A stretch of 64,000 nt of DNA from Spirochaetia bacterium (GTDB lineage Bacteria > Spirochaetota > Spirochaetia > SZUA-6 > Bin103). The position numbers and the translations under genes were made by a program. The notes beneath the pieces were generated by a model. That model did no database searches and had not been told where the DNA came from. It saw only the letters and a program-made list of their open reading frames with translations. The DNA is taken from contig CBDBDQ010000005.1 in the NCBI GenBank assembly GCA_965203905.1, forward strand, positions 7,721,192-7,785,191. The letters run 5' to 3'. Below, in pieces: positions 1 through 64,000 of the stretch; position 1 is the first letter of the stretch; every line of letters begins with the position of its first letter.

Positions 1-121
1 CGGGCCGCGGTCGAGGGAGAGTGACCTACGCGCGCCATGGCGCGGGCCCAAGGACACAAGACGCGAGGGTCAAGATGCGGAGCACGTCTCCATCGGCATC
101 GGGGGCGGCTGTGCCTTTGAC

Positions 122-202
122 TCACCAAACCGTATTCAGCCATCCGAGATCGCGCATCAGCTTATCCTTGGTTACCAGCGGCGCGTCTTGGGATAAGGCA
201 AT
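122..202 (-). pseudogene. C-terminal remnant of a PIN-domain (VapC-like) toxin
   Basis: Minus strand reads IALSQDAPLVTKDKLMRDLGWLNTVW*, typical of a VapC C-terminus (PLVTxD...W*); upstream in-frame sequence does not look like PIN. Confidence 0.5.
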
Positions 203-452
203 CTCGGTGTTGGTGGAAGAAGAACGTTGACCGCTCTGAGGTTTCAGATCCACGCACGGGAACACCGCCTAATCAGAATTCTGCCGCGGCCGATCGAGCG
301 GCGGCACGACGTGGCAGCGCTACCTCTCACGCCACCACGATCCGCGCCGGCACCACCGGCCAACCGTCACTCTAGCGGTGCGCTCAGGTTGACCAGCACA
401 TGATGAGGCATAGCAGAGTCAGTGTAAACGGTCGTCCTGTCTCGCGCTCGGG

Positions 453-1505
453 TTACGCCCGCCGCAGCTGCACGTTCGCAACCGCCAGCAGCGACTCGAC
501 GCAGTCGCGCAGCGACTCATCGAACGGCCGAAACTCGACGCCGGTGACGGCGCGAACGCGGTCGTTGCGCAGGTCGCAGCCGGCCCAGATCGCTCGCAGC
601 TCCGCCTCCCGCGCCTTCGTTTCCTCAGACTGTTTGTCGGCGACCGAAGCTTCGGTGCGCCCCAGCTCCGGCAGCAGCTGGCCGATTCGGCGGTCGATCG
701 CTTCCACCTTGTGCATCTCGGCTGCCCAGGCCAGGTAGCGCTCGCCGCTGCGCACCTGCACGCTCTCGAGCAGGCCGATGTGGCAGTCGGCGGTGTCGCG
801 CACGTCGACCGGCATCCACGGCCGATAATCCTCGGTCTGCGGATACTCACCCAACAGCATCATCTCGATACGGTGCTGCCACGGCCCCATGTCCTTCTGG
901 TGCGCGGACTGTATCGGGCCGACGTTGTCGGCGGGCAGGCACGCGATCGACTCCCATCTGCCGCTGCGCTCGGCGGCCTGGGCGAACGAGCGCTCGGCGA
1001 TGAGCTTGCCCATCGCGTAGCCGGCGCGCTTGGCCGTCCAGTCGGGTTGCTGCTCGTTCGGGTAGCGGTCCTCGTAGAGTACCGGACGCGGCGCCAGCTC
1101 CCGCCGGTCCACCTCGGCCGACACGGCGGCCAGGCTGGAGGTGACAATCACCCGGCCAACGCTCCCGGACTTGTCGATGCTGGCGATGGTGTGATCGCAC
1201 ACCATCCGGACGTAGTCCATATCGTCGTACTTGCTGACGTGCGACACGTGACACACGCCGTAGCAGCCGGCAAAGGCCTGGTCGAAACAGCCAGGCTGGT
1301 CTAAGTCGGCGCTGTGGATTGAGAGTCGGCCCGACGCGTAGCCGGGCATCTGTCGCAGGAAGGTAGTGCGAGTCGAGTCATCGGAGTCGCGCACGCAGGC
1401 GCGCACGCGGTACCCCTTGTCCAGCAGCCGCCGCACCACCCAGCCGCCGATGAAGCCGGCAGCGCCGGTAACTGCGACGGTGCCGCCCTTCTGTACTGGT
1501 GCCAT
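453..1505 (-). CDS. NAD-dependent epimerase/dehydratase (dihydroflavonol reductase-like extended SDR)
   Basis: VAVTGAAGFIGGW Rossmann motif, YAMGK catalytic motif; start trimmed to ATG at 1505. Confidence 0.85.
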   Translation of the reverse strand: MAPVQKGGTVAVTGAAGFIGGWVVRRLLDKGYRVRACVRDSDDSTRTTFLRQMPGYASGRLSIHSADLDQPGCFDQAFAGCYGVCHVSHVSKYDDMDYVRMVCDHTIASIDKSGSVGRVIVTSSLAAVSAEVDRRELAPRPVLYEDRYPNEQQPDWTAKRAGYAMGKLIAERSFAQAAERSGRWESIACLPADNVGPIQSAHQKDMGPWQHRIEMMLLGEYPQTEDYRPWMPVDVRDTADCHIGLLESVQVRSGERYLAWAAEMHKVEAIDRRIGQLLPELGRTEASVADKQSEETKAREAELRAIWAGCDLRNDRVRAVTGVEFRPFDESLRDCVESLLAVANVQLRRA

Positions 1506-1823
1506 TTGATCCGGAGCGTATCCGACCCGATCTGGTCGATCAAGTCCGCCAGGGCGTGGCGCCTCGCACAGGGCGCGCGGCCCAACCGCCCAACCTCTTG
1601 CATGCCTCGAGCAAACGGAGTAGTTGTGTGCTATCCAGTCGTGACCATCAAGACCAACGGAACTCAGCGGCGCGCCCGCGACATCAGCACAATGGTGATA
1701 CCTGCGATCCGGCAAAAGGGCCCATTGGCCGATTCGGAACGTGTCCCAAGGCCCCTTCGACACGGCAAATGAGATCGTCAGTAGGGATAGGCGTGTAAGC
1801 ACACATACGCTTATGATGGATGT

Positions 1824-2048
1824 ATGAGTACAACTCGATGGTCGCTGGTGGTCTCCGAAGCAACTGACCGCGCCCTGCGTACCTTCCTTGCGAGTCGGGG
1901 ACTGAAGAAAGGGCATCTCTCGCAGTTTGTTGAGGACGCCGTGAGAGAAAAGCTGTTCGATCTGACCGTCGCAGAAGTCAAAGAGCGAAACGCGGGACAA
2001 ACCGATGCTGTCATGCAGGCCGTCGAGGAGGCTCTCGAGCGAGCCTGA
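1824..2048 (+). CDS. Ribbon-helix-helix antitoxin
   Basis: 74 aa, RWSLVVSEATDRALR...LSQFVEDAV strand-helix-helix pattern, immediately upstream of a PIN gene. Confidence 0.7.
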   Translation: MSTTRWSLVVSEATDRALRTFLASRGLKKGHLSQFVEDAVREKLFDLTVAEVKERNAGQTDAVMQAVEEALERA

Positions 2049-2051
2049 GGC

Positions 2052-2461
2052 GTGCGTGTTGTGCTCGACACCGGAATCCTCGTTGCCGCTCTGATCACAC
2101 GGACACACCCCCAGACCAACTGTACCAGCTGTGGCGCAAGCGACGGTTCACGCTGATCACGTCCGAGCCGCAGTTAAGCGAGTTCCGGCGCGTCACTCGT
2201 TACCCGAAGCTGCGTCGGTTTCTGAAGGCTCACGAAGCGGGGACCCTCCTGCGCGGGGTGCGTGCGCGAGCTGTTGTTGTCCCAGGGCTGCCACAGATCG
2301 ATCTTGTCGACGACCCCGACGACAATCTCGTGCTTGCCACCGCTCTCGCCGGCGAGGCTGACTATCTGGTCACCGGAGATCGGCGTCACCTACTGCACCT
2401 GAAGAAGGTGCAGCACACGAGGATCTTGACGGCACGTGAGCTCACAGAGTTGCTCAACTGA
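2052..2461 (+). pseudogene. PIN-domain toxin with one frameshift near 2097 (may be a sequencing error)
   Basis: MRVVLDTGILVAALIT then shifts frame to TDTPPDQLYQLW...DPDDNLVLATALAGEADYLVTGDRRHLL. Confidence 0.8.
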
Positions 2462-2669
2462 CCGTTCCCGACGAACGGGACCGGCCGATGGCCATACCAA
2501 GTTCTCGATCCCATCCCTGGTGTTGCGTTGCGCGCCCCGAGCCGAAGTTCGTTGCAGGATAGATGGCACGGAGTGTGGGCGGTGGGTGTTCCGTTCCGAG
2601 CGTGTCCCTGGAGCGGAACGCGGGAACGGCGGAACGGTGGGCGGATGAGAGCGAGTAGGCCGTTGGGAG

Positions 2670-3605
2670 TCAGGCCGGCAGGTGCCAGCCGGCGGGACCG
2701 CGGACGGCGAGACCGCGTTGCTGGAGAGATTGGAGGGCGAGACCGAGACGAGCGTTGTTGACGCGCAGGCGTTGGCGGAGGGCGGTCCTGGAGAGCGGCT
2801 GGCCGGCGGTGCGAAGAGCGGCGCGCACGGCCTCGGTGAGCGGGGGCGGCGGAGCGGCGGCACCGTCGACGATCAGCGAGAGGGGCTGGTGGGCGCCGCC
2901 TGAGAGGCGCAGCAGGAGGGGATCGGGAGCGGGAGCGGCGCGGTGTTCGACGGTGAGTTGGAGCCGGTCGTCGGCCCGCCGCACGAGGTAGCATGCGGAG
3001 TCGGTCCAGGCATGCAGATCGGAGGAGCCGCGCAGGGACTGGCCGAGATTGCGGCGCGAACGCTTGGCCATGTGGTGGACGAGGACGACCGCGAGCTGAT
3101 GGCGGCGATTGATGGCGCGCAGAAAGCCGAGCAGGGAAGAAATGTCTGAAGCGCTGTTTTCGTCGAGGGAATGAAGGCGGACCAGGGGGTCCAGCAACAG
3201 CAGCGCCGGGCGGATGCGTTGCACGGTGTGGTCGAGAGCGAGCCGGTCGCGCTCGGTGTCGAGGCGCAGCCGGTCGGCCGTGACGACGTGCAGGTCGAGG
3301 CGGGACAGGTCGAGGCCGCGGTGGCGGCACAGGTGGGCGACGCGGTCGCGGACGCGCGGCAGAGCATCCTCGGCAAGATAGACCAGGGCGGGTCCGGTGG
3401 CGTCGACCGGGAACCGCCCGAGGGCGGGAGTGCCGGACGCGACCGAGACGGCGAGATCAAGACCGAGCCATGACTTGCCAACCTTGGGGCTGCCGCCAAT
3501 CACGCCGACAGCGGCGGTGGTCCAGAGGTCGCGCACCAGCCACTGGGGAGTGTCTGGTTGGGGATCGATGGCATGGACCGGAACGGTGGGCAGGGGACCG
3601 GTCAT
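2670..3605 (-). CDS. AAA_25 / RepA-like RecA-fold ATPase with C-terminal winged helix
   Basis: Walker A GSPKVGKS, YLAED, Walker B LLLLDP, VLVHH, LRGSSDL motifs; ATGA overlap with upstream ATPase. Confidence 0.8.
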   Translation of the reverse strand: MTGPLPTVPVHAIDPQPDTPQWLVRDLWTTAAVGVIGGSPKVGKSWLGLDLAVSVASGTPALGRFPVDATGPALVYLAEDALPRVRDRVAHLCRHRGLDLSRLDLHVVTADRLRLDTERDRLALDHTVQRIRPALLLLDPLVRLHSLDENSASDISSLLGFLRAINRRHQLAVVLVHHMAKRSRRNLGQSLRGSSDLHAWTDSACYLVRRADDRLQLTVEHRAAPAPDPLLLRLSGGAHQPLSLIVDGAAAPPPPLTEAVRAALRTAGQPLSRTALRQRLRVNNARLGLALQSLQQRGLAVRGPAGWHLPA

Positions 3606-4405
3606 GGCCACAGCGACTTGCGAGCGGCGATCACGTCGCCGGCGCTGACGGTGGAGTGGGACGACTTGGCGGCGCGTTGCAGGGCGGCCAGGGCGAGGCG
3701 GTCGATGGCGCGCAGGTTGCCGCGGCTCATTTCGAAGATGGTTTGCTGAGCGTCGCCGTCGAAGGGATTGGTGCGCGCGCCGGCGAGGGTGCAGCGATGT
3801 TCGAGGTAGGCGCAGGTTTCGTCACGGGACAGGAGGCGCAACTCGGCGTAATGCGCGAGGCGGTGCGCGATGGCGGCTTGCTCGGGACGCCGCAGGAGCT
3901 GTCTGAGAGCAGGCTGGCCGGCGAGCACGAGGGACACGACGAGGCGACTGTCCATTTCGAAGTTCGTGAGGACGCGCAACATGGCCAACGATTCGGGGCG
4001 CAGGTCATGTGCTTCGTCGAGCAGGATAACCGGGCGCATGCCGTCGCTGGCGGTGTGATCGAAAGCGCCCTGCAACTTGCGCACGAGGGCGGGATAGATG
4101 CCGGTGGGAGAGAGGCCGCAGGCGACGGCGATCTCCTTGCACAGGTCACGCTTGGAGAGGCCGGTGACCTTGACGTAGTGGACGCTGAAGCGCACCTCCG
4201 GGAGAGCGGCGACGAGCATGCGCAAGGCGACGGTCTTGCCGGTGCCGGCGGGAGCGATGAGTGCGGCGCTCATGCGCTCCTGGACGGCCTCGGTGAGAGC
4301 GGCGGCGACCTGGGCCTGAGGTTCGAGCGGGAAGCACTCGCGCACCTGCAACTCGCGGGTAAAGGGGGTCTTGCGAAAGCCCAGTGTGCTGAGGTCGTGG
4401 CTCAT
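3602..4405 (-). CDS. ExeA/TnsC-like AAA+ ATPase (transposition helper)
   Basis: LGFRKTPF N-terminus, APAGTGKT, ILLDEAH, LAGQP, SRGNLRAID; coupled to transposase. Confidence 0.85.
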   Translation of the reverse strand: MSHDLSTLGFRKTPFTRELQVRECFPLEPQAQVAAALTEAVQERMSAALIAPAGTGKTVALRMLVAALPEVRFSVHYVKVTGLSKRDLCKEIAVACGLSPTGIYPALVRKLQGAFDHTASDGMRPVILLDEAHDLRPESLAMLRVLTNFEMDSRLVVSLVLAGQPALRQLLRRPEQAAIAHRLAHYAELRLLSRDETCAYLEHRCTLAGARTNPFDGDAQQTIFEMSRGNLRAIDRLALAALQRAAKSSHSTVSAGDVIAARKSLWP

Positions 4406-5799
4406 GGCTGCTGCTCCTGGTCGTGGCGGTCGTCGTGCGGGTCGCTATAGCCGCCGTCGGGATCGACCAGCGGGCGGGTGTCGTTGGCGTAGGCGATGCC
4501 GGCCGCGGTGGCGGGGAGTTCCTCGCCGTCGTCGTCGTCAGTCGGTTGCGGCGCGCTGCCGGAGCCGCGCGGTGAGGTCGCGTTGGCATGCGGGTCCACC
4601 TCGGCCAGTTCGATCATGCGGCCCTGGTGCAGCACCCACAGGCGCCCGTCGAGCACGTGGCGCGCCACCTCGACCCAACTGCGGGCGCTGCGGAGCGGTG
4701 CTTCCCACAACCGACCGCCGGCCTTGATGACGTGATCGTTGGAGACCTTGTGCAGGGCGCGCACCACGAAGCGGCGGTACAGGTCGGCGTCGTCGGTCGG
4801 GAAGCGCAGCTCGCGTCCCTGCTCCCAGCGCTGGCGCGGGGTGATCTCCTTGCCCAGAGTCTCGTGCGGGGTGTCGTTGTAGCGGTTCAGGAAGTGGCGC
4901 AGGCGCAGTGTGAGTGCCTGGCAGGCGGGGTCCACGTCGGCGGCGCCGTCGAGGGCACGCAGCGCCTAGTCGTAAGCGGTGCGGTGGAAGCGCTCGACGG
5001 CGCCGTGGCCCTCGGGATACCTGCTGGCGCCGTGGATCAGCAAGGCGCCCAGGCCGCCCTGGACCACCGCCAGGGTGTCCTTGGAGATGAAGCCCGGTCC
5101 CTTGTCCAGGTAGTACAGGTCCGCGCTACCGTGCCGCATGACCGCTTCGTGGAGGCCGCGCAGGAACAGTTCGCTGGACTCCGCGGTGCCCACCACCACC
5201 TCGAGGCCGTAGCGGGTGGCATCGTCGAGGAAGAACAGCGCGACCCGGCGCAGCCGCGCCGCGCCGGCGCGGAAGTGCTTGCCGTCGGCGAGCACGCACT
5301 GCATACGCTCGGCGTAGCGCCAGCGCCGGGTGTCGCCGTCACGCTTGTGCGGTCGCACGCGCGTCGGCAAACCCATCCGCCGGCAGGCGCGCCACACCGT
5401 GGTGCGATCGATCTTCAGGTCGACCGGGATGATGCCGCGCTCGCGCGCCCGGCGCACCATCTCCGGTACCGAGGCGCGCGCATCACGCTGCTTCTCGGTG
5501 CGCACAAAGGTGACCAGCTTGGAGCTCAGCGCCAGGGAAGTCGCGATGCGGGTGCGCGGCTGCGGCTCCAGGGCAGCCAGGCCGCCGGCGGCCCAGGCAG
5601 CACGCCAGCGTTGCAAGGTGCGTACGCTGACCCGCAGCGGGCGACCGTTCAGGTCCACGCGGTCGCGACCGGCAACGTGCCGTACCGCGGCTCCCGCGGG
5701 GTATCCGCGCAACACCAGGGCCTCCACCTCGGCGACTGCCAGGGAGCGCACCAGCGCGGTCGCCGAGGCCGGTAACGGGGGACGCGTCGAGTCATTCAT
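4402..5799 (-). pseudogene. DDE integrase/transposase (rve core plus Mu-transposase-like C-terminus) interrupted by in-frame TAG at 4966-4968
   Basis: HTH (SVRTLQRW), VLADGK, FLDDATRY, YLDKGPGF, GAVERFHRT motifs; downstream ORF 4402-4935 is in the same frame. Confidence 0.85.
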
Positions 5800-6653
5800 G
5801 CGCCTACCGTAGCGCCGCCCGAGGCTGCTCGAACGGGCGCTTTCGTGGCCGGCGGCGCCCGTCCCCGAGGGCTGCCGGCCATCTCCTTCTCCCGCGCTTC
5901 GGAACGACCCGTCGCGGTAACGATCCAGCTCTTGCCGGCCTGCTCCCAGCGCGCCACCAGCCGCGGGCGCGGTGGCCCCCACAGATCGCTGACCGCACCC
6001 GCCGCTCCCATGCGGTCCCCCAGCGTGGCGCTCACCGCCAGCGCCACCAGCACCGCCACGATCGCGGCTCCGCGGCTCTGCCAACTGCGCTCCCAACTGC
6101 GTGCTCCCGCGAGCACCGTCATGGTCGCCACTCCCAGCCGCGTCGCGATCTGCTCTCGCTCCCGCTCCTCCAGTTCCGGGCTCACCCCGGTCAGCCGTCC
6201 GGCCATCTCCAACCGCCGCTCCTGGGTACGCCGGCATGGCGTACTCGACGACCGCCACCAGTGCAACTCCGATGGCCACCCCTTCTCCTGCTCCGCATCC
6301 TGCGCTGCCCTGAACAGCGTCGCCTGCCACTGCGGTTGGCTGCTGTCAGCGTCGAGCAACAGCTCGCCGTCTGTGCTGTACCGCACCACAGCCACCCGTC
6401 CGTACGGGTAATGTCCCGGCGGATACAGCGTGTAGCGCCGCCCCCCATGCTCCCGGCACCCCACCACCGCTATCGGGTAGCACGGTCCGCTCTTGCGCTC
6501 TCGGTAATGATCGACGAAGATGGCACACGTCTGCTCCCCCGTGGCGTAGACGCATCGTGTCGGCAGCACGGCGTGTAAGGCTCCGTCCTTATCCGTCTCG
6601 TAGCTCGTCGTCGCGTACGGGAGCGCGTGTGCCTCGGTTCCACCCTCGGACAC
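5796..6653 (-). CDS. Cys/His-containing hypothetical protein, first gene of the transposon
   Basis: 285 aa, GAGAGG-like RBS before GTG, ATGA overlap with transposase; C...C...CxxH...YTLYPxGxxPY pattern. Confidence 0.65.
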   Translation of the reverse strand: MSEGGTEAHALPYATTSYETDKDGALHAVLPTRCVYATGEQTCAIFVDHYRERKSGPCYPIAVVGCREHGGRRYTLYPPGHYPYGRVAVVRYSTDGELLLDADSSQPQWQATLFRAAQDAEQEKGWPSELHWWRSSSTPCRRTQERRLEMAGRLTGVSPELEEREREQIATRLGVATMTVLAGARSWERSWQSRGAAIVAVLVALAVSATLGDRMGAAGAVSDLWGPPRPRLVARWEQAGKSWIVTATGRSEAREKEMAGSPRGRAPPATKAPVRAASGGATVGA

Positions 6654-6704
6654 TCGCTGCCTCTCGTGTGCCTCGACTCGCGGTCACCCGCCCGCCGAGG
6701 CTGC

Positions 6705-6742
6705 AAAAAAGTGAAGCCCGCAGCATTCACCTGCTGCGGGCT
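6705..6742 (-). terminator. Intrinsic terminator hairpin in transposon leader (IS110 target)
   Basis: Minus strand AGCCCGCAGCA-GGTGAA-TGCTGCGGGCT followed by TCACTTTTTT. Confidence 0.7.
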
Positions 6743-6758
6743 CCTTAGAAACACATAG

Positions 6759-8144
6759 TCAGGCGGCGTGAGGTACGAGATCGAAGCCGAGAGAACGGGC
6801 TTGGTTGCGCAGGTTGCGCTCACGGCGTTTGCGATCCTGGCAGTGCTGTTGCGAGAGCAGGTCGTCGTCGTAGAGGACATGGTGCGTGACGAGGTGGTAG
6901 ATGATGCGAGCCATCTTGTGGGCGGTGGCGGTGATTGCCTGTGGAGTGCCGAGGCGGGCACGCTTGCGGCGAAAGTGATCTCCGAGCGAGGAGTGGCTCC
7001 GATACAGCGTTTGGGTTGCGATGCGGAGCGCCTGAGCGGCGCGATTGGTGCCGGGTCCGGTCTTCGAACTGATGATCTTGCCGCCGGTGATCTTGTTGTG
7101 GGGGCAGAGATTCAACCAGGAAGCAAAGTGCGCGGCGTCGGGAAAGCGTGACAGATCGGCGCCGATTTCGGTAAACAAGGTAAGGGCAGTGCTCTCGCCG
7201 ATGCCGGGAATAAGGGTCAGGTCGGTACCGAACAGGCGCGTGAGGTGGCGGCTCAGCACGAACCGTTCAGACGTACTCGGGGAGCTGGGAGCCTCACCTT
7301 CGCCGGGAACCGCGCTGCGGTCGGCGCCGGAGGGAACGTCAGGCGGCACATTCGGGTCCGTCTCCAGGGTGCCGATCATGGTCTTGATCTGCTGATCGCA
7401 GGTATCGATGAGCTGCTGGTAGTGCGCATAGGTCAGCCGCGCTTGCTGCAGGGTAAACAGATGCTCGGGACGCCAGTCACCTTGCAGTGCCTTGATCAAC
7501 GTCTCGCGGCTGGCTCTGATCCCGCGATGGGCCAGCGCGGCCAATCGTGCTGGAGCCCGTTCCCCGCCCAGGATGGCGTCGGTGATGGCCATGCCGGTCA
7601 CCCCGGTCAGATCAGAGATCGCATGGTGCAAATGGATGTTCATCTGATCGTAGGATTTCTGCATATGCAGCACGCTCCGCGATGCCGCCTTCACCAGGGT
7701 GTCGCGATGGCGCAGCAGCGTGCGCAGCGCGCACACCTCGTCGGGCGGGCGGAAGGAGCCGCTCAGCAGTCCCACCGAATGTAGATGACGCAGCCATTCG
7801 CAGTCGGCTACGTCGCTCTTGCGACCGGGCACCGAGCGCACATGACGGGCGTTGACCAGTACCACGTCGAAGCCACGAGCTTCCAGGATCTGGAGCACGG
7901 GTATCCAGTAGACGCCGGTAGACTCCATAGCGACCGTGGTTACCCGGCACTCGCTGAGCCAGTCGGCCAACGCGTGCAGGTCGCTGGTGAACGTGGGGAA
8001 ATTACGGATCGGCACCGCGGCGCGATCTTCGCGTACTGCGGCGTACACCGCGGTGGCGCCTATATCCACACCTGCGGCGTCGGGATGGACCTGGTTCGGC
8101 TGCGCCGGGCGTTTGCCGTTGCGTCGCCTCTTACGTCGTGCCAT
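6759..8144 (-). CDS. IS110-family recombinase/transposase
   Basis: AAGVDIG, VAMESTGVYW, RKSDVADCEWL (DEDD RuvC domain), IPGIG, HFASWLNLCP; GGAGG RBS. Confidence 0.95.
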   Translation of the reverse strand: MARRKRRRNGKRPAQPNQVHPDAAGVDIGATAVYAAVREDRAAVPIRNFPTFTSDLHALADWLSECRVTTVAMESTGVYWIPVLQILEARGFDVVLVNARHVRSVPGRKSDVADCEWLRHLHSVGLLSGSFRPPDEVCALRTLLRHRDTLVKAASRSVLHMQKSYDQMNIHLHHAISDLTGVTGMAITDAILGGERAPARLAALAHRGIRASRETLIKALQGDWRPEHLFTLQQARLTYAHYQQLIDTCDQQIKTMIGTLETDPNVPPDVPSGADRSAVPGEGEAPSSPSTSERFVLSRHLTRLFGTDLTLIPGIGESTALTLFTEIGADLSRFPDAAHFASWLNLCPHNKITGGKIISSKTGPGTNRAAQALRIATQTLYRSHSSLGDHFRRKRARLGTPQAITATAHKMARIIYHLVTHHVLYDDDLLSQQHCQDRKRRERNLRNQARSLGFDLVPHAA

Positions 8145-8179
8145 GAAAAGCCTCCACTATGCACCAAGTGCAGCGGCCG

Positions 8180-8345
8180 AGGCGTGAACAAGAGGCATTC
8201 TCCTTACCGGGATGGCCGTCGCCGACAGTGCCGGTGCCGACCTCACCAATGACTACGCCACCTGCCTCGGGACCAAGCTTCACAACGGGTTCGCCACAGC
8301 GGGCGGTCACACCAATGTTCGCGCGGCCTACTTTCGCGCCCCACT
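8180..8345 (-). ncRNA. Putative IS110 bridge RNA (approximate limits)
   Basis: Long non-coding end upstream of transposase with two CATTGGTG motifs, an 8-nt match to the target flank (8277-8284) and a 7-nt match to the donor end (8200-8206). Confidence 0.7.
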
Positions 8346-8719
8346 CGGTGAAATATCGCCCCCAGTATATCTCGCTCCCGTTTCTTCCATGATCACTCCG
8401 GACCGTCAGGCCCGGTAGGATAGCTTCACACTTTACGCCCCCGTCGCTTCTCCGCCTACGCCATCGTCACCGCAACCGGTACTCCCTCACCCCGCCCTTG
8501 GGCGCGCAACGCAATACCTGGCCTTACACCAGGCGGCGACTTGGCCCAACTCGAACGCCCCGTGCATCGGCTTCGCTGACCGGCCAGGTCACGCCCATCC
8601 TGCGCACGCCGCTCAGAAAGTGAGCCATTTGCCGCTTAGAAATTGACCCACCCCCGGCAGGCGAACCCTCCGGGTGATAGTTTGGTGTTGCTGAACATCA
8701 AACTGAACCGGAGAGAAGG

Positions 8720-10183
8720 ATGCTGGGGATGGATCGCGTATACGTTATCAGACACAAGTGGCACCAAGAAGGGCTGTCGATCCGCCAGATAGCCCGTGAC
8801 CTGGAGATAAGCCGGAACACGGTGCGCAAGTACATCGACGATGCCGGCGGGCCGCGGCAGCCGGCGCGGTCGAAGCGGGCGCGGCCGGTGCTGGAGAAGG
8901 TACACGAGCGGATCGACGAGATCCTGGAGGAGTGGAGTACGCGCACCACCGACAAGCAGCGCGTCACCGGGACGCTGGTGCATCGCCAACTCCGCGAGGA
9001 GGGGTACGAGGTGGGCAGCACGACGGTGCGCTCCTACTTGGCGGAGCGGCGCCGGAAGCGGCAGGAAGTGTTTGTGCCGCTGATCTGGCGTCCCGGCGAC
9101 GCGGCGCAGGTGGACTTCTTCGAGGTCACCGTCGAGGTCGCGGGGGAGCGGCAGAAGGCGTGGTTGTTCGTGGTGCACCTGATGTACTCGGGGCGCGACT
9201 TCGCGTGGCTGTACGAGCGCTGCAACCAGATCGCGTTTCTGGACGGCCATGTGCGCGCCTTCGAGCACTTCGGCGGGGTGTCGGTGCGCTGCATCTACGA
9301 CAATCTCAAGGCGGCGGTGAAACGGAGGCTGGGGGTGGAACGGGAACTGAGCGCTCGGTTCCTGGCGTTGTGCTCGCACTACCTGTTCGAGCCGTGCTTC
9401 GCGCGCCCAGGCGAGGGGCATGACAAGGGCGGGGTGGAAGCGCGCGGCAAGAACGTGCGCCTGCAGCACCTGACGCCGATTCCCGGTGGCCCATCGTTGG
9501 ATGCGATCGCGACCGAACTGCTGGAGCACCTGGACGCGGCCTGCGACACGCGCGCTGACCAGGACGGTCGCACCGTGGCACAGCGTTTCAGCGAGGAGCG
9601 CCCCTTGTTGCGCCCGCTGCCGCAGCGATCATTCGAGGCCCGCCAGGTCGAGCCGGTGGCGGTGAGCCGCCAGGCGCTGGTGCGGGTGGACGGCGCGCGC
9701 TACTCGGTGCCCAGTCACTGGAGCGGCAGCCAGGCGACCGCCTACGTGGGGGTGGCGGACATCATCCTGGAGTGGCGCCAGGAACGGATCACGGTCGCCA
9801 AGCAGCCGCGCGGCACGCGCGCGGTCCAGTATCGGCACTATCTGGACGAGTTGGCGAAGAAACCGCAGGCGGTGCGCCAGGTGGCACCCGAGCTGATGGA
9901 GGAGCTTGGTACTCCCTACGTGCGGCTGTGGAAGCTGCTGTCTTCCCGCTACGGCGAGCTGGATGCCGCGCGGGTCGTCGCCAAGCTGGTCGGCGCCATC
10001 GTCGACCATGGCGAGCAACGGATCAGTGAGATCCTCGAGCAGATACTCGCCGCGCCACCGCCCGTGGCGACCGAGGACAACCCGCCGCCGGCCACGGTGC
10101 CGGTGCCGGTCGCCCTGCAGCGCTATCAGGTGGAGTCGACTCCTGCATCGGCCTACAACGTCCTGATGGTGAGGGAGGACTGA
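8720..10183 (+). CDS. istA: IS21 transposase IstA
   Basis: N-terminal HTH SIRQIAR...[27 protein letters not shown] motifs. Confidence 0.93.
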
Positions 10184-10184
10184 T

Positions 10185-10961
10185 ATGAGCGAACTGAACG
10201 ATGCGCTGATCGAAGAGCACTCCAAGACTCTCAAGCTGCCGGCGCTGCGACGTGAGTACGGTCAGCTCGCCCGCCAGGCGCGCGCCGAATCCTGGTCCTA
10301 CGAGGAATACCTGCGCGAGTTGTTGGACGGCGAGGTCCGCGCCCGCGAAGCCAGCACCACAGCACGCCGGCTGCGCGAAGCACGGTTCCCGGACCTCAAG
10401 ACCCTCGGCCAGATCGACTGGACTGCCATGGAGGGCGTCTCCAAGCAGCAGATCCTCGAATTGGCAACCTGCCAGTTCGTCGAACAGCCCGCGGACGTGG
10501 TCATCGCCGGGCCGATCGGCACGGGCAAATCGCATCTCGCGATCGCCCTCGGCGTCGAAGCCGCCCAGCGGCGCTTCCGGGTGCTGTTCGTGAAAGCGGC
10601 CGACCTGGTCCGACAACTCCTGGAAGCCAGGGATGACCGCGAACTCGGTCGTCTCCAGCTCCGGTTGCGCCGAGTGAACCTGTTGATTATCGACGAGTTG
10701 GGGTTTGTCCCCTTTGACCGCGCCGGCGGCGAGCTGTTGTTCAACCTCGTCGCCGATCGCTACGAACGACGCTCGACCATCGTCACCACCAATCTCGCCT
10801 TCGGCGAGTGGGTCAGCGTGTTCGCCGATGAGAAGCTCACCACCGCGCTGTTGGACCGGCTCGGTCACCACGCACACATCATCACCACCAAGGGCCTCTC
10901 CTACCGCACCGCTGCCCGGCGCCGCGGCGCCGCCAGCGAGGCCGAAGAGCCCGACAACTGA
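10185..10961 (+). CDS. istB: IS21 helper ATPase IstB
   Basis: [28 protein letters not shown] motifs. Confidence 0.95.
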
Positions 10962-11270
10962 TCCGTGGGGGCGGTGTGATGCCCGTGCGCACTGCATATC
11001 TGCATATCGACGGCCGCCGCCAAGCGAGGTCGCTCTCAGCGGCCCTCCAAGGCCCCGCCGCGAGCCAAGGTGGAACTCCTACACCCCCGTGTTCTGCATA
11101 ATCATGCAACCAAAAACGAACTTATCCACATTTCCACAGGCACTCTCGACCCCTCCCCCAGACCCCCTCCCCATTTACCGCCGCCTCCGCTATAGTTCCT
11201 CTGCACTGCCGGGGTGGGTCAATTCCCGACCGGCATTCTGGCTCAATTCTCGAGCGGCGCGCGCACATCC

Positions 11271-11426
11271 ACAGCCGGCGCTCGTCGACCTGGTCGGCCG
11301 CGTTCCGGGCGCGCCTCCGGAACTGCCGCCGGCGCATGCACACCCGTGGCGCCACGGGTGGAGGGCCCGGTGCATCCGGCGTGACACCCCGGGAGGTGCC
11401 GGTCGGCCGCACATCCATGGGTCGGC
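11271..11426 (+). repeat. Dispersed repeat, copy A (also includes 8571-8600; split by IS21)
   Basis: After removing IS21, a 78-bp core matches 16701-16778 in reverse with one mismatch; looser similarity extends to 11426. Confidence 0.85.
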
Positions 11427-11579
11427 ACGGCGGTGGCGAAGCCAAAGGAGGCCGGCACCGGGGCGATCGAGCGGGAAGACATCTGGGGCCGATCCGTCGC
11501 ACCTCGCCTTGCTGACCTGGCTGGACGGCCGCCCGGGCGCAGGCGCGTGCACACCTGCGCTGCCGCAGGCGGGCCTTCC

Positions 11580-12510
11580 TTAAACCGACCCGGCGGCTCC
11601 GGCACCGAGGCGACCACCGCCCCTCAACCTCGGATCAAGCAGGTCCCGCAGGGCGTCGCCGAACATGTTTAGACTGTAAACGGTAATAGTCAGGCAAAGA
11701 CCCGGCCAGAGAGCCAGGTGTGGCGCCTGCTCCATGTATTTACGCCCTTCCCGGCTGAGCAGAGCTCCCCACTCAGCAATCTGGATTGGCAGACCGAATC
11801 CGAGGAAGCTCAGAGAAGCTATACTCAGGATTACGCCTCCGATGTTGATGCTGAATATGATGATTACGACAGGAATAATATTGGGCACGACATGTCGCAC
11901 AAATATTCTCCATCTTGAGCTACCAATCGCCTCCGCCGCCTGAACATACACGTTCTCCTTTATGCCAATAACGGCGCCTCTGACTATTCTTGAGCCGCCG
12001 ATGCCTCCGGCTATCCCCAGGACCAGTATCATCTGTGGCACACCCCGCCCCACCAGCGACATTATGGTTAACAACAGGAGCAGTCCCGGGAAACACATCC
12101 AGGCATCGACCAATCTCTGCACAGCCAGGTCCGATTTACCACCAAGGAATCCTGAAGTGCCACCTATCAGGGTAGCGACGACAACATTAACACCGGTCGC
12201 GGCCAGACCGACAAGTAACGAAATACGAGCACCGTAGATAATGCGGCTCAAGAAGTCTCGCCCCAGCTGGTCGGTACCCAGCAGATACTGGGCTGATGAG
12301 CCCCTGCAGCATGTCGTACAGGTGCATTTCATCATATGGATAAGGAGCCAGAACATCGGCAAAGATAGCGACAAAAATCAATATCAATACAATAATCCCG
12401 CAGGCAGTACCCAGTGGCTTCTCCTTCCACATCCTGGTAAAGAAATCAGCCACCGCGTTGCGTCTCTTTGGCTCGCTTACTGTTGATGGTATCCTTGTGA
12501 TATCACTCAT
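11580..12510 (-). CDS. Peptide/nickel ABC permease (DppC-like), frameshift in G-run near 12301
   Basis: LGTDQLGRD...IYGARISL, YVQAAEAIG, RHVVPN, GDALRDLLDP; two ORFs joined by removing one base. Confidence 0.85.
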
Positions 12511-12528
12511 AATCCCGATTTTCCTCCT

Positions 12529-13527
12529 TTATCTATAACCGACCCTGGGGTCTATATAGGGATAAATCAGGTCGATCATTAGATTGGCCCCCATAACCAC
12601 GACGGCGAAAAAGAGATTTACCCCGGAGACCACCGGGTAGTCTCTGCCTTCGAGGGCAACCACCATGAGACGACCCAACCCCGGAAGGTTGAATATGTTC
12701 TCCATGATGACCGAACCACCTATCAGGATCGGCAACTGCAGGCCTATCAGGGTAACTATCGGGATGAGGGCATTTTTGACGGCGTGTCTGATTATGATTA
12801 CCCGCTCCTTGAGGCCCTTAGACCAGGCGGTCCTGATATAGTCCTGCCTTAAGACCTCCAGCATCATGGTGCGCGTCAGCCGCATTGTTATCGCAGCCAT
12901 GCCCGTCCCCAGAATCACGCTGGGAATGATGAACACCCCCAGATTCCCCAGCGGGTCTTCCGTGAAAGGAATCGGTTCCATTGGTGGCGTCCAGCCCCAC
13001 CAGAGTGCCGGGTAGAGCATGACCATCAGTGCCAGCCAGAAGTTGGGAGTTGCCATGCCGATGATGGCGATGGAGCGCCCCAGGTAGTCGGCGGCGGTAT
13101 CCTGGCGAATCGCCGAGTAGATGCCGACTGGCAGGGCTATCAGCAGCCCGATTACGATTGCCATGAAACCAAGCTCAATGGTGATCGGCAATCTACCGAA
13201 TATACTGTCCTCTACCGCCTCCTGGCGGTGATGCAGTGACCGGCCAAGGGTGCCCTGGAGGAGACCGTTGTAGCGGGACTCACCGGTAACCCAGTCAGGG
13301 GTCGGCAACACTCCTATCCAGCGTCCATACTGCACGTGCACAGGCACGTCCAATCCCAGCATATGCTCCAGCGCTTCACGGTCTACCTCACGACCCGTGA
13401 CATCCTTACCCAACATTGCGTCTATTGTATCGCCGGGGATGAAGCGGACGGAGAGAAAGACCAGGGTGCTCAATATAAACAAGGTGGGGACTATCAGCAA
13501 TAACCGCCTGATAATATAGGCTCTCAT
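12529..13527 (-). CDS. Peptide/nickel ABC permease (DppB-like)
   Basis: YIIRRLL, PGD, DYIRTAWSKGL, RHAVKNA, RDYPVV. Confidence 0.92.
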   Translation of the reverse strand: MRAYIIRRLLLIVPTLFILSTLVFLSVRFIPGDTIDAMLGKDVTGREVDREALEHMLGLDVPVHVQYGRWIGVLPTPDWVTGESRYNGLLQGTLGRSLHHRQEAVEDSIFGRLPITIELGFMAIVIGLLIALPVGIYSAIRQDTAADYLGRSIAIIGMATPNFWLALMVMLYPALWWGWTPPMEPIPFTEDPLGNLGVFIIPSVILGTGMAAITMRLTRTMMLEVLRQDYIRTAWSKGLKERVIIIRHAVKNALIPIVTLIGLQLPILIGGSVIMENIFNLPGLGRLMVVALEGRDYPVVSGVNLFFAVVVMGANLMIDLIYPYIDPRVGYR

Positions 13528-13542
13528 GTCACACTACTCCTT

Positions 13543-13592
13543 GTCATTGCGGCGAAGAACCTGCCCCGGAATGGATCCGGGGCCGCAATCCA
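13543..13592. repeat. REP-like palindromic element between binding-protein and permease genes
   Basis: GTCATTGCGG...GCCCCGGAATGGATCCGGGGC...CGCAATC nested inverted repeats. Confidence 0.5.
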
Positions 13593-13624
13593 GAGTAATT
13601 TCAAATGGTGCGTTTTCTGTATTC

Positions 13625-13672
13625 GGAACCGGGAGGCTGTCGCCTGCAGGCGCGCCTCCCGGTTCCCTTTTT
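13625..13672. terminator. GC-rich hairpin downstream of binding-protein gene
   Basis: GGAACCGGGAGGC...GCCTCCCGGTTCC 13-bp stem with adjacent T-run on + strand. Confidence 0.55.
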
Positions 13673-13688
13673 CCCCTGAGATCAGCCG

Positions 13689-15471
13689 CTAATGACCCAT
13701 TGCTTCCTTCAGCTCACTATCAATCCAGAGGAAGGTAAAGAGGGTATGCACTTCAAAGCCGCCCAAGCGATTTTCTCCGTTATAGCCTATGAGCCAGGGC
13801 TGGGCCAAATGAAACACTGGACTCTTTGGACCCCATATCTGGAAGTGGTTCTCTATCGCGTACATATCTGCCTCTGCAATCAGCCTCTGCTGCTCCTCAA
13901 TGGTAGGAGCGGCTAGGGCGGCTTCAATGATGGCGTCCAACTCAGGCCACTGGTGTCCGCCGCGGTTCCACTGTGCGTTCGAGTGATACCGGCCTACAAA
14001 CATGGCAGGGTCATAAGCGGCGCCCGCAATGGCACTGATCATGCCTTCATAATTACGCGAGAATAGCCTCTCGTGATATTCGGGGTTGTCCAGTGCATCA
14101 ATCTCAACATCGACGCCAATCTCAGCCCAGTAGGAGGCAGCTATTTCTGCATATTCTAAGGTTGCCCAAGCCCCGTAAGTCAATGAGGTCTTGAATCTAG
14201 TGTCGTCGGCGCCGCGCGGATATCCAGCCGCATCAAGGAGCTTCTCGGCTGCTTCCGGGTCATACCTGTAGTATTGCTTGACCTCTTCGGGCCACTCTTC
14301 AAATGGGATGTAATACCCTTTATTCGCTATCCGTCCCATAGGTGTCGCATCTGCCTGACCCTTCCAGAGCGTGGCCGCAATGGTCTCGTTGTCCAGCGCC
14401 ATCTGCATTGCGCGGACCACGTTGATGTCGTTAAAGGGCGGCACGCGATGGTTAGGAGCAAAAGAATCACTCGACCGAGACCAAAGCGTGTGCACCGCGA
14501 TTTCGGGGTTGGTCCGCTGCAGGCTCATTACCGAGTTCATATCAGTAACCCACTCTTTGAGATCAATCTTGCCTGAGCGTAGTGCTGCCATGGTTGTTGC
14601 TTCCTCTGGAATAATCAGGACCCTGTGCTCGTCGACGTATGGCAAGCGGTTCTGCGGGTATTTTGGGTCGAAGCCCCAGTAGTCAGGATTCTTGGTATAG
14701 GTCCTAGAGCTGCCCAACACCCACTCAGTCAGCATAAAGGGCCCGGTGCCGACCAGGTTCCTCCAGTCCATATCGACGCCATGTTGCTCGATTACCTCGG
14801 GGGGCATTATGTAAGCAAAGTCGTCGAGGAGGATAAGCCCCAGCGCAGGGAGGTATGGCTTCGCCAGCTTAATAACAACCGTCGATTTGTCGGTGGCCGT
14901 TACCGATTCCCATGGTATTGCGATGAGTGCGGCGGCGGGACCAAAGGCGCTAGGTCCTGCTTCGGAGAACTTGCCCAGACCCAACATACGGTGAAAGCTG
15001 TATTCGACATCATCGGCGGTCATCTCCCGACCGTTCATCGGCGCCTTATTATGCCATTGAACGCCCTTGCGGATGTGGAATGTATAGGTGAGGCCGTCCG
15101 GGGAAACATCCCACTTTTCAGCCAGCCTCCCTGTCACGAAAGACACAGGGAGGAACGATTTTAAAGTCATGTACGTCTCTATCTACTCCCCAGTTGCCGA
15201 TACCAAGCTTCTCTACGACGCCCGAGATGGTTAGGGACGAGTACCCGACATAGGGGTCAGCAGGGAAATCCTGAGGACTTGGTACGGCCTTGGTTATTGT
15301 CCCGCCATACTGTGGCGCCGTTACCATCATGCCGGTGGTCGGGTCGAGCACCATTTCCTTCTCGGCGGCGGACGCCGGCTCCTCCTCGCTGGCAGCGCCG
15401 GCCCACAGGCCGGTTGCGGTCAGGTTGAGGACCAACGCAACCGCGAAGGTCCTTGCAAGAAATATCTTCAT
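13689..15471 (-). CDS. ABC transporter family 5 substrate-binding protein, frameshift in A-run near 15161
   Basis: Signal peptide, PQYGGT, LAEKWDVSPDGLTYTFHIRKGV, VGTGPF; ORFs 15118-15471 and 13689-15170 join by one-base deletion. Confidence 0.88.
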
Positions 15472-15981
15472 CGTTTCTTCCTTGAATGTTATTTCGAGAG
15501 TATTGCATTGCGGGTTGCCGCTCCGGCTACTCTGACGCCCGCAACGCGGGCGCGCCCGCCAAGGCGGGCCACCGGTCTGAGTCGATTTGTGACGCGCGCA
15601 GCGTGTGACTCATCCGGGTTCACCCCGGGCTCACGCCGCGCGCGCCCAGGGCTCTTTGAGTATCATTCGAGCCTCCTTCTTCTCTAGATCTACGTCGGGA
15701 TCTGCGTTACAACGCCACGCGTGGCGGTGGTCTGAGCAGCAGTGAGTCTGAATGGCCGCCAACGCAGGCGGTGGGTTTTGCGCGCAGTTAGTAGCAGGCG
15801 GGGATCCGGCACCGTTGCAGTCGACCGGAAGGGTGCGGGCGGTCTTAATGCCGGTTCGGCGATGGACCGAGCCGGCACCACCGATAGCTGCAGCGGTGGT
15901 GAAGGCGACGGTGTGCGCGGGGGCACGTACGCGGCGATCAGACGGAACGGTTAATTGTTGCTCTAATAAAGAATTGCCCGC

Positions 15982-16005
15982 GGGGGGGAGGGGGGGGGGG
16001 GGGGG
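15982..16005 (+). repeat. Poly-G tract (G7-A-G16)
   Basis: Directly visible. Confidence 0.9.
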
Positions 16006-16027
16006 ATGCACCGGTCGCTTCACAGCG

Positions 16028-16543
16028 AACCGGTCACTGCGCTGCCTATCATCATGGCGCGTCATCGGCATCCGTCGCCCCAAGCCAGACATGGTAGCGT
16101 GGGCGCGACCACCCTGTCAACGACTCGGACGTCACCGACGTCACCGAATATGACCGGCCACCGGCCACTGCGCTGCCTGTCGTCATCGCGCGTCATCATC
16201 GATCCGTCGAACCCCAGGCGAGGCAAGCATGCTGTGGACGCGACCACCCTGTCAACGACTCCGAGGTCACCGAACGTCATCGCCAACCGACCACTGCGCT
16301 GACTGTCATGATGGCGCTCCATCCGCGTCTGATCAACCCGAATCACCATCTTCCGCGGGCGACTCAGAAAAGTCAACGGCGATTCTAGCCTCGTGCACCT
16401 TGCCACGCCCGGCTCTGCGATCGGCTGAACTTGCGCGCCTCACCCCTAACCAGTCACTGCGCTGGCGGTCGTCGTGACGCGTCATCTGCATTCGCCGAAC
16501 CCCTAACGGTGCTGTCTCTCGCGAGCGCGGCCACCCTGTCAAC
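16028..16543 (-). repeat. Four degenerate tandem units, starts spaced about 125-165 bp
   Basis: ACCRRYCACTGCGCTG motif near 16028, 16160, 16285, 16448; GCGRCCACCCTGTCAAC in three units. Confidence 0.85.
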
Positions 16544-16546
16544 AGC

Positions 16547-16784
16547 GCCGACCCGTGGGTGCGCGGCCGACCCGCAGCCGGGGCGGTATCACGCCGGATG
16601 AACAGCGACCTCCAGCCGTGGCGCCCACCCTGCCGCCACGGCTGGCATGTAGCTCCCGGCCCGCGACAGGGACATCGTGGGCTGGGAGCGGTTGTTGCTA
16701 TTCCGGAGGCGCGCCCGGAACGCGGCCGATCAGGTCGACGAGCGCCGGCTGTGGATGGGCGTGACCTGGCCGGTCAGCTCGAAG
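16547..16784 (-). repeat. Dispersed repeat, copy B (uninterrupted, inverted relative to copy A)
   Basis: Matches 8571-8600 plus 11271-11426; contains a single CATCC. Confidence 0.85.
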
Positions 16785-17319
16785 TGGCGCCTGGGCACCG
16801 CATTGTCGCCGCATCATCGGGCACCGCAGACCGACGGCGGGCAAACGCCAGCCAACCGCGAGCTGACGCGCGCGAGTCGATTGCCGGTCGGTGTGGTCGG
16901 AGCCAGGATCGGGCGCACGCCGGTTGGGGGCCCCAAAAAAGAAAACCTTCGTCTCGTTCGCGTTGGCCACTGGGAGCTCGTGAAGGTCCCGATGGATCAA
17001 GCACCCTTTCTGCGCAGATGAATCTCGGGGACTGCTTCGAGCGCATCGGCCAGACGCCGGAGAAACGATAACGATAGATTGCGGTAATTGCCCGATTCGA
17101 CTCGGGCGATTGCGGGTTGAGATGTACCGACTCGTTCTGCGACCACTATTGATATTGCCGGTCAAGGAACCCCGCCGCGGCGTTGCGAGCGATAGGTCTC
17201 GGACTGCCTCCGGACTCACCCAGCTGGGGCGGAATGCTCAGCCGCGAGCGGCGGGCAGGCCACCGAGGTGAACGCTCGCCGGAACGGACGGCCCACTGCG
17301 GCATGGCCGTGGACCACGT

Positions 17320-17390
17320 GACACTTCCCGCCAGGTATTCGAGAACGTCGTAGACCGTGATGCGATCCCTCGAATGCACGGTCTGCCGAA
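17320..17390 (-). pseudogene. DUF433-like antitoxin fragment
   Basis: GRPCIRG-(frameshift)-RITVYDVLEYLAG signature. Confidence 0.65.
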
Positions 17391-17836
17391 CGCGGGACCA
17401 GATCAACGATTATGTGATCCAGGAGATCCTGATGGCATCTCAGGATATTTGAGATGGGGATTGGTGAACACGGCCACATGGGGGTCCCGTGTTGTCGGTC
17501 CAGGCCGAGATCAGCTTCATGTTCCCCGGACGCCTTCACCTCGGCACCGCCAACACTGAGCAAAGTCTCCCGCTTCGAGCGAGCGTCACTCTTGCGGACG
17601 TCGCCCTCTAGGCGACCTCCTTTCCTCTCAAGGGGCCTTGGGGCACAGTTCAGCGCGGCAGGCACCTGGCCCGGCCACGTAACCTGCCGCACCCCACCAC
17701 TCGGCGGCGAAGTCGGCGGGGTGCGCGGGGTTGCCGCTGCCGACGGCGAGGCCGATGGCTCCGCCGCTGGATAACTGACGCGCAGGCGACGCGCGGCGGT
17801 ACGCTCGGCACGCGGGGATCCGGCGATCGGGCCGGA

Positions 17837-18535
17837 CTACGCTGCGCGGCGGTAGATCCAGGCGTCCCAGGACAGGGTGTGGGCGGCGAAGATGCGACGG
17901 AATCCGGCGCTGGCGATGGCCGCGGCGGCGCGGTTCCAGTCGTGGTAGAAGGGGTGGAAGGAGCTGCGCAGCATCTTGAACACGGCGATGGCGAAGCGCC
18001 AAGTGGCTGCCACCAGCCAGTGGGAGCGCGGGACGACCACCGCGTAGAGGCGCTCGGTGCGTTGCAGCGATACCGCCAACAGGCGGTCCAGGTCGGGGTA
18101 GCAGCACAGCACCTTGTCCAGCACCACCAGCCCCGCGGGGGCCAGCTCCGCGGCGCGCTGCACGGCGTCTCCGACCAGAAACGCGGCCCGCCCGCCAAAT
18201 CCTTCGCGTTCCGCCGCCGCCTGCGCTTCGGCGATCATGCCGGCGGCCACGTCGATGCCGACGGCATCGGCCGCGCCGGCGGCGAGCACGCGGCGCTGCA
18301 ACTCGCCGGTGCCGCAGCCGATCTCCAGCACCGAAGCGCCGCCGACACCGGCCGCCTTCAGCCCGTCGAGTAGCTTGCGTTGCACGGCATCGAGCCCGCG
18401 GCGGCGGTAGCGGCGCGCCAGGCGCGTTGCCTCGCGAGAGAAGAAGCGGTCGGTGCCGGGACAGGGGCCGCCGCGCGAACGCTGCGAACGTCCCGCGCCT
18501 CCGACTCCGCCTCCAGCAGAGCAGCAGCACGCCAT
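17837..18535 (-). CDS. Class I SAM-dependent methyltransferase
   Basis: VLEIGCGTG motif I, GIDVAAGM, LDKVLCCYPD. Confidence 0.85.
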   Translation of the reverse strand: MACCCSAGGGVGGAGRSQRSRGGPCPGTDRFFSREATRLARRYRRRGLDAVQRKLLDGLKAAGVGGASVLEIGCGTGELQRRVLAAGAADAVGIDVAAGMIAEAQAAAEREGFGGRAAFLVGDAVQRAAELAPAGLVVLDKVLCCYPDLDRLLAVSLQRTERLYAVVVPRSHWLVAATWRFAIAVFKMLRSSFHPFYHDWNRAAAAIASAGFRRIFAAHTLSWDAWIYRRAA

Positions 18536-18580
18536 GCGCCCATTATGCTGCGTCTCGGCGGCCGCCGGAAGACCTGTTCG

Positions 18581-19381
18581 TCAGGCGGGGGTTTCCGGGA
18601 GCATCAGGCCGAAGCCGGCGCCCTGCGGGTCGTGCACGAAGGCGACCCGGCCTACCGTGGCGATATCCATCGCCGGCATGTGGACGCCGCCTCCCGCGGC
18701 GGTGACCGTTGCTACCGCGGCGTCCACGTCGGCGACCTGGAAGTAGACGCTCCAGTACGGCGGCACCTGCATCGCGCGCAGCTCGTCGGGCAGCGCCATG
18801 AGCCCGGCCGCCGGCATCCCCTCCGCCATCAGCACCGTGTATTCGACGCCGTGCTCCATGGTCTGACACTCGCTCTTCAGGCCGAGGAGATCGGTGTAGA
18901 AGGCGGCGGCGGCCGCGGGATCGGTCGTCATCAGCTCGCACCACGCCATGGCGCCGGGTTCGTACTTGACGCCGACGCCGATGTGGTTGCGCGGCTGCCA
19001 CAGCGCGACCACGGCACCGGTGGGATCGCTGAGCAGTGCCATGCGGCCCGACTCGAACACGTCGAACGGTTCCATCAACAGCGATCCGCCGAGCTCGCCG
19101 ACACGGCCCGCGGTCACGTCGACATCCGCCACGGTCAGGTACACGTTCCAGCACGGGGGAATGCCCCTGCTCCGCTGCTCCTCCTGCTGTGTCTGGATGG
19201 CCGCGGCCGAGGAGCCGTCGAGGCTCGCCATGCTGTATACCTGCTGGCCCGCTTCGTCCATCGGCATGTCCTCGTAGCTCCAGCCGAACAGCTCGCCGTA
19301 GAACGACTTGGCCGCCGCCTGGTCGGTCGTGGCCAGGTCGACCCAGGAGGGCGTACCGGGTACGTGTCGTTCGAATTTCAT
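18581..19381 (-). CDS. VOC/glyoxalase family protein, two domains
   Basis: PSWVDLATTD...FYGELFGW, DPTGA and WCELMTTD...DPQGA duplicated modules. Confidence 0.9.
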   Translation of the reverse strand: MKFERHVPGTPSWVDLATTDQAAAKSFYGELFGWSYEDMPMDEAGQQVYSMASLDGSSAAAIQTQQEEQRSRGIPPCWNVYLTVADVDVTAGRVGELGGSLLMEPFDVFESGRMALLSDPTGAVVALWQPRNHIGVGVKYEPGAMAWCELMTTDPAAAAAFYTDLLGLKSECQTMEHGVEYTVLMAEGMPAAGLMALPDELRAMQVPPYWSVYFQVADVDAAVATVTAAGGGVHMPAMDIATVGRVAFVHDPQGAGFGLMLPETPA

Positions 19382-19660
19382 CAGTAGTCCACCTTTGACG
19401 GAGCCCGGGTAGTCGGGGACGTCGATCGACGCCCGCCGGTGGCCGCTTCGGCATGCCGCCTGCGGTCTCGCTCCGCTGCCGACGCAAGGTACTCACGCCG
19501 GCGCCGCGTGTCGACAACACCACCGGGCGAAGGCCAGGCAGGCCCCGCGACAACCCACACCTACACCTGGAGGCCGGCGTGACACCTTGGCTGCTACGGC
19601 TCATGCTACACGCCCTGCTATAGTCATGGCACCGTCAGACCACACTCAGGAGGCTACCAA

Positions 19661-20669
19661 ATGGAACAACGCAGGTTCGGGGACAGCGATCTGACCTGTT
19701 CGGCACTCGGGTTCGGAACCTGGGAGTTGAGCACCAACCAGTATGGCGAGATCGACGTAGCGGAGGCGGAACGGGCGGCCCGGGAGGCGATCGACCACGG
19801 CATCACGCTGTTCGACACCGCCGAGGCATACGGGCCCTGCATCTCGGAGGAGCTGCTCGGCAAGGCGCTCGGCGCGCGGCGCAAGGAGATCGTCCTGGTG
19901 ACCAAGGTGGGGTTCAAGTACGGCGGCGGCCGCCAGGGCGCACAGTGCTCGACGTTTGACCACGTCGTGTCCAGCACGGAGGGCTGCCTGCGCCGCCTCG
20001 GCACCGACTGGATCGACCTGATGCTGATCCACTGGCCGGACCACAACACCCCGTACGGGGAGCCGATCGCGGCGCTGGAGAAACTCAAGCAGGACGGCAA
20101 GATCCGCCACTACGGATGTGTCCAACTTCTCCCCGGCGATGATGGACGTGTGCGAGAGCACCGGGCACCTGGCCGCCAACCAGGTGGGCTACCACCTGTT
20201 CGACCGGCGCGTGGAACGGGCCGTGCTGCCCTACACGCGGTCCCACGGCATCGGCTTCATGGCCTACGGCACGCTGGGCTTCGGCCTCCTGACCGGCGCG
20301 TTCAACGAGTCGACCACCTTCGTGGACTGGGACTGGCGCTCCAAGGGCTACGCCTTCGGCCTGCCCCTGTTCCAGCGCGAGCAGTTCCTTGGGCAACTGC
20401 GCGTGGTCGAACGGTTGCGGGCAATCGCCGCCCGCCACGGCAAGTCGGTCGCGCAGCTCGCCATCTCCTGGGTGCTCGGCAACCCCGCGGTGACCGTGGC
20501 GCTGGTCGGCATTCGCCGCAGCGACGAACTGAAGGAGAACGTGGCCGCGGTCGAGTGGCGCCTGTCCGCCGAGGAACGGCAGGAGATCGACGCCATCTTC
20601 GCCGAAGAGGGGGTGCCGACCCACGCCGAAACCGCGCAGATTACGGAGCCGTTCCTGCCGGCCCGCTGA
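19661..20669 (+). CDS. Aldo/keto reductase, frameshift near 20116
   Basis: LGFGTW, FDTAEAYG, TKVG, IHWPD, GKIRHYG then VSNFS in next frame; AGGAGG RBS. Confidence 0.88.
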
Positions 20670-20819
20670 CCAGGGTCACGGACGGCGCACGCCCGCCGTC
20701 ACGGCGCGGCCGCGGAGGACGCCCCAACTGAGGAGCGTTACCCTCCGCGGCCAAGCGGGAAGACGCGCACGGAGCGAGCCGGTTTCCCGGTTATCCGCAA
20801 CCGCGTCTTCGATATCGGG

Positions 20820-22541
20820 CTAGTATCCCATCGACGCCTTCATGTCCTGGTCGAGCCACATGAGGTCGAAGAGGCCGTCGTGCACCATGTAGCACGCCTC
20901 GCCGTAGTAGTTCTTCACCCACGGCCACCAGAAGGTGAACTTGAGCGGATGCGGAATGGCGACGGTGAGCGCGTTGTCGATCAGGATCAGGTTCGCCTCC
21001 GTCAGCAGCTCCACGCGCTTGTCCTTGTCGAACTCCTTCTCCGCCGCGGCCAGCAACTCGTCGAAGCGCGCATCGCTGAACCGGTTGATGTTGTTGCGCG
21101 CGTCCGTTGCCGCGTTGCCGCGGAACCTCATCAGCGTCAACTCGGTGCCCCACCACTCGATCCAGGCATCCCAGTCTTCCCGGTCATGCGGCTGTCCCCA
21201 GTGCAGACCCGCCTCGTTTACCTCGATCTCGACATCGATGTTGAACTGCTGCTTCCACAAGCCGGCAAACGCCTCCGCTACCGGCGGCGTGAACGGCCGG
21301 TTGCTCGACAGCAGCTTCATCTTGAAGCCGTTCGGGTAGCCGGCGTCGGCGAGCAACTGCTGCGCCTTCTCCAGGTCGTAGGTCAGGATCTCCTTGTGCT
21401 GCGGCGGCAGTTCATCGTACGGCACGAAGCCCTCGGCGCGCCACATCAGCGGCCACTCCAGCGGTGCATCGCGTTCGTAGACGGTTTGCGCAATGGCTTC
21501 CCGGTCGGTGCCCATCGACAGCGCCCGCCGCACCGCGACGTTGTCGAACGGCGGCCGGTCCACGCGCAGGCGCATGCCGATTACGCCGCCGTAGACGTCG
21601 TACGCCTGCTGGATATCGGGATTGGTCATGGCCAGCGAGTCGGCGTGCGTTTTCTCGGCAAACGACACGTAGTCCAGCTTCGCCGTGCGCAGCGCGGCGA
21701 TGCGCGTGGTTTCATCGCGAATGATCGGAATCACCACGTTGTCGACGAACGGAAGCTGATACTGCTTGCCGTCTATGGTGGTTTTGCGCCAGTAGAGCGG
21801 ATTCTTCACCATCCGGAAGTGAGAGCCCGGCGAATACTCCTCCAGCGCGAACGGGCCGGTACCGACCATGTTGTTCCAATCGACCGGCCCGGCTTCCACC
21901 ATCTCCGGCGGAATGTGCCAGCCGCGCGCGAGGTCGAGCAGATCCTCCAACCAGATCGGGTTGAAATACTTGGTGTGCAGCTTGACCGTGCTGTCATCGA
22001 TAACCTCGATCGACTCTATCCAGTCCTTTTGCAACACAGCCGAGCCGCGCGGTGCGTCCAGGAAGCGGCTGATGTTGAATTCGAAATCGTGGGCGGTGTA
22101 CTCACGCGCTTCCATGACCGGGTTGGGGCTCATACCCGACCACATGACACCCGGCCGAATGTGAAATACCAGCGCGTCGGGGCTCTGTTCCCAACGCTCC
22201 ACCGTGCGCCCAACGTAGTACTTGTTGGGTGGGAACTCACCGTCGAACGGATACTCGTTGGTGCCTCTCGGCCCATACTCCTCGACGCCCCCAGTCCACG
22301 GTTTCTCGCCGATCAGGGTAGCTACCCTGGTTTCGCCAGGCGGCGCGGAGCTGACCGGATCGCCGGTGCCATCGGTCTGAATGATGCGCTGCATCACGTT
22401 CAGGGTGCCGCCATATTGCGGTTCGCCGTCCTCGGCTGCCATGTCTCCCGCCGCCGTGGAGGACTCTTCCTCTCCGCCGGCAAACAGCGGCGCACCGGCC
22501 ACCAGGAGACCCAGAATGATAAGGGTCAAAAACTTCGTCAT
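20820..22541 (-). CDS. ABC transporter family 5 substrate-binding protein
   Basis: Signal peptide ending LFAGGEEE, PQYGGT, VGTGPF, PPFDNVAVRRAL, AGYPNGF. Confidence 0.92.
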   Translation of the reverse strand: MTKFLTLIILGLLVAGAPLFAGGEEESSTAAGDMAAEDGEPQYGGTLNVMQRIIQTDGTGDPVSSAPPGETRVATLIGEKPWTGGVEEYGPRGTNEYPFDGEFPPNKYYVGRTVERWEQSPDALVFHIRPGVMWSGMSPNPVMEAREYTAHDFEFNISRFLDAPRGSAVLQKDWIESIEVIDDSTVKLHTKYFNPIWLEDLLDLARGWHIPPEMVEAGPVDWNNMVGTGPFALEEYSPGSHFRMVKNPLYWRKTTIDGKQYQLPFVDNVVIPIIRDETTRIAALRTAKLDYVSFAEKTHADSLAMTNPDIQQAYDVYGGVIGMRLRVDRPPFDNVAVRRALSMGTDREAIAQTVYERDAPLEWPLMWRAEGFVPYDELPPQHKEILTYDLEKAQQLLADAGYPNGFKMKLLSSNRPFTPPVAEAFAGLWKQQFNIDVEIEVNEAGLHWGQPHDREDWDAWIEWWGTELTLMRFRGNAATDARNNINRFSDARFDELLAAAEKEFDKDKRVELLTEANLILIDNALTVAIPHPLKFTFWWPWVKNYYGEACYMVHDGLFDLMWLDQDMKASMGY

Positions 22542-22642
22542 CTTCACTCCTTCATGAATCCGACAACTGAACCATGAATGATCGAAGGCATGGCGGGTGG
22601 TTCCGGCCTGCCATGCGGATCCCGCGTGATATCTTCCTGAAA

Positions 22643-23563
22643 TCACCTCCTCCGTTGCGTGACTCGAAAGTTGCCGGTGCCGCCGCGCAGCCGCGGATCG
22701 AGCAGATCGCGCAGCGCGTCACCGAGCACGTTGATGCCGAACACCACCGCGGCCAGGGCAACTCCCGGCCACAGCGCCATCCACGGCGCCTTGAACATGT
22801 ACAGCCTGCCGATGATGCCCAGCATGCCGCCCCAGCTCGGTTGCGGCGGCGGCACGCCGTAGCCGAGAAAGCTCAGGCTCGCCTCGGTCAGGATCAACGA
22901 CGGTACCTGCAGGCTGAAATTGACGATCGCCGGCGCCATGATGTTGGGCAGAATGTGCCGGAAGATAATGGTAATCGTGGATGTCCCAATGGCGCGCGAC
23001 GACTCCACGTAGGCGTTTTCCTTTATGTCGATCACGGCGCTGCGGATGATGCGCGAGCCGCCGATTCCCCCCAGGATGCCGAGCACCACGATCACCGACC
23101 ACAGGCTCGCCCCCACCATGGAGACGGCGGCCATCACCAGCACCAGGCCCGGCATCGACATGACGCCGTCCACGACGCGCTGCACCACCATGTCGAGCCG
23201 CCCGCCGACGTACCCGCTCAGCATGCCCAGAAAGAGCGTCAGCAAGGTGGCGATCGACGCGCCGCCCAACCCCACGATCACCGACACGCGCGCTCCGAAC
23301 ATGATCTGGCTGAGCATGTCACGCCCGAGGTTGTCGGTACCGAGCCAGTACTTCGCCGACGGCCGCAGCAGGTTCTCGCCGAGATGGATCTCGTTCATCG
23401 GATACGGTGCGATGAGTTCGGCAAATACGGCGACCACCAGGAACGACAGGCTGATGAACATGCCCACCGCGCCGAGCGGCTTTTCCCTGATCAGGCGCTT
23501 GAAGAAGTCGACCACTTTGAGTTGCCGCCGTGCGACGATGATGTCGGGAGCGCTGTCCGCCAC
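22643..23563 (-). CDS. Peptide/nickel ABC permease (DppC-like)
   Basis: LGTDNLGRD, RHILPN, PSWG, GDALRDLLDP. Confidence 0.92.
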   Translation of the reverse strand: MADSAPDIIVARRQLKVVDFFKRLIREKPLGAVGMFISLSFLVVAVFAELIAPYPMNEIHLGENLLRPSAKYWLGTDNLGRDMLSQIMFGARVSVIVGLGGASIATLLTLFLGMLSGYVGGRLDMVVQRVVDGVMSMPGLVLVMAAVSMVGASLWSVIVVLGILGGIGGSRIIRSAVIDIKENAYVESSRAIGTSTITIIFRHILPNIMAPAIVNFSLQVPSLILTEASLSFLGYGVPPPQPSWGGMLGIIGRLYMFKAPWMALWPGVALAAVVFGINVLGDALRDLLDPRLRGGTGNFRVTQRRR

Positions 23564-23586
23564 GTACCGCCTCGCTTCGCCCCCGC

Positions 23587-24579
23587 CTATTGGTAGTGGA
23601 TCTGCGGATTGAGGAATCCGTAGGTCAGATCGACCATCAGGTTGATCAATACCATGCCGCAACCGAAGATGATCAGGGTGCCGCTGACCACCGGGTAGTC
23701 CCTGAGCCGGGTCGCCTCCACGATCAGCTCACCCATGCCGGGCAGGCCGAAGATGGTCTCGATGATCACCGTGCCGCCCACCAGGATCGGCAACCACAAG
23801 CCGACGTAGGTGATCACCGGGATGAGCGCGTTCTTCAGTGCGTGGCGGATGATCACCACCTTCTCCTTGAGCCCCTTGGACCATGCCGTGCGGATGTAGT
23901 CCTGGCGCAATACCTCCAGCATCATGGTGCGGTGAAAGCGCATGCTGCCGCCGGACATCGACAGGCCGAGCACGACGCCGGGAATGATGAACATGGCGAG
24001 GTTGCGGCCCACGTCCTTGTGCAGCGGCACGTACATGAGAGGGGGCATGAAACCCCACCACACCGCGGGAAATACGATCACCAGCGTGGCCAGCCAGAAG
24101 GCGGGAATGGAGATGAACAGGATCGAGAAGCTGCGCACCACGTAGTCGCCGAGGCTGTCCTGCCGAATCGCCGAGTAGGTGGCGATCGGGAACGCAAAGC
24201 ACTGCCCCACGAGCAGCCCGATAATGCTCAGCTCGACGGTCACCGGCCACCTGCGGCCGATCTCCTCCAGTACGCTGTTGGGGCGCCACAGGCTGTCGCC
24301 GAGGTCGCCCTGCAGCACGCCGCGGAACTCGCCGTCCGCCTGCGCGACGATGCCGAGCCAGCGCCCGTACTGGTGCATGAGCGACACGTCCATGCCCAAC
24401 TCGCGCATCAGCACTTCGCGTGCCGCGTCGATATCGCCGCCGCCCTCGATGGCGAACTGGCTCACCATGATGTCCACCACGTCGCCGGGCACCAGGCGCA
24501 TCAGCACGAACACGATGAACGTGACCACGAACACGGTGGGAATCATGAGCAGCAGCCGTCTGATCATGTACGTGCGCAC
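23587..24579 (-). CDS. Peptide/nickel ABC permease (DppB-like)
   Basis: YMIRRLL, DYIRTAWSKGL, RHALKNA, RDYPVV; GGAGG RBS. Confidence 0.92.
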   Translation of the reverse strand: MRTYMIRRLLLMIPTVFVVTFIVFVLMRLVPGDVVDIMVSQFAIEGGGDIDAAREVLMRELGMDVSLMHQYGRWLGIVAQADGEFRGVLQGDLGDSLWRPNSVLEEIGRRWPVTVELSIIGLLVGQCFAFPIATYSAIRQDSLGDYVVRSFSILFISIPAFWLATLVIVFPAVWWGFMPPLMYVPLHKDVGRNLAMFIIPGVVLGLSMSGGSMRFHRTMMLEVLRQDYIRTAWSKGLKEKVVIIRHALKNALIPVITYVGLWLPILVGGTVIIETIFGLPGMGELIVEATRLRDYPVVSGTLIIFGCGMVLINLMVDLTYGFLNPQIHYQ

Positions 24580-24703
24580 GTTTCCTCCCTGTCGCCGGCG
24601 CCGCGCGCGGCAACCGAACGGCCTTTATAACACGCATGGTGAGAGCCGTCAAAATCGCCGATGCCGGGCTGCCGGGCGGCAACCCCGACAAGGCCGACAG
24701 CGG

Positions 24704-26383
24704 CTACGGGACCGGCAACGCCGGAAGCGCCCGCAGCCCCTGCCGGTATACCAAGCGCCTCTCCCGGTCTCCGGCCACCTCCCCGAATTCCTCCCGCGCG
24801 CCGTCGGACCACACCACGCGCACCGCGGCGGTGGGCGACCGGCCAAGGCCGAAGTGCAGCGCGGTGTCGTTGCCGGCGCCCAGGCTCGAGCCGCTCTTCA
24901 CCTCCTGCATGCGCGCCCGGCTGCCGGCGGGCGTCACGAACACGCGCGCCCCGACCGCGTCGCGGTTCACCGGCGGGCGCCCCTCCAGCCGCAGCGTCAG
25001 CCAGTGGTTGCCGGCTCCCGCCAGCCCCGTGTTGCGGTACAGCGCGTAGCCCACGTCGAAGTTGCCGACCACGAAGTCCACCAGCCCGTCGCGGTCGTAG
25101 TCGGCGTAGGCGACGCCCATGCTCGCGCGGCGGTGCCGATGCCAACTCGGCGGCGTGGCGTCCTCGAAGTTGCCGTAGCCGCGGTTCCGGAACAGCACGT
25201 TGGCATAGGGCAGCAGGAAGTCGACCAGCTCCGTGGCGTCCTCGAAGTGGCCGGCGTATCCGCTGGCCGCCAGGAACAGGTCCAGCCAGCCGTCGTTGTC
25301 GTAGTCGAAGAACACCGCGCCCCAGCCGGCCAGGCCGCCGGGCTGCTCCGCCCCCACGCCGGCCGCCTCGGTGGCGTCGCGGAACCGCCCGCCCACGTTC
25401 TGCAGCAGCGACATCCCCTCGCCCATGTCGGAGAAATAGAAGTCCAGGTCCAGGTCGTTGTCGTAGTCGCCCACCGCCAGCCCCATGCCGTATCCCACGT
25501 CGCCGGTCCGGGTCTCGCCGGAGGCGTCGCTCCAGCACCAGCCGCCGCATCCCGGCCCGTCGTTGCGCCACAGCACGTTGCCGATCGGGTGTTCCACCTT
25601 GTCGTTGACCACGTAGATGTCCGGGTCGCCGTCGTCGTCGAAGTCGGCGAAGCTCGCCGAGAAGGCGGCGCCCCGCAGCTTGGCGCCGAGCAGCCGCGAC
25701 ACGTCCTCGAAGGTGCCGTCGCCGCGGTTGCGGTACAGCCGGTCGCTGGCCAGTTCCGCCGCGCGTGGGCGCGGGCACTCGGGGAAGCACCGCCAGTTGG
25801 CCACGAACAGGTCCAGGAAGCCGTCGCCGTCGTAGTCGCCCCAGGCCGCGGTGGCGCCCTTGCCGGTATCGCCCACGCCGGCGGCGGAGGTAACGTCGCG
25901 GAATCGTGCGCCGGCCTCGTTGCGGTACAGGATGTTGCGGCCGTGGGCGAGGACGTACAGGTCGCGCCAGCCGTCGTTGTCGTAGTCGGCCCACACGGCG
26001 CCGCCGGTCCAGGTATCGGCGGAGGCCACGTCGCCGGCCTGCTCCGGGATGCTGAAGGTGCCGTCGCCGTTGTTGCGGTACAGCCGGCTCGGCGCCTGGC
26101 CGCCGGCCAGGAACAGGTCGACCCAGCCGTCGTTGTCCCAGTCGCCCCAGGCCTGGCCGGTGCCCAGGTAGCCGTGCGCGAACGCCTTGCCGGTAAACTC
26201 GTCCCAGGTGCCGCGATGCGGCGCGTCGATGCCGGCGGCCGCGGTCGCTTCGACAAAGACCTCGTCCGGCTGTCCCGCCGGCGGCGCCTGTGCCCCTGCC
26301 GGTACCGCCAGCGCCGCCAGTGCCGCTGCCGCCAGCACGGCGGTTGTCGCCAAGCGGGCGAAGGGCCCCCTCGATGTACGCAC
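24704..26383 (-). CDS. Secreted CRTAC1-like protein (FG-GAP/VCBS repeats plus ASPIC/UnbV domain)
   Basis: Signal peptide, seven DxDxDGxxD-type repeats, RNxGDGTF, C-terminal NHWL...AVGARV...LHFGLG. Confidence 0.88.
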   Translation of the reverse strand: MRTSRGPFARLATTAVLAAAALAALAVPAGAQAPPAGQPDEVFVEATAAAGIDAPHRGTWDEFTGKAFAHGYLGTGQAWGDWDNDGWVDLFLAGGQAPSRLYRNNGDGTFSIPEQAGDVASADTWTGGAVWADYDNDGWRDLYVLAHGRNILYRNEAGARFRDVTSAAGVGDTGKGATAAWGDYDGDGFLDLFVANWRCFPECPRPRAAELASDRLYRNRGDGTFEDVSRLLGAKLRGAAFSASFADFDDDGDPDIYVVNDKVEHPIGNVLWRNDGPGCGGWCWSDASGETRTGDVGYGMGLAVGDYDNDLDLDFYFSDMGEGMSLLQNVGGRFRDATEAAGVGAEQPGGLAGWGAVFFDYDNDGWLDLFLAASGYAGHFEDATELVDFLLPYANVLFRNRGYGNFEDATPPSWHRHRRASMGVAYADYDRDGLVDFVVGNFDVGYALYRNTGLAGAGNHWLTLRLEGRPPVNRDAVGARVFVTPAGSRARMQEVKSGSSLGAGNDTALHFGLGRSPTAAVRVVWSDGAREEFGEVAGDRERRLVYRQGLRALPALPVP

Positions 26384-26548
26384 CGAATTCCCCGTTCGCG
26401 GCTCCGACCCGGACAACCCGTGCTCAGGGAAGATCAACGACGCGCAGGATACCATTGACCCGGTTTGCCGGTCTGCGGCGCGGCCGACACGCCGGCGGCT
26501 AAGGCCGGCAACGGGACGGTGACGTACCTGCCGCCCTGTTCCCGGTAT

Positions 26549-26659
26549 ATCTCAGAGGAGTTGCTCGGCAAGGCTCTCGGCACGCGGCGCAAGGAGATCG
26601 TCCTCGTGACCAAGGTCGGCTTCAGGTATGACGGCAACCGGCTGGTGAACCAGTGTTCG
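26549..26659 (+). pseudogene. Aldo/keto reductase fragment paralogous to about 19841-19950
   Basis: ISEELLGKALGTRRKEIVLVTKVGF, near-identical to the AKR at 19661. Confidence 0.8.
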
Positions 26660-26793
26660 CCGGGACCGCGGCCTGTTGGCCTCCACGTCCTGGAGCCGGC
26701 CCCGGCGACGCCGGCCCGTTGCTGGTTGCTCCCTCGGCACCCCGGCAGCAGGGGGTTGCGGAACGAGCGGTCAAGACGGTATGGTAGTTGAAG

Positions 26794-27228
26794 ATGATGA
26801 ATGATGTGCCCGAGCCAACACTCCGCGACGTGATGGACCACCTGATCGGCATCGACCGGCGACTGGATGAAAACAACGAGCAGCTACGCCACCTGCGTGA
26901 CCGCCTGGACCGCATTGAGGAGCGGCTCGATGGCGTCGACGCGCGGATGGAACGCATCGAGGAGCGGCTGGACGGCGTCGACGCACGGATGGAACGCATC
27001 GAGGAGCGGCTGGACGGCGTCGAGGGACGGCTGGACGGCGTCGACGGCCAACTGCGCACGCTGCGCGATCGCATGGACGAACTGGAGCGAGGCGTTGCCG
27101 ACGTGCTCCAGCACGGACTCGCGAGAGTGGAGGCGGCCGTTCGGGGCCTCGCCGAGACGAAGGCCGACCGCTCCGAAGTGGCGGAGTTGCGGGCGGACGT
27201 TGACGCGCTGAAAGAGGCCGCCGGATAG
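26794..27228 (+). CDS. Heptad-repeat coiled-coil protein
   Basis: RIEERLDGVDARME repeats encoded by 42-bp tandem units (about 26911-27045). Confidence 0.75.
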   Translation: MMNDVPEPTLRDVMDHLIGIDRRLDENNEQLRHLRDRLDRIEERLDGVDARMERIEERLDGVDARMERIEERLDGVEGRLDGVDGQLRTLRDRMDELERGVADVLQHGLARVEAAVRGLAETKADRSEVAELRADVDALKEAAG

Positions 27229-27259
27229 GTAGCCGGCGCGCACCGCACACTGTTCGGCA

Positions 27260-28444
27260 CTATCCGGGTGTCTGGTGTTCGACGGTGCGGACGGTGCCGT
27301 CGCGGTTGAAGGTGTAGGTGACGCCCGCCCAGGTGACGCGGCGCATGAACAGCGAGCGTAGCGCTCCCCATAGCGCCACCAGTGCGACCAGCGGCATCAG
27401 CGCCACCCAGCGCCGCCGAGAGAAGGTGAGCCGGCGCTCGCGCGGCGCCGTGCACAGCAGTGGCGAGGCCACGGCGGCCGCGAACAGCCCGGCGGCCGTC
27501 AGCACCGGCCACGCCGCGGCGCCGCTGCCCCGGATCGCCGCGATCAGCTCCGCTGCCGCGCCGGCGAACGCCGCCCCCAGTCCCAGGATTCCGATCACCG
27601 CCGCCCACCACGACCCCGGCGTGTACAGCCGCGTGTAGAACACCTGGCGGCTGAACCAGTCGAACAGCTCAGGGAAGCGGGCGATCGCGTCGCCGGTCGG
27701 CGACACGCAGCGCGGCACGAACACGCGGGCGGCGCGGTGGCGGAACAGCAGCGTCTGCAGCGACAGGTCGTCGGACAGGCGGGTGCGCCAGTGGGCTGCT
27801 ACCCCGAGGCGCTGCCAGTCGGTGCGACGGATCGCCCACGTGCCGCCCCACACCGCCTGCGACGTGGGCCAGGCGGCGAGCGCCGCCATGTGCGCCGACA
27901 GCACGGTGTGCACCTGCGCCGCGAGGCGTGCCGAGCCGGGGGCGAGCCAGCGGTACCCGGTGGCTACGGTTACGCGCGGCCGGCGCAGCGCCCCGACCAG
28001 GTGGTGCAGCAGGTCGGGTGGCGGCTCGATGTCCGCATCGCAGAACGCGTATATCTGCGCCTCCGCGGGTGCGGCCCCCACCGCGGCAAGCAGGTTATGG
28101 ATCTTTTGCGAGCCGGTGCGGGCAAGACCGGCGACCACGTGGCGGACGTGATCATGATGTGCGGCGACCGCGGCGATAAGCGGCACCGCGGCATCGCGCT
28201 CACTCTCGGTGACGAAGGTGATCGCGAGGGGACGGTAGCGCTGGGCGGCGAACGCCTCCAGGTGGCGCTCCAGGTGCGCGCCGGCCCCCTTGCACGGCAC
28301 GACCAGGTGCACCGCGGCGGCAAGGCCTCGCGCCGGGCGGGGCCGGTAGCGGCTGCCGCGCCACCAGCTCAGTGCCGCCGGCGCCACCTGTACCGCGCTC
28401 AGGACGGCGAACAGCAGCGTCCGCGCCAGCTCCCAGGCGGTCAC
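27260..28444 (-). CDS. Membrane glycosyltransferase, GT2/GT21 (ceramide glucosyltransferase/HpnI-like)
   Basis: VVPCKG, QKIHNL, FCDAD, GGTWAIRR, SDD, WFSRQ, VTWAG motifs; GTGA overlap with upstream gene. Confidence 0.8.
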   Translation of the reverse strand: MTAWELARTLLFAVLSAVQVAPAALSWWRGSRYRPRPARGLAAAVHLVVPCKGAGAHLERHLEAFAAQRYRPLAITFVTESERDAAVPLIAAVAAHHDHVRHVVAGLARTGSQKIHNLLAAVGAAPAEAQIYAFCDADIEPPPDLLHHLVGALRRPRVTVATGYRWLAPGSARLAAQVHTVLSAHMAALAAWPTSQAVWGGTWAIRRTDWQRLGVAAHWRTRLSDDLSLQTLLFRHRAARVFVPRCVSPTGDAIARFPELFDWFSRQVFYTRLYTPGSWWAAVIGILGLGAAFAGAAAELIAAIRGSGAAAWPVLTAAGLFAAAVASPLLCTAPRERRLTFSRRRWVALMPLVALVALWGALRSLFMRRVTWAGVTYTFNRDGTVRTVEHQTPG

Positions 28445-28926
28445 GCCGGCGCGCTTCCCGGCGGTGCGGCGAGCCACTGCGCCAGCGCCTTGTCGGGGCG
28501 CGCCAGTTGCTCCAGGCCGGTGTAGTAGTAGCGCTCCCAGCCCCGCTCCGGCAGCCCCGCGAACAGCATCAGGTTGAGTGGATAGTGCTCGCTGTCGGTG
28601 CAGCGCCGGAAGTCGTCGCGAAACAGGAACGTCGGGATCTTGCGGGCAATGGCCACGCCCAGCTCCACCATCACGCCCTCGTCCGGCGGGGTACCGTTGA
28701 CGATGGCGAAGATGGCGTCGCAACTGCTGACATCGGTCAGGTCGCGCTGGCCGACACGGTACGCCCAGCCTGGCCCGGTCACGTCGAAGTTGTTGCGCGC
28801 AAACGGCTCCCAAACCTCGGCGCCGAGCGCTTCCAGGCGCGCCACGAATTGGGGCAGCAAGCGCTCCTTCTGCTGCGCGGAAAACCCGTACGGACTGGCC
28901 AGATAGATCCGTTTGCGTGCCACCAT
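28441..28926 (-). CDS. Nucleoside 2-deoxyribosyltransferase family protein
   Basis: IYLASP, PDEGVMVELGVA, NLML motifs. Confidence 0.85.
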   Translation of the reverse strand: MVARKRIYLASPYGFSAQQKERLLPQFVARLEALGAEVWEPFARNNFDVTGPGWAYRVGQRDLTDVSSCDAIFAIVNGTPPDEGVMVELGVAIARKIPTFLFRDDFRRCTDSEHYPLNLMLFAGLPERGWERYYYTGLEQLARPDKALAQWLAAPPGSAPA

Positions 28927-28988
28927 GATGCAACCCTACCCGGCGCCATCCGCCACGACAACGGGCGCCGAGATCCGGTACGCTGCGG

Positions 28989-29678
28989 ATGGTCATGGAT
29001 GCAGGCAACCAGCACGTCGACAAGCAGCGCCTGGCGCGCTTGCTCATCGCTTCCGGCGCGGTTCGGTTCGGAGAGTTCACCACCAAGAGCGGACGCACCT
29101 CGCCCTACTTCATCAACCTTGGTGAGATCTGCCGCGGAGGACAGATCGCCGAGCTGGCGGAATACTACGCGCAGGGCATAGCCGAACACTTCGCCGATGA
29201 GCGGCCCGACTGCCTGTTCGGCCCCGCCTACAAGGCGATCCCGCTGGCGGTGGCCGCCGCGGTCAGCGCCACCCGTCTGCTCGGGCGTCCGTTCGCCTAC
29301 TCCTTCAACCGCAAGGAAGCCAAGCGGCACGGCGAGTCGGGGATCCTGGTGGGCCACGAGCCGCATGTCGGCGACCGCGTGCTGATCGTCGACGACGTGG
29401 TAACCGACGGCGGCGCCAAGCGGGAGGCGGTGGAACTGCTGCGCGCCCACTCGGCGGCGACCGTGGTAGGGCTGCTGATCGCGGTCGATCGCCGGGAGCG
29501 GGGTACCGGCCGGCTGAACGCGCTGGCGGAGTTGCAGGCCGAGTTCAGCTTCAAGGCGCGGGCGCTGATCGGCATTGAGGAGCTGGTGGAGATGGCGGCG
29601 GTATCCCCCGATCAGCGGCGCGCCGTGCACCGCCACCTCGAGCGCTACCGGGTATCCGGGCCCTCTAGAAGTTCCTGA
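28989..29678 (+). CDS. pyrE: Orotate phosphoribosyltransferase
   Basis: FGEFTTKSGRTSPYF, FGPAYKAIP, RKEAKRHGE, IVDDVVTDG. Confidence 0.93.
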   Translation: MVMDAGNQHVDKQRLARLLIASGAVRFGEFTTKSGRTSPYFINLGEICRGGQIAELAEYYAQGIAEHFADERPDCLFGPAYKAIPLAVAAAVSATRLLGRPFAYSFNRKEAKRHGESGILVGHEPHVGDRVLIVDDVVTDGGAKREAVELLRAHSAATVVGLLIAVDRRERGTGRLNALAELQAEFSFKARALIGIEELVEMAAVSPDQRRAVHRHLERYRVSGPSRSS

Positions 29679-29724
29679 AACCGGCCTGTAACCTTTGCCT
29701 GCGGGCGTGGTTTACCCTTTGTAT

Positions 29725-29847
29725 ACAGACTGGGGGGGCTTTTCCGGACGTCGACTGGTCAAGGTCAGGCGTTTCGCACCCCGGGTGTATCGATTTCCAT
29801 CCACCGGCCCCTGGGGTTTTACCTCCTTTACCCAGGGGCCTTTTTTT
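29725..29847 (+). ncRNA. Candidate small RNA ending in a strong terminator
   Basis: Promoter-like TTGCCT...TACCCT/TATACA upstream, hairpins, 10-bp stem GGCCCCTGGG/CCCAGGGGCC plus T7. Confidence 0.35.
29806..29847 (+). terminator. Rho-independent terminator
   Basis: Perfect 10-bp GC stem, 15-nt loop, seven T. Confidence 0.85.
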
Positions 29848-29930
29848 GTGCCCTCGCCCTGACGCACCGCTATCAGCCGTCACGTCTCCTGCCCTCCCAG
29901 TGCGCGCGGCACTGTTATACTCGCCCCGCC

Positions 29931-31331
29931 ATGCCCGCGCCCCACCAGCGAGCCGCAGTGCTCGACACCACCCGTCTCTACTACCTGCCGGTGACGACCC
30001 GCGTCCCGCTCAAGTTCGGCCCCGAGGTGCTCACCGAGGTGATCTGCGCCCGCGCGAGCGTGAAGCTGCACGCCGCCGGCAACGCCGGAGCGACCGCTCA
30101 GGCTGCCGCGGTCGGCTGGGGGGAAACACCCCTCAACGTGCAGTGGGTATGGCCAGGCAGCCTCACCTACGCGGAACGGCTGGCGGCGCTGCGCGACCTG
30201 ACCGAGACGATCGCCCGCGCCTGGCCCGACAATGACCGGCCCGGCCACCCGATGGAGATCGGCCATCGGTTCATCACCGCGCACCTGCCGAGACTGCTGG
30301 CGGAGGCCAACAGCACGCGCCCCGCACACGCTGCAATCCCGTGGCTCGCCGCCCTGGTGTGCGCCTCCGCCTTCGACCTCGCGACCCACGACGCGTACGG
30401 CAAGCTGATGGGGTGCGCGACGTATGCGACCTACGGCCCCGATCATCTGACCAGCGACCTGGCTGCGCTGTTGGACGATTCGGCGTTCGCAGGCCGCTAC
30501 CCGAGCGACTACCTGACCGCGCCACCGAGCCGGCTGATGGCGTGGCACCTGGTGGGCGGTCTCGACCCGCTGTCGCCGGCCGACCTCACCGGCGCGGAGC
30601 CCGACGACGGCTACCCCACGCTGCTGGAGGAATGGATACGAACCGACGGCCTGCAGGCCTTGAAGGTGAAACTGCGCGGCGACGACGAGGCATGGGACTA
30701 CGAGCGCCTGGTCGCGGTCGGGACGATCGCGGCGCGTCACCCGGTGCTGTGGCTGTCGGCCGACTTCAACTGCACTGTGGACGATCCCGAGTACGTGAAC
30801 CGCATACTTGACCGTTTACGCGACAACGAGCCTCGCACCTACGCGGCGATTCTGTACGTCGAGCAACCGTTCCCGTACGACCTGGAGCAGCACCGGATCG
30901 ACGTGCGCTCGGTGGCGGCGCGCAAGCCGCTGTTCATGGACGAGAGCGCCCACGATTGGACCCTGGTGCGCCTGGGCCGGTCGCTCGGCTGGAGCGGCGT
31001 GGCGCTGAAGACCTGCAAGACGCAGACCGGAGCGATCCTGAGCCTGTGCTGGGCACGGCAGCACGGCATGACGCTGATGGTGCAGGATCTCACCAATCCG
31101 ATGCTGGCGCAGATTCCGCACCTGCAGTTGGCCGCCCACGCCGGCACCATCATGGGTGTGGAGACCAACGCCATGCAGTTCTACCCCGCCGCCTCCGCGG
31201 CCGAGGCGAAGGTGCACCCGGGGCTGTACCGGCGCCGCGGCGGTCACGTGGACCTGTCCACGCTCACCGGCGCCGGTTTCGGCTATCGAGTCGGCGAGAT
31301 CCGGCGCACACTGCCCGAGCCGGCGGTGTAG
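29931..31331 (+). CDS. Enolase-superfamily (mandelate racemase/muconate lactonizing-like) protein
   Basis: VGWGETP, LKVKL, SADFN, YVEQP, FMDES, ALKTCK motifs. Confidence 0.8.
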   Translation: MPAPHQRAAVLDTTRLYYLPVTTRVPLKFGPEVLTEVICARASVKLHAAGNAGATAQAAAVGWGETPLNVQWVWPGSLTYAERLAALRDLTETIARAWPDNDRPGHPMEIGHRFITAHLPRLLAEANSTRPAHAAIPWLAALVCASAFDLATHDAYGKLMGCATYATYGPDHLTSDLAALLDDSAFAGRYPSDYLTAPPSRLMAWHLVGGLDPLSPADLTGAEPDDGYPTLLEEWIRTDGLQALKVKLRGDDEAWDYERLVAVGTIAARHPVLWLSADFNCTVDDPEYVNRILDRLRDNEPRTYAAILYVEQPFPYDLEQHRIDVRSVAARKPLFMDESAHDWTLVRLGRSLGWSGVALKTCKTQTGAILSLCWARQHGMTLMVQDLTNPMLAQIPHLQLAAHAGTIMGVETNAMQFYPAASAAEAKVHPGLYRRRGGHVDLSTLTGAGFGYRVGEIRRTLPEPAV

Positions 31332-31404
31332 AACGCCACGGGCCACCCGGCGCCACGCCGGTTCATCGGACCAGACGACAGCCATCCACGCGGACGGACC
31401 ATCC

Positions 31405-33114
31405 TCAGTCGCCGAGCGAGTCGCTGAGCGGTACCCCGCCGGCCGCGACCGCCGCCCAGGTGGCGTGCAGCCTGGCGGCCGCGGTGGCCTCCTGGCGGCG
31501 CCGCTCGGCCGCGCTCCAGTTCAGTTCCCCCGCCATCAGCTCGGCCACGCGCGGCACGCTCGCCAGCGCCGCCGCGCTGTCCAGGAACGCCAACCGGGTG
31601 CGCCGCGACAGCACGTCGTCCACCGTGCAGGCCGCTTCCTGGCGCGCCGCGTACAGAGCCTCCGCCTCCAGGTAGGGGTAGCGGGTCGCCAGACGGGCCC
31701 GGTGTCCGGCCGCGGCCAGACGGGCGACCGCGGTGGCGCGCGCGCCGTAGGTGGTATCGAGATGGCGGGCGATGTCCGCCGGCAGCCGGTGGCGCCGTTG
31801 CAGCCTGCCCGCGTCGGGGCGATAGCCGGCGGCGCCGGCCAGCGGCGTGGTACGGGTCTGCGACACGCCGCTGGCCGCGAGCCCGCCGGCGGCCACGGCG
31901 CGGTTGACCGCGTGCACGGCCATCACGCGGTAGGTAGTCCACTTTCCGCCGGCGACGGTGACCAGACCGGCGCGGCTCTCGGTGAGGTGATGGTCGCGGG
32001 TCAGCGATGCGGTCCCGCGTCGCCGCTGGCGCCCGCCGGCGACGCGCCGCGGCGGCGCCGCGATCAGGGGACGCAGCCCCGTCCACGCCGCGGCCACGTC
32101 TTCCGCCCGTACCGGCACGTTGAGGTAGCTGTTCAGATGATCGAGCAGGTAGTGCACCTCGCGCGGCGTGGGTACGGGATCTTCGGTCACCGGCGCCGAC
32201 ACCTCGGTGGTGCCCACCAGCAGGCGGCGCTGCCACGGCAATACGAAGATGACCCGGCCATCTTCGGTGCGCGGAATCAGAAACCCGGTGTCGGGAGCGG
32301 GGAAACGCGGGCCCAGTACCAAGTGGGTGCCGGCGCTGACCCGCAGCAGCGGCGCGCCGGTCTCGTCGTCGAGCGCGCGCAGGTCGTCGACGTAGGGGCC
32401 GGCGGCGTTCAGCACCACGCGCGCGCGAATCGGCCAGGCCGCGCCGGTAAGCTGGTCGCGTACCGCCGCGCCGGTGATGCGGCCGCCCGCATCGGTGGTG
32501 AACCCCTCCACTGCCACGTAGTTGGCGACCGCCGCGCCCTGTTCGGCCGCGGTCAGAGCGAGGGCGAGATTCATGCGCGCGTCGTCGAACTGGCCGTCAT
32601 AGTAAACCACGCCGCCGCGCAGGCGGCGCGGCGGCCCGTACCCGCGCACCTCCTCGCGCAGGTAGGGGAAACGCGTCAGAACATGCTCGCGCGGCACGAA
32701 CTCGGAACGGTGCAGCGCATACTTGCCGGCGAGGCGGTCGTACAGCCGCAGGCCGATGCGATAGTAGGGGTGCTGACCGAGCTGATACAGCGGCACGAAG
32801 ATCGGCAGTTCGTGCACCAGGTGGGGGGCCAGCTCCAGCAGCGCCTGGCGCTCGCGCAGCGCCTCCCGCACCAGGCGGAACTGGCTGCGGTCGATCCGCT
32901 TCACCGCCTGCTCCAGGTAGCGGACGCCGCCGTGCACGAGCTTGGTGCTGCGGCTGCTGGTGCCGCTGCCGAAGTCGGCCCGCTCCACCAGCGCCACCCG
33001 CAGCCCGCGCGTGGCGGCATCGAGCGCGCTGCCGCAGCCGGTGGCGCCGCCGCCTATCACCAGCAGGTCGAAGCGCTCCTCCTGCAGGCTGCGCAAGTGG
33101 TCAGCGCGCCTCAT
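31405..33114 (-). CDS. glpD: FAD-dependent glycerol-3-phosphate dehydrogenase
   Basis: IGGGATG, GTSSRSTKLVHGGVRYL, GGKWTTYR, RRTRL. Confidence 0.93.
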   Translation of the reverse strand: MRRADHLRSLQEERFDLLVIGGGATGCGSALDAATRGLRVALVERADFGSGTSSRSTKLVHGGVRYLEQAVKRIDRSQFRLVREALRERQALLELAPHLVHELPIFVPLYQLGQHPYYRIGLRLYDRLAGKYALHRSEFVPREHVLTRFPYLREEVRGYGPPRRLRGGVVYYDGQFDDARMNLALALTAAEQGAAVANYVAVEGFTTDAGGRITGAAVRDQLTGAAWPIRARVVLNAAGPYVDDLRALDDETGAPLLRVSAGTHLVLGPRFPAPDTGFLIPRTEDGRVIFVLPWQRRLLVGTTEVSAPVTEDPVPTPREVHYLLDHLNSYLNVPVRAEDVAAAWTGLRPLIAAPPRRVAGGRQRRRGTASLTRDHHLTESRAGLVTVAGGKWTTYRVMAVHAVNRAVAAGGLAASGVSQTRTTPLAGAAGYRPDAGRLQRRHRLPADIARHLDTTYGARATAVARLAAAGHRARLATRYPYLEAEALYAARQEAACTVDDVLSRRTRLAFLDSAAALASVPRVAELMAGELNWSAAERRRQEATAAARLHATWAAVAAGGVPLSDSLGD

Positions 33115-33333
33115 GAACCGATCGGGCCCGCCCGCCGGGCGGCTGCTACGCTGCGCGATGCCCGGACTGCACGGCCGCCGCCGCACCGGCGGTCAGCCGG
33201 AGCGCCGAACGTCCTGCGCCGTCCCACGCGGTGCATTCCGGCCAGGCGTCTCCCGTCTGCAACGATGGTCGCCGCCTCCGAGCCGCACGCCGCGCCGCCG
33301 GCGCCAGCCATCGGACTCTCCGTTCCCACCAGG

Positions 33334-34818
33334 CTAGCGGGCGGAGCGGGTTCGCTGTACCGCGTCCACCCAGCCGGCGAGCAGCGCCTCCCGCCGACTC
33401 GCCGCCATCCGCGGCTCGAAGCGCCGTTCGGCGCGCCACAGGTCGGCAGCCGCGGAACGGTCCGGCCACAGGCCCACCGCCAGGCCGGCCAGCAACGCGG
33501 CGCCCCAGGCGGTGGTCTCCAGGTTGGCGGGGCGCACCACCGGCAGGTCGAGCAGGTCGGCCTGCAACTGCAGCAGCAGGTTGTTGGCCGCGGCGCCGCC
33601 GTCCACGCGCAGTTCGCGCAGCGGGGCGCCCAGGTCGCGTTCCATGGCGCGCACCACGTCCACCACCTGGCAGGCGATCGCCTCCAGCGCCGCCCGCGCC
33701 AGGTGCGCCCTGCCGCTGCCGCGCGTCAGTCCGGTCACGGTGCCGCGCGCATCCTGGTCCCAGTAGGGCGCGCCCAGACCGGCGAACGCCGGCACCAGGT
33801 ACACGCCGCCGGTGTCCGGCACCGACGCGGCCAGCGTTTCCACCTCCGGCGCGCTGGCGATCAGCCCCAGGCCGTCGCGCAGCCACTGCACCACCGCGCC
33901 GCCCATGAACACGCTGCCCTCCAGGGCATACTCGCGCCGGCCGGCCATCTGCGACGCCACGGTGGTCAGCAGGCGGTTGGCGGACCGCGCCGCTTCGGCG
34001 CCGGTGTGGGCGAGCAGGAAGCACCCGGTGCCGTAGGTGTTCTTGGCCAGCCCCGGCGCGAACAGCGCCTGCCCCACCGAGGCCGCCTGCTGGTCACCCG
34101 CGATGCCGGCCAGCGCCACCGGCTCATCGAGCAGCGCCGTCAGTTCGCCGTACACCGCCGACGAATCACATACCTCGGGCAGCAGCGGAGCCGGGATGTC
34201 GAGCAGGCCAAGCAGTTCCTCGTCCCAACAGCCGCGGTGGATGTCGTACAGCAGCGTGCGGCTGGCATTGGTGGCGTCGGTGACGTGCAGCGTGCCGCCG
34301 CTGAGGCGAAACGCCAGCCAACTGTCGATGGTGCCGAACGCCAGTTCGCCGGCCGATGCGCGCGCGCGCGCATCGGGCACCTGGTCCAGGATCCAGGCCA
34401 GCTTGGTGCCCGAGAAGTAGGCATCGAGGACCAGCCCGGTGCGCCGCCGGAACAGCTCGCCATGGCCGGCCGCCTCCAGGTCCGCCACCATCCCGCTGGT
34501 GCGCCGGTCCTGCCACACGATTGCAGGGTGGATCGGCTTGCCGGTACCCCGCTCCCACACCACGGTGGTCTCGCGCTGGTTGGTAATGCCCACCGCCGCC
34601 ACATCGGCCGGCCGGCATCCGGCATCCGCGACCGCCCGCCGCGCCACGGCGACCTGGCTGGCCAGGATCTCCTCCGCGTCGTGCTCGACCCACCCCGCCC
34701 GCGGGAACATCTGCCGGAACTCCTGCTGCGCGACCGCCACGGCCGCGCCGGCGGCGTCGAACAGCAGCGCCCGCGAACTGGTGGTGCCCTGGTCGAGGGC
34801 CAACACGAACCTGCGCAT
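33334..34818 (-). CDS. glpK: Glycerol kinase
   Basis: [45 protein letters not shown]. Confidence 0.96.
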
Positions 34819-34975
34819 GGCGCAGCCAACCTAAACCCGACCGCCGCCTCCGGCAACCCCGCCGGACGTACCGGCCGGAGCGGTCATTGACGGCGGCCAG
34901 TGCGGCTGACGACTATATGGCGAACCACCGTTCGCGGCGTCGACCGCCGCCGCACCACAAGGAGAAACCAACAAA

Positions 34976-36004
34976 ATGAGCAAAGTACGCGTCGGATTCA
35001 ACGGCATGGGCCGCATCGGCAAGAACGTGATGCGGGTCATCGTCTCCAAGCTGAACGACCGCTTCGAGATCGTGGCCGGCAACGACCTGGTCCCCACCGC
35101 CGACATTGCCGCCAGCCTGCCCAAGGACGCGGTGTACGGTCGCTTCCCCGTCGCCGTGGAGCAGACCGCCGACAACAAGATCCGGGTCGGCGACCACGAA
35201 CTGACCATCTACGCCGAGATGGACGCGTCCAACGTGCCGTGGGGCGACCACGGCGTCGACATCGTGTTCGAGTGCACCGGCTTCTACCTGACCACCGAGA
35301 AGGCGAGCGCCCATCTCGCCGGCGGCGCAGGGCGCGTCATCGTTTCCGCGCCCTGCAACGACGACACCGACACCGTGGTGGTGGGCGTCAACCACGACAT
35401 CCTCACCCCCGAGCACAAGATCGTCTCCAACGCGAGCTGCACCACCAACTGCCTGGCGCCGATGACCCGCGCCGTCGACCTGAGCTACCCGGTCAAGGGC
35501 GGCCTGATGAGCACCACGCACGCCGCTACCGCCACCCAGAAGGTGGCCGACACGTTCGGCGGCGGCAAGAACCGCGCCACCCTCAACAACGTGATCCCGG
35601 CCAGCACCGGCGCCGCCGTCGCCGTGGGCAAGGTGCTGCCGCACCTCAACGGCAAGCTCAACGGCACCGCCCTGCGCGTGCCCACCGACACCGGCAGCGT
35701 GGTCGAGGCGGTGTACCAGATCGACGGCACGCCCTCCAAGGAGGAGCTGGTCACCGCGCTGGCCGCCAACGCCGACCGGATCAACGGCTCCACCCTGCTC
35801 AGCCAAGTGATCACCGTCAACGACTACTACGAATGCTCCCGCGACTGCGTCGGCGAGCCGTTCTCGTCGATGGTGTCCGACAGCCCGCTGGTGGTGCCGG
35901 TCGACGACAGCGGCTCCCTGGTCAAGCTGACCAGCTTCTACGACAACGAAATGGGCTTCAGCCACCGCATGGCCGAACTGGCCCTCATCTTCGCCGCCGC
36001 CTGA
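34976..36004 (+). CDS. gap: Type I glyceraldehyde-3-phosphate dehydrogenase
   Basis: NGMGRIG, SNASCTTNCLAP, STGAA, RVPT, YDNE; AAGGAG RBS. Confidence 0.93.
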   Translation: MSKVRVGFNGMGRIGKNVMRVIVSKLNDRFEIVAGNDLVPTADIAASLPKDAVYGRFPVAVEQTADNKIRVGDHELTIYAEMDASNVPWGDHGVDIVFECTGFYLTTEKASAHLAGGAGRVIVSAPCNDDTDTVVVGVNHDILTPEHKIVSNASCTTNCLAPMTRAVDLSYPVKGGLMSTTHAATATQKVADTFGGGKNRATLNNVIPASTGAAVAVGKVLPHLNGKLNGTALRVPTDTGSVVEAVYQIDGTPSKEELVTALAANADRINGSTLLSQVITVNDYYECSRDCVGEPFSSMVSDSPLVVPVDDSGSLVKLTSFYDNEMGFSHRMAELALIFAAA

Positions 36005-36029
36005 CGCACTTTTCGTCCGCCGGATTCGG

Positions 36030-36935
36030 TCAGCCGGCGCGGAGGCGGGCGGCCTGTTCCCGCAGGCGCTGTCGGGCGCCGTCCCAGGAGGCGTAGTCGC
36101 CAAGGGTCCGCGGGTGGTTGCTGCGCACCACCAGGGGCGGGCGGCCGCTGCGGTCGAGGGCCGCCTGCAGGGCGGTGTCGCCGATGCGCTCGGGCTCGCT
36201 CTGCTCGCGGTAGCCGGGAGTTTCGCGGAAGCGGACGTCGACGCTCCAGCGCACGCCGTCGCTGTGGTTCACGTCGCTGCCATGGAAGGTGAGGTTGTGG
36301 AACGCCAGGAAGTCGCCGCAGCGCATCGGCTCCGGGACCGGCGTGCCGCGCTGCGTGACGTCTTCGAAGCTCACCATGTTGTGGTCGGCACGGCGCGCGC
36401 CCGGCAGCAGGCCCCACTTGTGGCTGCCGCGAATGAGTTGCAGGCAGCCGTTGCGCTCGTCCACGTCGACCAGGGGGATCCACACCGAGACCACCAGGAT
36501 GTGGCCGGTTTGCGGGCCGTAGTACTGGCTGTCCTGGTGCAGCGGGAAGGCGGTGTTGGTGCGGCCGGGCAGCTTGGGGCGCAAGTGGTAGTCGCCGTTG
36601 AAGGAGATCTCCTCGCCGAGCAGCGGCTGCAGCGCGTCGAGGATCGCCTCGTGCCGTATCAGCGCGTACAGCTCGGGCGAGAACAGGAACGTGTTCCAGG
36701 AGCGCATGCGCGACTCCGAATCGCGGTACAGCAGCGCCAACCGCCGCTCGAAGGAGGCGTCGGCGTGGACCGATTCGATGGCGCCCTCGGCGTGCAACTC
36801 GCGCGCGTGGGCATCGACGTTACGGTCGATGAGATCGCGGATCGGCTGCAGCACCGAGTCGGGCAGCGCGCCGCGCACGACAAAGTAGCCGTCGTTCTCG
36901 AACTGCTCTGTTGGGGTCGGTGAGGTCGTTGGCAT
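36030..36935 (-). CDS. Phytanoyl-CoA dioxygenase (PhyH) family protein
   Basis: QFENDGYFVV, LHQD, VWIPLVD, GCL..IRGSH, HGS..N.S..VRWS. Confidence 0.88.
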   Translation of the reverse strand: MPTTSPTPTEQFENDGYFVVRGALPDSVLQPIRDLIDRNVDAHARELHAEGAIESVHADASFERRLALLYRDSESRMRSWNTFLFSPELYALIRHEAILDALQPLLGEEISFNGDYHLRPKLPGRTNTAFPLHQDSQYYGPQTGHILVVSVWIPLVDVDERNGCLQLIRGSHKWGLLPGARRADHNMVSFEDVTQRGTPVPEPMRCGDFLAFHNLTFHGSDVNHSDGVRWSVDVRFRETPGYREQSEPERIGDTALQAALDRSGRPPLVVRSNHPRTLGDYASWDGARQRLREQAARLRAG

Positions 36936-37167
36936 CGCACTCTCCGCTTGCGCGTTACTTGGCGCCGGCACCCGCCCGCCGCACTCACCCGCCAGTGCGG
37001 CACCGAATATGCCGGTACGGAACCAGGCATCGGCACACGCCGTCTCGACGCGGGTACCGTCGTTGCGGGGCATGTTACCACCAGACGTCGCGGTCGGGGT
37101 AGCGGCACCAGTATACGCAGTTGGAGCGGCTCACCGCCGTTGCGGTGTTGGCCATCGGCGTGCCGGT

Positions 37168-37509
37168 CTACCGGTTGCGGCGGAGGAAGAAGGCGGCGAG
37201 CCAGGCGGGGAGGCTGAGAACGAGGGCGTAGATGAGGATGGCGGCGGGGCCGAGGAGGCCGGCGACCAGGGTGGCGGCGACGGTGGCAGCCGCCAGCACG
37301 GCCATCGTGATCCACGCGGTGATGCGCAAGCCCCTGCGGTGCAGCAGGCGGCAGGCGAGCGCGAGCGGCAGGCCGGCGGGGGCGACCACGAGCAGCGACA
37401 GCAGCGCCCGCGGCTCGGGGGGGACTCCCATGCCGCGAACGAGGGCCGAGACGACCACCCCCACGGGCAGCCACAGGAGCGCGAGCGGGTAGAACAGGGG
37501 GCGAGGCAC
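37168..37509 (-). CDS. Small four-helix membrane protein
   Basis: Four hydrophobic segments; starts just after the transporter stop codon. Confidence 0.65.
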   Translation of the reverse strand: MPRPLFYPLALLWLPVGVVVSALVRGMGVPPEPRALLSLLVVAPAGLPLALACRLLHRRGLRITAWITMAVLAAATVAATLVAGLLGPAAILIYALVLSLPAWLAAFFLRRNR

Positions 37510-37511
37510 GA

Positions 37512-38975
37512 TCAGCCCGTGCCGAACAGCTTGCCGGCCAGGCCCCAGCCGCTGATGCCGGCGAACACGAACAGCACCAGCGCCGACGCCACCGCGCCGG
37601 CCAGCATCGGCAACCGCGTGCGGTAGGCTGACGGGAGCTTGAAGTTGAGGTACAGCGCAGCCGCCATCATCAGGGCGATCGACAGGTTGGCCAGCATGAA
37701 TCCGGCGATCTGGGTGAGAATGTCGAACGGCACGTCGAGCCACACGATGGAGAACGTGGTCACCAGCAGGTAGCCGCACACCACCAGCTTGATGCGGTCG
37801 TAGTCCCACCTCCGCCGCGGGCTGATCGCCTGGCCGAATTCCTGCATCACCCGCGCGTAGATCTCCGGGAACGCCTGCAGCGTGCCCCACAGCGCGGCGA
37901 CGATCGCGACGTAGTAGATCCAGATCAACGACCCGTGGATGTTGCTCCACACGTGGCGCTGCTCGGTGAGCAGGCTCCAGCCGGCGAACCTGCTCTGCAG
38001 CGGGTACAGCACGGCGGCGCCGGACAGCATGAACGCCGCCGTCACGATGAACAGCACCACCGCCCCCATGCCGACGTCCCAGCGCAGCGGAGCCACGCTC
38101 TTGCGCACCAGCGCCACCTGGTCCGGCTCGCCGGGCAGGTAGTCGATCGCGTCGCGCCCGAACGCGTGGCGGCGCAGCTCGTCGATGTCGCGGTGTGCGG
38201 TCATTCCCCAGCGGCGGATTCCGACCCAGTTGGCGTACACCACGTAGCCCATCACCGAGCCGCCCACGTACGCGAACGCCGTCGCCATGGTGAGCAGCGG
38301 ATTCTCCACCGCGTCGTTCGGCGCCCACGCCGGGTACTCCGGCAGGCGCCCGAAGCTGAGCGCGCCGCGCAGCGCCTCGCCCAGGTCGGGACGCACCAGC
38401 AGCGTGCCGAGAATGGTGCCGGCGACCAGGATGCTGCAGATCGCGATCTGCTGCTTCTCCAGTTTCTGGTACGACAGGCGCAGGCAGAACGCGAGCGCGA
38501 GAAGGATGAAGGCGCAGGTGATGATGTTCTCGTAGACCGGCTCCGGGATCGAGGCCGGCAGCACGCCCTGCAGCAGGAAGTGGAACAGGTCTCCGCACGG
38601 CTTGGCGATCGGCACCCAGGCCAGCGGCGCGCCGATCATCTCCAGCACCACGATGGCGACCAGCAGCCAGCCGCGCGGACCTGGCAGGCGCACCAGCCGG
38701 TGGCCGATGTGCTCGCCGCTGACCGCGGTGTAGCGGCCGAGCAGGTAGGTAACGAACACGCCCTTGACCACGCAGCTCAGCAGCACCAGCCACAACAGCC
38801 CGTAGCGCGCCCACGCCCCGGCGCGCACCACCACGATCGTCTCGCCGGCGCCGATGCTGACCGAGGCGACGATCGCCGCCGGCCCGAACACGGCCAGCAG
38901 CCCGACCAGCTTCCTGGCCGACCACGGCTGCGCGAACGGTCCTTCGAGCGGCGGCGGCGCAAACGTACGGCTCAT
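37512..38975 (-). CDS. Nramp/APC-superfamily transporter
   Basis: FGPAAIVASVSIGAGE, GAWARYGLLW, about 11 hydrophobic segments. Confidence 0.8.
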   Translation of the reverse strand: MSRTFAPPPLEGPFAQPWSARKLVGLLAVFGPAAIVASVSIGAGETIVVVRAGAWARYGLLWLVLLSCVVKGVFVTYLLGRYTAVSGEHIGHRLVRLPGPRGWLLVAIVVLEMIGAPLAWVPIAKPCGDLFHFLLQGVLPASIPEPVYENIITCAFILLALAFCLRLSYQKLEKQQIAICSILVAGTILGTLLVRPDLGEALRGALSFGRLPEYPAWAPNDAVENPLLTMATAFAYVGGSVMGYVVYANWVGIRRWGMTAHRDIDELRRHAFGRDAIDYLPGEPDQVALVRKSVAPLRWDVGMGAVVLFIVTAAFMLSGAAVLYPLQSRFAGWSLLTEQRHVWSNIHGSLIWIYYVAIVAALWGTLQAFPEIYARVMQEFGQAISPRRRWDYDRIKLVVCGYLLVTTFSIVWLDVPFDILTQIAGFMLANLSIALMMAAALYLNFKLPSAYRTRLPMLAGAVASALVLFVFAGISGWGLAGKLFGTG

Positions 38976-39076
38976 GACGGCGCAGACCGTACCACGGGTC
39001 CGGTTCCCGAGTCGCGACAATCCGCGCTGCCGGCGAGTTCACGGGCGCGCCGGGCAAGCGTTATATTGCGGCCATC

Positions 39077-39535
39077 ATGTTGCAGAAAGGCGACCCCGCC
39101 CCCGATTTCTCCCTGAGCGACCAGGACGGCACCATCCACTCGCTGGCCGACTACCGCGGCAAGAAACTGCTGATCTACTTCTATCCGCGCGCCGACACTC
39201 CCGGCTGCACGCGCCAGTCGTGCGCGGTGCGCGACGCCCGCGACGATCTGGCCAGCCGCAACCTGGCGGCGGTCGGCATCAGCCCCGACGTGCCGGACGA
39301 TCAGAAGAAGTTCGACGACAAGTTCTCGCTCGGCTTCCCGCTGCTCGCCGACGACGGCCACAAGATCGCCGAGGCGTACGGCGCGTGGGGCGAGAAGAAC
39401 ATGTACGGACGCACTTCGATCGGCATCAAGCGCTCCTCGTTCCTGGTCGACGAGCAGGGCAACCTGGAAGGGGTGTGGTACAACGTCCGGCCCGAGGCCA
39501 CCGTGCCCAAGGCGCTGCAGCAGGTCGACGGCTGA
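39077..39535 (+). CDS. bcp: Thioredoxin-dependent peroxiredoxin Bcp
   Basis: YFYPRADTPGCTRQSC, VGISPD, YGAWGEK. Confidence 0.93.
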   Translation: MLQKGDPAPDFSLSDQDGTIHSLADYRGKKLLIYFYPRADTPGCTRQSCAVRDARDDLASRNLAAVGISPDVPDDQKKFDDKFSLGFPLLADDGHKIAEAYGAWGEKNMYGRTSIGIKRSSFLVDEQGNLEGVWYNVRPEATVPKALQQVDG

Positions 39536-39571
39536 CCCGCGGGCGCCCCGTCACGAGCCTCCGAGCGCACG

Positions 39572-41227
39572 GTGTCAGCGCTGATCGAGTCTCCGGCGTG
39601 GCGTGACCTGGCCGCGCACCGGCGCGCCATCGACGGCCGCCACATGCGCGAGTTGTTCGAAGCCGACGGCGGCCGCTTCGACCGCTTTTCGCTGCGCCTG
39701 GGCGAGATCCTGTTCGATTACTCCAAGAATCGCATCACCGGCGAGACCATGGAGTTGCTGTTCGCCCTGGCGCGGCAGAGCGGCCTGACGAGCGCCATCG
39801 AAGCGATGTTCGGCGGTGCCAGGATCAACAACACGGAGTACCGCGCGGTGCTGCACGTGGCGCTGCGCAACCGTTCCAACCGGCCCATCGCGGTCGATGG
39901 CGCGGACGTGATGCCGGAGGTCAACCGGGTGCTCGGCAAGATGCGCTCGTTCAGCGAGCGGGTGCGTTCCGGCGCCTGGCGCGGCTTCGGCGGAGATGCG
40001 ATCACCGACGTGGTCAACATCGGCATCGGCGGGTCGGATCTCGGCCCCAGGATGGTCGCCACCGCGCTCACGCCATACCACGCCGCCCACCTGCGCATGC
40101 ACTTCGTCTCCAACGTCGACGGCACCGACATCTGCGAGACCCTGAAGGCGCTCGACCCCGCCAGCACGCTGTTCCTGATCGCTTCCAAGACATTCACCAC
40201 CCAGGAGACGATGACCAACGCCGCCTCCGCGCGCGAGTGGCTGCTGCAAGCCGCACCGGACGAGAGCGCGATCGCCCGCCACTTCGCCGCCCTGTCCACC
40301 AACGCGGAGGCGGTGGCCGCGTTCGGCATCGACACCGACAACATGTTCGAGTTCTGGGACTGGGTCGGCGGGCGCTACTCGCTGTGGTCGGCAATCGGAC
40401 TGCCGATCGCCATTGCCATCGGCATGGACCGGTTCGAGGAGCTGCTCGCCGGCGCCCACGAGGCGGACGAGCACTTCCGCAGTGCACCGCTTGAGGGCAA
40501 CATTCCGGTGGTCATGGCGCTGCTCGGCATCTGGTACCGCGGCTTTTTCGGCGCCCGGACGCACGCCATCCTGCCCTACGACCAGTACCTGCGCCACTTC
40601 GCCGACTACCTGCAACAGGGCGACATGGAGAGCAACGGCAAGAGCGTCGACAAGGCCGGGCGTGCGGTCGACTACCCGACCGGGCCGGTGATCTGGGGCC
40701 AGCCGGGCACCAACGGCCAGCACGCGTTCTACCAGCTCATCCACCAGGGCACCGAGCTGGTGCCGTGCGACTTCCTGGCGCCGGCGCGGAGCCACAACCC
40801 CCTCGGGCGCCACCACGACATCCTCATCGCCAACTTCCTGGCCCAGACGGAGGCGCTGATGCGCGGCCGAACCACCGCCGAGGCGCGCACCGAGCTGACC
40901 GGTGCGGGCGTCTCGGGGCCGGACCTGGAGTTGCTCGCCGCGGCCAAGACGTTCGCCGGCAACAAGCCGACCAACACGTTCCTGTTCCGGCAGCTCACGC
41001 CGGCCACCCTGGGCGCGCTGATCGCCTTCTACGAACACAAGATCTTCACCCAGGGCGTGGTCTGGAATATCAACTCCTTCGACCAGATGGGCGTGGAACT
41101 GGGCAAGCAACTGGCGTCGGCCATCCTGCCGCAACTGGAGGACGATGCGCGCCCGGCGAAGGCGACCGGCACGCACGACGCGTCGACCAACGCCCTGATC
41201 CGCCACTACCGGCAGCTCCGCGCCTGA
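39572..41227 (+). CDS. pgi: Glucose-6-phosphate isomerase
   Basis: [39 protein letters not shown]. Confidence 0.97.
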
Positions 41228-41327
41228 CGAGTCGGTGTACCCCACCGGGCACCTCAGGACGCCGGTAGCGCCGCGATTCACGTTGAACCTCGACAGACCG
41301 GAGGCGGATCGCTACGCTCGGGGCCTG

Positions 41328-42164
41328 ATGTTGACGGCGGAACAGGTCGAGGCGTACCGGGAGGAGGGTTACCTTCGGGTCTCCAATATCTTCACCGAAG
41401 AGGAGTTGCGCGAGCTCAGCGACGACATGGACCGGATCGTCGACGAGTGGTGGGGAGAGGAGAGCATCGGCTGGAAGGGGCCGTGGCGCGACCACTACCT
41501 GGCGCAGGGCGAGCAGGAGCAGACCCGCGCCGTGTTCATCGGCAACCCGCACTTCTACTCGGCGGCGTGGGGGCGGGTGATCTTCCACCGGCGGCTGACC
41601 GACTGCGTGCGCGCCCTGGTTGGATGCAACGTGCAGTGGCACGGCACCATCCTGCACGCCAAGCCGCCGGAGCGCGGCACGCCGTTCCCGATGCACCAGG
41701 ACTACCCGTTCTACCCGCACGACGGGCCCGACTTCGTGGACTGCCTGCTGCACCTCGACGACGCCCCGCAGGCCAGCGGCTGCCTGCAGGTGGTGCCGGG
41801 CAGCCATAAGCAGGGGCCGCTGGAGCACGTTACCGGCGCCCACACGCGGCCCTACCTGCCGCCGGAGGAGTATCACCCGAGCAGGACACCGTCGGTGCCG
41901 GTAGCGGCCAAGGCCGGAGACGTGATCTTCTTCAGCTACCTGGCCATCCACTGGTCGGACATGAACCGCACCGACAAGTGGCGGCGGTCGGTGCGCATTG
42001 GTTACCACGAGGCTTCGATGCGCCCGGTGTTCGTGAAGCCCGACGAACCCTACAACAACTTCATGGTGGCGGGATTGAAGCCGCGCGGCGAACAGGCGCA
42101 GATCACCTACAAGGTAACCGGGCTCGGCCAGGAGCAGCACCTGAAGCCGGCGCGCGCCACCTGA
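41328..42164 (+). CDS. Phytanoyl-CoA dioxygenase (PhyH) family protein
   Basis: MLTAEQVEAYREEGY, MHQD, GCLQVVPGSH, IHWS..N. Confidence 0.88.
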   Translation: MLTAEQVEAYREEGYLRVSNIFTEEELRELSDDMDRIVDEWWGEESIGWKGPWRDHYLAQGEQEQTRAVFIGNPHFYSAAWGRVIFHRRLTDCVRALVGCNVQWHGTILHAKPPERGTPFPMHQDYPFYPHDGPDFVDCLLHLDDAPQASGCLQVVPGSHKQGPLEHVTGAHTRPYLPPEEYHPSRTPSVPVAAKAGDVIFFSYLAIHWSDMNRTDKWRRSVRIGYHEASMRPVFVKPDEPYNNFMVAGLKPRGEQAQITYKVTGLGQEQHLKPARAT

Positions 42165-42185
42165 CCCTCAGCGCGTTCCGCCCCG

Positions 42186-43157
42186 TCAGCGCACGGTCAG
42201 CACCACCTTGCCGATGTTGTCGTAACGCTCCACCAGGTCGTGCGCCTGCTGCGCCTGCTGCACCGGCATGACCGTGTGGATGACCGGCAGAATCTCGCGC
42301 GCCGCCACCGCGGCTCCGAAGTCGCGCTGGAAGCCGGCGCTGATGGCGGCCTTCTCGGCGGCGGAGCGGGCGCGCAGCACGGAGCCGATCAGCCGCTGGC
42401 GCTTGCGCATCAGGTCGCCGATGCGGAACTCGGCCACGTTGCCGCCGAGGGTGGCTATGAACACCAGCCGGCCGCGCTCTCGCAGCAGGCCCAGGTTGCG
42501 GGACAGGTAGCTGGCGCCGACGCAGTCCAGGATCACGTCCACCCCGCCGGCGGCCGCGGCGATCGCCTCCTCCCAGTGCCCGGCGGTGTGGTTGACCGCC
42601 ACCTCGGCGCCCAGTTCCCGGCACGCCGCCAGCTTGGCCTCCGATCGCGCGGTCACGCACACCTTGGCGCCGGCGTGGCGGGCGAGCTGGATGGCCGCCG
42701 TGCCGACGCCGCTGGCGCCGCCGTGGATCAGCACCGTCTCGCCCGCGGTCAGATCCGCTTCCATGAACATGTTGACGTAGGCGGTGAGGAACACCTCCGG
42801 CAGGCCGCCGCCCTCGGTGAAGCTCAGCGCCTCGGGCAGCGGCATCAGGTAGCTCGCGTCGGTCGCCACCGCCTCCGCGTAGCCGCCGCCGCCGAGGATC
42901 GAGTACACCCGGTCGCCGACCGCGAATCCCTCCACCTCGGCGCCGGCCGCGGCCACCTCGCCCGCCATCTCCAAACCCAGGTAGGGCGGCGCGCCCGGCG
43001 GCGGGTCATAGCCGCCGCGCCGCTGTGCCAAATCCGCTCGGTTCACCGCCGTGGCGTGGATCCGAACCAGCACCTCGTGCGGCTTCGGGTCCGGATCCTC
43101 CACCTCCCGCCACTGCAACGGCGCCTCTGCACCGTTCCCGACTACAATCGCATGCAC
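42186..43157 (-). CDS. NAD(P)H-quinone oxidoreductase (PIG3-like MDR)
   Basis: VNRADLAQRRG, GLEMAG, LIHGGASGVGT, IGKVVL. Confidence 0.9.
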   Translation of the reverse strand: MHAIVVGNGAEAPLQWREVEDPDPKPHEVLVRIHATAVNRADLAQRRGGYDPPPGAPPYLGLEMAGEVAAAGAEVEGFAVGDRVYSILGGGGYAEAVATDASYLMPLPEALSFTEGGGLPEVFLTAYVNMFMEADLTAGETVLIHGGASGVGTAAIQLARHAGAKVCVTARSEAKLAACRELGAEVAVNHTAGHWEEAIAAAAGGVDVILDCVGASYLSRNLGLLRERGRLVFIATLGGNVAEFRIGDLMRKRQRLIGSVLRARSAAEKAAISAGFQRDFGAAVAAREILPVIHTVMPVQQAQQAHDLVERYDNIGKVVLTVR

Positions 43158-43210
43158 CGGCCCAGCATAGCGATGCACGGGACGGCCTTCCAGACGCTAT
43201 ACTACTTACC

Positions 43211-44293
43211 GTGACACGGCACGGTGCCCATGCGACACCGGAGGCGGACAACAGGCCCGCTCCCAGCCGGCCGATTGCGCGGCCGCGGCGCAGCAGCGGG
43301 CGCCGCATGGTCCGCAACCTCGCCGTCCTGTTCGCGGTCGGTGTCACCGCGGCCGCCGGATTGCTGTTGGCAAGCGCGCGTGCGCCGGCCCTCGCCCGCA
43401 CCGGCCTCACGCGCCCGCAGCCGGAACCGGCCTTGCCACCGGCGCGCAAGGCGACGGTTGCGGTGCCCGGCGCCGGGGCGCCGTGGCGCGTCGGGCTCCA
43501 GATCGGCCATCTCGACTCCGCGCAGTTGCCGGATGAGCTGCGCCGGTTGCGCGGGTCCACCGGCGCGTACGCGGCCGGCATCAAGGAGGTGGATGTCAAT
43601 CGCGCCGTGGCCGCGGCCGCGGCCCTGCTCTTGAAGGAAGCAGGAGTCGACGTGACGGTGCTGCCGGCCACCATCCCGCCCGGGTTTGCCGCCGATGCGT
43701 TCGTGTCGATCCATGCCGACGGCAACCGCAATTCCGGGGTGCGCGGCTACAAGATCTCACCCCCGTGGCGGGCATCGCCGGCGTCGCGGAAGCTGGTCGC
43801 CGCCCTGCTCCAGCATTACGATGAGGCGACCGGCCTGCCGCGAGACCTGAACGGCGTCACCTACCGAATGCGCGGCTACTACGCGTTCAACAGCTACCGC
43901 TACCGTCATGCAATTGCCTTGGACACCCCGGCGGCAATCCTGGAAATGGGCTATCTCAGCAACGGGACGGACCGCGAGTACCTCCTCGCCCACCCCGACG
44001 AGGCGGCCGCCGGGCTGGTGGCGGGCATCCTCGCCTTCCTCGACCAGCGCGACCCGTTCGACCGCTGGGACACGATGCCGGTCGAGGCGATGATCCTGCG
44101 TGCACCGCGCACCGGGATCGCGCTGCACGCCGGGCCTGATCGCAGTTCTACCGTGCGCCTGCACTTGCACCAGGGGGACACGCTCTTTGCACGCGGCGGA
44201 GTCGGCCACTGGTACGACGTGCGCGTACAGGGCAGTTACCGCCACTTCGGCTGGGTGCACGCCGACGACCTCGGCATGCCGCCGCCCGAGTGA
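43211..44293 (+). CDS. N-acetylmuramoyl-L-alanine amidase with N-terminal membrane segment and C-terminal SH3-like domain
   Basis: GLQIGH, E...N, FVSIHAD, ILEMGY zinc-amidase motifs; HWYDV...GWV; start uncertain (43211 or 43307). Confidence 0.8.
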   Translation: MTRHGAHATPEADNRPAPSRPIARPRRSSGRRMVRNLAVLFAVGVTAAAGLLLASARAPALARTGLTRPQPEPALPPARKATVAVPGAGAPWRVGLQIGHLDSAQLPDELRRLRGSTGAYAAGIKEVDVNRAVAAAAALLLKEAGVDVTVLPATIPPGFAADAFVSIHADGNRNSGVRGYKISPPWRASPASRKLVAALLQHYDEATGLPRDLNGVTYRMRGYYAFNSYRYRHAIALDTPAAILEMGYLSNGTDREYLLAHPDEAAAGLVAGILAFLDQRDPFDRWDTMPVEAMILRAPRTGIALHAGPDRSSTVRLHLHQGDTLFARGGVGHWYDVRVQGSYRHFGWVHADDLGMPPPE

Positions 44294-45162
44294 ACGTTCC
44301 GCGGAGCCCGGATTCCCTCGAACGGTGGCTGCGCGCGTCCGAGGTGTCGGCCGCGGCGTCCGCCGGTCAGCCGATCACTCCCGGGACCGAGAAGCTGGTG
44401 GTCTGGTACGGCGGCGCACCCGGCCGGACCGACCTGGCAATGGTCTACGTTCATGGCTACACCGGCAGCCGGCAAGCCACCGCACCGGTGCCAGAACAGG
44501 TCGCCGGGCGGCTGTCCGCCAACCTGTTCTGTACCCGGCTGACCGGTAGCGGCCAGGGCCAGGACGCGATCGGCGATGCCACCCTGGCGTGCTGGCGGCA
44601 GGACGTAATCGAGGCGCTGCAGGTGGGGGCGGCAATCGGGCGACGGGTGGTGCTGATCGGCATGTCCACCGGCGCCGCGCTGGCCGTCGCCGAGGTAGCC
44701 CGCCGCCCGTCGGTCGCGGCGCTGGTACTGCTGGCGCCCAACTTCTGGCCGCGCAACCGCGGCGTGAGCCTGCTGCTGACGCCGGCCGGGCCGCTGCTCG
44801 CCCGCCTGCTGGTGGGCCGCTACCGCGACCTGTCGGGGCGCGACGAAATGGAAGACCGTTATTGGACCACCCGCCACCACTCGCGATCGCTGGTACCGAT
44901 GATGCAGGCGGTACGCGACGCCCGGCGCGCCGAGATGGAGGCGATCCGCTGCCCCACGCTGGTGGTGTACACCGAACGGGATGAGGTGGTATCGGTGCCC
45001 GCGACGAAGGCCGCCTACGCGCGCATCGGAAGCCCGCACAAGCAATTGCTCGACCTGCGCGGCGCCGACCGCCACGAGCTGGCCGGCACCATCCAGGCGC
45101 CCGTCATGGTGCCGGCGCTGACCGCGGCGATCACCCGCTTTCTGAGCCGATACCTGCGCTGA
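44290..45162 (+). CDS. Alpha/beta hydrolase (esterase/lysophospholipase-like)
   Basis: YVHGY, GMSTG nucleophile elbow, D.VV, H. Confidence 0.85.
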   Translation: MNVPRSPDSLERWLRASEVSAAASAGQPITPGTEKLVVWYGGAPGRTDLAMVYVHGYTGSRQATAPVPEQVAGRLSANLFCTRLTGSGQGQDAIGDATLACWRQDVIEALQVGAAIGRRVVLIGMSTGAALAVAEVARRPSVAALVLLAPNFWPRNRGVSLLLTPAGPLLARLLVGRYRDLSGRDEMEDRYWTTRHHSRSLVPMMQAVRDARRAEMEAIRCPTLVVYTERDEVVSVPATKAAYARIGSPHKQLLDLRGADRHELAGTIQAPVMVPALTAAITRFLSRYLR

Positions 45163-46393
45163 CCGCGGCGCGGCGCCGGCGTGAGTTGCGTCCGGGCAGG
45201 AATCGGAACGCGATGCCGGCGGCTACCAGCGGCAGCCAACCGAGCGCGCTCAGCATGACGGTGACGCCGGCCACGTCGGCTATCCAGCCGAGCAGCGGCA
45301 GGGTGAGACTCGCCAGTCCCCAGCTCATCCCCAGCGGCAGGCTGGAGGCCAGCGCACGCTGACCGGGCGCCGCCTGCTGGGCGAGCGCCACCATCACCGA
45401 CGTGCTGGAGCCGAGCAGGCCGCCGCCGACCGCCAGCAGCAGCAACGACGCGGGCCCCGGCACCAGCGCGTAGGCACACAGGAACGGCGCCGCCGCCGCC
45501 AGCGAGCCCCACACCAGCGGCTTCGGATCGGCGCGGTCGGCGATCCGTCCCACCCCCAGGCTGGCCAGCACCCCGGCCAGGCTGTACACCGACAGCGCGA
45601 TGCCGCCGGCCACCAGGCTCATGCCGCGATCGCGGTTCAGAATGGCGATGAACAGGTTGAACCCGAGGAAGGTGACGTTGCGCAGCACCACCACGGAGAG
45701 AATGGCGGCCAGCGGCCGCATGCTGGCGGCAAGCTGGGCAGCCACGGCACGCCAGCGTTGGTCCTGTGCCGGATCCGCTGCGAGCGGCACCCAGCGCCAG
45801 ATGGCGAGCGCCGCCGCCACGCCGGGCAGCGCGGCCAGCGGCAGTATGCGCGTTCCGAATGCATTCACCGTGAACGTGAGCCAGGTCGGCGTGATCGCCA
45901 GGCCGACGGTGCCGGCGAACACGAACAGGGCAATTCCGAACGCCCGCCGCACGCCGCTCAGGTCGGCGGCGATCACGAACGACTGCGGATGGAATGCCGA
46001 AACGCCGAGACCGCCGGCGGCGATCACGGCAATGGTCAGTGCGAAACTCCCGGTCACGCCCATCAGCGGCATGCACAAGGCCGCCAACAGTACGCCCGCC
46101 GGCACCAGGTTGCGCCGCCGCAGGCGGTCACCGAGGAGACCGAACAGCGGCTGCGACAGATTGCTGAACGCCATCACCGCGCCGATGGTGGCGGTGGCGG
46201 CCAGGCTGAGTCCGAGCCGCTCCTGCAGCAGGGGAACCATCGGCGGCAGCATGCCGGCGTAGGAGTCGACACAGAAATGGCCGGCCGACAGCGGCAGCAG
46301 CGGACGGCGCTGCAGGGCCGTCTTCGCGGCCTCCGCTGCAGCCTCATGACCCGGCGCGGCAGACGGCCGCGTGGCGGCCGCGTCGACGGTCAT
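45131..46393 (-). CDS. MFS transporter (Fsr-like)
   Basis: GHFCVD, QPLFGLLGDR, FHP, 12-TM pattern; ATGA overlap with upstream gene. Confidence 0.88.
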   Translation of the reverse strand: MTVDAAATRPSAAPGHEAAAEAAKTALQRRPLLPLSAGHFCVDSYAGMLPPMVPLLQERLGLSLAATATIGAVMAFSNLSQPLFGLLGDRLRRRNLVPAGVLLAALCMPLMGVTGSFALTIAVIAAGGLGVSAFHPQSFVIAADLSGVRRAFGIALFVFAGTVGLAITPTWLTFTVNAFGTRILPLAALPGVAAALAIWRWVPLAADPAQDQRWRAVAAQLAASMRPLAAILSVVVLRNVTFLGFNLFIAILNRDRGMSLVAGGIALSVYSLAGVLASLGVGRIADRADPKPLVWGSLAAAAPFLCAYALVPGPASLLLLAVGGGLLGSSTSVMVALAQQAAPGQRALASSLPLGMSWGLASLTLPLLGWIADVAGVTVMLSALGWLPLVAAGIAFRFLPGRNSRRRRAAVSAGIGSESG

Positions 46394-47640
46394 CGCTCGG
46401 CCTCCAGTTGCGGCGGCACGCGCCCGGAGGTCAGCACCGCCTCGATCTGGCGCTCGGCGCGCCAGCGCGACGACGCCGCCACCAGCTCCAGCAGGCGGCG
46501 CAGTTCGGCGCGGTCCTCCAGCCGGGCCAGCGCCGGCACCGACTGCTTCAGAATCCGAAATCCGCGCCGGGCGTTGAGACGCAGGCTCGGCGTCCGGCTG
46601 CTGCCGTAGATGCCGCTCTCCAGCGAGCGCAGGTACTGGTAGGAGGCGTCCAGCTCGGGACAGATGCCGCGGCCCGCGGCGCGACGAGTGATCTCGGCGG
46701 TGATCAGTTCCTGCATGCGGTCCAGGTTGGTGCCGCCGCGAAAGGTGACCCGCAGCGGCACGCTCACCAGCGCCTCGCCGTCCGCCGTGAAGCCGCTGAA
46801 CCACTCGGTGTAGAACCCCTTCTCCAGCACGATCGGCGTGGAGCGCGGGATGAAGCGCATGCGCCGCAACTCCTCGAGTTGATGCTCGATGCGGGCAATC
46901 TCCTCCTGCAGCCGGGGATCGCCGGGATTGGCCGACAACTGATGGCGCAACGGCGGCAGGATCTCCTGTTCGAACAGCAGGATTGCCTGCGACAGGGGCA
47001 GCCGGATGCGGTCGGACGCGAGTAGCTCCTGGTCCGCCTCGTGCTCGATGCCGTAGGGAGGGTCGGGCTCACCCTCCGGCGCGACGGTGGCGAACATGGA
47101 ACGCAGGAACCGGCGCAGCGGCGGCGGCAGGCGCTCGGAGTGGAACAGGGGCGCGTAGGTGTCGTCGCGGGCGGCGTACTTGCGCAGCGCGGCCGTGACG
47201 ATGCGCGCGAGCGCGCGCGAGGTCGCAATCGAGGCCTCCTCCGGCTCCAGCAGCGCACCGCCGCCGCGCAGCACCAACTGCTGGAACAGATCGCGGGCGC
47301 GCCGATAGCCGGGGTCGCTGCCGATCAGTTCGCGCTGGTCGGAGGAGATGCCGGTCGATTGCAGTTCCTCCAGGAGCGCCAGTCCGCTGACCGCGCACTG
47401 CCGCGCCCGGCGGTACAGCCGCGGCGCCGGCTCGCCGCTGGCGCGCACGCCGTCGAGAATGTGCAGTGCCAGGGAGAAACGGGTCGCGCACAGCCCGAAC
47501 ACATGGTCCAGGTTCTTCAGGCCGGCGAAGCGCATCTCGTCATCGGCAACGCAGGCGGCCAACCGTGCCTCTTCCCGCTCCAGCCGGCGTACCGTCGCCT
47601 TCCACGACGCTTCCGGGCTGCGCGGCACCGACTCGTTCAC
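46390..47640 (-). CDS. Hypothetical protein
   Basis: Long ORF with host-like codon usage coupled to the MFS gene; no motif recognised. Confidence 0.7.
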   Translation of the reverse strand: MNESVPRSPEASWKATVRRLEREEARLAACVADDEMRFAGLKNLDHVFGLCATRFSLALHILDGVRASGEPAPRLYRRARQCAVSGLALLEELQSTGISSDQRELIGSDPGYRRARDLFQQLVLRGGGALLEPEEASIATSRALARIVTAALRKYAARDDTYAPLFHSERLPPPLRRFLRSMFATVAPEGEPDPPYGIEHEADQELLASDRIRLPLSQAILLFEQEILPPLRHQLSANPGDPRLQEEIARIEHQLEELRRMRFIPRSTPIVLEKGFYTEWFSGFTADGEALVSVPLRVTFRGGTNLDRMQELITAEITRRAAGRGICPELDASYQYLRSLESGIYGSSRTPSLRLNARRGFRILKQSVPALARLEDRAELRRLLELVAASSRWRAERQIEAVLTSGRVPPQLEAER

Positions 47641-47774
47641 GCCGCTACCGTGCCGCCCACCGCCGCAGCCGTCAACCGATGTCCCCGGCGCTGCTGATCG
47701 GTGAAGAAGACAATGACAATGAAGACAATAACGCTGGGTCGTTCGGTGGCGGCCATGGTATAATGATGGGCGCA

Positions 47775-48011
47775 ATGGCGGTTCGCATCTACTCTACCCC
47801 CACCTGCACGTTCTGCGATCAACTCAAGGGTTACCTGCGCCAGCGGCAGGTGAGATTCGTCGACTACGACGTGTCGCGCGACGAGCGCAAGGCCGGCGAG
47901 ATGCTGCACAAGTCGCGCCAGACGGCGGTGCCGGTGCTCGACTTCCACGGCACCATCGTGGTCGGCTTCGACAAGCCCAAGGTCGACCGGCTCATCGCCC
48001 GCTACCAGTGA
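47775..48011 (+). CDS. Glutaredoxin-like (NrdH/YruB-type) protein
   Basis: IYSTPTCTFC, VPV, VGFD. Confidence 0.88.
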   Translation: MAVRIYSTPTCTFCDQLKGYLRQRQVRFVDYDVSRDERKAGEMLHKSRQTAVPVLDFHGTIVVGFDKPKVDRLIARYQ

Positions 48012-48156
48012 GCTGACGGCTGAACCGACAGCGCGCAGGCCGAAGCGCCGGCGGCAGCGGACGAAGCCACCATGCCTTGCCGAGACGGCGCGGGCGAGCG
48101 GCGGCTGACGTAGTGGACACTGGACGCAAGCTGCACGTTGCGATGCACTCTACCGT

Positions 48157-49272
48157 ATGCCCGACTCTGTGCAGTTGATCGTCGACTGCCACCTGGACCT
48201 CGCCTGGAACGCCCTTGGCTACAAGCGCGACCTGACCCTGCCGCTGGCGGAACTGAACCGCACCGAACGCGGGGTCGGCGATCACGCCGGCCGCGGTCTG
48301 GCCACCACCACCCTGCCGGAGATGCGCGCCGGCGGCGTGGGCCTGTGCCTGGCCACGCTGATCGCGCGCACGCCGGTGGGGGAGACCGCCATCCACGGCA
48401 ACCTGCTCGACTATCCCACGCCGGCCGCGGCCGCGGCGGCCGCCTCCGGTCAACTCGCCTGGTACCGCACATTGGCGGAGGCCGGCGAGGTGGCCCTGCT
48501 GGCCGCCACGGGTGACGTGAGCGCCCACGCCCGCCGATGGCGTGCCGGCGACGGACACCGGGTGGGCATCGTATTGGCAATGGAGGGCTGCGACCCGATC
48601 ATCTCGCCGGAGCACGTGCAGCGCTGGTACGACGCCGGCCTGCGCGTGGCCAGCCTGGTGCATTACGGGCTGGGCCGCTACGCCGGCGGCACCGGCACCG
48701 ACGGCGGGGTGACCCCGGCGGGACGGGCGCTGCTGGCCGCGTTCGAGCAGGCCGGGCTGATCCTGGACGTCACCCACCTGTCCGACCGCGCGTTTTACCA
48801 GGCCCTCGACCGCTACGCGGGGCCGCTGCTGGCCAGCCACCAGAACTGCCGCGCGCTGGTGCCGGGCGGACGCCAGTTCAGCGACGACCAGGTGCGACTG
48901 GTGCTCGACCGCGGCGGCATCGTCGCCGTGGCATGCGATGCCTGGATGCTCCATCCCGGCTGGGTGCGTGGCGAAACCGGTGCCGACCTGGTGCCGATGA
49001 CCGCGCTGGCCGACCACGTCGACCACATCTGCCAGCTCGCCGGCAACGCGCGCCAGGTAGCGGTCGGCAGCGACCTCGACGGCGGCTTCGGCTCCGACCA
49101 GACCCCGAACGAACTCACCTCCATCGCCGACCTGCAGCGCCTCGCACCAATCCTGGCCGAGCGCGGCTACACCGCCGAGCAGACCACCGCCGTGCTGGCC
49201 GACAATGCCCTCCGCTTCCTCACCACCCACCTCCCTGCCGGCAACCTGACGGCGCCGACGGCCCTGGTCTGA
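48157..49272 (+). CDS. Membrane dipeptidase (peptidase M19) family
   Basis: VDCHLD, MEG, DVTH, ASHQN, GSDLDGG. Confidence 0.88.
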   Translation: MPDSVQLIVDCHLDLAWNALGYKRDLTLPLAELNRTERGVGDHAGRGLATTTLPEMRAGGVGLCLATLIARTPVGETAIHGNLLDYPTPAAAAAAASGQLAWYRTLAEAGEVALLAATGDVSAHARRWRAGDGHRVGIVLAMEGCDPIISPEHVQRWYDAGLRVASLVHYGLGRYAGGTGTDGGVTPAGRALLAAFEQAGLILDVTHLSDRAFYQALDRYAGPLLASHQNCRALVPGGRQFSDDQVRLVLDRGGIVAVACDAWMLHPGWVRGETGADLVPMTALADHVDHICQLAGNARQVAVGSDLDGGFGSDQTPNELTSIADLQRLAPILAERGYTAEQTTAVLADNALRFLTTHLPAGNLTAPTALV

Positions 49273-49312
49273 CCCTTCTCGCGCGCCTGCAGGAGCGCCG
49301 GCAGCGCGCGTC

Positions 49313-50543
49313 TCAATACCTGCCCGCGGCCGCGGTGGCGGCGCGCATGGTGGCGTAGGTTTCCTCGTCCCAGGCGGTCAGACGGCGCAGCCGTACCGGA
49401 ACGTCGGAGGGCAGCACTTGGCGTCCGCGGCACACGACCAGTTCCGGCTTGATGCGGCGGTGCCCGGTGCGCTCCTGCAGGTGCGAGTCGCGGAACCGGA
49501 ACTCGCCCTCCTCTACCGAGAACACCAGCACGTCGGCGCTGGCGCCGGGCAGCAGGGTGCCCAGCTCGGGAGCGCGGCCGATGGCGCGCGCCGGCGCCAG
49601 GGTCGCCTTCTCCACCACCTCGGCAAGGCTCATGCCGAGCAGCAGGAACTTGGACATGGTGGTGGGCAGGTCGAACACCACCTGCTCGACGTTGTAGCGG
49701 TGCAGGTCGGTGCTGATGGTGTCCGGGTAGAACGTGTGCTCGAACGCCTTCAGCGCGGTGTCCCAGCGAAAGCTGCCGGAACCGTGGCCGACATCGAACA
49801 CCACGCCCCGGTCGCGCGCCGCCCGCGCCTCCGGCCGCAGGGCGCCGCTGGCGGCATCGAGGATGCCGTCGCCGCGCCCGGTGAAGCAGTGAGTGACGAT
49901 GTCGCCTGACCGCAGGCGGGACAGCACCTCGCGGGTGGCGCCCTGCACGCTGATGTGCACCATCGCCCGCGTGCCGGCCTCCTTGGCGGCTTGCAGAGCC
50001 AGCTCCACGGCCTCGACGTTGTGGCCCAGGGCCATGGTGCCGGCGCGGAACTTTACGCCCAGGGCGATGTCGCGGTGCTCCAGGATCGCCGCCGCGGTCT
50101 CACGCGGGCGCGCGTAGCGCAGGTCGCGAAGCTCGCCGAGCGTGGAGGTGGGAATGCCCAGGCAGCCGATGTGGACGAACGGCAGGATACGCACTTCGGC
50201 GCCGTCGATGGCGGTGCGGCGGAACTCCGGGAAGTTGACGCAGCCGCAGGTGCCGGCATCGACCGCCGTGGTCACCCCGCCGCGCAGCGCCGCGCGCGGA
50301 TCGACACCGAACAGGCTGCCCTCGTAGTAGTGCCCATGCAGATCCACCAGCCCCGGGCACACGTACCTGTCCGTACAGTCCACCACCGTAGCAGGAGCGA
50401 CCTCCGGCGTGACGCCCGCCCCGAACGACGGCTGCGACACGATCGCCGGCAACCACCACGTCGGCGATCCCGTCCACCCGCCCGCCTGGATCGATGACAT
50501 GTCCGCCCCGCAGCATCAGGGTCGGCTCTCGTGCCGTTTCCAT
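49313..50543 (-). CDS. Amidohydrolase/deacetylase family metallohydrolase, frameshift near 50425
   Basis: LRGGHVIDP N-terminus in one frame; PGLVDLHGH, GVTTAVDAG, DVGHG, ISTDLH in next. Confidence 0.85.
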
Positions 50544-50674
50544 GGCTCCCGCAGGGTGCCCGGAGCGCCCACCACTACGCAAGGCCGGAGCCTTCGCCGG
50601 CCCGCGTCGGCGGTGCATGCCAAACGCAGCGGCCCTATTCCATCCGCCTGCGAAATCGGTCTGCGGATTGCCCC

Positions 50675-51700
50675 TCAGCGAGATTCGCCGCCACGCAGGT
50701 AGCGGCTTGCTCGGTATTCGTCGACCCACTGGCGGGTACTGCGCCAGTGGCCGTCGGATCCCCGCGTGGCACGGAGCCGCCCACGCGCCGCGGCCGCCCG
50801 AAGCGCCGGCCCGTTCAGATCGGGAGTCTCCAATGCGGCCAGAGGGACGAGTCGGGCGGGGCCGGCTACCGCAGGTATGACGAATCGGTGCAGGCTGGCA
50901 AGAATCGCGCGCGCGAGCATCTCGCCGAGCGGTCCCGGCTCCCCTTCGTCCGCGCGGTGCAGTGCACGGAGATACCGTGCCCGGTCGCGCTTGTAGATGA
51001 CCGCGGGCGGGTAACCGAGCCGGACGAGGATCAGATTGAGAACGAGTCGCCCGGTTCGGCCGTTGCCGTCCAGGAAGGGATGGATCTGCTCGAATCGGCA
51101 GTGGGTCCGGGCCAGAGTCTCGGGAAACGCCGGACGGGTCGCATCGAGGGAGTTGACGCTGCCCAACCAAGTATTCATCTCCGCGGAAATGAGCGGCCAT
51201 GAGACGGGAACCATGCCACGTGAGAAGGGATGGATGTCATGTTCTCTGAAGCTGCCGGGATTCTCCCGCGCGGTCGCATCGGGATGTGGAGCCACCTGCC
51301 ACACCGGCTGCATCGCCTGGTAGTGTACGTTGCGGACTTCGGCCAGGGTCAGGATTTCCTCGGGATGGGAGAGCCCGGTTCGACTGATCGCCTGCCGGTA
51401 CACCCAGTCCGCGGCATCGGCGTAGCCGCGCACCTCCAGGTACTCGCGCAGCTCCTTGTTGCCGACTGCGAGACCCTCGTCGAGAAGGCGCTCGACCTGT
51501 TTCAGGACCAGCGTGTTGCCTTCGATCGCCGTCGAGTGGTGGACTTCCTCGTACCATATGCCGCGCCAGATGCCATCAGCCTCCGCGGGGCTCGGCAGCC
51601 CCCCCATGCGTTCCCGCAGCTCCCGGATCTGCGTGTCGACCCTCCGGTACACGTCCTCACGCCGAGGTCGACCACGTCCGGGAGAAATGTGTTCGTTCAC
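50675..51700 (-). CDS. Fic-domain protein with C-terminal HTH-like tail
   Basis: HPFLDGNGRTGR catalytic motif; STAIEGN inhibitory motif. Confidence 0.92.
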   Translation of the reverse strand: MNEHISPGRGRPRREDVYRRVDTQIRELRERMGGLPSPAEADGIWRGIWYEEVHHSTAIEGNTLVLKQVERLLDEGLAVGNKELREYLEVRGYADAADWVYRQAISRTGLSHPEEILTLAEVRNVHYQAMQPVWQVAPHPDATARENPGSFREHDIHPFSRGMVPVSWPLISAEMNTWLGSVNSLDATRPAFPETLARTHCRFEQIHPFLDGNGRTGRLVLNLILVRLGYPPAVIYKRDRARYLRALHRADEGEPGPLGEMLARAILASLHRFVIPAVAGPARLVPLAALETPDLNGPALRAAAARGRLRATRGSDGHWRSTRQWVDEYRASRYLRGGESR

Positions 51701-51711
51701 CGCAAACCAAA

Positions 51712-51761
51712 GTTACCGAACAATTTTTGTGCTGTCTACGGGAGATTAATGTTACCGAACA
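51712..51761. promoter_or_regulatory. Direct repeat GTTACCGAACA x2 upstream of fic
   Basis: Identical 11-mers at 51712-51722 and 51751-51761 in AT-rich divergent intergenic region. Confidence 0.5.
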
Positions 51762-51826
51762 CTTCCGTCGCGCCAACCGCAGTTGCGGTTCTATTTGGCA
51801 CCGGATGTAGCTAACTTAGCAGCGAC

Positions 51827-53536
51827 GTGAGCAACGCCAGCCCCTCCCCAGGCCCCGACTCAGCCCCCGAGGCGTCCGACTTCATTCGCAAGGCGATCCG
51901 CGAAGACCTGGCCGCCGGCCGCTTCGACCGCGTGCAGACGCGCTGGCCCCCGGAACCGAACGGCTACATCGGCATCGGCCACGCCAAGGCGATCACCCTC
52001 AACTTCGACGTGGCGCGCGAATTTGGCGGCTTCTGCAGCCTGCGTTTCGACGACACCAACCCGGAACGCGAAAAGCTGGAGTACGTGGAGTCGATCAAGG
52101 AAGACATCCGCTGGCTCGGCTTCGACTGGGGCGAGCACGAGTACTACGCCTCCGACTACTACGAACGCCTGTACGAGCTGGCCGAACAACTGGTCGAGCA
52201 GGGCGACGCCTACGTGGACCGCCTGACGGCACAGCAGATCAGCGAATACCGCGGCGTGCCCACCCGCCCGGGCCGCGAGAGCCCGGACCGCGACCGCCCG
52301 CCGGCCGAGAGCCTCGGCCTGCTGCGCCGCATGCGCGCCGGCGCGTTCGCCGACGGCGCCTACGTGCTGCGCGCCCGCATCGACATGGCCTCTCCCAACC
52401 TGAACCTGCGCGACCCGGTGATGTACCGCATCCGGCGCGCCCGCCACTACCGCACGGGCGACGCCTGGTGCATCTACCCGATGTACGACTGGGCGCACGG
52501 CCAGAGCGACTCGATCGAGGGAGTCACCCACTCGCTGTGTTCGCTGGAGTTCGAGAACAACCGGCCGCTGTACGACTGGTACCTGGACAAGCTGGGCATC
52601 TTCCACTCGCGGCAGATCGAGTTCAACCACCTCAACGTCGCCTACGCCGTGCTGCACAAGCGCATCCTGCGCCGGCTGGTGGCCGACGGCACGGTGCGCG
52701 GCTGGGACGACCCGCGCCTGCTCACGCTGCGCGGCCTGCGCCGGCGCGGCTTTACGCCCAGCTCCATACGCGCCTTCGTGCGCAGCGTGGGCCTGACCAA
52801 GACCACGGTGCTGATCAGCTACGCACAACTGGAGTACTACCTGCGCCAGGAACTGAACCGTACCGCCACCCGGGTGATGGCGGTGCTCGACCCGCTGCGG
52901 GTGGTAATCACCAACTATCCCGAGGGACAGACCGAGCAGGTCGAGGTGGAGAACAACCCCGAAGATCCGGACACCGGCAAACGAACGCTGCCGTTCAGCC
53001 GCGAGCTGTACGTCGAACGCAGCGACTTCATGGAGCAGGCGCCGCGCAAGTTCTTCCGCCTGTCACCGGGCCGCGAGGTGCGCCTGAAGGGCGCCTACTA
53101 CATCACCTGCGACGAGGCGGTGAAGGATGGCGACGGGCGCGTGACGGAGCTGCGCTGCAGTTACGACCCCGCCTCCCGCGGCGGCGGCACCGCGGACGGC
53201 CGCCGGGTACGCGGAACGCTGCACTGGGTGTCGGCCGCGCACGCGCACACCGCCGAGGTGCGCCTGTACGACCACCTGTTCACTACCGAAAACATGAACG
53301 AGGTGGAGCACGACGACCTGGCCCGCCACCTGAACCCCGACTCCGAGGTGATCCTGACCGGCTGCAAGGTGGAGCCGGGCCTGGCGGCGGCGCAGCCCGA
53401 GCAGATCTTCCAGTTCCTGCGCCACGGCTACTTCGTGGCCGACAACCGCGACTCCCGCCGCGGCGCGCCGGTGTTCAACCGCTCGGTCGGCCTGCGCGAC
53501 ACCTGGGCCAAGGTGCAGCGCGCCGCCCGCAACTGA
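51827..53536 (+). CDS. glnS: Glutamine--tRNA ligase
   Basis: RWPPEPNG, RFDDTNP, CIYPMYD, THSLCSLEF, GWDDPR, FFRLSPG. Confidence 0.95.
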   Translation: MSNASPSPGPDSAPEASDFIRKAIREDLAAGRFDRVQTRWPPEPNGYIGIGHAKAITLNFDVAREFGGFCSLRFDDTNPEREKLEYVESIKEDIRWLGFDWGEHEYYASDYYERLYELAEQLVEQGDAYVDRLTAQQISEYRGVPTRPGRESPDRDRPPAESLGLLRRMRAGAFADGAYVLRARIDMASPNLNLRDPVMYRIRRARHYRTGDAWCIYPMYDWAHGQSDSIEGVTHSLCSLEFENNRPLYDWYLDKLGIFHSRQIEFNHLNVAYAVLHKRILRRLVADGTVRGWDDPRLLTLRGLRRRGFTPSSIRAFVRSVGLTKTTVLISYAQLEYYLRQELNRTATRVMAVLDPLRVVITNYPEGQTEQVEVENNPEDPDTGKRTLPFSRELYVERSDFMEQAPRKFFRLSPGREVRLKGAYYITCDEAVKDGDGRVTELRCSYDPASRGGGTADGRRVRGTLHWVSAAHAHTAEVRLYDHLFTTENMNEVEHDDLARHLNPDSEVILTGCKVEPGLAAAQPEQIFQFLRHGYFVADNRDSRRGAPVFNRSVGLRDTWAKVQRAARN

Positions 53537-53595
53537 GGGCCTCGGCCCGATTGCGCTCCCACCGCGCACCTCACGCGGGTGCCTGCTCCGGCCGG

Positions 53596-54135
53596 CTACG
53601 CCGGCAGTTTACGCCAGTCGGTGAGCGCCTGCGCGGTGCTCGGAAACGCCAACTCGTCCCAGGGAATGTCCGCCGGAGCGAACCAGCGCACCTCCAGCGC
53701 TTCGGTACCGGCGCTCGGCGTGCCGGACGCTATCCGCGCACGGTAGACGATGAGCACCACCGCCACGTCGCGCGCCGAGTACACGCCGAGCAGGTTGCCC
53801 ACCGCCACCGTCACGCCCGTCTCCTCGCGCGCCTCCCGCGCGGCCGCCTCCGGCACCGGCTCGCCGCGATCCACGTAGCCGCCGGGAAAGGTCCACAGGC
53901 CGCGCGCCGGAGAGATGGCGCGCCGCAGCAGCAGGATGCCGCCCGCCCGCTCGATCACCGTACCGGCGGCCACCTTGGGATCGGCGTACACCACCTGGCC
54001 GCAGCGCGGGCACACCGGCAGCACCTTGCCCTCCACCGTGCGGCGCTCCAGCCGCGCGGCGCAGCCGCTGCAGAACCGCACCAGCGGCGGTCCGTGGTGG
54101 TGGACGGGAACATGGACGGGAGGTTGATCGCTCAT
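53596..54135 (-). CDS. NUDIX hydrolase with N-terminal zinc ribbon
   Basis: FCSGC...CPRC, PGGYVDRGE...AAAREAREETG. Confidence 0.9.
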   Translation of the reverse strand: MSDQPPVHVPVHHHGPPLVRFCSGCAARLERRTVEGKVLPVCPRCGQVVYADPKVAAGTVIERAGGILLLRRAISPARGLWTFPGGYVDRGEPVPEAAAREAREETGVTVAVGNLLGVYSARDVAVVLIVYRARIASGTPSAGTEALEVRWFAPADIPWDELAFPSTAQALTDWRKLPA

Positions 54136-54359
54136 GGCTCACTTCAAGGTGCGTAGCGTACGCGAGGCGCCCCCGAGGGGCTACCGCCGGGGTTACCTGC
54201 CACAGTCCCGACGGCCGACCAGGTCGAGGTGGGGGGAAATGACCCAACCAGAGGGCCGATTCGCCATCCTGGGACGTTTCGACCCAGCTCGCCGCCGGGA
54301 CCACGCGGAACAGCGGCGGGGAAACGCTCCAGAACGGCCAGAATCTCCCCTCGTCCAAG

Positions 54360-54376
54360 TTGGCACGGTTGCTGCT
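54360..54376 (+). promoter_or_regulatory. Sigma-54 (-24/-12) promoter of hsp20
   Basis: TTGGCACGGTTGCTGCT with GG-N10-GC spacing about 40 bp before start. Confidence 0.65.
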
Positions 54377-54414
54377 TATAGATAAGTGAAGACCGAACTC
54401 ATAGGAGGAACGAC

Positions 54415-54867
54415 ATGAGAAGTCTGGTTACCTATCGACCGTATCGCCCGACAGTGGCGAATTTCGACCGCTGGTTCGACAGCGTGTTTCAGAACTGGGC
54501 ACTGCCCCACGCCGCCGGCGTCGGCATCGGCGCGCCGCACGCACCGCGGGTGGACGTGCAGGAGAAGGCGGATTCCTACCGCCTGGAGGCGGAACTGCCC
54601 GGCCTGACGGAGAAGGACTTCACCGTCAACGTCGAGCACAACCTGCTCACCATCGCGTCCGAGCAGGAGCGGACCGAAGAGCGCGAGGAGAACGGATACG
54701 TGATCCGCGAGCGGCGCGCCGGCGCTTTCCGGCGCTCGTTCACCCTGCCGGAGGAGGTCGACGCCGACCGCATCAGCGCCACCTTCAAGGATGGCCTGCT
54801 GACCCTGACGGTGCCCAAGACCGCCAAGGTGCAGGCGCGGCAAATCGCCGTGAAGAGCGCCGCCTAG
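54415..54867 (+). CDS. Hsp20/alpha-crystallin small heat-shock protein
   Basis: PRVDV, AELPG, RERRAGAFRRSFTLP, DGLLTLTVPK; AGGAGG RBS. Confidence 0.95.
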   Translation: MRSLVTYRPYRPTVANFDRWFDSVFQNWALPHAAGVGIGAPHAPRVDVQEKADSYRLEAELPGLTEKDFTVNVEHNLLTIASEQERTEEREENGYVIRERRAGAFRRSFTLPEEVDADRISATFKDGLLTLTVPKTAKVQARQIAVKSAA

Positions 54868-55053
54868 ACAGCGACTCGCGGCACGCCCCCTATCCGATAG
54901 CAAGCCCCGGCCTCCCGCCGGGGCTCCCTCTCTCGGTGCGCCGTTATGGCACAACGGTTACCTTGAACTTCACCTCAGAGACCGCCTCGCCTGGCACGTC
55001 CGCTACCGGGCGACACGTACATCTCTCGACACCACTCGGTTGATTCCACGCCT

Positions 55054-56028
55054 TCAGTAGCGCAGCAGCCGCCGGGTCGCGCGCACGATGTCGCCGACGC
55101 CGATCAGGTAATGGCGCTCGTGCCGTGGCAGCGGCATCACGATGTCGCTGCCGGTCAGACGCGCGGGCGGTGCCTCCAGGTGCAGGAACGCCTGCTCCCC
55201 GACGGCGGAGGTGAGCTCCGCGCCGACCCCGCACGAACGCGGCCCCTCGTGCACCACCAGCAGGCGTCCGGTCTTGCGCACCGACTCCACCACCAGCGTC
55301 AGATCAGGCGGGTAGATGGTGCGCAGGTCGATCACTTCCACCGACGCTTCGTCCCGAAGCTCGTGGGCGGCGGCGATCGCCTCCTTCATCTGTGCGCCGT
55401 AGGACACGATGGTCACGTCGCGGCCGGCCACCGTCACCCGTGCCCTGCCGAGCGGGATGACGAAGTCGCCGTCGGGGATCTCCTGCCTGGGAGCGTGGTA
55501 GACACGCTTGGGCTCCATGAAGATCACCGGGTCGGGGTCGCGCACCGCGGCGATCAACAGCCCCTTGGCGTCGTGCGGGGTGGACGGAATCACCACCTTG
55601 ATACCCGGCACGTGCGCGAGGATCGCCTCCATGCTCTCGCTGTGATGCTCGGCGGCGTGGACGCCGCCACCGTACGGCATGCGTATCACCAGGGGAGCGC
55701 TGAGGGCGCCCTGGGTACGCGTGCGGATCCGTGCGACGTGGCTGATGATCTGGTTGAATGCCGTCCACAGAAATCCGCTGAACTGGATCTCCACCACCGG
55801 GCGCAGCCCGGCGACCGCCATGCCCAGCGCGCTGCCGACGGCGGTGCTCTCCGCCAGGGGCGTGTCGAAGCAGCGCGCGGCGCCGAACTCCTCCTGCAAG
55901 CCGGCGGTGGCGCGAAACACGCCGCCGTTTACGCCGACGTCTTCGCCGAAGATGATTACCCGCTCGTCGAGCCGCATCACGGTCCGCAGCCCGTCGTTGA
56001 TCGAAGAGACCAGGTTTATCGCGCTCAC
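55054..56028 (-). CDS. pdhB: 2-oxoacid dehydrogenase E1 beta subunit
   Basis: GEDVG..GGVFRAT, FDTPLAE, EIQFSGF, HHSES, IDLRT; substrate not certain. Confidence 0.85.
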   Translation of the reverse strand: MSAINLVSSINDGLRTVMRLDERVIIFGEDVGVNGGVFRATAGLQEEFGAARCFDTPLAESTAVGSALGMAVAGLRPVVEIQFSGFLWTAFNQIISHVARIRTRTQGALSAPLVIRMPYGGGVHAAEHHSESMEAILAHVPGIKVVIPSTPHDAKGLLIAAVRDPDPVIFMEPKRVYHAPRQEIPDGDFVIPLGRARVTVAGRDVTIVSYGAQMKEAIAAAHELRDEASVEVIDLRTIYPPDLTLVVESVRKTGRLLVVHEGPRSCGVGAELTSAVGEQAFLHLEAPPARLTGSDIVMPLPRHERHYLIGVGDIVRATRRLLRY

Positions 56029-56038
56029 CTCGATCCTC

Positions 56039-57094
56039 TCAGGCGCCGGCGCGCAACTCGCGCAGCCGCCCCAACTGGTCCCGCAGGACCGGCGGCATCT
56101 GCGCGAAAGTATGGCGGAAGCCCGCCTCCAGGTCCGGGTCTGGCCCGGACTCCACCTCGTTGAACGCCTCCCGCGCCCGGGTACGCGCTTCAGCCACCAG
56201 CGAGCGGGTGTCCGCCTCCGTCAACAATCCCCGGTCCAGGAGGAGCTGCTGCAGCCGTCTGATCGGGTCATGCGCCTCCCAGGTACGTTCCTCCTCCCGG
56301 GTGCGGTAGCGGCTCGGATCGTCAGTGGTCGTGTGCGCCGCCAACCGGTAGGTGATGCCCTCGATCATGGTCGGACCATCGCCGTCCCGTGCGCGCCGCA
56401 CCGCCTCGCACACCGCCCGATAGACCGCGGTAACGTCGTTGCCGTCTACCTGCACGCCGTCGAATCCGTAGCCTTCCGCCTTGCAGGCGAGCGACTCCGC
56501 CGCGCACTGAGCGTCGCGCGGGGTCGACAGCGCGTACTGGTTGTTCTGGACGTAGAACACGGTCGGCGTCTTCCAGACACCGGCAAAGGTAAGCGCCTCG
56601 TGAAAGTCGCCCTGCGAGGTGGCGCCGTCGCCGCAGTAGCACAGCACCACGCGGTCGCGGCCCAGGTGCCGCTCGGCGAAGGCAAGCCCCACCGCGTGGG
56701 GGAGCTGCGAGCCGATCGGAACGCACACCGGGGCCAGGTGGAAGCGGTCGATGTCCAGCCGGTTGCCCTCCTCGAGACCGTACCAGTACCGGAAGTGAGA
56801 GGTGATCGGCAGCCCGCGCACCAGCAGCGCGCCGAGGTCGCGGTAGGCGTAGACGATCCAGTCGTCGTCGCGCAGCGCCATGGCGCCGCCGACGCTGTTG
56901 GCCTCCTCGCCGACGGCGGGCGGGTAGGTCGGCAACCTGCCCTGCCGCGTGAGGCTGACCGCCCACTCGTCGATGGCCCGGGACTGGATCATCACGCGGA
57001 ACGCGTACAAGAGCTGCTGCTCGGTCATGCCGGAGGCGTCGTTGTGATCGGGAGCCACCACTCCCGCCGAGTCCAGGCGTTGCAACATGGTCAT
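56039..57094 (-). CDS. pdhA: 2-oxoacid dehydrogenase E1 alpha subunit
   Basis: RQGR, YRD, GDGATSQGD...NNQYA TPP motif, VDGND, YRL..HTT.DDP. Confidence 0.85.
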   Translation of the reverse strand: MTMLQRLDSAGVVAPDHNDASGMTEQQLLYAFRVMIQSRAIDEWAVSLTRQGRLPTYPPAVGEEANSVGGAMALRDDDWIVYAYRDLGALLVRGLPITSHFRYWYGLEEGNRLDIDRFHLAPVCVPIGSQLPHAVGLAFAERHLGRDRVVLCYCGDGATSQGDFHEALTFAGVWKTPTVFYVQNNQYALSTPRDAQCAAESLACKAEGYGFDGVQVDGNDVTAVYRAVCEAVRRARDGDGPTMIEGITYRLAAHTTTDDPSRYRTREEERTWEAHDPIRRLQQLLLDRGLLTEADTRSLVAEARTRAREAFNEVESGPDPDLEAGFRHTFAQMPPVLRDQLGRLRELRAGA

Positions 57095-57852
57095 GGGCAA
57101 GTTACGCGCATCTCTGCCGGGCATCGCCCCCACAATTGGGGGACGTGGGGCGCAACACTGCGCGAACCGACTACCGAGTTACATGTCACCGGAAGTAGGC
57201 ACCCCGGGCGACCTGCCACTCGACCACCGGGGCACAGCGCCTCCCTGTCCGGGGCACTCGGCCACGGCCCCGTGCCCCACGCCACGGACAGGACCATACG
57301 CACCAGTTCCACGTTCCGGGAGATGTTCAGCTTGACGTGGATGTTCTTGATCAGCCAACGAACGGAGCTCTCCTTTCGCCCGCTACCGTCGGCGATCTCC
57401 CGGACCGGCACACCTTCCGCCAACGCCGCCGCGACCTGGCTCTCCGCTCGTGTCAGGCCCAGGATGGCAGCCACGCGCTCGGCGTCAATGCGCGGTTTGA
57501 GTGCCGGATCGACAATGAGCGCGACCGCAGCCACGCGGCGCACCGCAAATGCCGGCCCGTGCACGGAAACCGGAGTGACGTGCACCGCCAGTCGCGGCGT
57601 GCCGGGCAACCGCTCGACGGCAATCGAACCGCACACCGAGGCGTCGCCACCGGCGCCCTCCAGAACTCCCGCCACCAGCTCCCCGAGCCGCAGGTCGTCG
57701 TCCGCCAGCCGGGCTCGCAGGTAGCCGGACTCGTCCGACACGCCATCGCCGCGCCCGAGGATGGCACGGGCGCGTGTATTGACCTCCACGATGCGCCGGC
57801 ACCGATCAAGGTAGACCACGCCGACCATGGCGTTCTCCAGCAGCGGGGTCAA
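57091..57852 (-). CDS. PAS plus LuxR-type HTH regulator, N-terminally shortened paralog (possible frameshifted start at 57884)
   Basis: LTRAESQVAAALAEG...VREIA...SVRWLIKNIHVKL; aligns by eye to C-terminal half of 59727-60860. Confidence 0.75.
   Translation of the reverse strand: MTPLLENAMVGVVYLDRCRRIVEVNTRARAILGRGDGVSDESGYLRARLADDDLRLGELVAGVLEGAGGDASVCGSIAVERLPGTPRLAVHVTPVSVHGPAFAVRRVAAVALIVDPALKPRIDAERVAAILGLTRAESQVAAALAEGVPVREIADGSGRKESSVRWLIKNIHVKLNISRNVELVRMVLSVAWGTGPWPSAPDREALCPGGRVAGRPGCLLPVTCNSVVGSRSVAPHVPQLWGRCPAEMRVTCP
57127..57142. promoter_or_regulatory. Palindromic operator-like site 1
   Basis: CCCCCACAATTGGGGG upstream of E1 alpha. Confidence 0.6.
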
Positions 57853-57949
57853 CCGGAACTCCAGGGCGCTTGTGCAGTCGTCATGTCGGTTCTCTACGGC
57901 AAATGGGGATCATGTAGCGCACTCTACTCACCGCACGACGTGCCATTCG

Positions 57950-57965
57950 CCCCCAGAATTGGGGG
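57950..57965. promoter_or_regulatory. Palindromic operator-like site 2
   Basis: CCCCCAGAATTGGGGG upstream of the short LuxR gene. Confidence 0.6.
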
Positions 57966-58180
57966 AACCCAGGTAGTTTCCTCAGCGTCCGGACGGAAAT
58001 TCCGTGCCCCCGAGAGGCAGCAAAGTCGATACACCGGTATCCACCCGCCGGCCGACACGCTTGGAGCAAACCGGGGAGAGGACAGCGTGCTTCCGGCGAA
58101 AACGGAGGCGCGCCGCCAGCGCCGTCAGCGCAGCGGTTGCCGACGCGTATGCCGGCGCCGGCCAGCCAATACGGGCCTCT

Positions 58181-59566
58181 TTATCCTGCGTTCTGCTTCA
58201 GCTTGCCGTACTTTCCGAGTACCGAAACTATGATCCGCGCTCCCTCTTCGATCTCACTCTTACTGTGTCCCGCGGAGATTGCCATGCGGAACCGCGACCG
58301 GCTCTCGGCGACGGCCGGGTATCGGATTGCACTGACGTACACGCCCTTTTCGAACAGCGCATCGGCGATTTCGTAGATTCCCCAGTCGTGGCCAATCATG
58401 ATCGTAATCACCTGTGAAGTGGAACATCCAGTATCCACCCCTCCTTCATGAAGGAGTCCACGCATCAGAGCGGTGTTCGCCCACAGCTTCGCTCGAAGAT
58501 GAGGGTCGGTACGGACTATCTCAAGTGACTTGAGCACTCCGGCGACGATTGCAGGCGGGATAGATCCGGAAAATGCCCACGATGTCCCGAACCCTCTCAG
58601 GTATTCGATGAGCTGCCACGATCCGGCGATGAACCCACCGGAGCCTCCGAGCGACTTCGATGTTGTACCCATGATGATGTCCATGTCGTCATGCACGCCA
58701 AGATGCTCCGCCATCCCGCGCCCGTTCGCCCCATACAGGAAGGCGGAATGCGCTTCGTCGATGAGGATGCGTGCCCCACGGCTCCGGCACACGTCGACGA
58801 TTTCCTGCAGCGTGCCCGTGTCGCCCTCCATGGAATATACGCCCTCAACGGCGACCAGCTTCCTGCCGGTACTCCGGTCAAGCTTGCGCTTGAGGTCGGC
58901 TGCGTCGTTGTGCCGAAAGAGTCGCGGACGGATACCGGCCAGTTGAATCCCGGCCACTATGCTCGCATGCGCAAGCTGATCGGCGACGATCGTATCGCCA
59001 GGTCTCATCAGTCCGGCGATCACGCCAAGATTGGCGCTGTATCCTGTTGGGAATAGTAGAGCGGCCTCCCTCCCCACGAAAGACGCCAAGTCACGCTCAA
59101 GTTGTCCGTGGACGTCCATCATACCCGACAGCCGGGGTGAACCCATGGAGCCAAGTCCGTAACGCTGCATGGCACTGACTGCTGCGCGGACCACCTCCGT
59201 ATGAAACGAGAGCCCGAGGTAGTTGTATGATGCGAAGTTGATCAGGTCTTCGTTCGCTGCTGATTTTTTTGGGTGGTGCACAGCGACGCGTGCGGTAGGC
59301 GCCGAGTGCATCGGCATTCCGTGGTGGTAGAAGCCTCGATCAACACCATGTTCCCACCAGATTCCGAATGGGTCCAAGATGTCGAAAATGTCATCCCCAT
59401 CGCTTGTGTAGAAGTCCTTGTGACTATATTCGTCCAGCGGTCGAGGCCATGTCTCCTGGTAGGGTGGCGGCATTCGACGTTCGCTGATACACTCGCTGTG
59501 TCCGTTGCCGGGTGGCTCGACCAATTCCTGGTTCGTGCCGTCCAGTGAAGACTCTTGAACTTGCAT
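58181..59566 (-). CDS. PLP-dependent alpha-oxoamine synthase (SPT/BioF/Kbl family)
   Basis: NFASYNYLGL, FPTGYSAN, AHAS, FRHND, EGVYSMEG, DEAHS, GTTSKSLG; GGAGG RBS before ATG at 59566. Confidence 0.9.
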   Translation of the reverse strand: MQVQESSLDGTNQELVEPPGNGHSECISERRMPPPYQETWPRPLDEYSHKDFYTSDGDDIFDILDPFGIWWEHGVDRGFYHHGMPMHSAPTARVAVHHPKKSAANEDLINFASYNYLGLSFHTEVVRAAVSAMQRYGLGSMGSPRLSGMMDVHGQLERDLASFVGREAALLFPTGYSANLGVIAGLMRPGDTIVADQLAHASIVAGIQLAGIRPRLFRHNDAADLKRKLDRSTGRKLVAVEGVYSMEGDTGTLQEIVDVCRSRGARILIDEAHSAFLYGANGRGMAEHLGVHDDMDIIMGTTSKSLGGSGGFIAGSWQLIEYLRGFGTSWAFSGSIPPAIVAGVLKSLEIVRTDPHLRAKLWANTALMRGLLHEGGVDTGCSTSQVITIMIGHDWGIYEIADALFEKGVYVSAIRYPAVAESRSRFRMAISAGHSKSEIEEGARIIVSVLGKYGKLKQNAG

Positions 59567-59625
59567 CTGATCGCCCTCCTGTGGGTTGGTGCAACCTAAG
59601 AAACCACTGTTCGGAAAAACAATCG

Positions 59626-59641
59626 CCCCCAAGTTTGGGGG
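59626..59641. promoter_or_regulatory. Palindromic operator-like site 3
   Basis: CCCCCAAGTTTGGGGG upstream of the oxoamine synthase. Confidence 0.6.
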
Positions 59642-59726
59642 GAATTGGGCTTCCGATGTTGTCGAGTGCCGGGCGTGCGTCGAGGATGCTTGTGCCGCGC
59701 CGACATGGGCGAGGCCGGGCGCGGCT

Positions 59727-60860
59727 TCAATGCATGGACAGAATCATTCGGACCAGGTCCGCCTGCCGGGAGATGCCCAGTTTCGCGTGGATCTGTTTGA
59801 CCAGCCAACGCACCGAGCTCTCCGCCCGGAACGTAGACTCCGCTATCTCGCGCACCGAGCTGCCTTCGGCGAGCGCCGCCGCCACCTGACTCTCAGCGCG
59901 CGTAAGGCGGAAGGTCGCCGCTACCAGGTCGACGTCGATCTTCGGCCGGACTCCCGGATCGACCAACAGCACGATCGCCGCCGCGCTGCGGACGCCGAGC
60001 TCCAACGGCTGTACGACTACCGGGTTGACGTGTACCACCAACCGCGGCAGCAGCAGCGAGCGCTCCAACGTGATCGACCCACTGACCGCTTGGCGCCCGT
60101 CTCTCGGCAGGGCATCCGCCAACAACCTCCCCAGCCGCGCATCGTCGGTTGCGACGCTGGCGCGCAGTACGCCGTCCCGATCCGACACCCCATCCCGTCG
60201 CCGGAGGATCTCGTGGGCACGCGTGTTGGCATTGATTATCCGCCCGCGGCGGTCCAGGAACACTACGCCCACCATGGTGTTGTCGAGCAGTTCGCCGAAG
60301 GAGCGTCCCAGGGCCTCGGCGCGGACCAGCGCGTGCCGCACGCGCACGAACTGACGAATGTGCGGGAGCATGCGCTCGATCGTCTCGACGTGGTCGGAGT
60401 CCCAACCGTGGGGATCTACGGGATCGGCCAGACCCATGAGAATCTGCAGTCCGTCCGGCCCGGCCATGCGCACGTTGAACCCTTTCCGGCCCTCGGCCCG
60501 GCGCAACAGGTCGTTGTACGTGTCGGAGGTGGTCAGTTCCGGTTCCTTCAGGAGGTCGGTAACGCGGACCAGTCGTTGGAAGGGTGTCTTCATCAGACGC
60601 GGTATCCGTTCGTCGCGCTCGTAGAAGTTGGCAACGTAATCTCGCCCCAGTTCAGCGGCGGATACGCCGTGGTAGTAGAACTGATCGAACAGCCACTCGG
60701 GCCTGCCCCGGGATTGCGGATCGACGATGATCAGGTGAGCGCCCTTCCATCCGCACGCTTCGTCGACCAGGACCGAAGTATCGCACCAACGCGAATCGCC
60801 GAGCATCGCCTCATGCAACGACTCCACTGCACGATCCATCCTGTCCTGCTGGTCCACCAC
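59727..60860 (-). CDS. Sensor-domain/PAS plus LuxR-type HTH transcriptional regulator
   Basis: N-terminal GAF-like region, LPHIRQ, VVFLD...NANTRA PAS-like, LTRAESQVA...KLGISRQADLV; GGGAGG RBS. Confidence 0.88.
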   Translation of the reverse strand: MVDQQDRMDRAVESLHEAMLGDSRWCDTSVLVDEACGWKGAHLIIVDPQSRGRPEWLFDQFYYHGVSAAELGRDYVANFYERDERIPRLMKTPFQRLVRVTDLLKEPELTTSDTYNDLLRRAEGRKGFNVRMAGPDGLQILMGLADPVDPHGWDSDHVETIERMLPHIRQFVRVRHALVRAEALGRSFGELLDNTMVGVVFLDRRGRIINANTRAHEILRRRDGVSDRDGVLRASVATDDARLGRLLADALPRDGRQAVSGSITLERSLLLPRLVVHVNPVVVQPLELGVRSAAAIVLLVDPGVRPKIDVDLVAATFRLTRAESQVAAALAEGSSVREIAESTFRAESSVRWLVKQIHAKLGISRQADLVRMILSMH

Positions 60861-61069
60861 CGTCCTCCCGAGATACGCCGGCGAGCCTCCGCGGTATAGT
60901 TTCGTTATACCAGGAGCATTCTAACTGGTCGTTTGTTTATTATACGTATCCCCATTTGACCTGCAAGTGCCCGTCCAGTGTCCAGCAATCTCGGTGTACC
61001 ACGCGGTGATGTCCGGCATTGAGGGATAGGCACGCGGCGCCGGAACAGGGCATCGTGGGGAGCACGGAC

Positions 61070-62368
61070 ATGGCAACCGAGACGATCCTGAACATGGAGG
61101 GGGCGCGCATCAAGTTCGGTGCCGGCGCCACCCGTGAACTCGGCTTCGAGCTGCGCGCTCTCGGCGTGCGCCGGGCATTCCTGGTGACCGACCCGGTGAT
61201 GGCGGCCTCCGAGCCGCTGGCGGTGGCGCGCGAGTCGCTGCGCGGCGCCGGCGTCGAAGCGGTGTTGTTTACCGATACGCGGGTGGAGCCGAGCGACGCT
61301 TCCTTCCTGGAAGCGATCCGTGCCGCGCGCGAGGCCGGCTGCGACGGCTTCGCCGCGGTGGGCGGCGGCTCGGCCATGGACACCGCCAAGGCGGCCAACC
61401 TGTACACCACCTATCCGGCGGATCTGTTCGCCTACGTCAACCACCCGATCGGGCGCGGCGAACCGGTGCCGGGGCCGCTGAAGCCGCTGGTGGCCGTACC
61501 CACCACCGCCGGTACCGGCAGCGAAACCACCGGCGTGGCGATCTTCGACTACCTGGAGATGGGCGCCAAGACCGGCATCGCGCACCGTGCGCTGCGGCCC
61601 ACCCTCGGCATCGTCGATCCCGACAACACTCGTACCCTGCCGCCGGTGGTGGCGGCCAGCACCGGCCTCGACGTGCTGTGCCACGCCGTCGAGTCGTTCA
61701 CGGCGATGCCCTACACGGCGCGCGAGGCGCCCGCCGACCCGGCGCTGCGGCCCGCCTACCAGGGCGCCAACCCGATCAGCGACCTGTGGGCGGAGCGCGC
61801 CATCGAGCTGGTAGCCGGCAACCTGGTGCGCGCCATGCGCAACCCGGACGATCACGAGGCGCGCACCGCCATGCTGCTCGCCGCCACCTTCGCCGGCTAC
61901 GGCTTCGGCAACGCCGGCGTGCACCTGCCGCACGGCATGTCCTACCCGGTATCCAGCATGGTGGCGGCTCGGCAGACTGCCGGCCCCGGCTACCATCCGG
62001 ACGGCTACCCCGACGACCACCCGATGTGCCCGCACGGCATGTCGGTCATCCTCAACGCCCCGGCCGTGTTCCGCTTCACCGCCTGTGTCGATCCACGACG
62101 CCACCTGCGCGTCGCGCAGATGATGGGCGCCGACGTGGCGGGAGCCGATGCGGACGATGCCGGAACCATCCTCGCCGACACCATCATCGACCTGATGCGC
62201 GCCGTCGACATGCCGGCGGGACTGGCGGCCGTGGGCTTCACGCGCGAGCACGTCCCCGCCCTGGTCGCGGGCACCCTGCCGCAGCACCGGGTCACCAAGC
62301 TGGCGCCCCGGCCCGCCTCCGAGACGAACCTCGCCGCCCTGTTCACCGACGCGCTCCGTTACTGGTAA
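61070..62368 (+). CDS. Hydroxyacid-oxoacid transhydrogenase (iron-containing ADH family)
   Basis: VGGGSAMDTAK, PTTAGTGSE, DVLCHAVES, RPAYQGANP, GVHLPHGMSY, PHG. Confidence 0.88.
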   Translation: MATETILNMEGARIKFGAGATRELGFELRALGVRRAFLVTDPVMAASEPLAVARESLRGAGVEAVLFTDTRVEPSDASFLEAIRAAREAGCDGFAAVGGGSAMDTAKAANLYTTYPADLFAYVNHPIGRGEPVPGPLKPLVAVPTTAGTGSETTGVAIFDYLEMGAKTGIAHRALRPTLGIVDPDNTRTLPPVVAASTGLDVLCHAVESFTAMPYTAREAPADPALRPAYQGANPISDLWAERAIELVAGNLVRAMRNPDDHEARTAMLLAATFAGYGFGNAGVHLPHGMSYPVSSMVAARQTAGPGYHPDGYPDDHPMCPHGMSVILNAPAVFRFTACVDPRRHLRVAQMMGADVAGADADDAGTILADTIIDLMRAVDMPAGLAAVGFTREHVPALVAGTLPQHRVTKLAPRPASETNLAALFTDALRYW

Positions 62369-62720
62369 CAGATCCAGCAGGGCGGGTGGCGCCGCGGCGC
62401 GCCTACTCATCCTGAGTATCGGAGCGCGATCTCTGCCCGAACCGGGCTCAATCGACAAGCACCGTACGACCGACGGGCTGTCCCCGTAATTAGCGCCGCT
62501 CCCGATACTTGGAGATTGTATCTCGACCGCGTTTGCGTCCACGTACCAATTGAACGATGATATACGCCGACCAACCGAATCCGATTGCCGCTATAGCGAG
62601 CGGAACGACTATTGGGTCCATCTCTGCTTTCCATCTCTCCCGCCTACCCGCCAAGACGACGGATTGCGCCTGTGAGTACCACTCGCCGCGGACGATACGC
62701 GCTCGCTCAGGTGCCGTTCG

Positions 62721-62736
62721 CCCCCAATATTGGGGG
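62721..62736. promoter_or_regulatory. Palindromic operator-like site 4
   Basis: CCCCCAATATTGGGGG perfect palindrome upstream of TolC-like gene. Confidence 0.6.
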
Positions 62737-62900
62737 TATTCGTAAGACTGCGCTGTGGGTCGTGCGTGCCGGAGGCGTGTTTAGCGAGAATTGATGGCCG
62801 GGCCGGCGGTGCGGCAGGTACGGCCCGGTATAATGACCGGGGGCAATACAACCGCGAGAGCGCGCCGCGAGCCGCCGCAACCGCCCTTCCTGGAGGACTC

Positions 62901-63966
62901 ATGAACATCCGAATCACGGTAACCGCCACGATCTGTCTGCTGGCACTCTCGGTGACAGCCATCGCTCAGGACGCAGCGCCATCCGGCCTGACGATCGCCG
63001 AGGTCCTGGCCGCGGCGGACGCCGCCAACCCCGAATTGGCGTCGCTGGCCCGGCAGCGGGAAAGCGCGCGCGTCGCCTTCGACCGCGCCTCGGCGTCCTC
63101 CGATGCCCGGCTCGACCAGATGGCCGCCACCCTGCAGTGGGAGCGGGCGCAACTCGTCGCACGCCAGGGGACGACCCGCGAACTGCTGGCCGTCGCCCAG
63201 GGGTACGTGAGCCTGCAACAGGCGAACGAGCGGGCAAGCCTGCTGCAAGAACGCCTGCGCCTGGCCACGCTCGACCTGGAGTTGACCGATGCCCCGGGTG
63301 AGGGTGGGAGCCGCCGGCAGAACGGAACAGTTGCAGGCCCAGGTGGCCGCGCTCAGCGCCGAACTGAACTTGGCGGCGGCACGGCAGCAGCGGCGCTTCA
63401 CCACCCTGCCGGACCTGGTCGACATGACCGGCATCGACGCGGCGCAACTCGATGCAGCCGCACTCACCTCGCAACCTCCCGAGCTGCCCGAGCTGGGTGG
63501 GTCCGACAGCTACGCGACCGCTACCTCCCGGCGTGCCGAGCACCGGCATGCCGCGCAGCAACTGGAGATCGACGAGATCAACCTGAAGCTGCTGTCCGAG
63601 GAGGAGACCTCGCGGCTCGACCTGGAGGCGGCTACCAACACCGTGGCGGGCAGCGAGGCGGCGCTGGAAGAGACCGCCGTCAACCTGCAGACCACGACCG
63701 CCAGCGCCTACGCGACCGCCCAGCAGGCGTTCGACACCGTGACGCTGCGCGAGTTGCAGCTTGCGCTGCAGCAGGAACGGACGCGCCGCGCCGAGGAGCA
63801 GTACGAGGCTGGGGTAATCACCGAATCCGGCCTGGCCGGCTCGCGCGCGGACCGGGTCGGCGCGGTCGATGCCGTACGCGCGGCGCGCTGGTCGGCCTGG
63901 TTCGCCTGGCTGCGTCTCCAGGATGCCGCCGGCATCGACCTGCCGCCTGTCCCGGGGGTGCAGTGA
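62901..63966 (+). CDS. TolC/outer-membrane efflux-like protein, frameshift in C-run near 63292
   Basis: GGAGG RBS, signal peptide, LTIAEVLAAADAANPEL, helical repeats RVRVGAAG..EQL and QYEAGVIT. Confidence 0.65.
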
Positions 63967-64000
63967 GTCGCACGCCCTGGTATGCGGCGCTGCTCGTGCT
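63963..64000 (+). CDS. Start of next coupled gene (truncated by window edge)
   Basis: GTGA overlap, MSRTPWYAALLV signal-peptide-like start. Confidence 0.4.
   Translation, partial: MSRTPWYAALLV

Follow-up and report, generated by a model that had tools for sequence, protein, structure and literature searches.

In the window, by which we mean the whole 64,000-nucleotide stretch of DNA that was analysed, positions 2521-8516 are occupied by a transposon copy with precise ends that is no longer functional. Our explanation, which covers structure and mechanism jointly and which we regard as probable (about three chances in four), is that it belongs to a family of autonomous DDE transposons of 4.3 kb. 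The family occurs widely in uncultured bacteria from many phyla and has moved recently in the source genome; the window copy itself is inactive, with an in-frame TAG in its transposase gene and a 1.68-kb IS110 insertion. Its features are listed below, the left end, on the AAA_25 side, being termed the D end and the right end, on the orfA side, the A end:

2516-2520, no strand: left copy of the target-site duplication, CCTGG, which is present once in each empty site (L078, L079)
2521-2537, plus strand: D-end terminal inverted repeat, TGTTGCGTTGCGCGCCC, from the inverted-repeat pair; same end in the copies L002-L004
2551-2567, plus strand: second conserved D-end site, GTTGCAG-N6-TGGC, about 31 nt from the tip (end alignment, 80% consensus)
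2588-2635, no strand: palindrome (GTTCC)2-N17-(GGAAC)3, with the D-end sites on one side and the AAA_25 stop codon on the other
2670-3605, minus strand: AAA_25 ATPase (RepA/DnaB-like, RecA fold), winged helix at the C-terminus; start codon ATG at 3605, in-frame GTG at 3611; Pfam 1e-33
3602-4405, minus strand: AAA_22 AAA+ ATPase, an ExeA/MuB/TniB-like transposition regulator; Pfam AAA_22 1.3e-21
4402-5799, minus strand: DDE transposase; in-frame TAG at 4966-4968, intact in three other copies
5796-6653, minus strand: orfA, 285 aa; zinc-ribbon-like (CCCH) domain at the N-terminus, plus a helical domain
6711-6742, minus strand: GC-rich hairpin upstream of orfA, the greater part; the final bases (8424-8430) are separated from it by the IS110
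6743-8423, minus strand: IS110-family insertion, 91-94 bp inside the A end; transposase at 6759-8144
8460-8476, minus strand: second conserved A-end site, GTTGCGG-N6-TGGC, about 40 nt from the tip (end alignment)
8500-8516, minus strand: A-end terminal inverted repeat, TATTGCGTTGCGCGCCC on the minus strand, from the inverted-repeat pair and other copies and loci
8517-8521, no strand: right copy of the target-site duplication, CCTGG, compared with the empty sites

An inverted-repeat search recovered arms at 2516-2537 and 8500-8521 (22 nt, 91% complementary), which comprise CCTGG and the 17-nt terminal repeat that an earlier note, made from the sequence alone, had described with one mismatch; the two repeats indeed differ at a single base, G versus A at position 2. 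Since 8 kb contain 72 inverted pairs in all, this pair proves nothing by itself. The bounds drawn in the earlier note are proven because the same 17-mer delimits the three other copies in the source genome (L002-L004), because empty sites exist, and because it recurs with at most three mismatches in 32 of 38 related loci of other genomes. The empty sites are two paralogues of the flanking repeat in the same genome, L078 and L079, wherein the sequence is continuous from left to right flank; since both flanks join there uninterrupted through one CCTGG, they are true empty sites, of the kind that the earlier note had suggested looking for. Contigs from public runs likewise bypass exactly the L002 copy, diverging at its two precise ends.

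The three other copies in the source genome measure 4321, 4321 and 4306 bp and each carries all four genes intact, in agreement with the size of about 4.3 kb that had been anticipated for the window copy once the IS110 (about 6743-8423; transposase profile score 1.2e-74) is subtracted. L002 and L003 are 99.98% identical; L004 is 95% and the window copy 88% identical to these. The 5-bp target duplication is perfect in three of the four copies and retains four of five bases in the fourth. Outside the source genome, it is perfect in only 4 of the 18 loci with both ends and flanks, the remaining 14 showing four of five bases (2 loci), a match shifted by 3-4 nt (2) or none (10); the flanks of many of these loci, which lie on metagenome contigs of 4-5 kb, may be chimeric. 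One IS21 copy adjoins the element (window 8720-10961).

Alignment of the ends across loci revealed a new feature, namely that each end bears two conserved sites, which are unequally spaced. The inner ones contain the sub-terminal motif that the earlier note had found to be shared by both ends, and this motif is kept across phyla. The TG tips that it had also proposed stand for the D end, which begins with TG in 20 of 20 aligned loci, but not for the A end, which begins with TA in the window copy and has G, A or C as its second base across loci. The GC-rich hairpin upstream of orfA is unbroken in L002, L007, L009, L012 and L018. The conserved ends offer a simple marker for locating family members.

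The element codes for a single operon comprising orfA (the Zn-ribbon protein), the DDE transposase, the AAA_22 ATPase and the AAA_25 RepA-like ATPase, whose coupling by ATGA overlaps can be read in the sequence at 5796-5799, 4402-4405 and 3602-3605, as had been noted before. The gene set given earlier likewise stood, including its Cys-rich ORF (orfA), for which no family was found. Among 8000 candidates scored, we found 1671 transposase homologues at E 1e-3 or better. The 38 related loci, defined by a transposase identity of at least 44%, come from metagenome-assembled genomes whose titles name Gemmatimonadales, Chloroflexota, Nitrospiraceae, Myxococcales, Poribacteria and others; in 22 of them all four genes are detected, across many phyla and at 45-90% identity. 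Among loci whose contig extends far enough, 31 of 32 have orfA, 29 of 30 have AAA_22 and 23 of 24 have AAA_25 (far enough meaning, for the last, at least 950 bp downstream). The linkage of transposase, AAA_25 gene and ends, on which the earlier note had staked its reading, is thereby upheld, and the family seems to have spread across many phyla. Bounded elements without AAA_25 exist at three related loci (L028, L031 and L038); hence, AAA_25 is a modular accessory that is dispensable for basic movement. Searches of the element proteins against Pfam, NCBIfam and PHROGs detected no TnsA, TniQ or resolvase family, which bears out the earlier remark that neither these nor cargo genes are recognisable. 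Each part of its wider reading held, that of a compact family that joins a DDE transposase and its AAA+ partner to a second, RepA-like ATPase and fits no named group. We found no published description of the element in the full-text literature, a search that ISfinder and TnCentral lie outside. Two unannotated protein families are defined: orfA (907 representative clusters) and the transposase clade (over 1600 homologues).

The transposition core appears to be Mu/TnsB-like. In the transposase, D183, D243 and E280 are invariant; it matches PHROG 310 (7.3e-25) and, as a profile, the ShCAST TnsB (5.7e-6), while the NCBIfam IS481 model (5.6e-26; 91.7 bits, below the cut-off of 224) outscores every Mu/TnsB model. 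In the window element's own clade the Pfam rve and rve_3 matches stay below their cut-offs and Mu-transpos_C_2 is seen in 1 of 16 members, at 0.079, whereas transposases of a sister clade exceed the Pfam cut-offs for rve and Mu-transpos_C. The fold model has a beta-strand domain at residues 355-407 (pLDDT about 75) and a catalytic core that is unreliable (pLDDT about 30). The AAA_22 protein matches PHROG 296, annotated as 'DNA transposition protein', at 5.8e-33, a group that we take to contain MuB itself; it also matches TIGR03015 at 1.7e-29, below the cut-off, and ShTnsC at only 0.053. The orfA protein belongs to no known family by Pfam and NCBIfam searches and has no sequence match in the PDB; its structure model (pLDDT 78.6) found no fold match. 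Its 907 clusters were obtained from 1.84 billion proteins. Among 22 orfA homologues there is no match to Pfam TniQ, even with the threshold relaxed to E 5; orfA, which takes the TnsA position in the operon, shows no invariant acidic/lysine triad.

The AAA_25 protein is related to the RSF1010 RepA (PDB 1g8y; 1e-5, and 3.3e-15 by profile), the sole PDB match of its profile. All 20 sequences compared share K44, E79, D139, H177/H178 and R192; by analogy with RepA we take these to be the Walker A lysine, the catalytic glutamate, the Walker B aspartate, the sensor histidine and the arginine finger. Most homologues show a Walker A of the form GxPKxxK[ST], with C or A replacing the canonical G before the lysine, and a C-terminal helix, LRVNN.RL, is invariant. 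We also uncovered a conserved palindrome that travels with this gene: GTTCC/GGAAC palindromes lie no more than 60 nt past the AAA_25 stop codon in 20 of 25 loci with the gene, and three or more such motifs occur in 0 of 14 loci without a detected AAA_25 gene (3 of these 14 contigs end soon after AAA_22). The palindrome-positive set extends to L060 and L065, where transposase identity to the window element is down to about 24%, and the arms are invariant in sequence, without compensatory change. In these two members of the sister clade a DnaA N-terminal domain is fused to AAA_25, as judged from DnaA_N matches above the cut-off (7.6e-12 and 1.1e-8). Domain I of DnaA is the part that contacts the DnaB helicase. 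The helicase module suggests that replication may be driven by the element.

From these observations we infer the following course of events, each step of which is conditional. The transposase, combining HTH domains, a DD(37)E core and a probable beta-barrel at the C-terminus in the manner of Mu A, TnsB and TniA, would bind the terminal and sub-terminal sites, pair the two dissimilar ends, nick their 3' ends and join these, staggered by 5 bp, to the target. Capturing the target and activating the transposase, the MuB/TniB/TnsC role, would fall to the AAA_22 ATPase, and orfA would be a zinc-ribbon accessory tied to the transposition core, given that it is retained in the variants without AAA_25. 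As the element has neither a TnsA-like 5' nuclease nor a resolvase, the joined intermediate would need replication or repair. Here the RepA-like hexameric-helicase homologue might bind the GTTCC palindrome beside the D end via its winged helix and open, or load onto, the strand-transfer fork, thereby recruiting replication; the AAA_25 module would then supply from within the element what Mu obtains from the host restart pathway. We tentatively raise the possibility of a transposon with its own replication starter, in which recognition of the palindrome by the RepA-like protein would convert the strand-transfer fork to a replication fork. If so, replicative transposition would be freed from the host restart machinery, and the elements would form a new functional class in the Mu/Tn7/Tn5053 superfamily that spans many phyla of marine and host-associated bacteria. 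Mu, Tn7/CAST, Tn5053 and IS21, in which a DDE transposase is paired with an AAA+ regulator, serve as the main models of how transposition is controlled, and programmable insertion tools are built on them; the hand-over of the strand-transfer intermediate to replication has been worked out well for Mu alone, in which it is the task of host factors. The present family, which brings together a helicase homologue, a site in cis to match it and natural variants with and without the module, would open this hand-over to direct tests.

The same module could be read differently. The palindrome stands just after the last stop codon, a possible position for an operator or terminator, and could alternatively be an operator or a transcript-end structure; its invariant arms without compensatory change would fit protein binding of any kind, and other RecA-fold ATPases act as switches. 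AAA_25 might then be a regulator or target chooser that binds the palindrome to repress or terminate transcription of the operon, to label the element for target immunity or to direct insertion to forks or single-stranded DNA. We consider this rather unlikely: the helicase-type catalytic residues are all invariant, the sole solved relative is a replicative helicase, the DnaA_N fusion of the sister clade points to the replisome, and a target regulator of the AAA+ type is already part of the element. A helicase homologue with a winged helix, an iteron-like palindrome and that same fusion would also suit a small replicon, with the element excising as a circle, being copied and reinserting in the manner of a transposable plasmid or satellite, and many metagenome contigs have about the element's length. 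However, those contigs have flanking DNA past both ends and are not circular permutations, the element has no primase, polymerase or partition gene, and there are bounded variants without AAA_25, all of which render this improbable.

At the other extreme, the element might be a divergent IS481-family insertion sequence with passenger genes, moved by its transposase alone through copy-out-paste-in, with the other three genes uninvolved. IS481 is the best curated IS model, the sister clade has a weak LZ_Tnp_IS481 match, and the element is short with simple terminal repeats. This we regard as highly improbable, as the score falls far under the IS481 cut-off, the conservation of four ATGA-coupled genes across phyla is unexpected for passengers, the AAA+ partner and probable C-terminal barrel mark the Mu/Tn7/Tn5053 group, and each end has two sites at unequal spacing.

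Set against known systems, the element, taken as a Mu/TnsB-like transposon, has in IS481 the best-scoring curated IS model for its catalytic core; it differs from IS481 by that sub-threshold score, by four genes versus one, by the AAA+ partner and by the probable C-terminal barrel. Like IS21 (IstA/IstB), it follows a two-protein scheme, an ATPase alongside a DDE transposase with a (here probable) barrel domain, but its AAA_22 protein does not match IstB_IS21 (PF01695), which the IstB of the neighbouring IS21 matches at 1e-72, and its gene set and ends are unlike those of IS21. None of its four proteins matches a TnsA family, unlike in Tn7-like elements. The type V-K CAST core (TnsB, TnsC and TniQ) is also without TnsA, and its TnsB is the closest solved structure by transposase profile; the window element, however, has no Cas12k, guide RNA or recognisable TniQ, and the similarity of its AAA_22 protein to ShTnsC is marginal. 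The Tn5053/Tn402 family codes for TniA, TniB, TniQ and TniR, generates a 5-bp duplication and has short terminal repeats and no known TnsA. The window element resembles it in these last three traits and in uniting a DDE transposase, an AAA+ ATPase and a zinc-binding accessory gene in one operon; it differs in having no resolvase (TniR) or res site, with only four genes between its ends and none with a resolvase domain, in an orfA without TniQ similarity, where a very remote relation is possible, and in the extra AAA_25 gene and palindrome. A tblastn search with the transposase against 72,556 plasmids returned only 35 records (best identity 28.5%), with no mass of Tn402-bearing plasmids. Tn552 (p480/p271) has the BinL resolvase, and the window element has none; Staphylococcus is absent among the ten organism groups named in the plasmid search, a comparison that Tn552 itself lies outside. 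The RSF1010 RepA, which shares its catalytic motif set with the AAA_25 protein, comes from a plasmid rather than a transposon; it is not known to carry a winged helix at its C-terminus, and the RSF1010 iterons are bound by another protein. Phage Mu parallels the element in its 5-bp duplication, in several transposase sites per end at unequal spacing, in a MuB-like AAA+ partner (PHROG 296) and in a strand-transfer product that needs replication, with no 5' nuclease or resolvase; the sister clade exceeds the Mu-transpos_C cut-off, although the transposase profile does not match the Mu A structure at E 1 or better. Unlike Mu, the element, at 4.3 kb and four genes, carries no structural or lysis genes of a phage; and whereas Mu depends on host restart proteins, the element carries a helicase homologue of its own.

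The transposon copy at 2521-8516 is bounded and organized as the earlier note had described: its ends are 17-nt inverted repeats with a single mismatch, CCTGG stands on either flank, and ATGA stop/start overlaps (5796-5799, 4402-4405 and 3602-3605) couple its four genes at all three junctions. The inverted repeat is, in a repeat search, one of 72 such pairs within 8 kb, and we therefore sought independent proof of the element. Part of it comes from the left flank (1735-2520), a genomic repeat of which two other copies in the same genome, the paralogous loci L078 and L079, pass via a single CCTGG into the sequence of the right flank (8517-8600). These are empty sites of the kind the earlier note had proposed looking for; they establish that the element inserted precisely and duplicated 5 bp of target, and thereby confirm the terminal repeats and the duplication. 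The features of the element and its surroundings are:

1824-2048: ribbon-helix-helix gene of the target repeat (RHH_6, 3.8e-24), paired with PIN_3
2588-2635: pentamer palindrome between the AAA_25 stop and the AAA_25-side end; two GTTCC, a spacer, two or three GGAAC
2670-3605, minus strand: AAA_25 ATPase, fourth gene
3602-4405, minus strand: AAA_22 ATPase, third gene
4402-5799, minus strand: DDE transposase, with one in-frame TAG at 4966-4968
5796-6653, minus strand: orfA
~6743-8423: IS110-family element, transposase at 6759-8144 (NCBIfam, 1.2e-74)
8601-10961: IS21-family element, beginning ~84 bp right of the transposon
8720-10183: IstA of the IS21 element (rve and Mu-transpos_C_2)
10185-10961: IstB of the IS21 element (IstB_IS21, 1e-72)

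The start of the IS21 element coincides with the end of similarity to the paralogous empty sites; together, the transposon, the IS110 and the adjoining IS21 make three different mobile elements within 9 kb. The target repeat itself (~870 bp; 1735-2520 plus 8517-8600) has at least three copies in its own genome and further copies in the related genomes G001 and G005. A ~95-bp short repeat at ~1666-1762, with many copies at 85-96% identity in the host genome and the same two relatives, may represent a miniature mobile element or one of REP type.

The window copy, with its interrupted transposase gene and the IS110 inserted 91-94 bp inward from the orfA-side end, is itself a dead relic; the family, by comparison, has recently been active in the host genome. 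Independent proof also comes from three further copies, L002, L003 and L004: they have the same 17-mer bounds and all four genes open, and at 4321, 4321 and 4306 bp they bear out the ~4.3 kb that had been estimated for the element without its IS110. L002 and L003 show one difference in 4321 bases, with L004 95% and the window copy 88% like them, and the target duplications of the three further copies are ACGGT/ACGGT, CCGGT/ACGGT (one mismatch) and GCGGT/GCGGT. Contigs from public sequencing runs (X1-X3 and X19 being covered, of which X1 and X2, identical in their figures, probably represent a single data set) include one that omits exactly the L002 copy and others that part from it precisely at its two ends. 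Contigs of the RNA library X19 match segments of three genes at 90-95% likeness, which does not show transcription.

The IS110 has split a GC-rich hairpin upstream of orfA (6711-6742 plus 8424-8430; ~1460-1500 in L002), landing in its 3' arm; the hairpin has the form GTGAAGCCCGCAGC-N8-GCTGCGGGCTTCAC, with a short run of T after it. Distant relatives also have a hairpin at that place with changed stem bases, and it may stop transcripts that read in from outside; in L002, neither a promoter nor this hairpin was picked up by a simple promoter/terminator scan.

Of 8000 candidates scored against the intact transposase, 1671 are homologues at E ≤ 1e-3, many of them 65-70% identical and located on 4-5 kb contigs. 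Scanning a single genome for each species recovered 62 loci. Transposase identity reaches 44% or more in 38 of them, and among the titles of these are Gemmatimonadales, Chloroflexota, Dehalococcoidia, Nitrospiraceae, Myxococcales, Poribacteria and Rhodothermales. On contigs long enough to hold them, the partner genes are nearly constant: orfA is found in 31 of 32 loci (missing in L042), AAA_22 in 29 of 30 (missing in L040) and AAA_25 in 23 of 24 (missing in L028). Thus, the four-gene synteny and the ends, which the earlier note had suggested searching for in other genomes, recur there, the full set being detected in 22/38 loci and the 17-mer (≤3 mismatches) in 32/38. Among the 18 loci outside the host genome that have both ends and flanks, the 5-bp duplication is perfect in four (L012, L019, L029 and L039), matches at four of five bases in two, is matched 3-4 nt out of place at the orfA-side end in two (L007 and L018), and is absent from ten, many being short metagenome contigs. 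In the two displaced cases (L007 ~4962-4970 and L018 ~4977-4986, both in a complete chromosome) the 5-bp match lies outside the orfA-side 17-mer, which looks as though a few additional bases had been attached.

Within the host lineage, 4/31 relatives, the host genome included, have matches at 70% identity or more, and of 301 genomes sampled across the phylum the host is the sole carrier of a match at E ≤ 1e-30; this patchy presence fits horizontal spread. The best match among 72,556 plasmids is 28.5% identical and belongs to actinobacterial two-gene units of a DDE protein and an "ExeA family" or AAA ATPase. A second multi-copy relative is seen in the host's relatives G012 (10 matches) and G001 (6 of 14 matches); it comprises a transposase of ~534 aa, ~31% identical, with an AAA_22 gene next in order, the arrangement also seen in loci L046-L056. 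Its copies within one genome have identical scores, so it was probably active recently. Eighteen public runs from ten studies (X1-X18) hold at least one third of the element's sampled words, and are labeled as coral reef, biofilm, sponge, coral or marine metagenomes, or as coded organisms; X19-X22, with small shares, were left out of this habitat reading. The phyla carrying the element are typical sponge symbionts, which hints that it spread inside sponge-type communities. Taken together, the family is real, widespread and apparently undescribed.

An alignment of 20 ends of each kind reveals at both a terminal site, TGTTGCGTTGC..CCC, and a second site, GTTGCAG-N6-TG.C, which upholds the shared sub-terminal motif reported earlier. 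The second site lies ~40 nt deep at the orfA side versus ~31 nt at the AAA_25 side, and the two ends are therefore unlike. The claim of TG ends survives for the AAA_25-side end, which always begins with TG, but not for the other, whose second base varies (G, A or C).

The remaining cis site is the palindrome, which we traced by counting GTTCC and GGAAC in 70-nt windows 3' of the last gene. Three or more motifs lie no further than 60 nt from the AAA_25 stop in 20/25 loci with AAA_25 (two others have them further off and three lack them), versus none of the 14 loci without a detected AAA_25, three of whose contigs end within ~550 nt past AAA_22. The 20 include L060 and L065, the two loci of a sister clade with transposases ~24% identical, different ends, and AAA_25 proteins 41-44% identical. 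Conversely, the bounded variants L028 (221-4133), L031 and L038, with transposases 48-51% identical, lack both AAA_25 and palindrome; in L028 the place of AAA_25 behind AAA_22 is taken by a 124-aa helical ORF. Hence, the palindrome is associated with the AAA_25 gene and not with the transposase. Its arms are invariant, which fits a putative protein-recognized site rather than an RNA stem.

The transposase displays N-terminal HTH domains and the invariant residues D183, D243 and E280 with DD(37)E spacing. Below Pfam cut-offs it matches rve in 12/16 members and rve_3 in 16/16; it also matches PHROG 310 (7.3e-25) and, far under the model's cut-off, IS481 (5.6e-26). The sole significant solved relative of its profile is the type V-K CAST TnsB (5.7e-6). 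Its fold model (mean pLDDT 53, near 30 in the catalytic core, with a beta domain at residues 355-407) is usable for the barrel and HTH parts only. AAA_22 is recovered by Pfam (1.3e-21), by PHROG 296 "DNA transposition protein" (5.8e-33) and, below cut-off, by an ExeA-like NCBIfam model; against PDB it yields generic AAA+ matches only.

The orfA product has no consistent Pfam match in any of 22 members, no NCBIfam or PHROGs family and no usable match in a protein atlas, and its family spans 907 representative clusters at E ≤ 1e-3 (154-370 aa among the best 150 of these). C43, C66, H69 and several arginines are invariant and C34 is nearly so, and a confident model (pLDDT 78.6) combines a small beta/zinc-ribbon domain with a six-helix domain. 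Foldseek on PDB gave nothing usable for this model (best E 0.45), and the best hit of the wide VIA fold search, to CARD/death-domain helix bundles, stays under the noise guide (Z 4.5); TniQ is absent from the fold-search rows, an absence that proves nothing. A complex prediction with AAA_22 (score 0.12, mark 0.32) gives no answer either way.

AAA_25 (Pfam, 1e-33) has a sole PDB match, RSF1010 RepA (3.3e-15). Across 20 sequences K44, E79/D80, D139, D148-E149-N150, H177/H178 and R192-G-S-S-D are invariant, and in the Walker A motif C or A often replaces the usual G preceding the lysine. A winged-helix-like region that contains an invariant LRVNN.RL occupies the last 70 residues, and one homologue carries a precomputed GntR match. 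In the sister clade (L060:1-4977 and L065:1-4764, from MAGs titled Acidobacteriaceae and Planctomycetota) the ~420-aa counterpart bears an N-terminal DnaA_N domain above cut-off (7.6e-12 and 1.1e-8). The gene order there is a zinc-ribbon ORF, a 541-aa transposase above the Pfam cut-offs for rve and Mu-transpos_C, AAA_22, the DnaA_N-AAA_25-winged-helix protein and the GTTCC/GGAAC palindrome; the ends of L065 are TGTAGCCGCCCGCG. The zinc-ribbon ORF (P0246 and P0247) has a CxxC..CxxC pattern with only a weak DUF6431 match, and is unrelated in sequence to orfA (hhalign probability 0.08%).

By analogy with the named families, the transposase would bind two sites per end, pair the unlike ends, nick their 3' ends and join these to target positions 5 bp apart, with AAA_22 filling the role of MuB, TniB or TnsC. 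orfA is probably part of the transposition core, since the variants that lack AAA_25 retain it. As the earlier note had it, there is neither TnsA nor resolvase: no TnsA family match was found and orfA lacks an acidic triad, so that no 5' nuclease is apparent, and none of the four genes is a resolvase. The product would therefore have to undergo replication or repair, as is likewise the case in Mu, Tn5053 and the type V-K CASTs. We tentatively propose, at a probability of about three in ten, that AAA_25 is a site-specific helicase or helicase loader that acts at the palindrome to start this replication. One main alternative is that AAA_25 and the palindrome constitute a small replicon of an excised circle; the contigs of the public runs contain no end-to-end joint of the element, but contigs drop rare forms and hence have no bearing on circles. 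The other is that AAA_25 is a regulator or target-choice factor. The helicase module, if such it is, offers a testable lead on the coupling of transposition to replication.

We found no description of the four-gene architecture in the literature searched, which includes PMC10293859 and 10.1101/2024.11.13.623437, ISfinder and TnCentral being outside the search. The element would work like the Mu/Tn5053/Tn7 group, yet each named family is set apart from it by at least one tested membership feature. The earlier interpretation of a compact transposon family with two ATPases, like the observation behind it, was right. To our knowledge, and in the literature searched, a second ATPase of RepA type that has its own cis site is without counterpart, as is the DnaA_N fusion of the sister clade.

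Follow-up and report, generated by a model that had tools for sequence, protein, structure and literature searches.

Does the long non-coding end of a transposase-bearing element in a Spirochaetia bacterium encode the RNA that selects where the element inserts, and is this element complete? The question is raised by a locus within a 64,000-nucleotide stretch of DNA (GCA_965203905.1 CBDBDQ010000005.1:7721192-7785191), which we call the window and whose first letter is position 1. Based on the analyses described here, we suggest, with a probability of roughly 85%, that the 279-nt end upstream of the transposase ORF encodes a bridge RNA and that the element is an intact IS110-family insertion sequence. 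Transcription of the bridge RNA, its binding by the recombinase and its need in recombination are predicted from the sequence. The element and its insertion site comprise the following features.

6741-8425, minus strand: IS110-family element including both AG core copies (element proper 1683 bp; from empty sites and contig joints)
6759-8144, minus strand: transposase/recombinase ORF, 461 aa, ATG at 8144 (Pfam and NCBIfam)
8145-8423, minus strand: non-coding end, 279 nt, 5' of the transposase ORF
8424-8425, minus strand: left core copy, AG
6741-6742, minus strand: right core copy, AG
8426-8430, minus strand: left target flank (LT) TGTGA, followed by the core AG at 8424-8425
6743-6747, minus strand: left donor (LD) TAAGG, the last 5 nt of the right end, followed by AG at 6741-6742
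6711-6742, plus strand: target hairpin, comprising the 5' arm, the loop and most of the 3' arm, with the remaining 3' arm at 8426-8429
G000:C5:6524624-6524858, 1195142-1195376 and 6647764-6647998: empty target copies (genome search)

The window interval 6741-8425 is a complete, intact IS110-family insertion sequence. Its 461-aa protein matches PF01548 at 4e-21 and PF02371 at 4.4e-12, and scores 251.5 bits against NF033542, 'IS110 family RNA-guided transposase' (cut-off 140). The N-terminal DEDD RuvC-like domain and the C-terminal Transposase_20 domain by which membership of the IS110 family is recognized are both present. An alignment of 8 relatives shows no variation at D27, E74, D111 and D114, which are assigned to the DEDD catalytic tetrad by motif position and not from a structure, and the ORF itself is intact. 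The motif NKITGG (residues 347-352, window 7089-7106) carries a threonine here and a serine in 5 of the 8 aligned relatives, and the position of the IS621 catalytic serine is placed at this threonine by a weak alignment only. The threonine is also found in a sister element of the same genome and in locus L021, and it seems compatible with movement since each of these two occurs in five identical copies. The right end of the element lies only ~15 nt past the transposase stop codon, and the non-coding end runs from the base before the ATG to 8423, the 279 bp given for it by the first-pass annotation.

The boundaries are independent of the guides because they were fixed by unoccupied sites. At three paralogous loci of the same genome, 6600-6742 abuts 8423-8516 at 87-88% and 95% identity, and the two segments overlap by 3 bases, GCT on the plus strand. 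Contigs from two DNA runs (X2 and X6) join 6739/6740 to 8423, omitting exactly 1683 bases. When the five copies of the sister element are compared, their right flanks after the terminal AG begin with C, C, G, A and G, indicating that the core is the dinucleotide AG and not AGC. The AG(C) core proposed earlier thus holds for the AG, which is present in both copies, but not for the C, which is the element's own first base. The sister element's right flanks show no clear common word. One further contig (record 22 of run X6, a run labelled as the same organism) carries both flanks without differences and joins 6743 to 8429, so that 1685 bases are absent, two above the precise empty site, and one base is changed. 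Possible origins of this junction are a footprint of excision, an allele or an effect of the assembly.

The target is one arm of a 14-bp hairpin (window 6705-6742 and 8426-8429) within a repeated sequence that has at least four occurrences in the genome, three of them unoccupied. The hairpin looks like a terminator, since a T6 run comes after it on the minus strand. The word TGTGAAG, which is the left target flank with the core, occurs 194 times in the genome, and therefore a 7-nt match alone cannot account for the location of the element. The surrounding region is a nest of mobile elements. An IS21-family element (window 8514-10183) lies 90 bp away; its istA-like ORF (8720-10183) contains rve, Mu-transpos_C_2 and HTH domains, and its first ~87 bases are found again elsewhere in the genome at 99% identity. 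Another ORF, 4966-6330 on the minus strand, gives weak helix-turn-helix matches only, under the Pfam cut-offs.

The structured part of the non-coding end is composed of two modules, as follows.

8168-8344, minus strand: structured RNA core, ~177 nt, with an outer helix of GUGGGGCG (8337-8344) and CGCUGCAC (8168-8175), from duplex energies
8271-8328, minus strand: target-binding module, base stem GGCCG (8324-8328) with UGGUC (8271-8275)
8315-8323, minus strand: 5' strand of the target-binding loop, CGCGAACAU, the position of the right-target guide in the family
8286-8314, minus strand: distal stem-loop of the target-binding loop (UGGUG ... CCCG)
8276-8285, minus strand: 3' strand of the target-binding loop, UUGUGAAGCU
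8195-8261, minus strand: donor-binding module, base stem GUG (8259-8261) with UGC (8195-8197)
8249-8258, minus strand: 5' strand of the donor-binding loop, GCGUAGUCAU, pairing partner not found
8208-8248, minus strand: distal stem-loop of the donor-binding loop (UGGUGA ... AUCCCG)
8198-8207, minus strand: 3' strand of the donor-binding loop, GUAAGGAGAA

Two matches to the DNA sites, both recognized in the first-pass annotation, are found again at the positions it gave. The string TGTGAAGC at 8277-8284 is repeated at 8423-8430, where it spans the target flank and the core, and TAAGGAG at 8200-8206 is repeated at 6741-6747, at the other end of the element, all on the minus strand. Within UUGUGAAGCU, positions 8280-8284 correspond to LT, 8278-8279 to the core and 8276-8277 to the element's first two bases, which are handshake-like, and within GUAAGGAGAA, 8202-8206 correspond to LD and 8200-8201 to the core. 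Both matching strings are located in the single-stranded 3' strands of internal loops, outside the stems. To estimate chance, 5000 resamples of the non-coding end were drawn from a first-order Markov model. At least 8 nt abutting the junction matched the left flank in 109 of them, at least 7 nt matched the right end in 112, and both matches occurred jointly in 3. Based on these frequencies, the match in a single sequence is only suggestive, and it is the comparative data that make the case decisive.

The sister element provides a natural single-base test. Its five identical copies, each in a different flank (G000:C5, L003-L007; RNA example L003:1578-1775), are 76% identical in DNA to the studied element. 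The sister guide reads GUUGUCAAGCU and its flanks read TGTCAAG in 5 of 5 copies, while the guide of the studied element reads GUUGUGAAGCU and its flank TGTGAAG. The two elements do not differ in the donor word, UAAGGAG, or in the right end, ...TTTCTAAGGAG.

We then examined the RNA structure in relatives. Pair counts from 84 non-identical sequences, aligned by sequence alone, gave four helices, and RNAalifold on a MAFFT alignment of 22 sequences gave the same four, with compensatory changes in 14 of 23 pairs. The counts supporting each helix are listed below.

Module 1 base stem, GRCCG with UGGYC: pair 49-95 paired in 75/76 (GU 33, AU 33, GC 7), A never opposite C
Module 1 distal stem-loop, UGG(U)G ... 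CCCG: pair 67-77, CG 17, UA 8
Module 2 base stem, 3 bp: pair 107-164, CG 34, UA 25, UG 12
Module 2 distal stem-loop, UGG(U)GA ... AUCCCG: pair 121-150, GC 74, AU 9
Module 2 distal stem-loop: pair 124-148, AU 69, GC 10, CG 2
Module 2 distal stem-loop: pair 126-145, paired in 78/78, six pair types

The outer helix, which was drawn from the MAFFT/RNAalifold alignment by reading, has a mean energy of -23.3 kcal/mol with cognate segments and -16.9 kcal/mol with non-cognate ones, and out of 68 partners the cognate one ranks first in 15 loci and within the top three in 29. Four G·U pairs are nearly invariant (76/81, 79/84, 82/82 and 73/80). Since on the opposite strand these pairs would be A·C, the transposase sense is the one in which the RNA is read. 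A single-sequence fold of the non-coding end is not better than those of shuffled sequences (z = -0.88), and an Rfam search of 6000-9500 in evalue mode gave no family on 8145-8423, with two sub-threshold matches elsewhere in that range. The two modules had been noticed earlier by a shared minus-strand word, CATTGGTG, and this word is indeed present at 8310-8317 and 8244-8251. In RNA form (CAUUGGUG) it holds the same role in each module: its CAU closes the 5' strand of the loop, its UGG(U)G part opens the distal stem-loop, and it pairs with the CCCG of its own module. We also considered a mutual pairing of the two CAUUGGUG words via G·U, which we rejected since it is broken in L021, L026 and L029 when the alignment is read by eye. 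The order of the loops, target first and donor second, is that of known bridge RNAs.

For the comparison of guides with sites, relatives were collected from genome contigs by a protein-guided scan (12 loci, 41-73% identity) and from metagenomes by an alignment-guided contig scan (the best 80 of 588, 43-58% identity). Of 98 sequences searched with an HMM of the non-coding end, 92 have its counterpart 5' of the ORF. Identical copies (ISB4-7 of the sister element, and L022-25 of L021) were left out, as were L047, L064 and L084, which on inspection by eye nearly duplicate L050, L063 and L091. To avoid circularity, junctions were placed with the exact 7-mer alone, and the adjoining bases were scored afterwards. 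The exact target 7-mer (LT5 and core) was found 90-200 nt upstream in 45 of 68 loci, where 0.46 would be expected. Most metagenome boundaries were derived from the guide word itself and not from empty sites. The base following this 7-mer is the element's first base (RD+1) in 44/45 (permuted mean 0.65, maximum 0.84), and the second is RD+2 in 35/45 (permuted mean 0.28, maximum 0.51). The third base matches in 9/45 and the preceding base equals LT-6 in 11/45, both at the null level. Because the matches end at RD+2 and LT-5, the target guide is composed of 5 + 2 + 2 nt.

The donor loop gives a corresponding result. Of 62 loci, 54 have the exact donor 7-mer at the right end, as 25 distinct words and with 1.9 loci expected, and the preceding base equals LD-6 in 6/54, which is the null level. 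A handshake in the donor loop was not detected, as the bases after the donor core match RT+1 in 13/54 and RT+2 in 14/54, at the permuted level. The core is carried by both loops, being AG in 75 elements and AA in 5, discordant in 0 and gapped in 1, so that it is concordant in 80/80 scorable cases. Judged from the aligned sequences, in both the target loop and the donor loop the 3' strand covaries with its DNA site across ~80 relatives. The first-pass annotation had proposed a natural set of recombinase, guide, donor and target, and had named two observations that would speak against it, namely matching segments lying in stems and a lack of covariation with the targets of homologues. The segments lie in single-stranded loops and the guides follow the flanks in the relatives, which bears out the proposed set.

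The AA-core sub-group, with the target guide form UAAAAAAAC, includes L113 (a plasmid record, 1100-1480 and 2780-2900), L077, L089, L096, L108 and L112. L113 sits at an A-run adjoining coding sequence, which we take to resemble an IS3-family orfA frameshift site.

The right-side guides had earlier been described as not convincingly identifiable by eye. This was correct for the right-donor guide, which was not found in column-by-position scans, anchored scans, run-length tests and eight registers, but a weak right-target guide could be detected in the 5' strand of the target loop. The mean complementary run between this strand and the right target is 2.11, compared with 1.09 ± 0.15 in 2000 permutations, and runs of at least 4 are found in 14 of 56 loci, with 2.6 expected. 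Three control pairings gave no signal, and in the best register the conserved C of CANUGG faces the core G (z = 3.8). These values weakly suggest a family-wide right-target guide at this position. In the studied element the complementary run is 0, so that its present right flank is unmatched and only the left guide fits the site. The ideal target predicted for this copy, the left flank word with the complement of the 5' strand, is absent from the genome as an 11-nt site and is found at 3 genome sites as a 10-nt word. For the clade as a whole, a simple annotation rule can be stated: the insertion site can be read from the first module, as the 9 nt that lie between CCCG(N) and UGG.

Here, we need to consider that the locus may derive from a real bridge-RNA element while the present copy is an immobile relic. 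Its right-target guide is unmatched at its own site, and the genome contains one full copy, with one partial relative at 85% identity; however, metagenome run X3 has a copy 97% alike that sits in another flank. Three identical target sites are empty, but run X6, labelled as the same organism, provides contigs of this locus without the element together with others in which the element is free of differences. A threonine occupies the putative nucleophile position, yet it is shared by the sister element and by L021-L025, which appear to have moved recently since each consists of five identical copies at different sites, and the ORF is intact with the DEDD residues retained. We therefore consider an immobile relic unlikely, and continue with an intact bridge-RNA element as the preferred reading.

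We searched for signals of transcription. A sigma-70-type promoter site was not found in 8100-8560, where TATACT at 8364-8369 has no -35 partner and a TANNNT word stands at that position in only 32 of 64 loci. Across the joined ends of 54 loci, the mean junction-spanning promoter score was 2.83, versus 3.95 for shuffles; 1 of the 54 loci reached 9 of 12, the studied element reached 8 of 12, and none was conserved. The RNA run X20 has contigs, 90-99% alike, only on some stretches of the ORF and on the repeat at the flank; the non-coding end is without contigs. The RNA structure lies on the strand of the ORF and is probably co-transcribed with it for that reason, and about 20 nt separate its end from GGAGG, the ribosome-binding site, and the ATG. 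Such an arrangement would also fit a leader that mainly controls translation or stability of the transposase mRNA, with the flank matches as by-products. That explanation leaves unaccounted for the loop strands that track the target flank in 45/68 loci and the donor end in 54/62, as well as the core shared between the loops, and as the main function we consider it very improbable. A leader role and a guide role are not mutually exclusive.

The ends of the element contain further signals at the DNA level.

8398-8415, minus strand: terminal hairpin CCGGGCC UGAC GGUCCGG, ~8 nt inside the left end
8380-8385, minus strand: left copy of the sub-terminal inverted repeat, AGAAAC
6747-6752, minus strand: right copy of the sub-terminal inverted repeat, GUUUCU, ending on the base with which LD begins

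The relatives inspected also have a hairpin at this left-end position. The inverted-repeat hexamer adjoins LD at the right end, and at the left end its reverse complement is found 25-50 nt inwards. The two copies match exactly in 43 of 54 loci, compared with 14.7 when partners were permuted (maximum 24). In the 31 loci with minority hexamers, the left copy is the matching form in 23 and the majority form in 3. The repeat grows to 7-9 bp in some loci, and its placement is asymmetric. The weakest alternative, in which the words would act at the DNA level, as sub-terminal direct repeats of the ends and of the preferred site that the transposase binds in double-stranded form, could draw on this covarying repeat and on the transcript and promoter searches of 8100-8560 and the joined ends, which gave no support for an RNA, but we regard it as scarcely credible, since the words lie in single-stranded parts of a fold whose helices show compensatory changes and strand-specific G·U pairs, the target word varies between close relatives exactly with the flanks where a protein site would not retune base by base, and the protein belongs to a family for which RNA guidance is experimentally shown in the parts of PMC11208160 and PMC11187229 consulted.

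Some loci contain additional arrangements of ends. In L032 (RNA at 49-171 and 1723-1845) and L056, two copies follow each other: what stands as the right flank of the first is the left end of the second, with a single core between them. This is the arrangement of a linear donor junction, either a tandem dimer or a circle opened in assembly. Second RNA matches are also found in L046 and L057. In L026:400-1000, 5' of a full element, several partial left ends are present; two of them, located by nhmmer at 447-553 and 808-914, both end at the target-guide position, and left-end starts recur at 409, 560, 770 and 921. L026 may preserve traces of insertion into another copy's guide region, which would be possible because the DNA encoding the guide copies the left half of the target.

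If the bridge-RNA reading is correct, a mechanism can be proposed by analogy with IS621. The RNA would be bound by recombinase dimers, its first loop would pair with the target and its second loop with the joined ends of the excised element, and exchange around the AG/CT core would lead to insertion. The 2-nt extension of the target guide might pair with the product junction and drive the exchange forward, in the manner of a handshake guide. The right donor side may be read by the protein, which would then use the terminal hairpin and the inverted repeat of 6-9 bp that covaries between the ends.

A detailed comparison with IS621 (PDB 8WT6) reveals both likenesses and differences. As described in the consulted parts of PMC11208160 and PMC11208158, IS621 has its right guides on the 3' side and a CT core, and a 2-nt handshake guide after RTG pairs with the donor following strand exchange. 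The two systems share a DEDD and Tnp-domain recombinase, an RNA gene upstream of the ORF, an RNA of ~177 nt with two pseudo-symmetric internal-loop modules (target loop, then donor loop), the core dinucleotide in both loops, a 2-nt handshake after one guide and bulged nucleotides in the distal stems. First, they differ in the protein, which is only marginally alike (phmmer E = 1.4e-5, with the C-terminal part alone aligned) and has 461 aa compared with 328 aa in the solved IS621 chain. Second, the loops here carry their bottom-strand guides on the 3' strands, where IS621 has them on the 5' strands, as far as those texts describe it. Third, the core in the transposase sense is AG here and CT in IS621. 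Fourth, the long guides here occupy the places of the short RTG and RDG of IS621. Finally, a donor-loop handshake and a right-donor guide were not detected in the scans of the present family.

These differences can be viewed together when the module is read on the strand antisense to the transposase. On that strand the core is CT, and the long guides take the positions of the IS621 RTG+HSG and RDG; the long guide of the first loop becomes a right-target complement, followed by the core and by two bases able to pair with the final two left bases of the donor. Since the antisense core is CT and the order and side of the guides are then IS621-like, the recombination module appears turned round relative to the transposase and RNA genes. 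The simplest reading would be that the recombination module is that of IS621, inverted, with the long and short guides having exchanged lengths.

Other systems of the family share parts of this layout. According to the portions of PMC11187229 consulted, IS110-type elements have the non-coding region upstream and the bottom-strand match first. In the IS1111 type the region is downstream, the complement of the top strand comes before the other match, and the ends carry sub-terminal inverted repeats. The ISEc21 seekRNA, of the IS110 type, is like the present one in its non-coding region upstream of the transposase gene and in short matches to both target strands that overlap at the insertion point, but its bottom-strand match comes first, where ours comes second. 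The IS1111-type seekRNAs of ISEc11, ISPa11 and ISKpn4 share the order in which a top-strand complement precedes a bottom-strand match, a likeness whose top-strand part is statistically weak here (the mean run of the right-target guide). Sub-terminal inverted repeats exist in both, with lengths that overlap only in part: 7-17 bp in the parts of that source consulted, and here a covarying 6-mer, asymmetrically placed, that reaches 7-9 bp in some loci. The position of the non-coding region, downstream in the IS1111 type and upstream here, is different. The IS110 group is reported, in the parts of the literature consulted, to have an inverted repeat of 2-3 bp, compared with 6-9 bp here. An HMM of the studied RNA gave no match in three plasmid loci with IS1111-like gene order. 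ISPpu10 (10.64898/2026.03.19.712850, consulted in part) resembles the studied element in its insertion into the arm of a GC-rich hairpin within a repeated intergenic sequence, and differs in having the IS621 pairing logic and a CT core. In addition, 86 covariance models of bridge RNAs, many of them unlike IS621, are given in the portion of 10.64898/2026.10.21.760802 that we consulted.

Further members of the family offer side observations. In L114, a plasmid locus (1300-1370 and 2380-2660) with IS1111-like gene order and the non-coding region downstream, this region reads AUUGGUGCC ... CACC-CAUGAUGG, and CCATGATGG is also present ~40 nt upstream of the ORF. We regard L114 as a lead, in which a module of a stem-loop followed by a bottom-strand guide would be common to the IS1111 type. 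The genome of the studied element contains at least three further IS110-family elements (G000:C3:84792-85235 and C5:669277-669720; C5:2314499; C5:1998761). One of these, a two-copy element of 1766 bp, has non-coding ends of 320 nt upstream and 156 nt downstream, and its upstream end contains CCCCG-UUGUCAAAC, an 8-nt match to one left junction, which hints at the same module design with another core.

The clade is large, with at least 8000 proteins at E <= 1e-20 and 579 plasmid records holding a relative, and its members are found in several phyla and on enterobacterial plasmids. The layout studied here is not described in the literature consulted, which included a 2026 review and a 2025 ortholog screen, although the figures and supplements of PMC11208160 and 10.64898/2026.10.21.760802 may already contain it. 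What the present analysis adds is the AG core, the handshake-like 2 bases, the weak right-target guide and the layout reversed relative to IS621. Taking these points jointly, we tentatively put forward, as a possibility to which we would give less than even odds, that this large clade is a third RNA-guided configuration of the IS110 family, with inverted polarity and with a right donor side that is read by protein rather than by RNA. Such a configuration would combine the upstream RNA gene of the IS110 type with the guide order and covarying sub-terminal repeats of the IS1111 type, and its inverted polarity would appear as the antisense CT core and as 7-nt guides with a fixed 2-nt handshake in place of the short RTG of IS621. 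Bridge recombinases are under development as genome-writing tools, and their mechanism is known almost entirely from IS621 and close relatives. A distant and very common clade with guides on the other loop strands, a fixed 2-nt handshake and a donor that is apparently half RNA-specified would separate the indispensable parts of the IS621 layout from those that tolerate rearrangement. In its membership features, the clade has the upstream non-coding region of the IS110 type, with a guide side and a core unlike those of IS621 and ISEc21. With this upstream position, the IS1111-type order and the covarying inverted repeat, it appears from the sequences to be neither IS110-type nor IS1111-type, and would form a natural link between the two arrangements.
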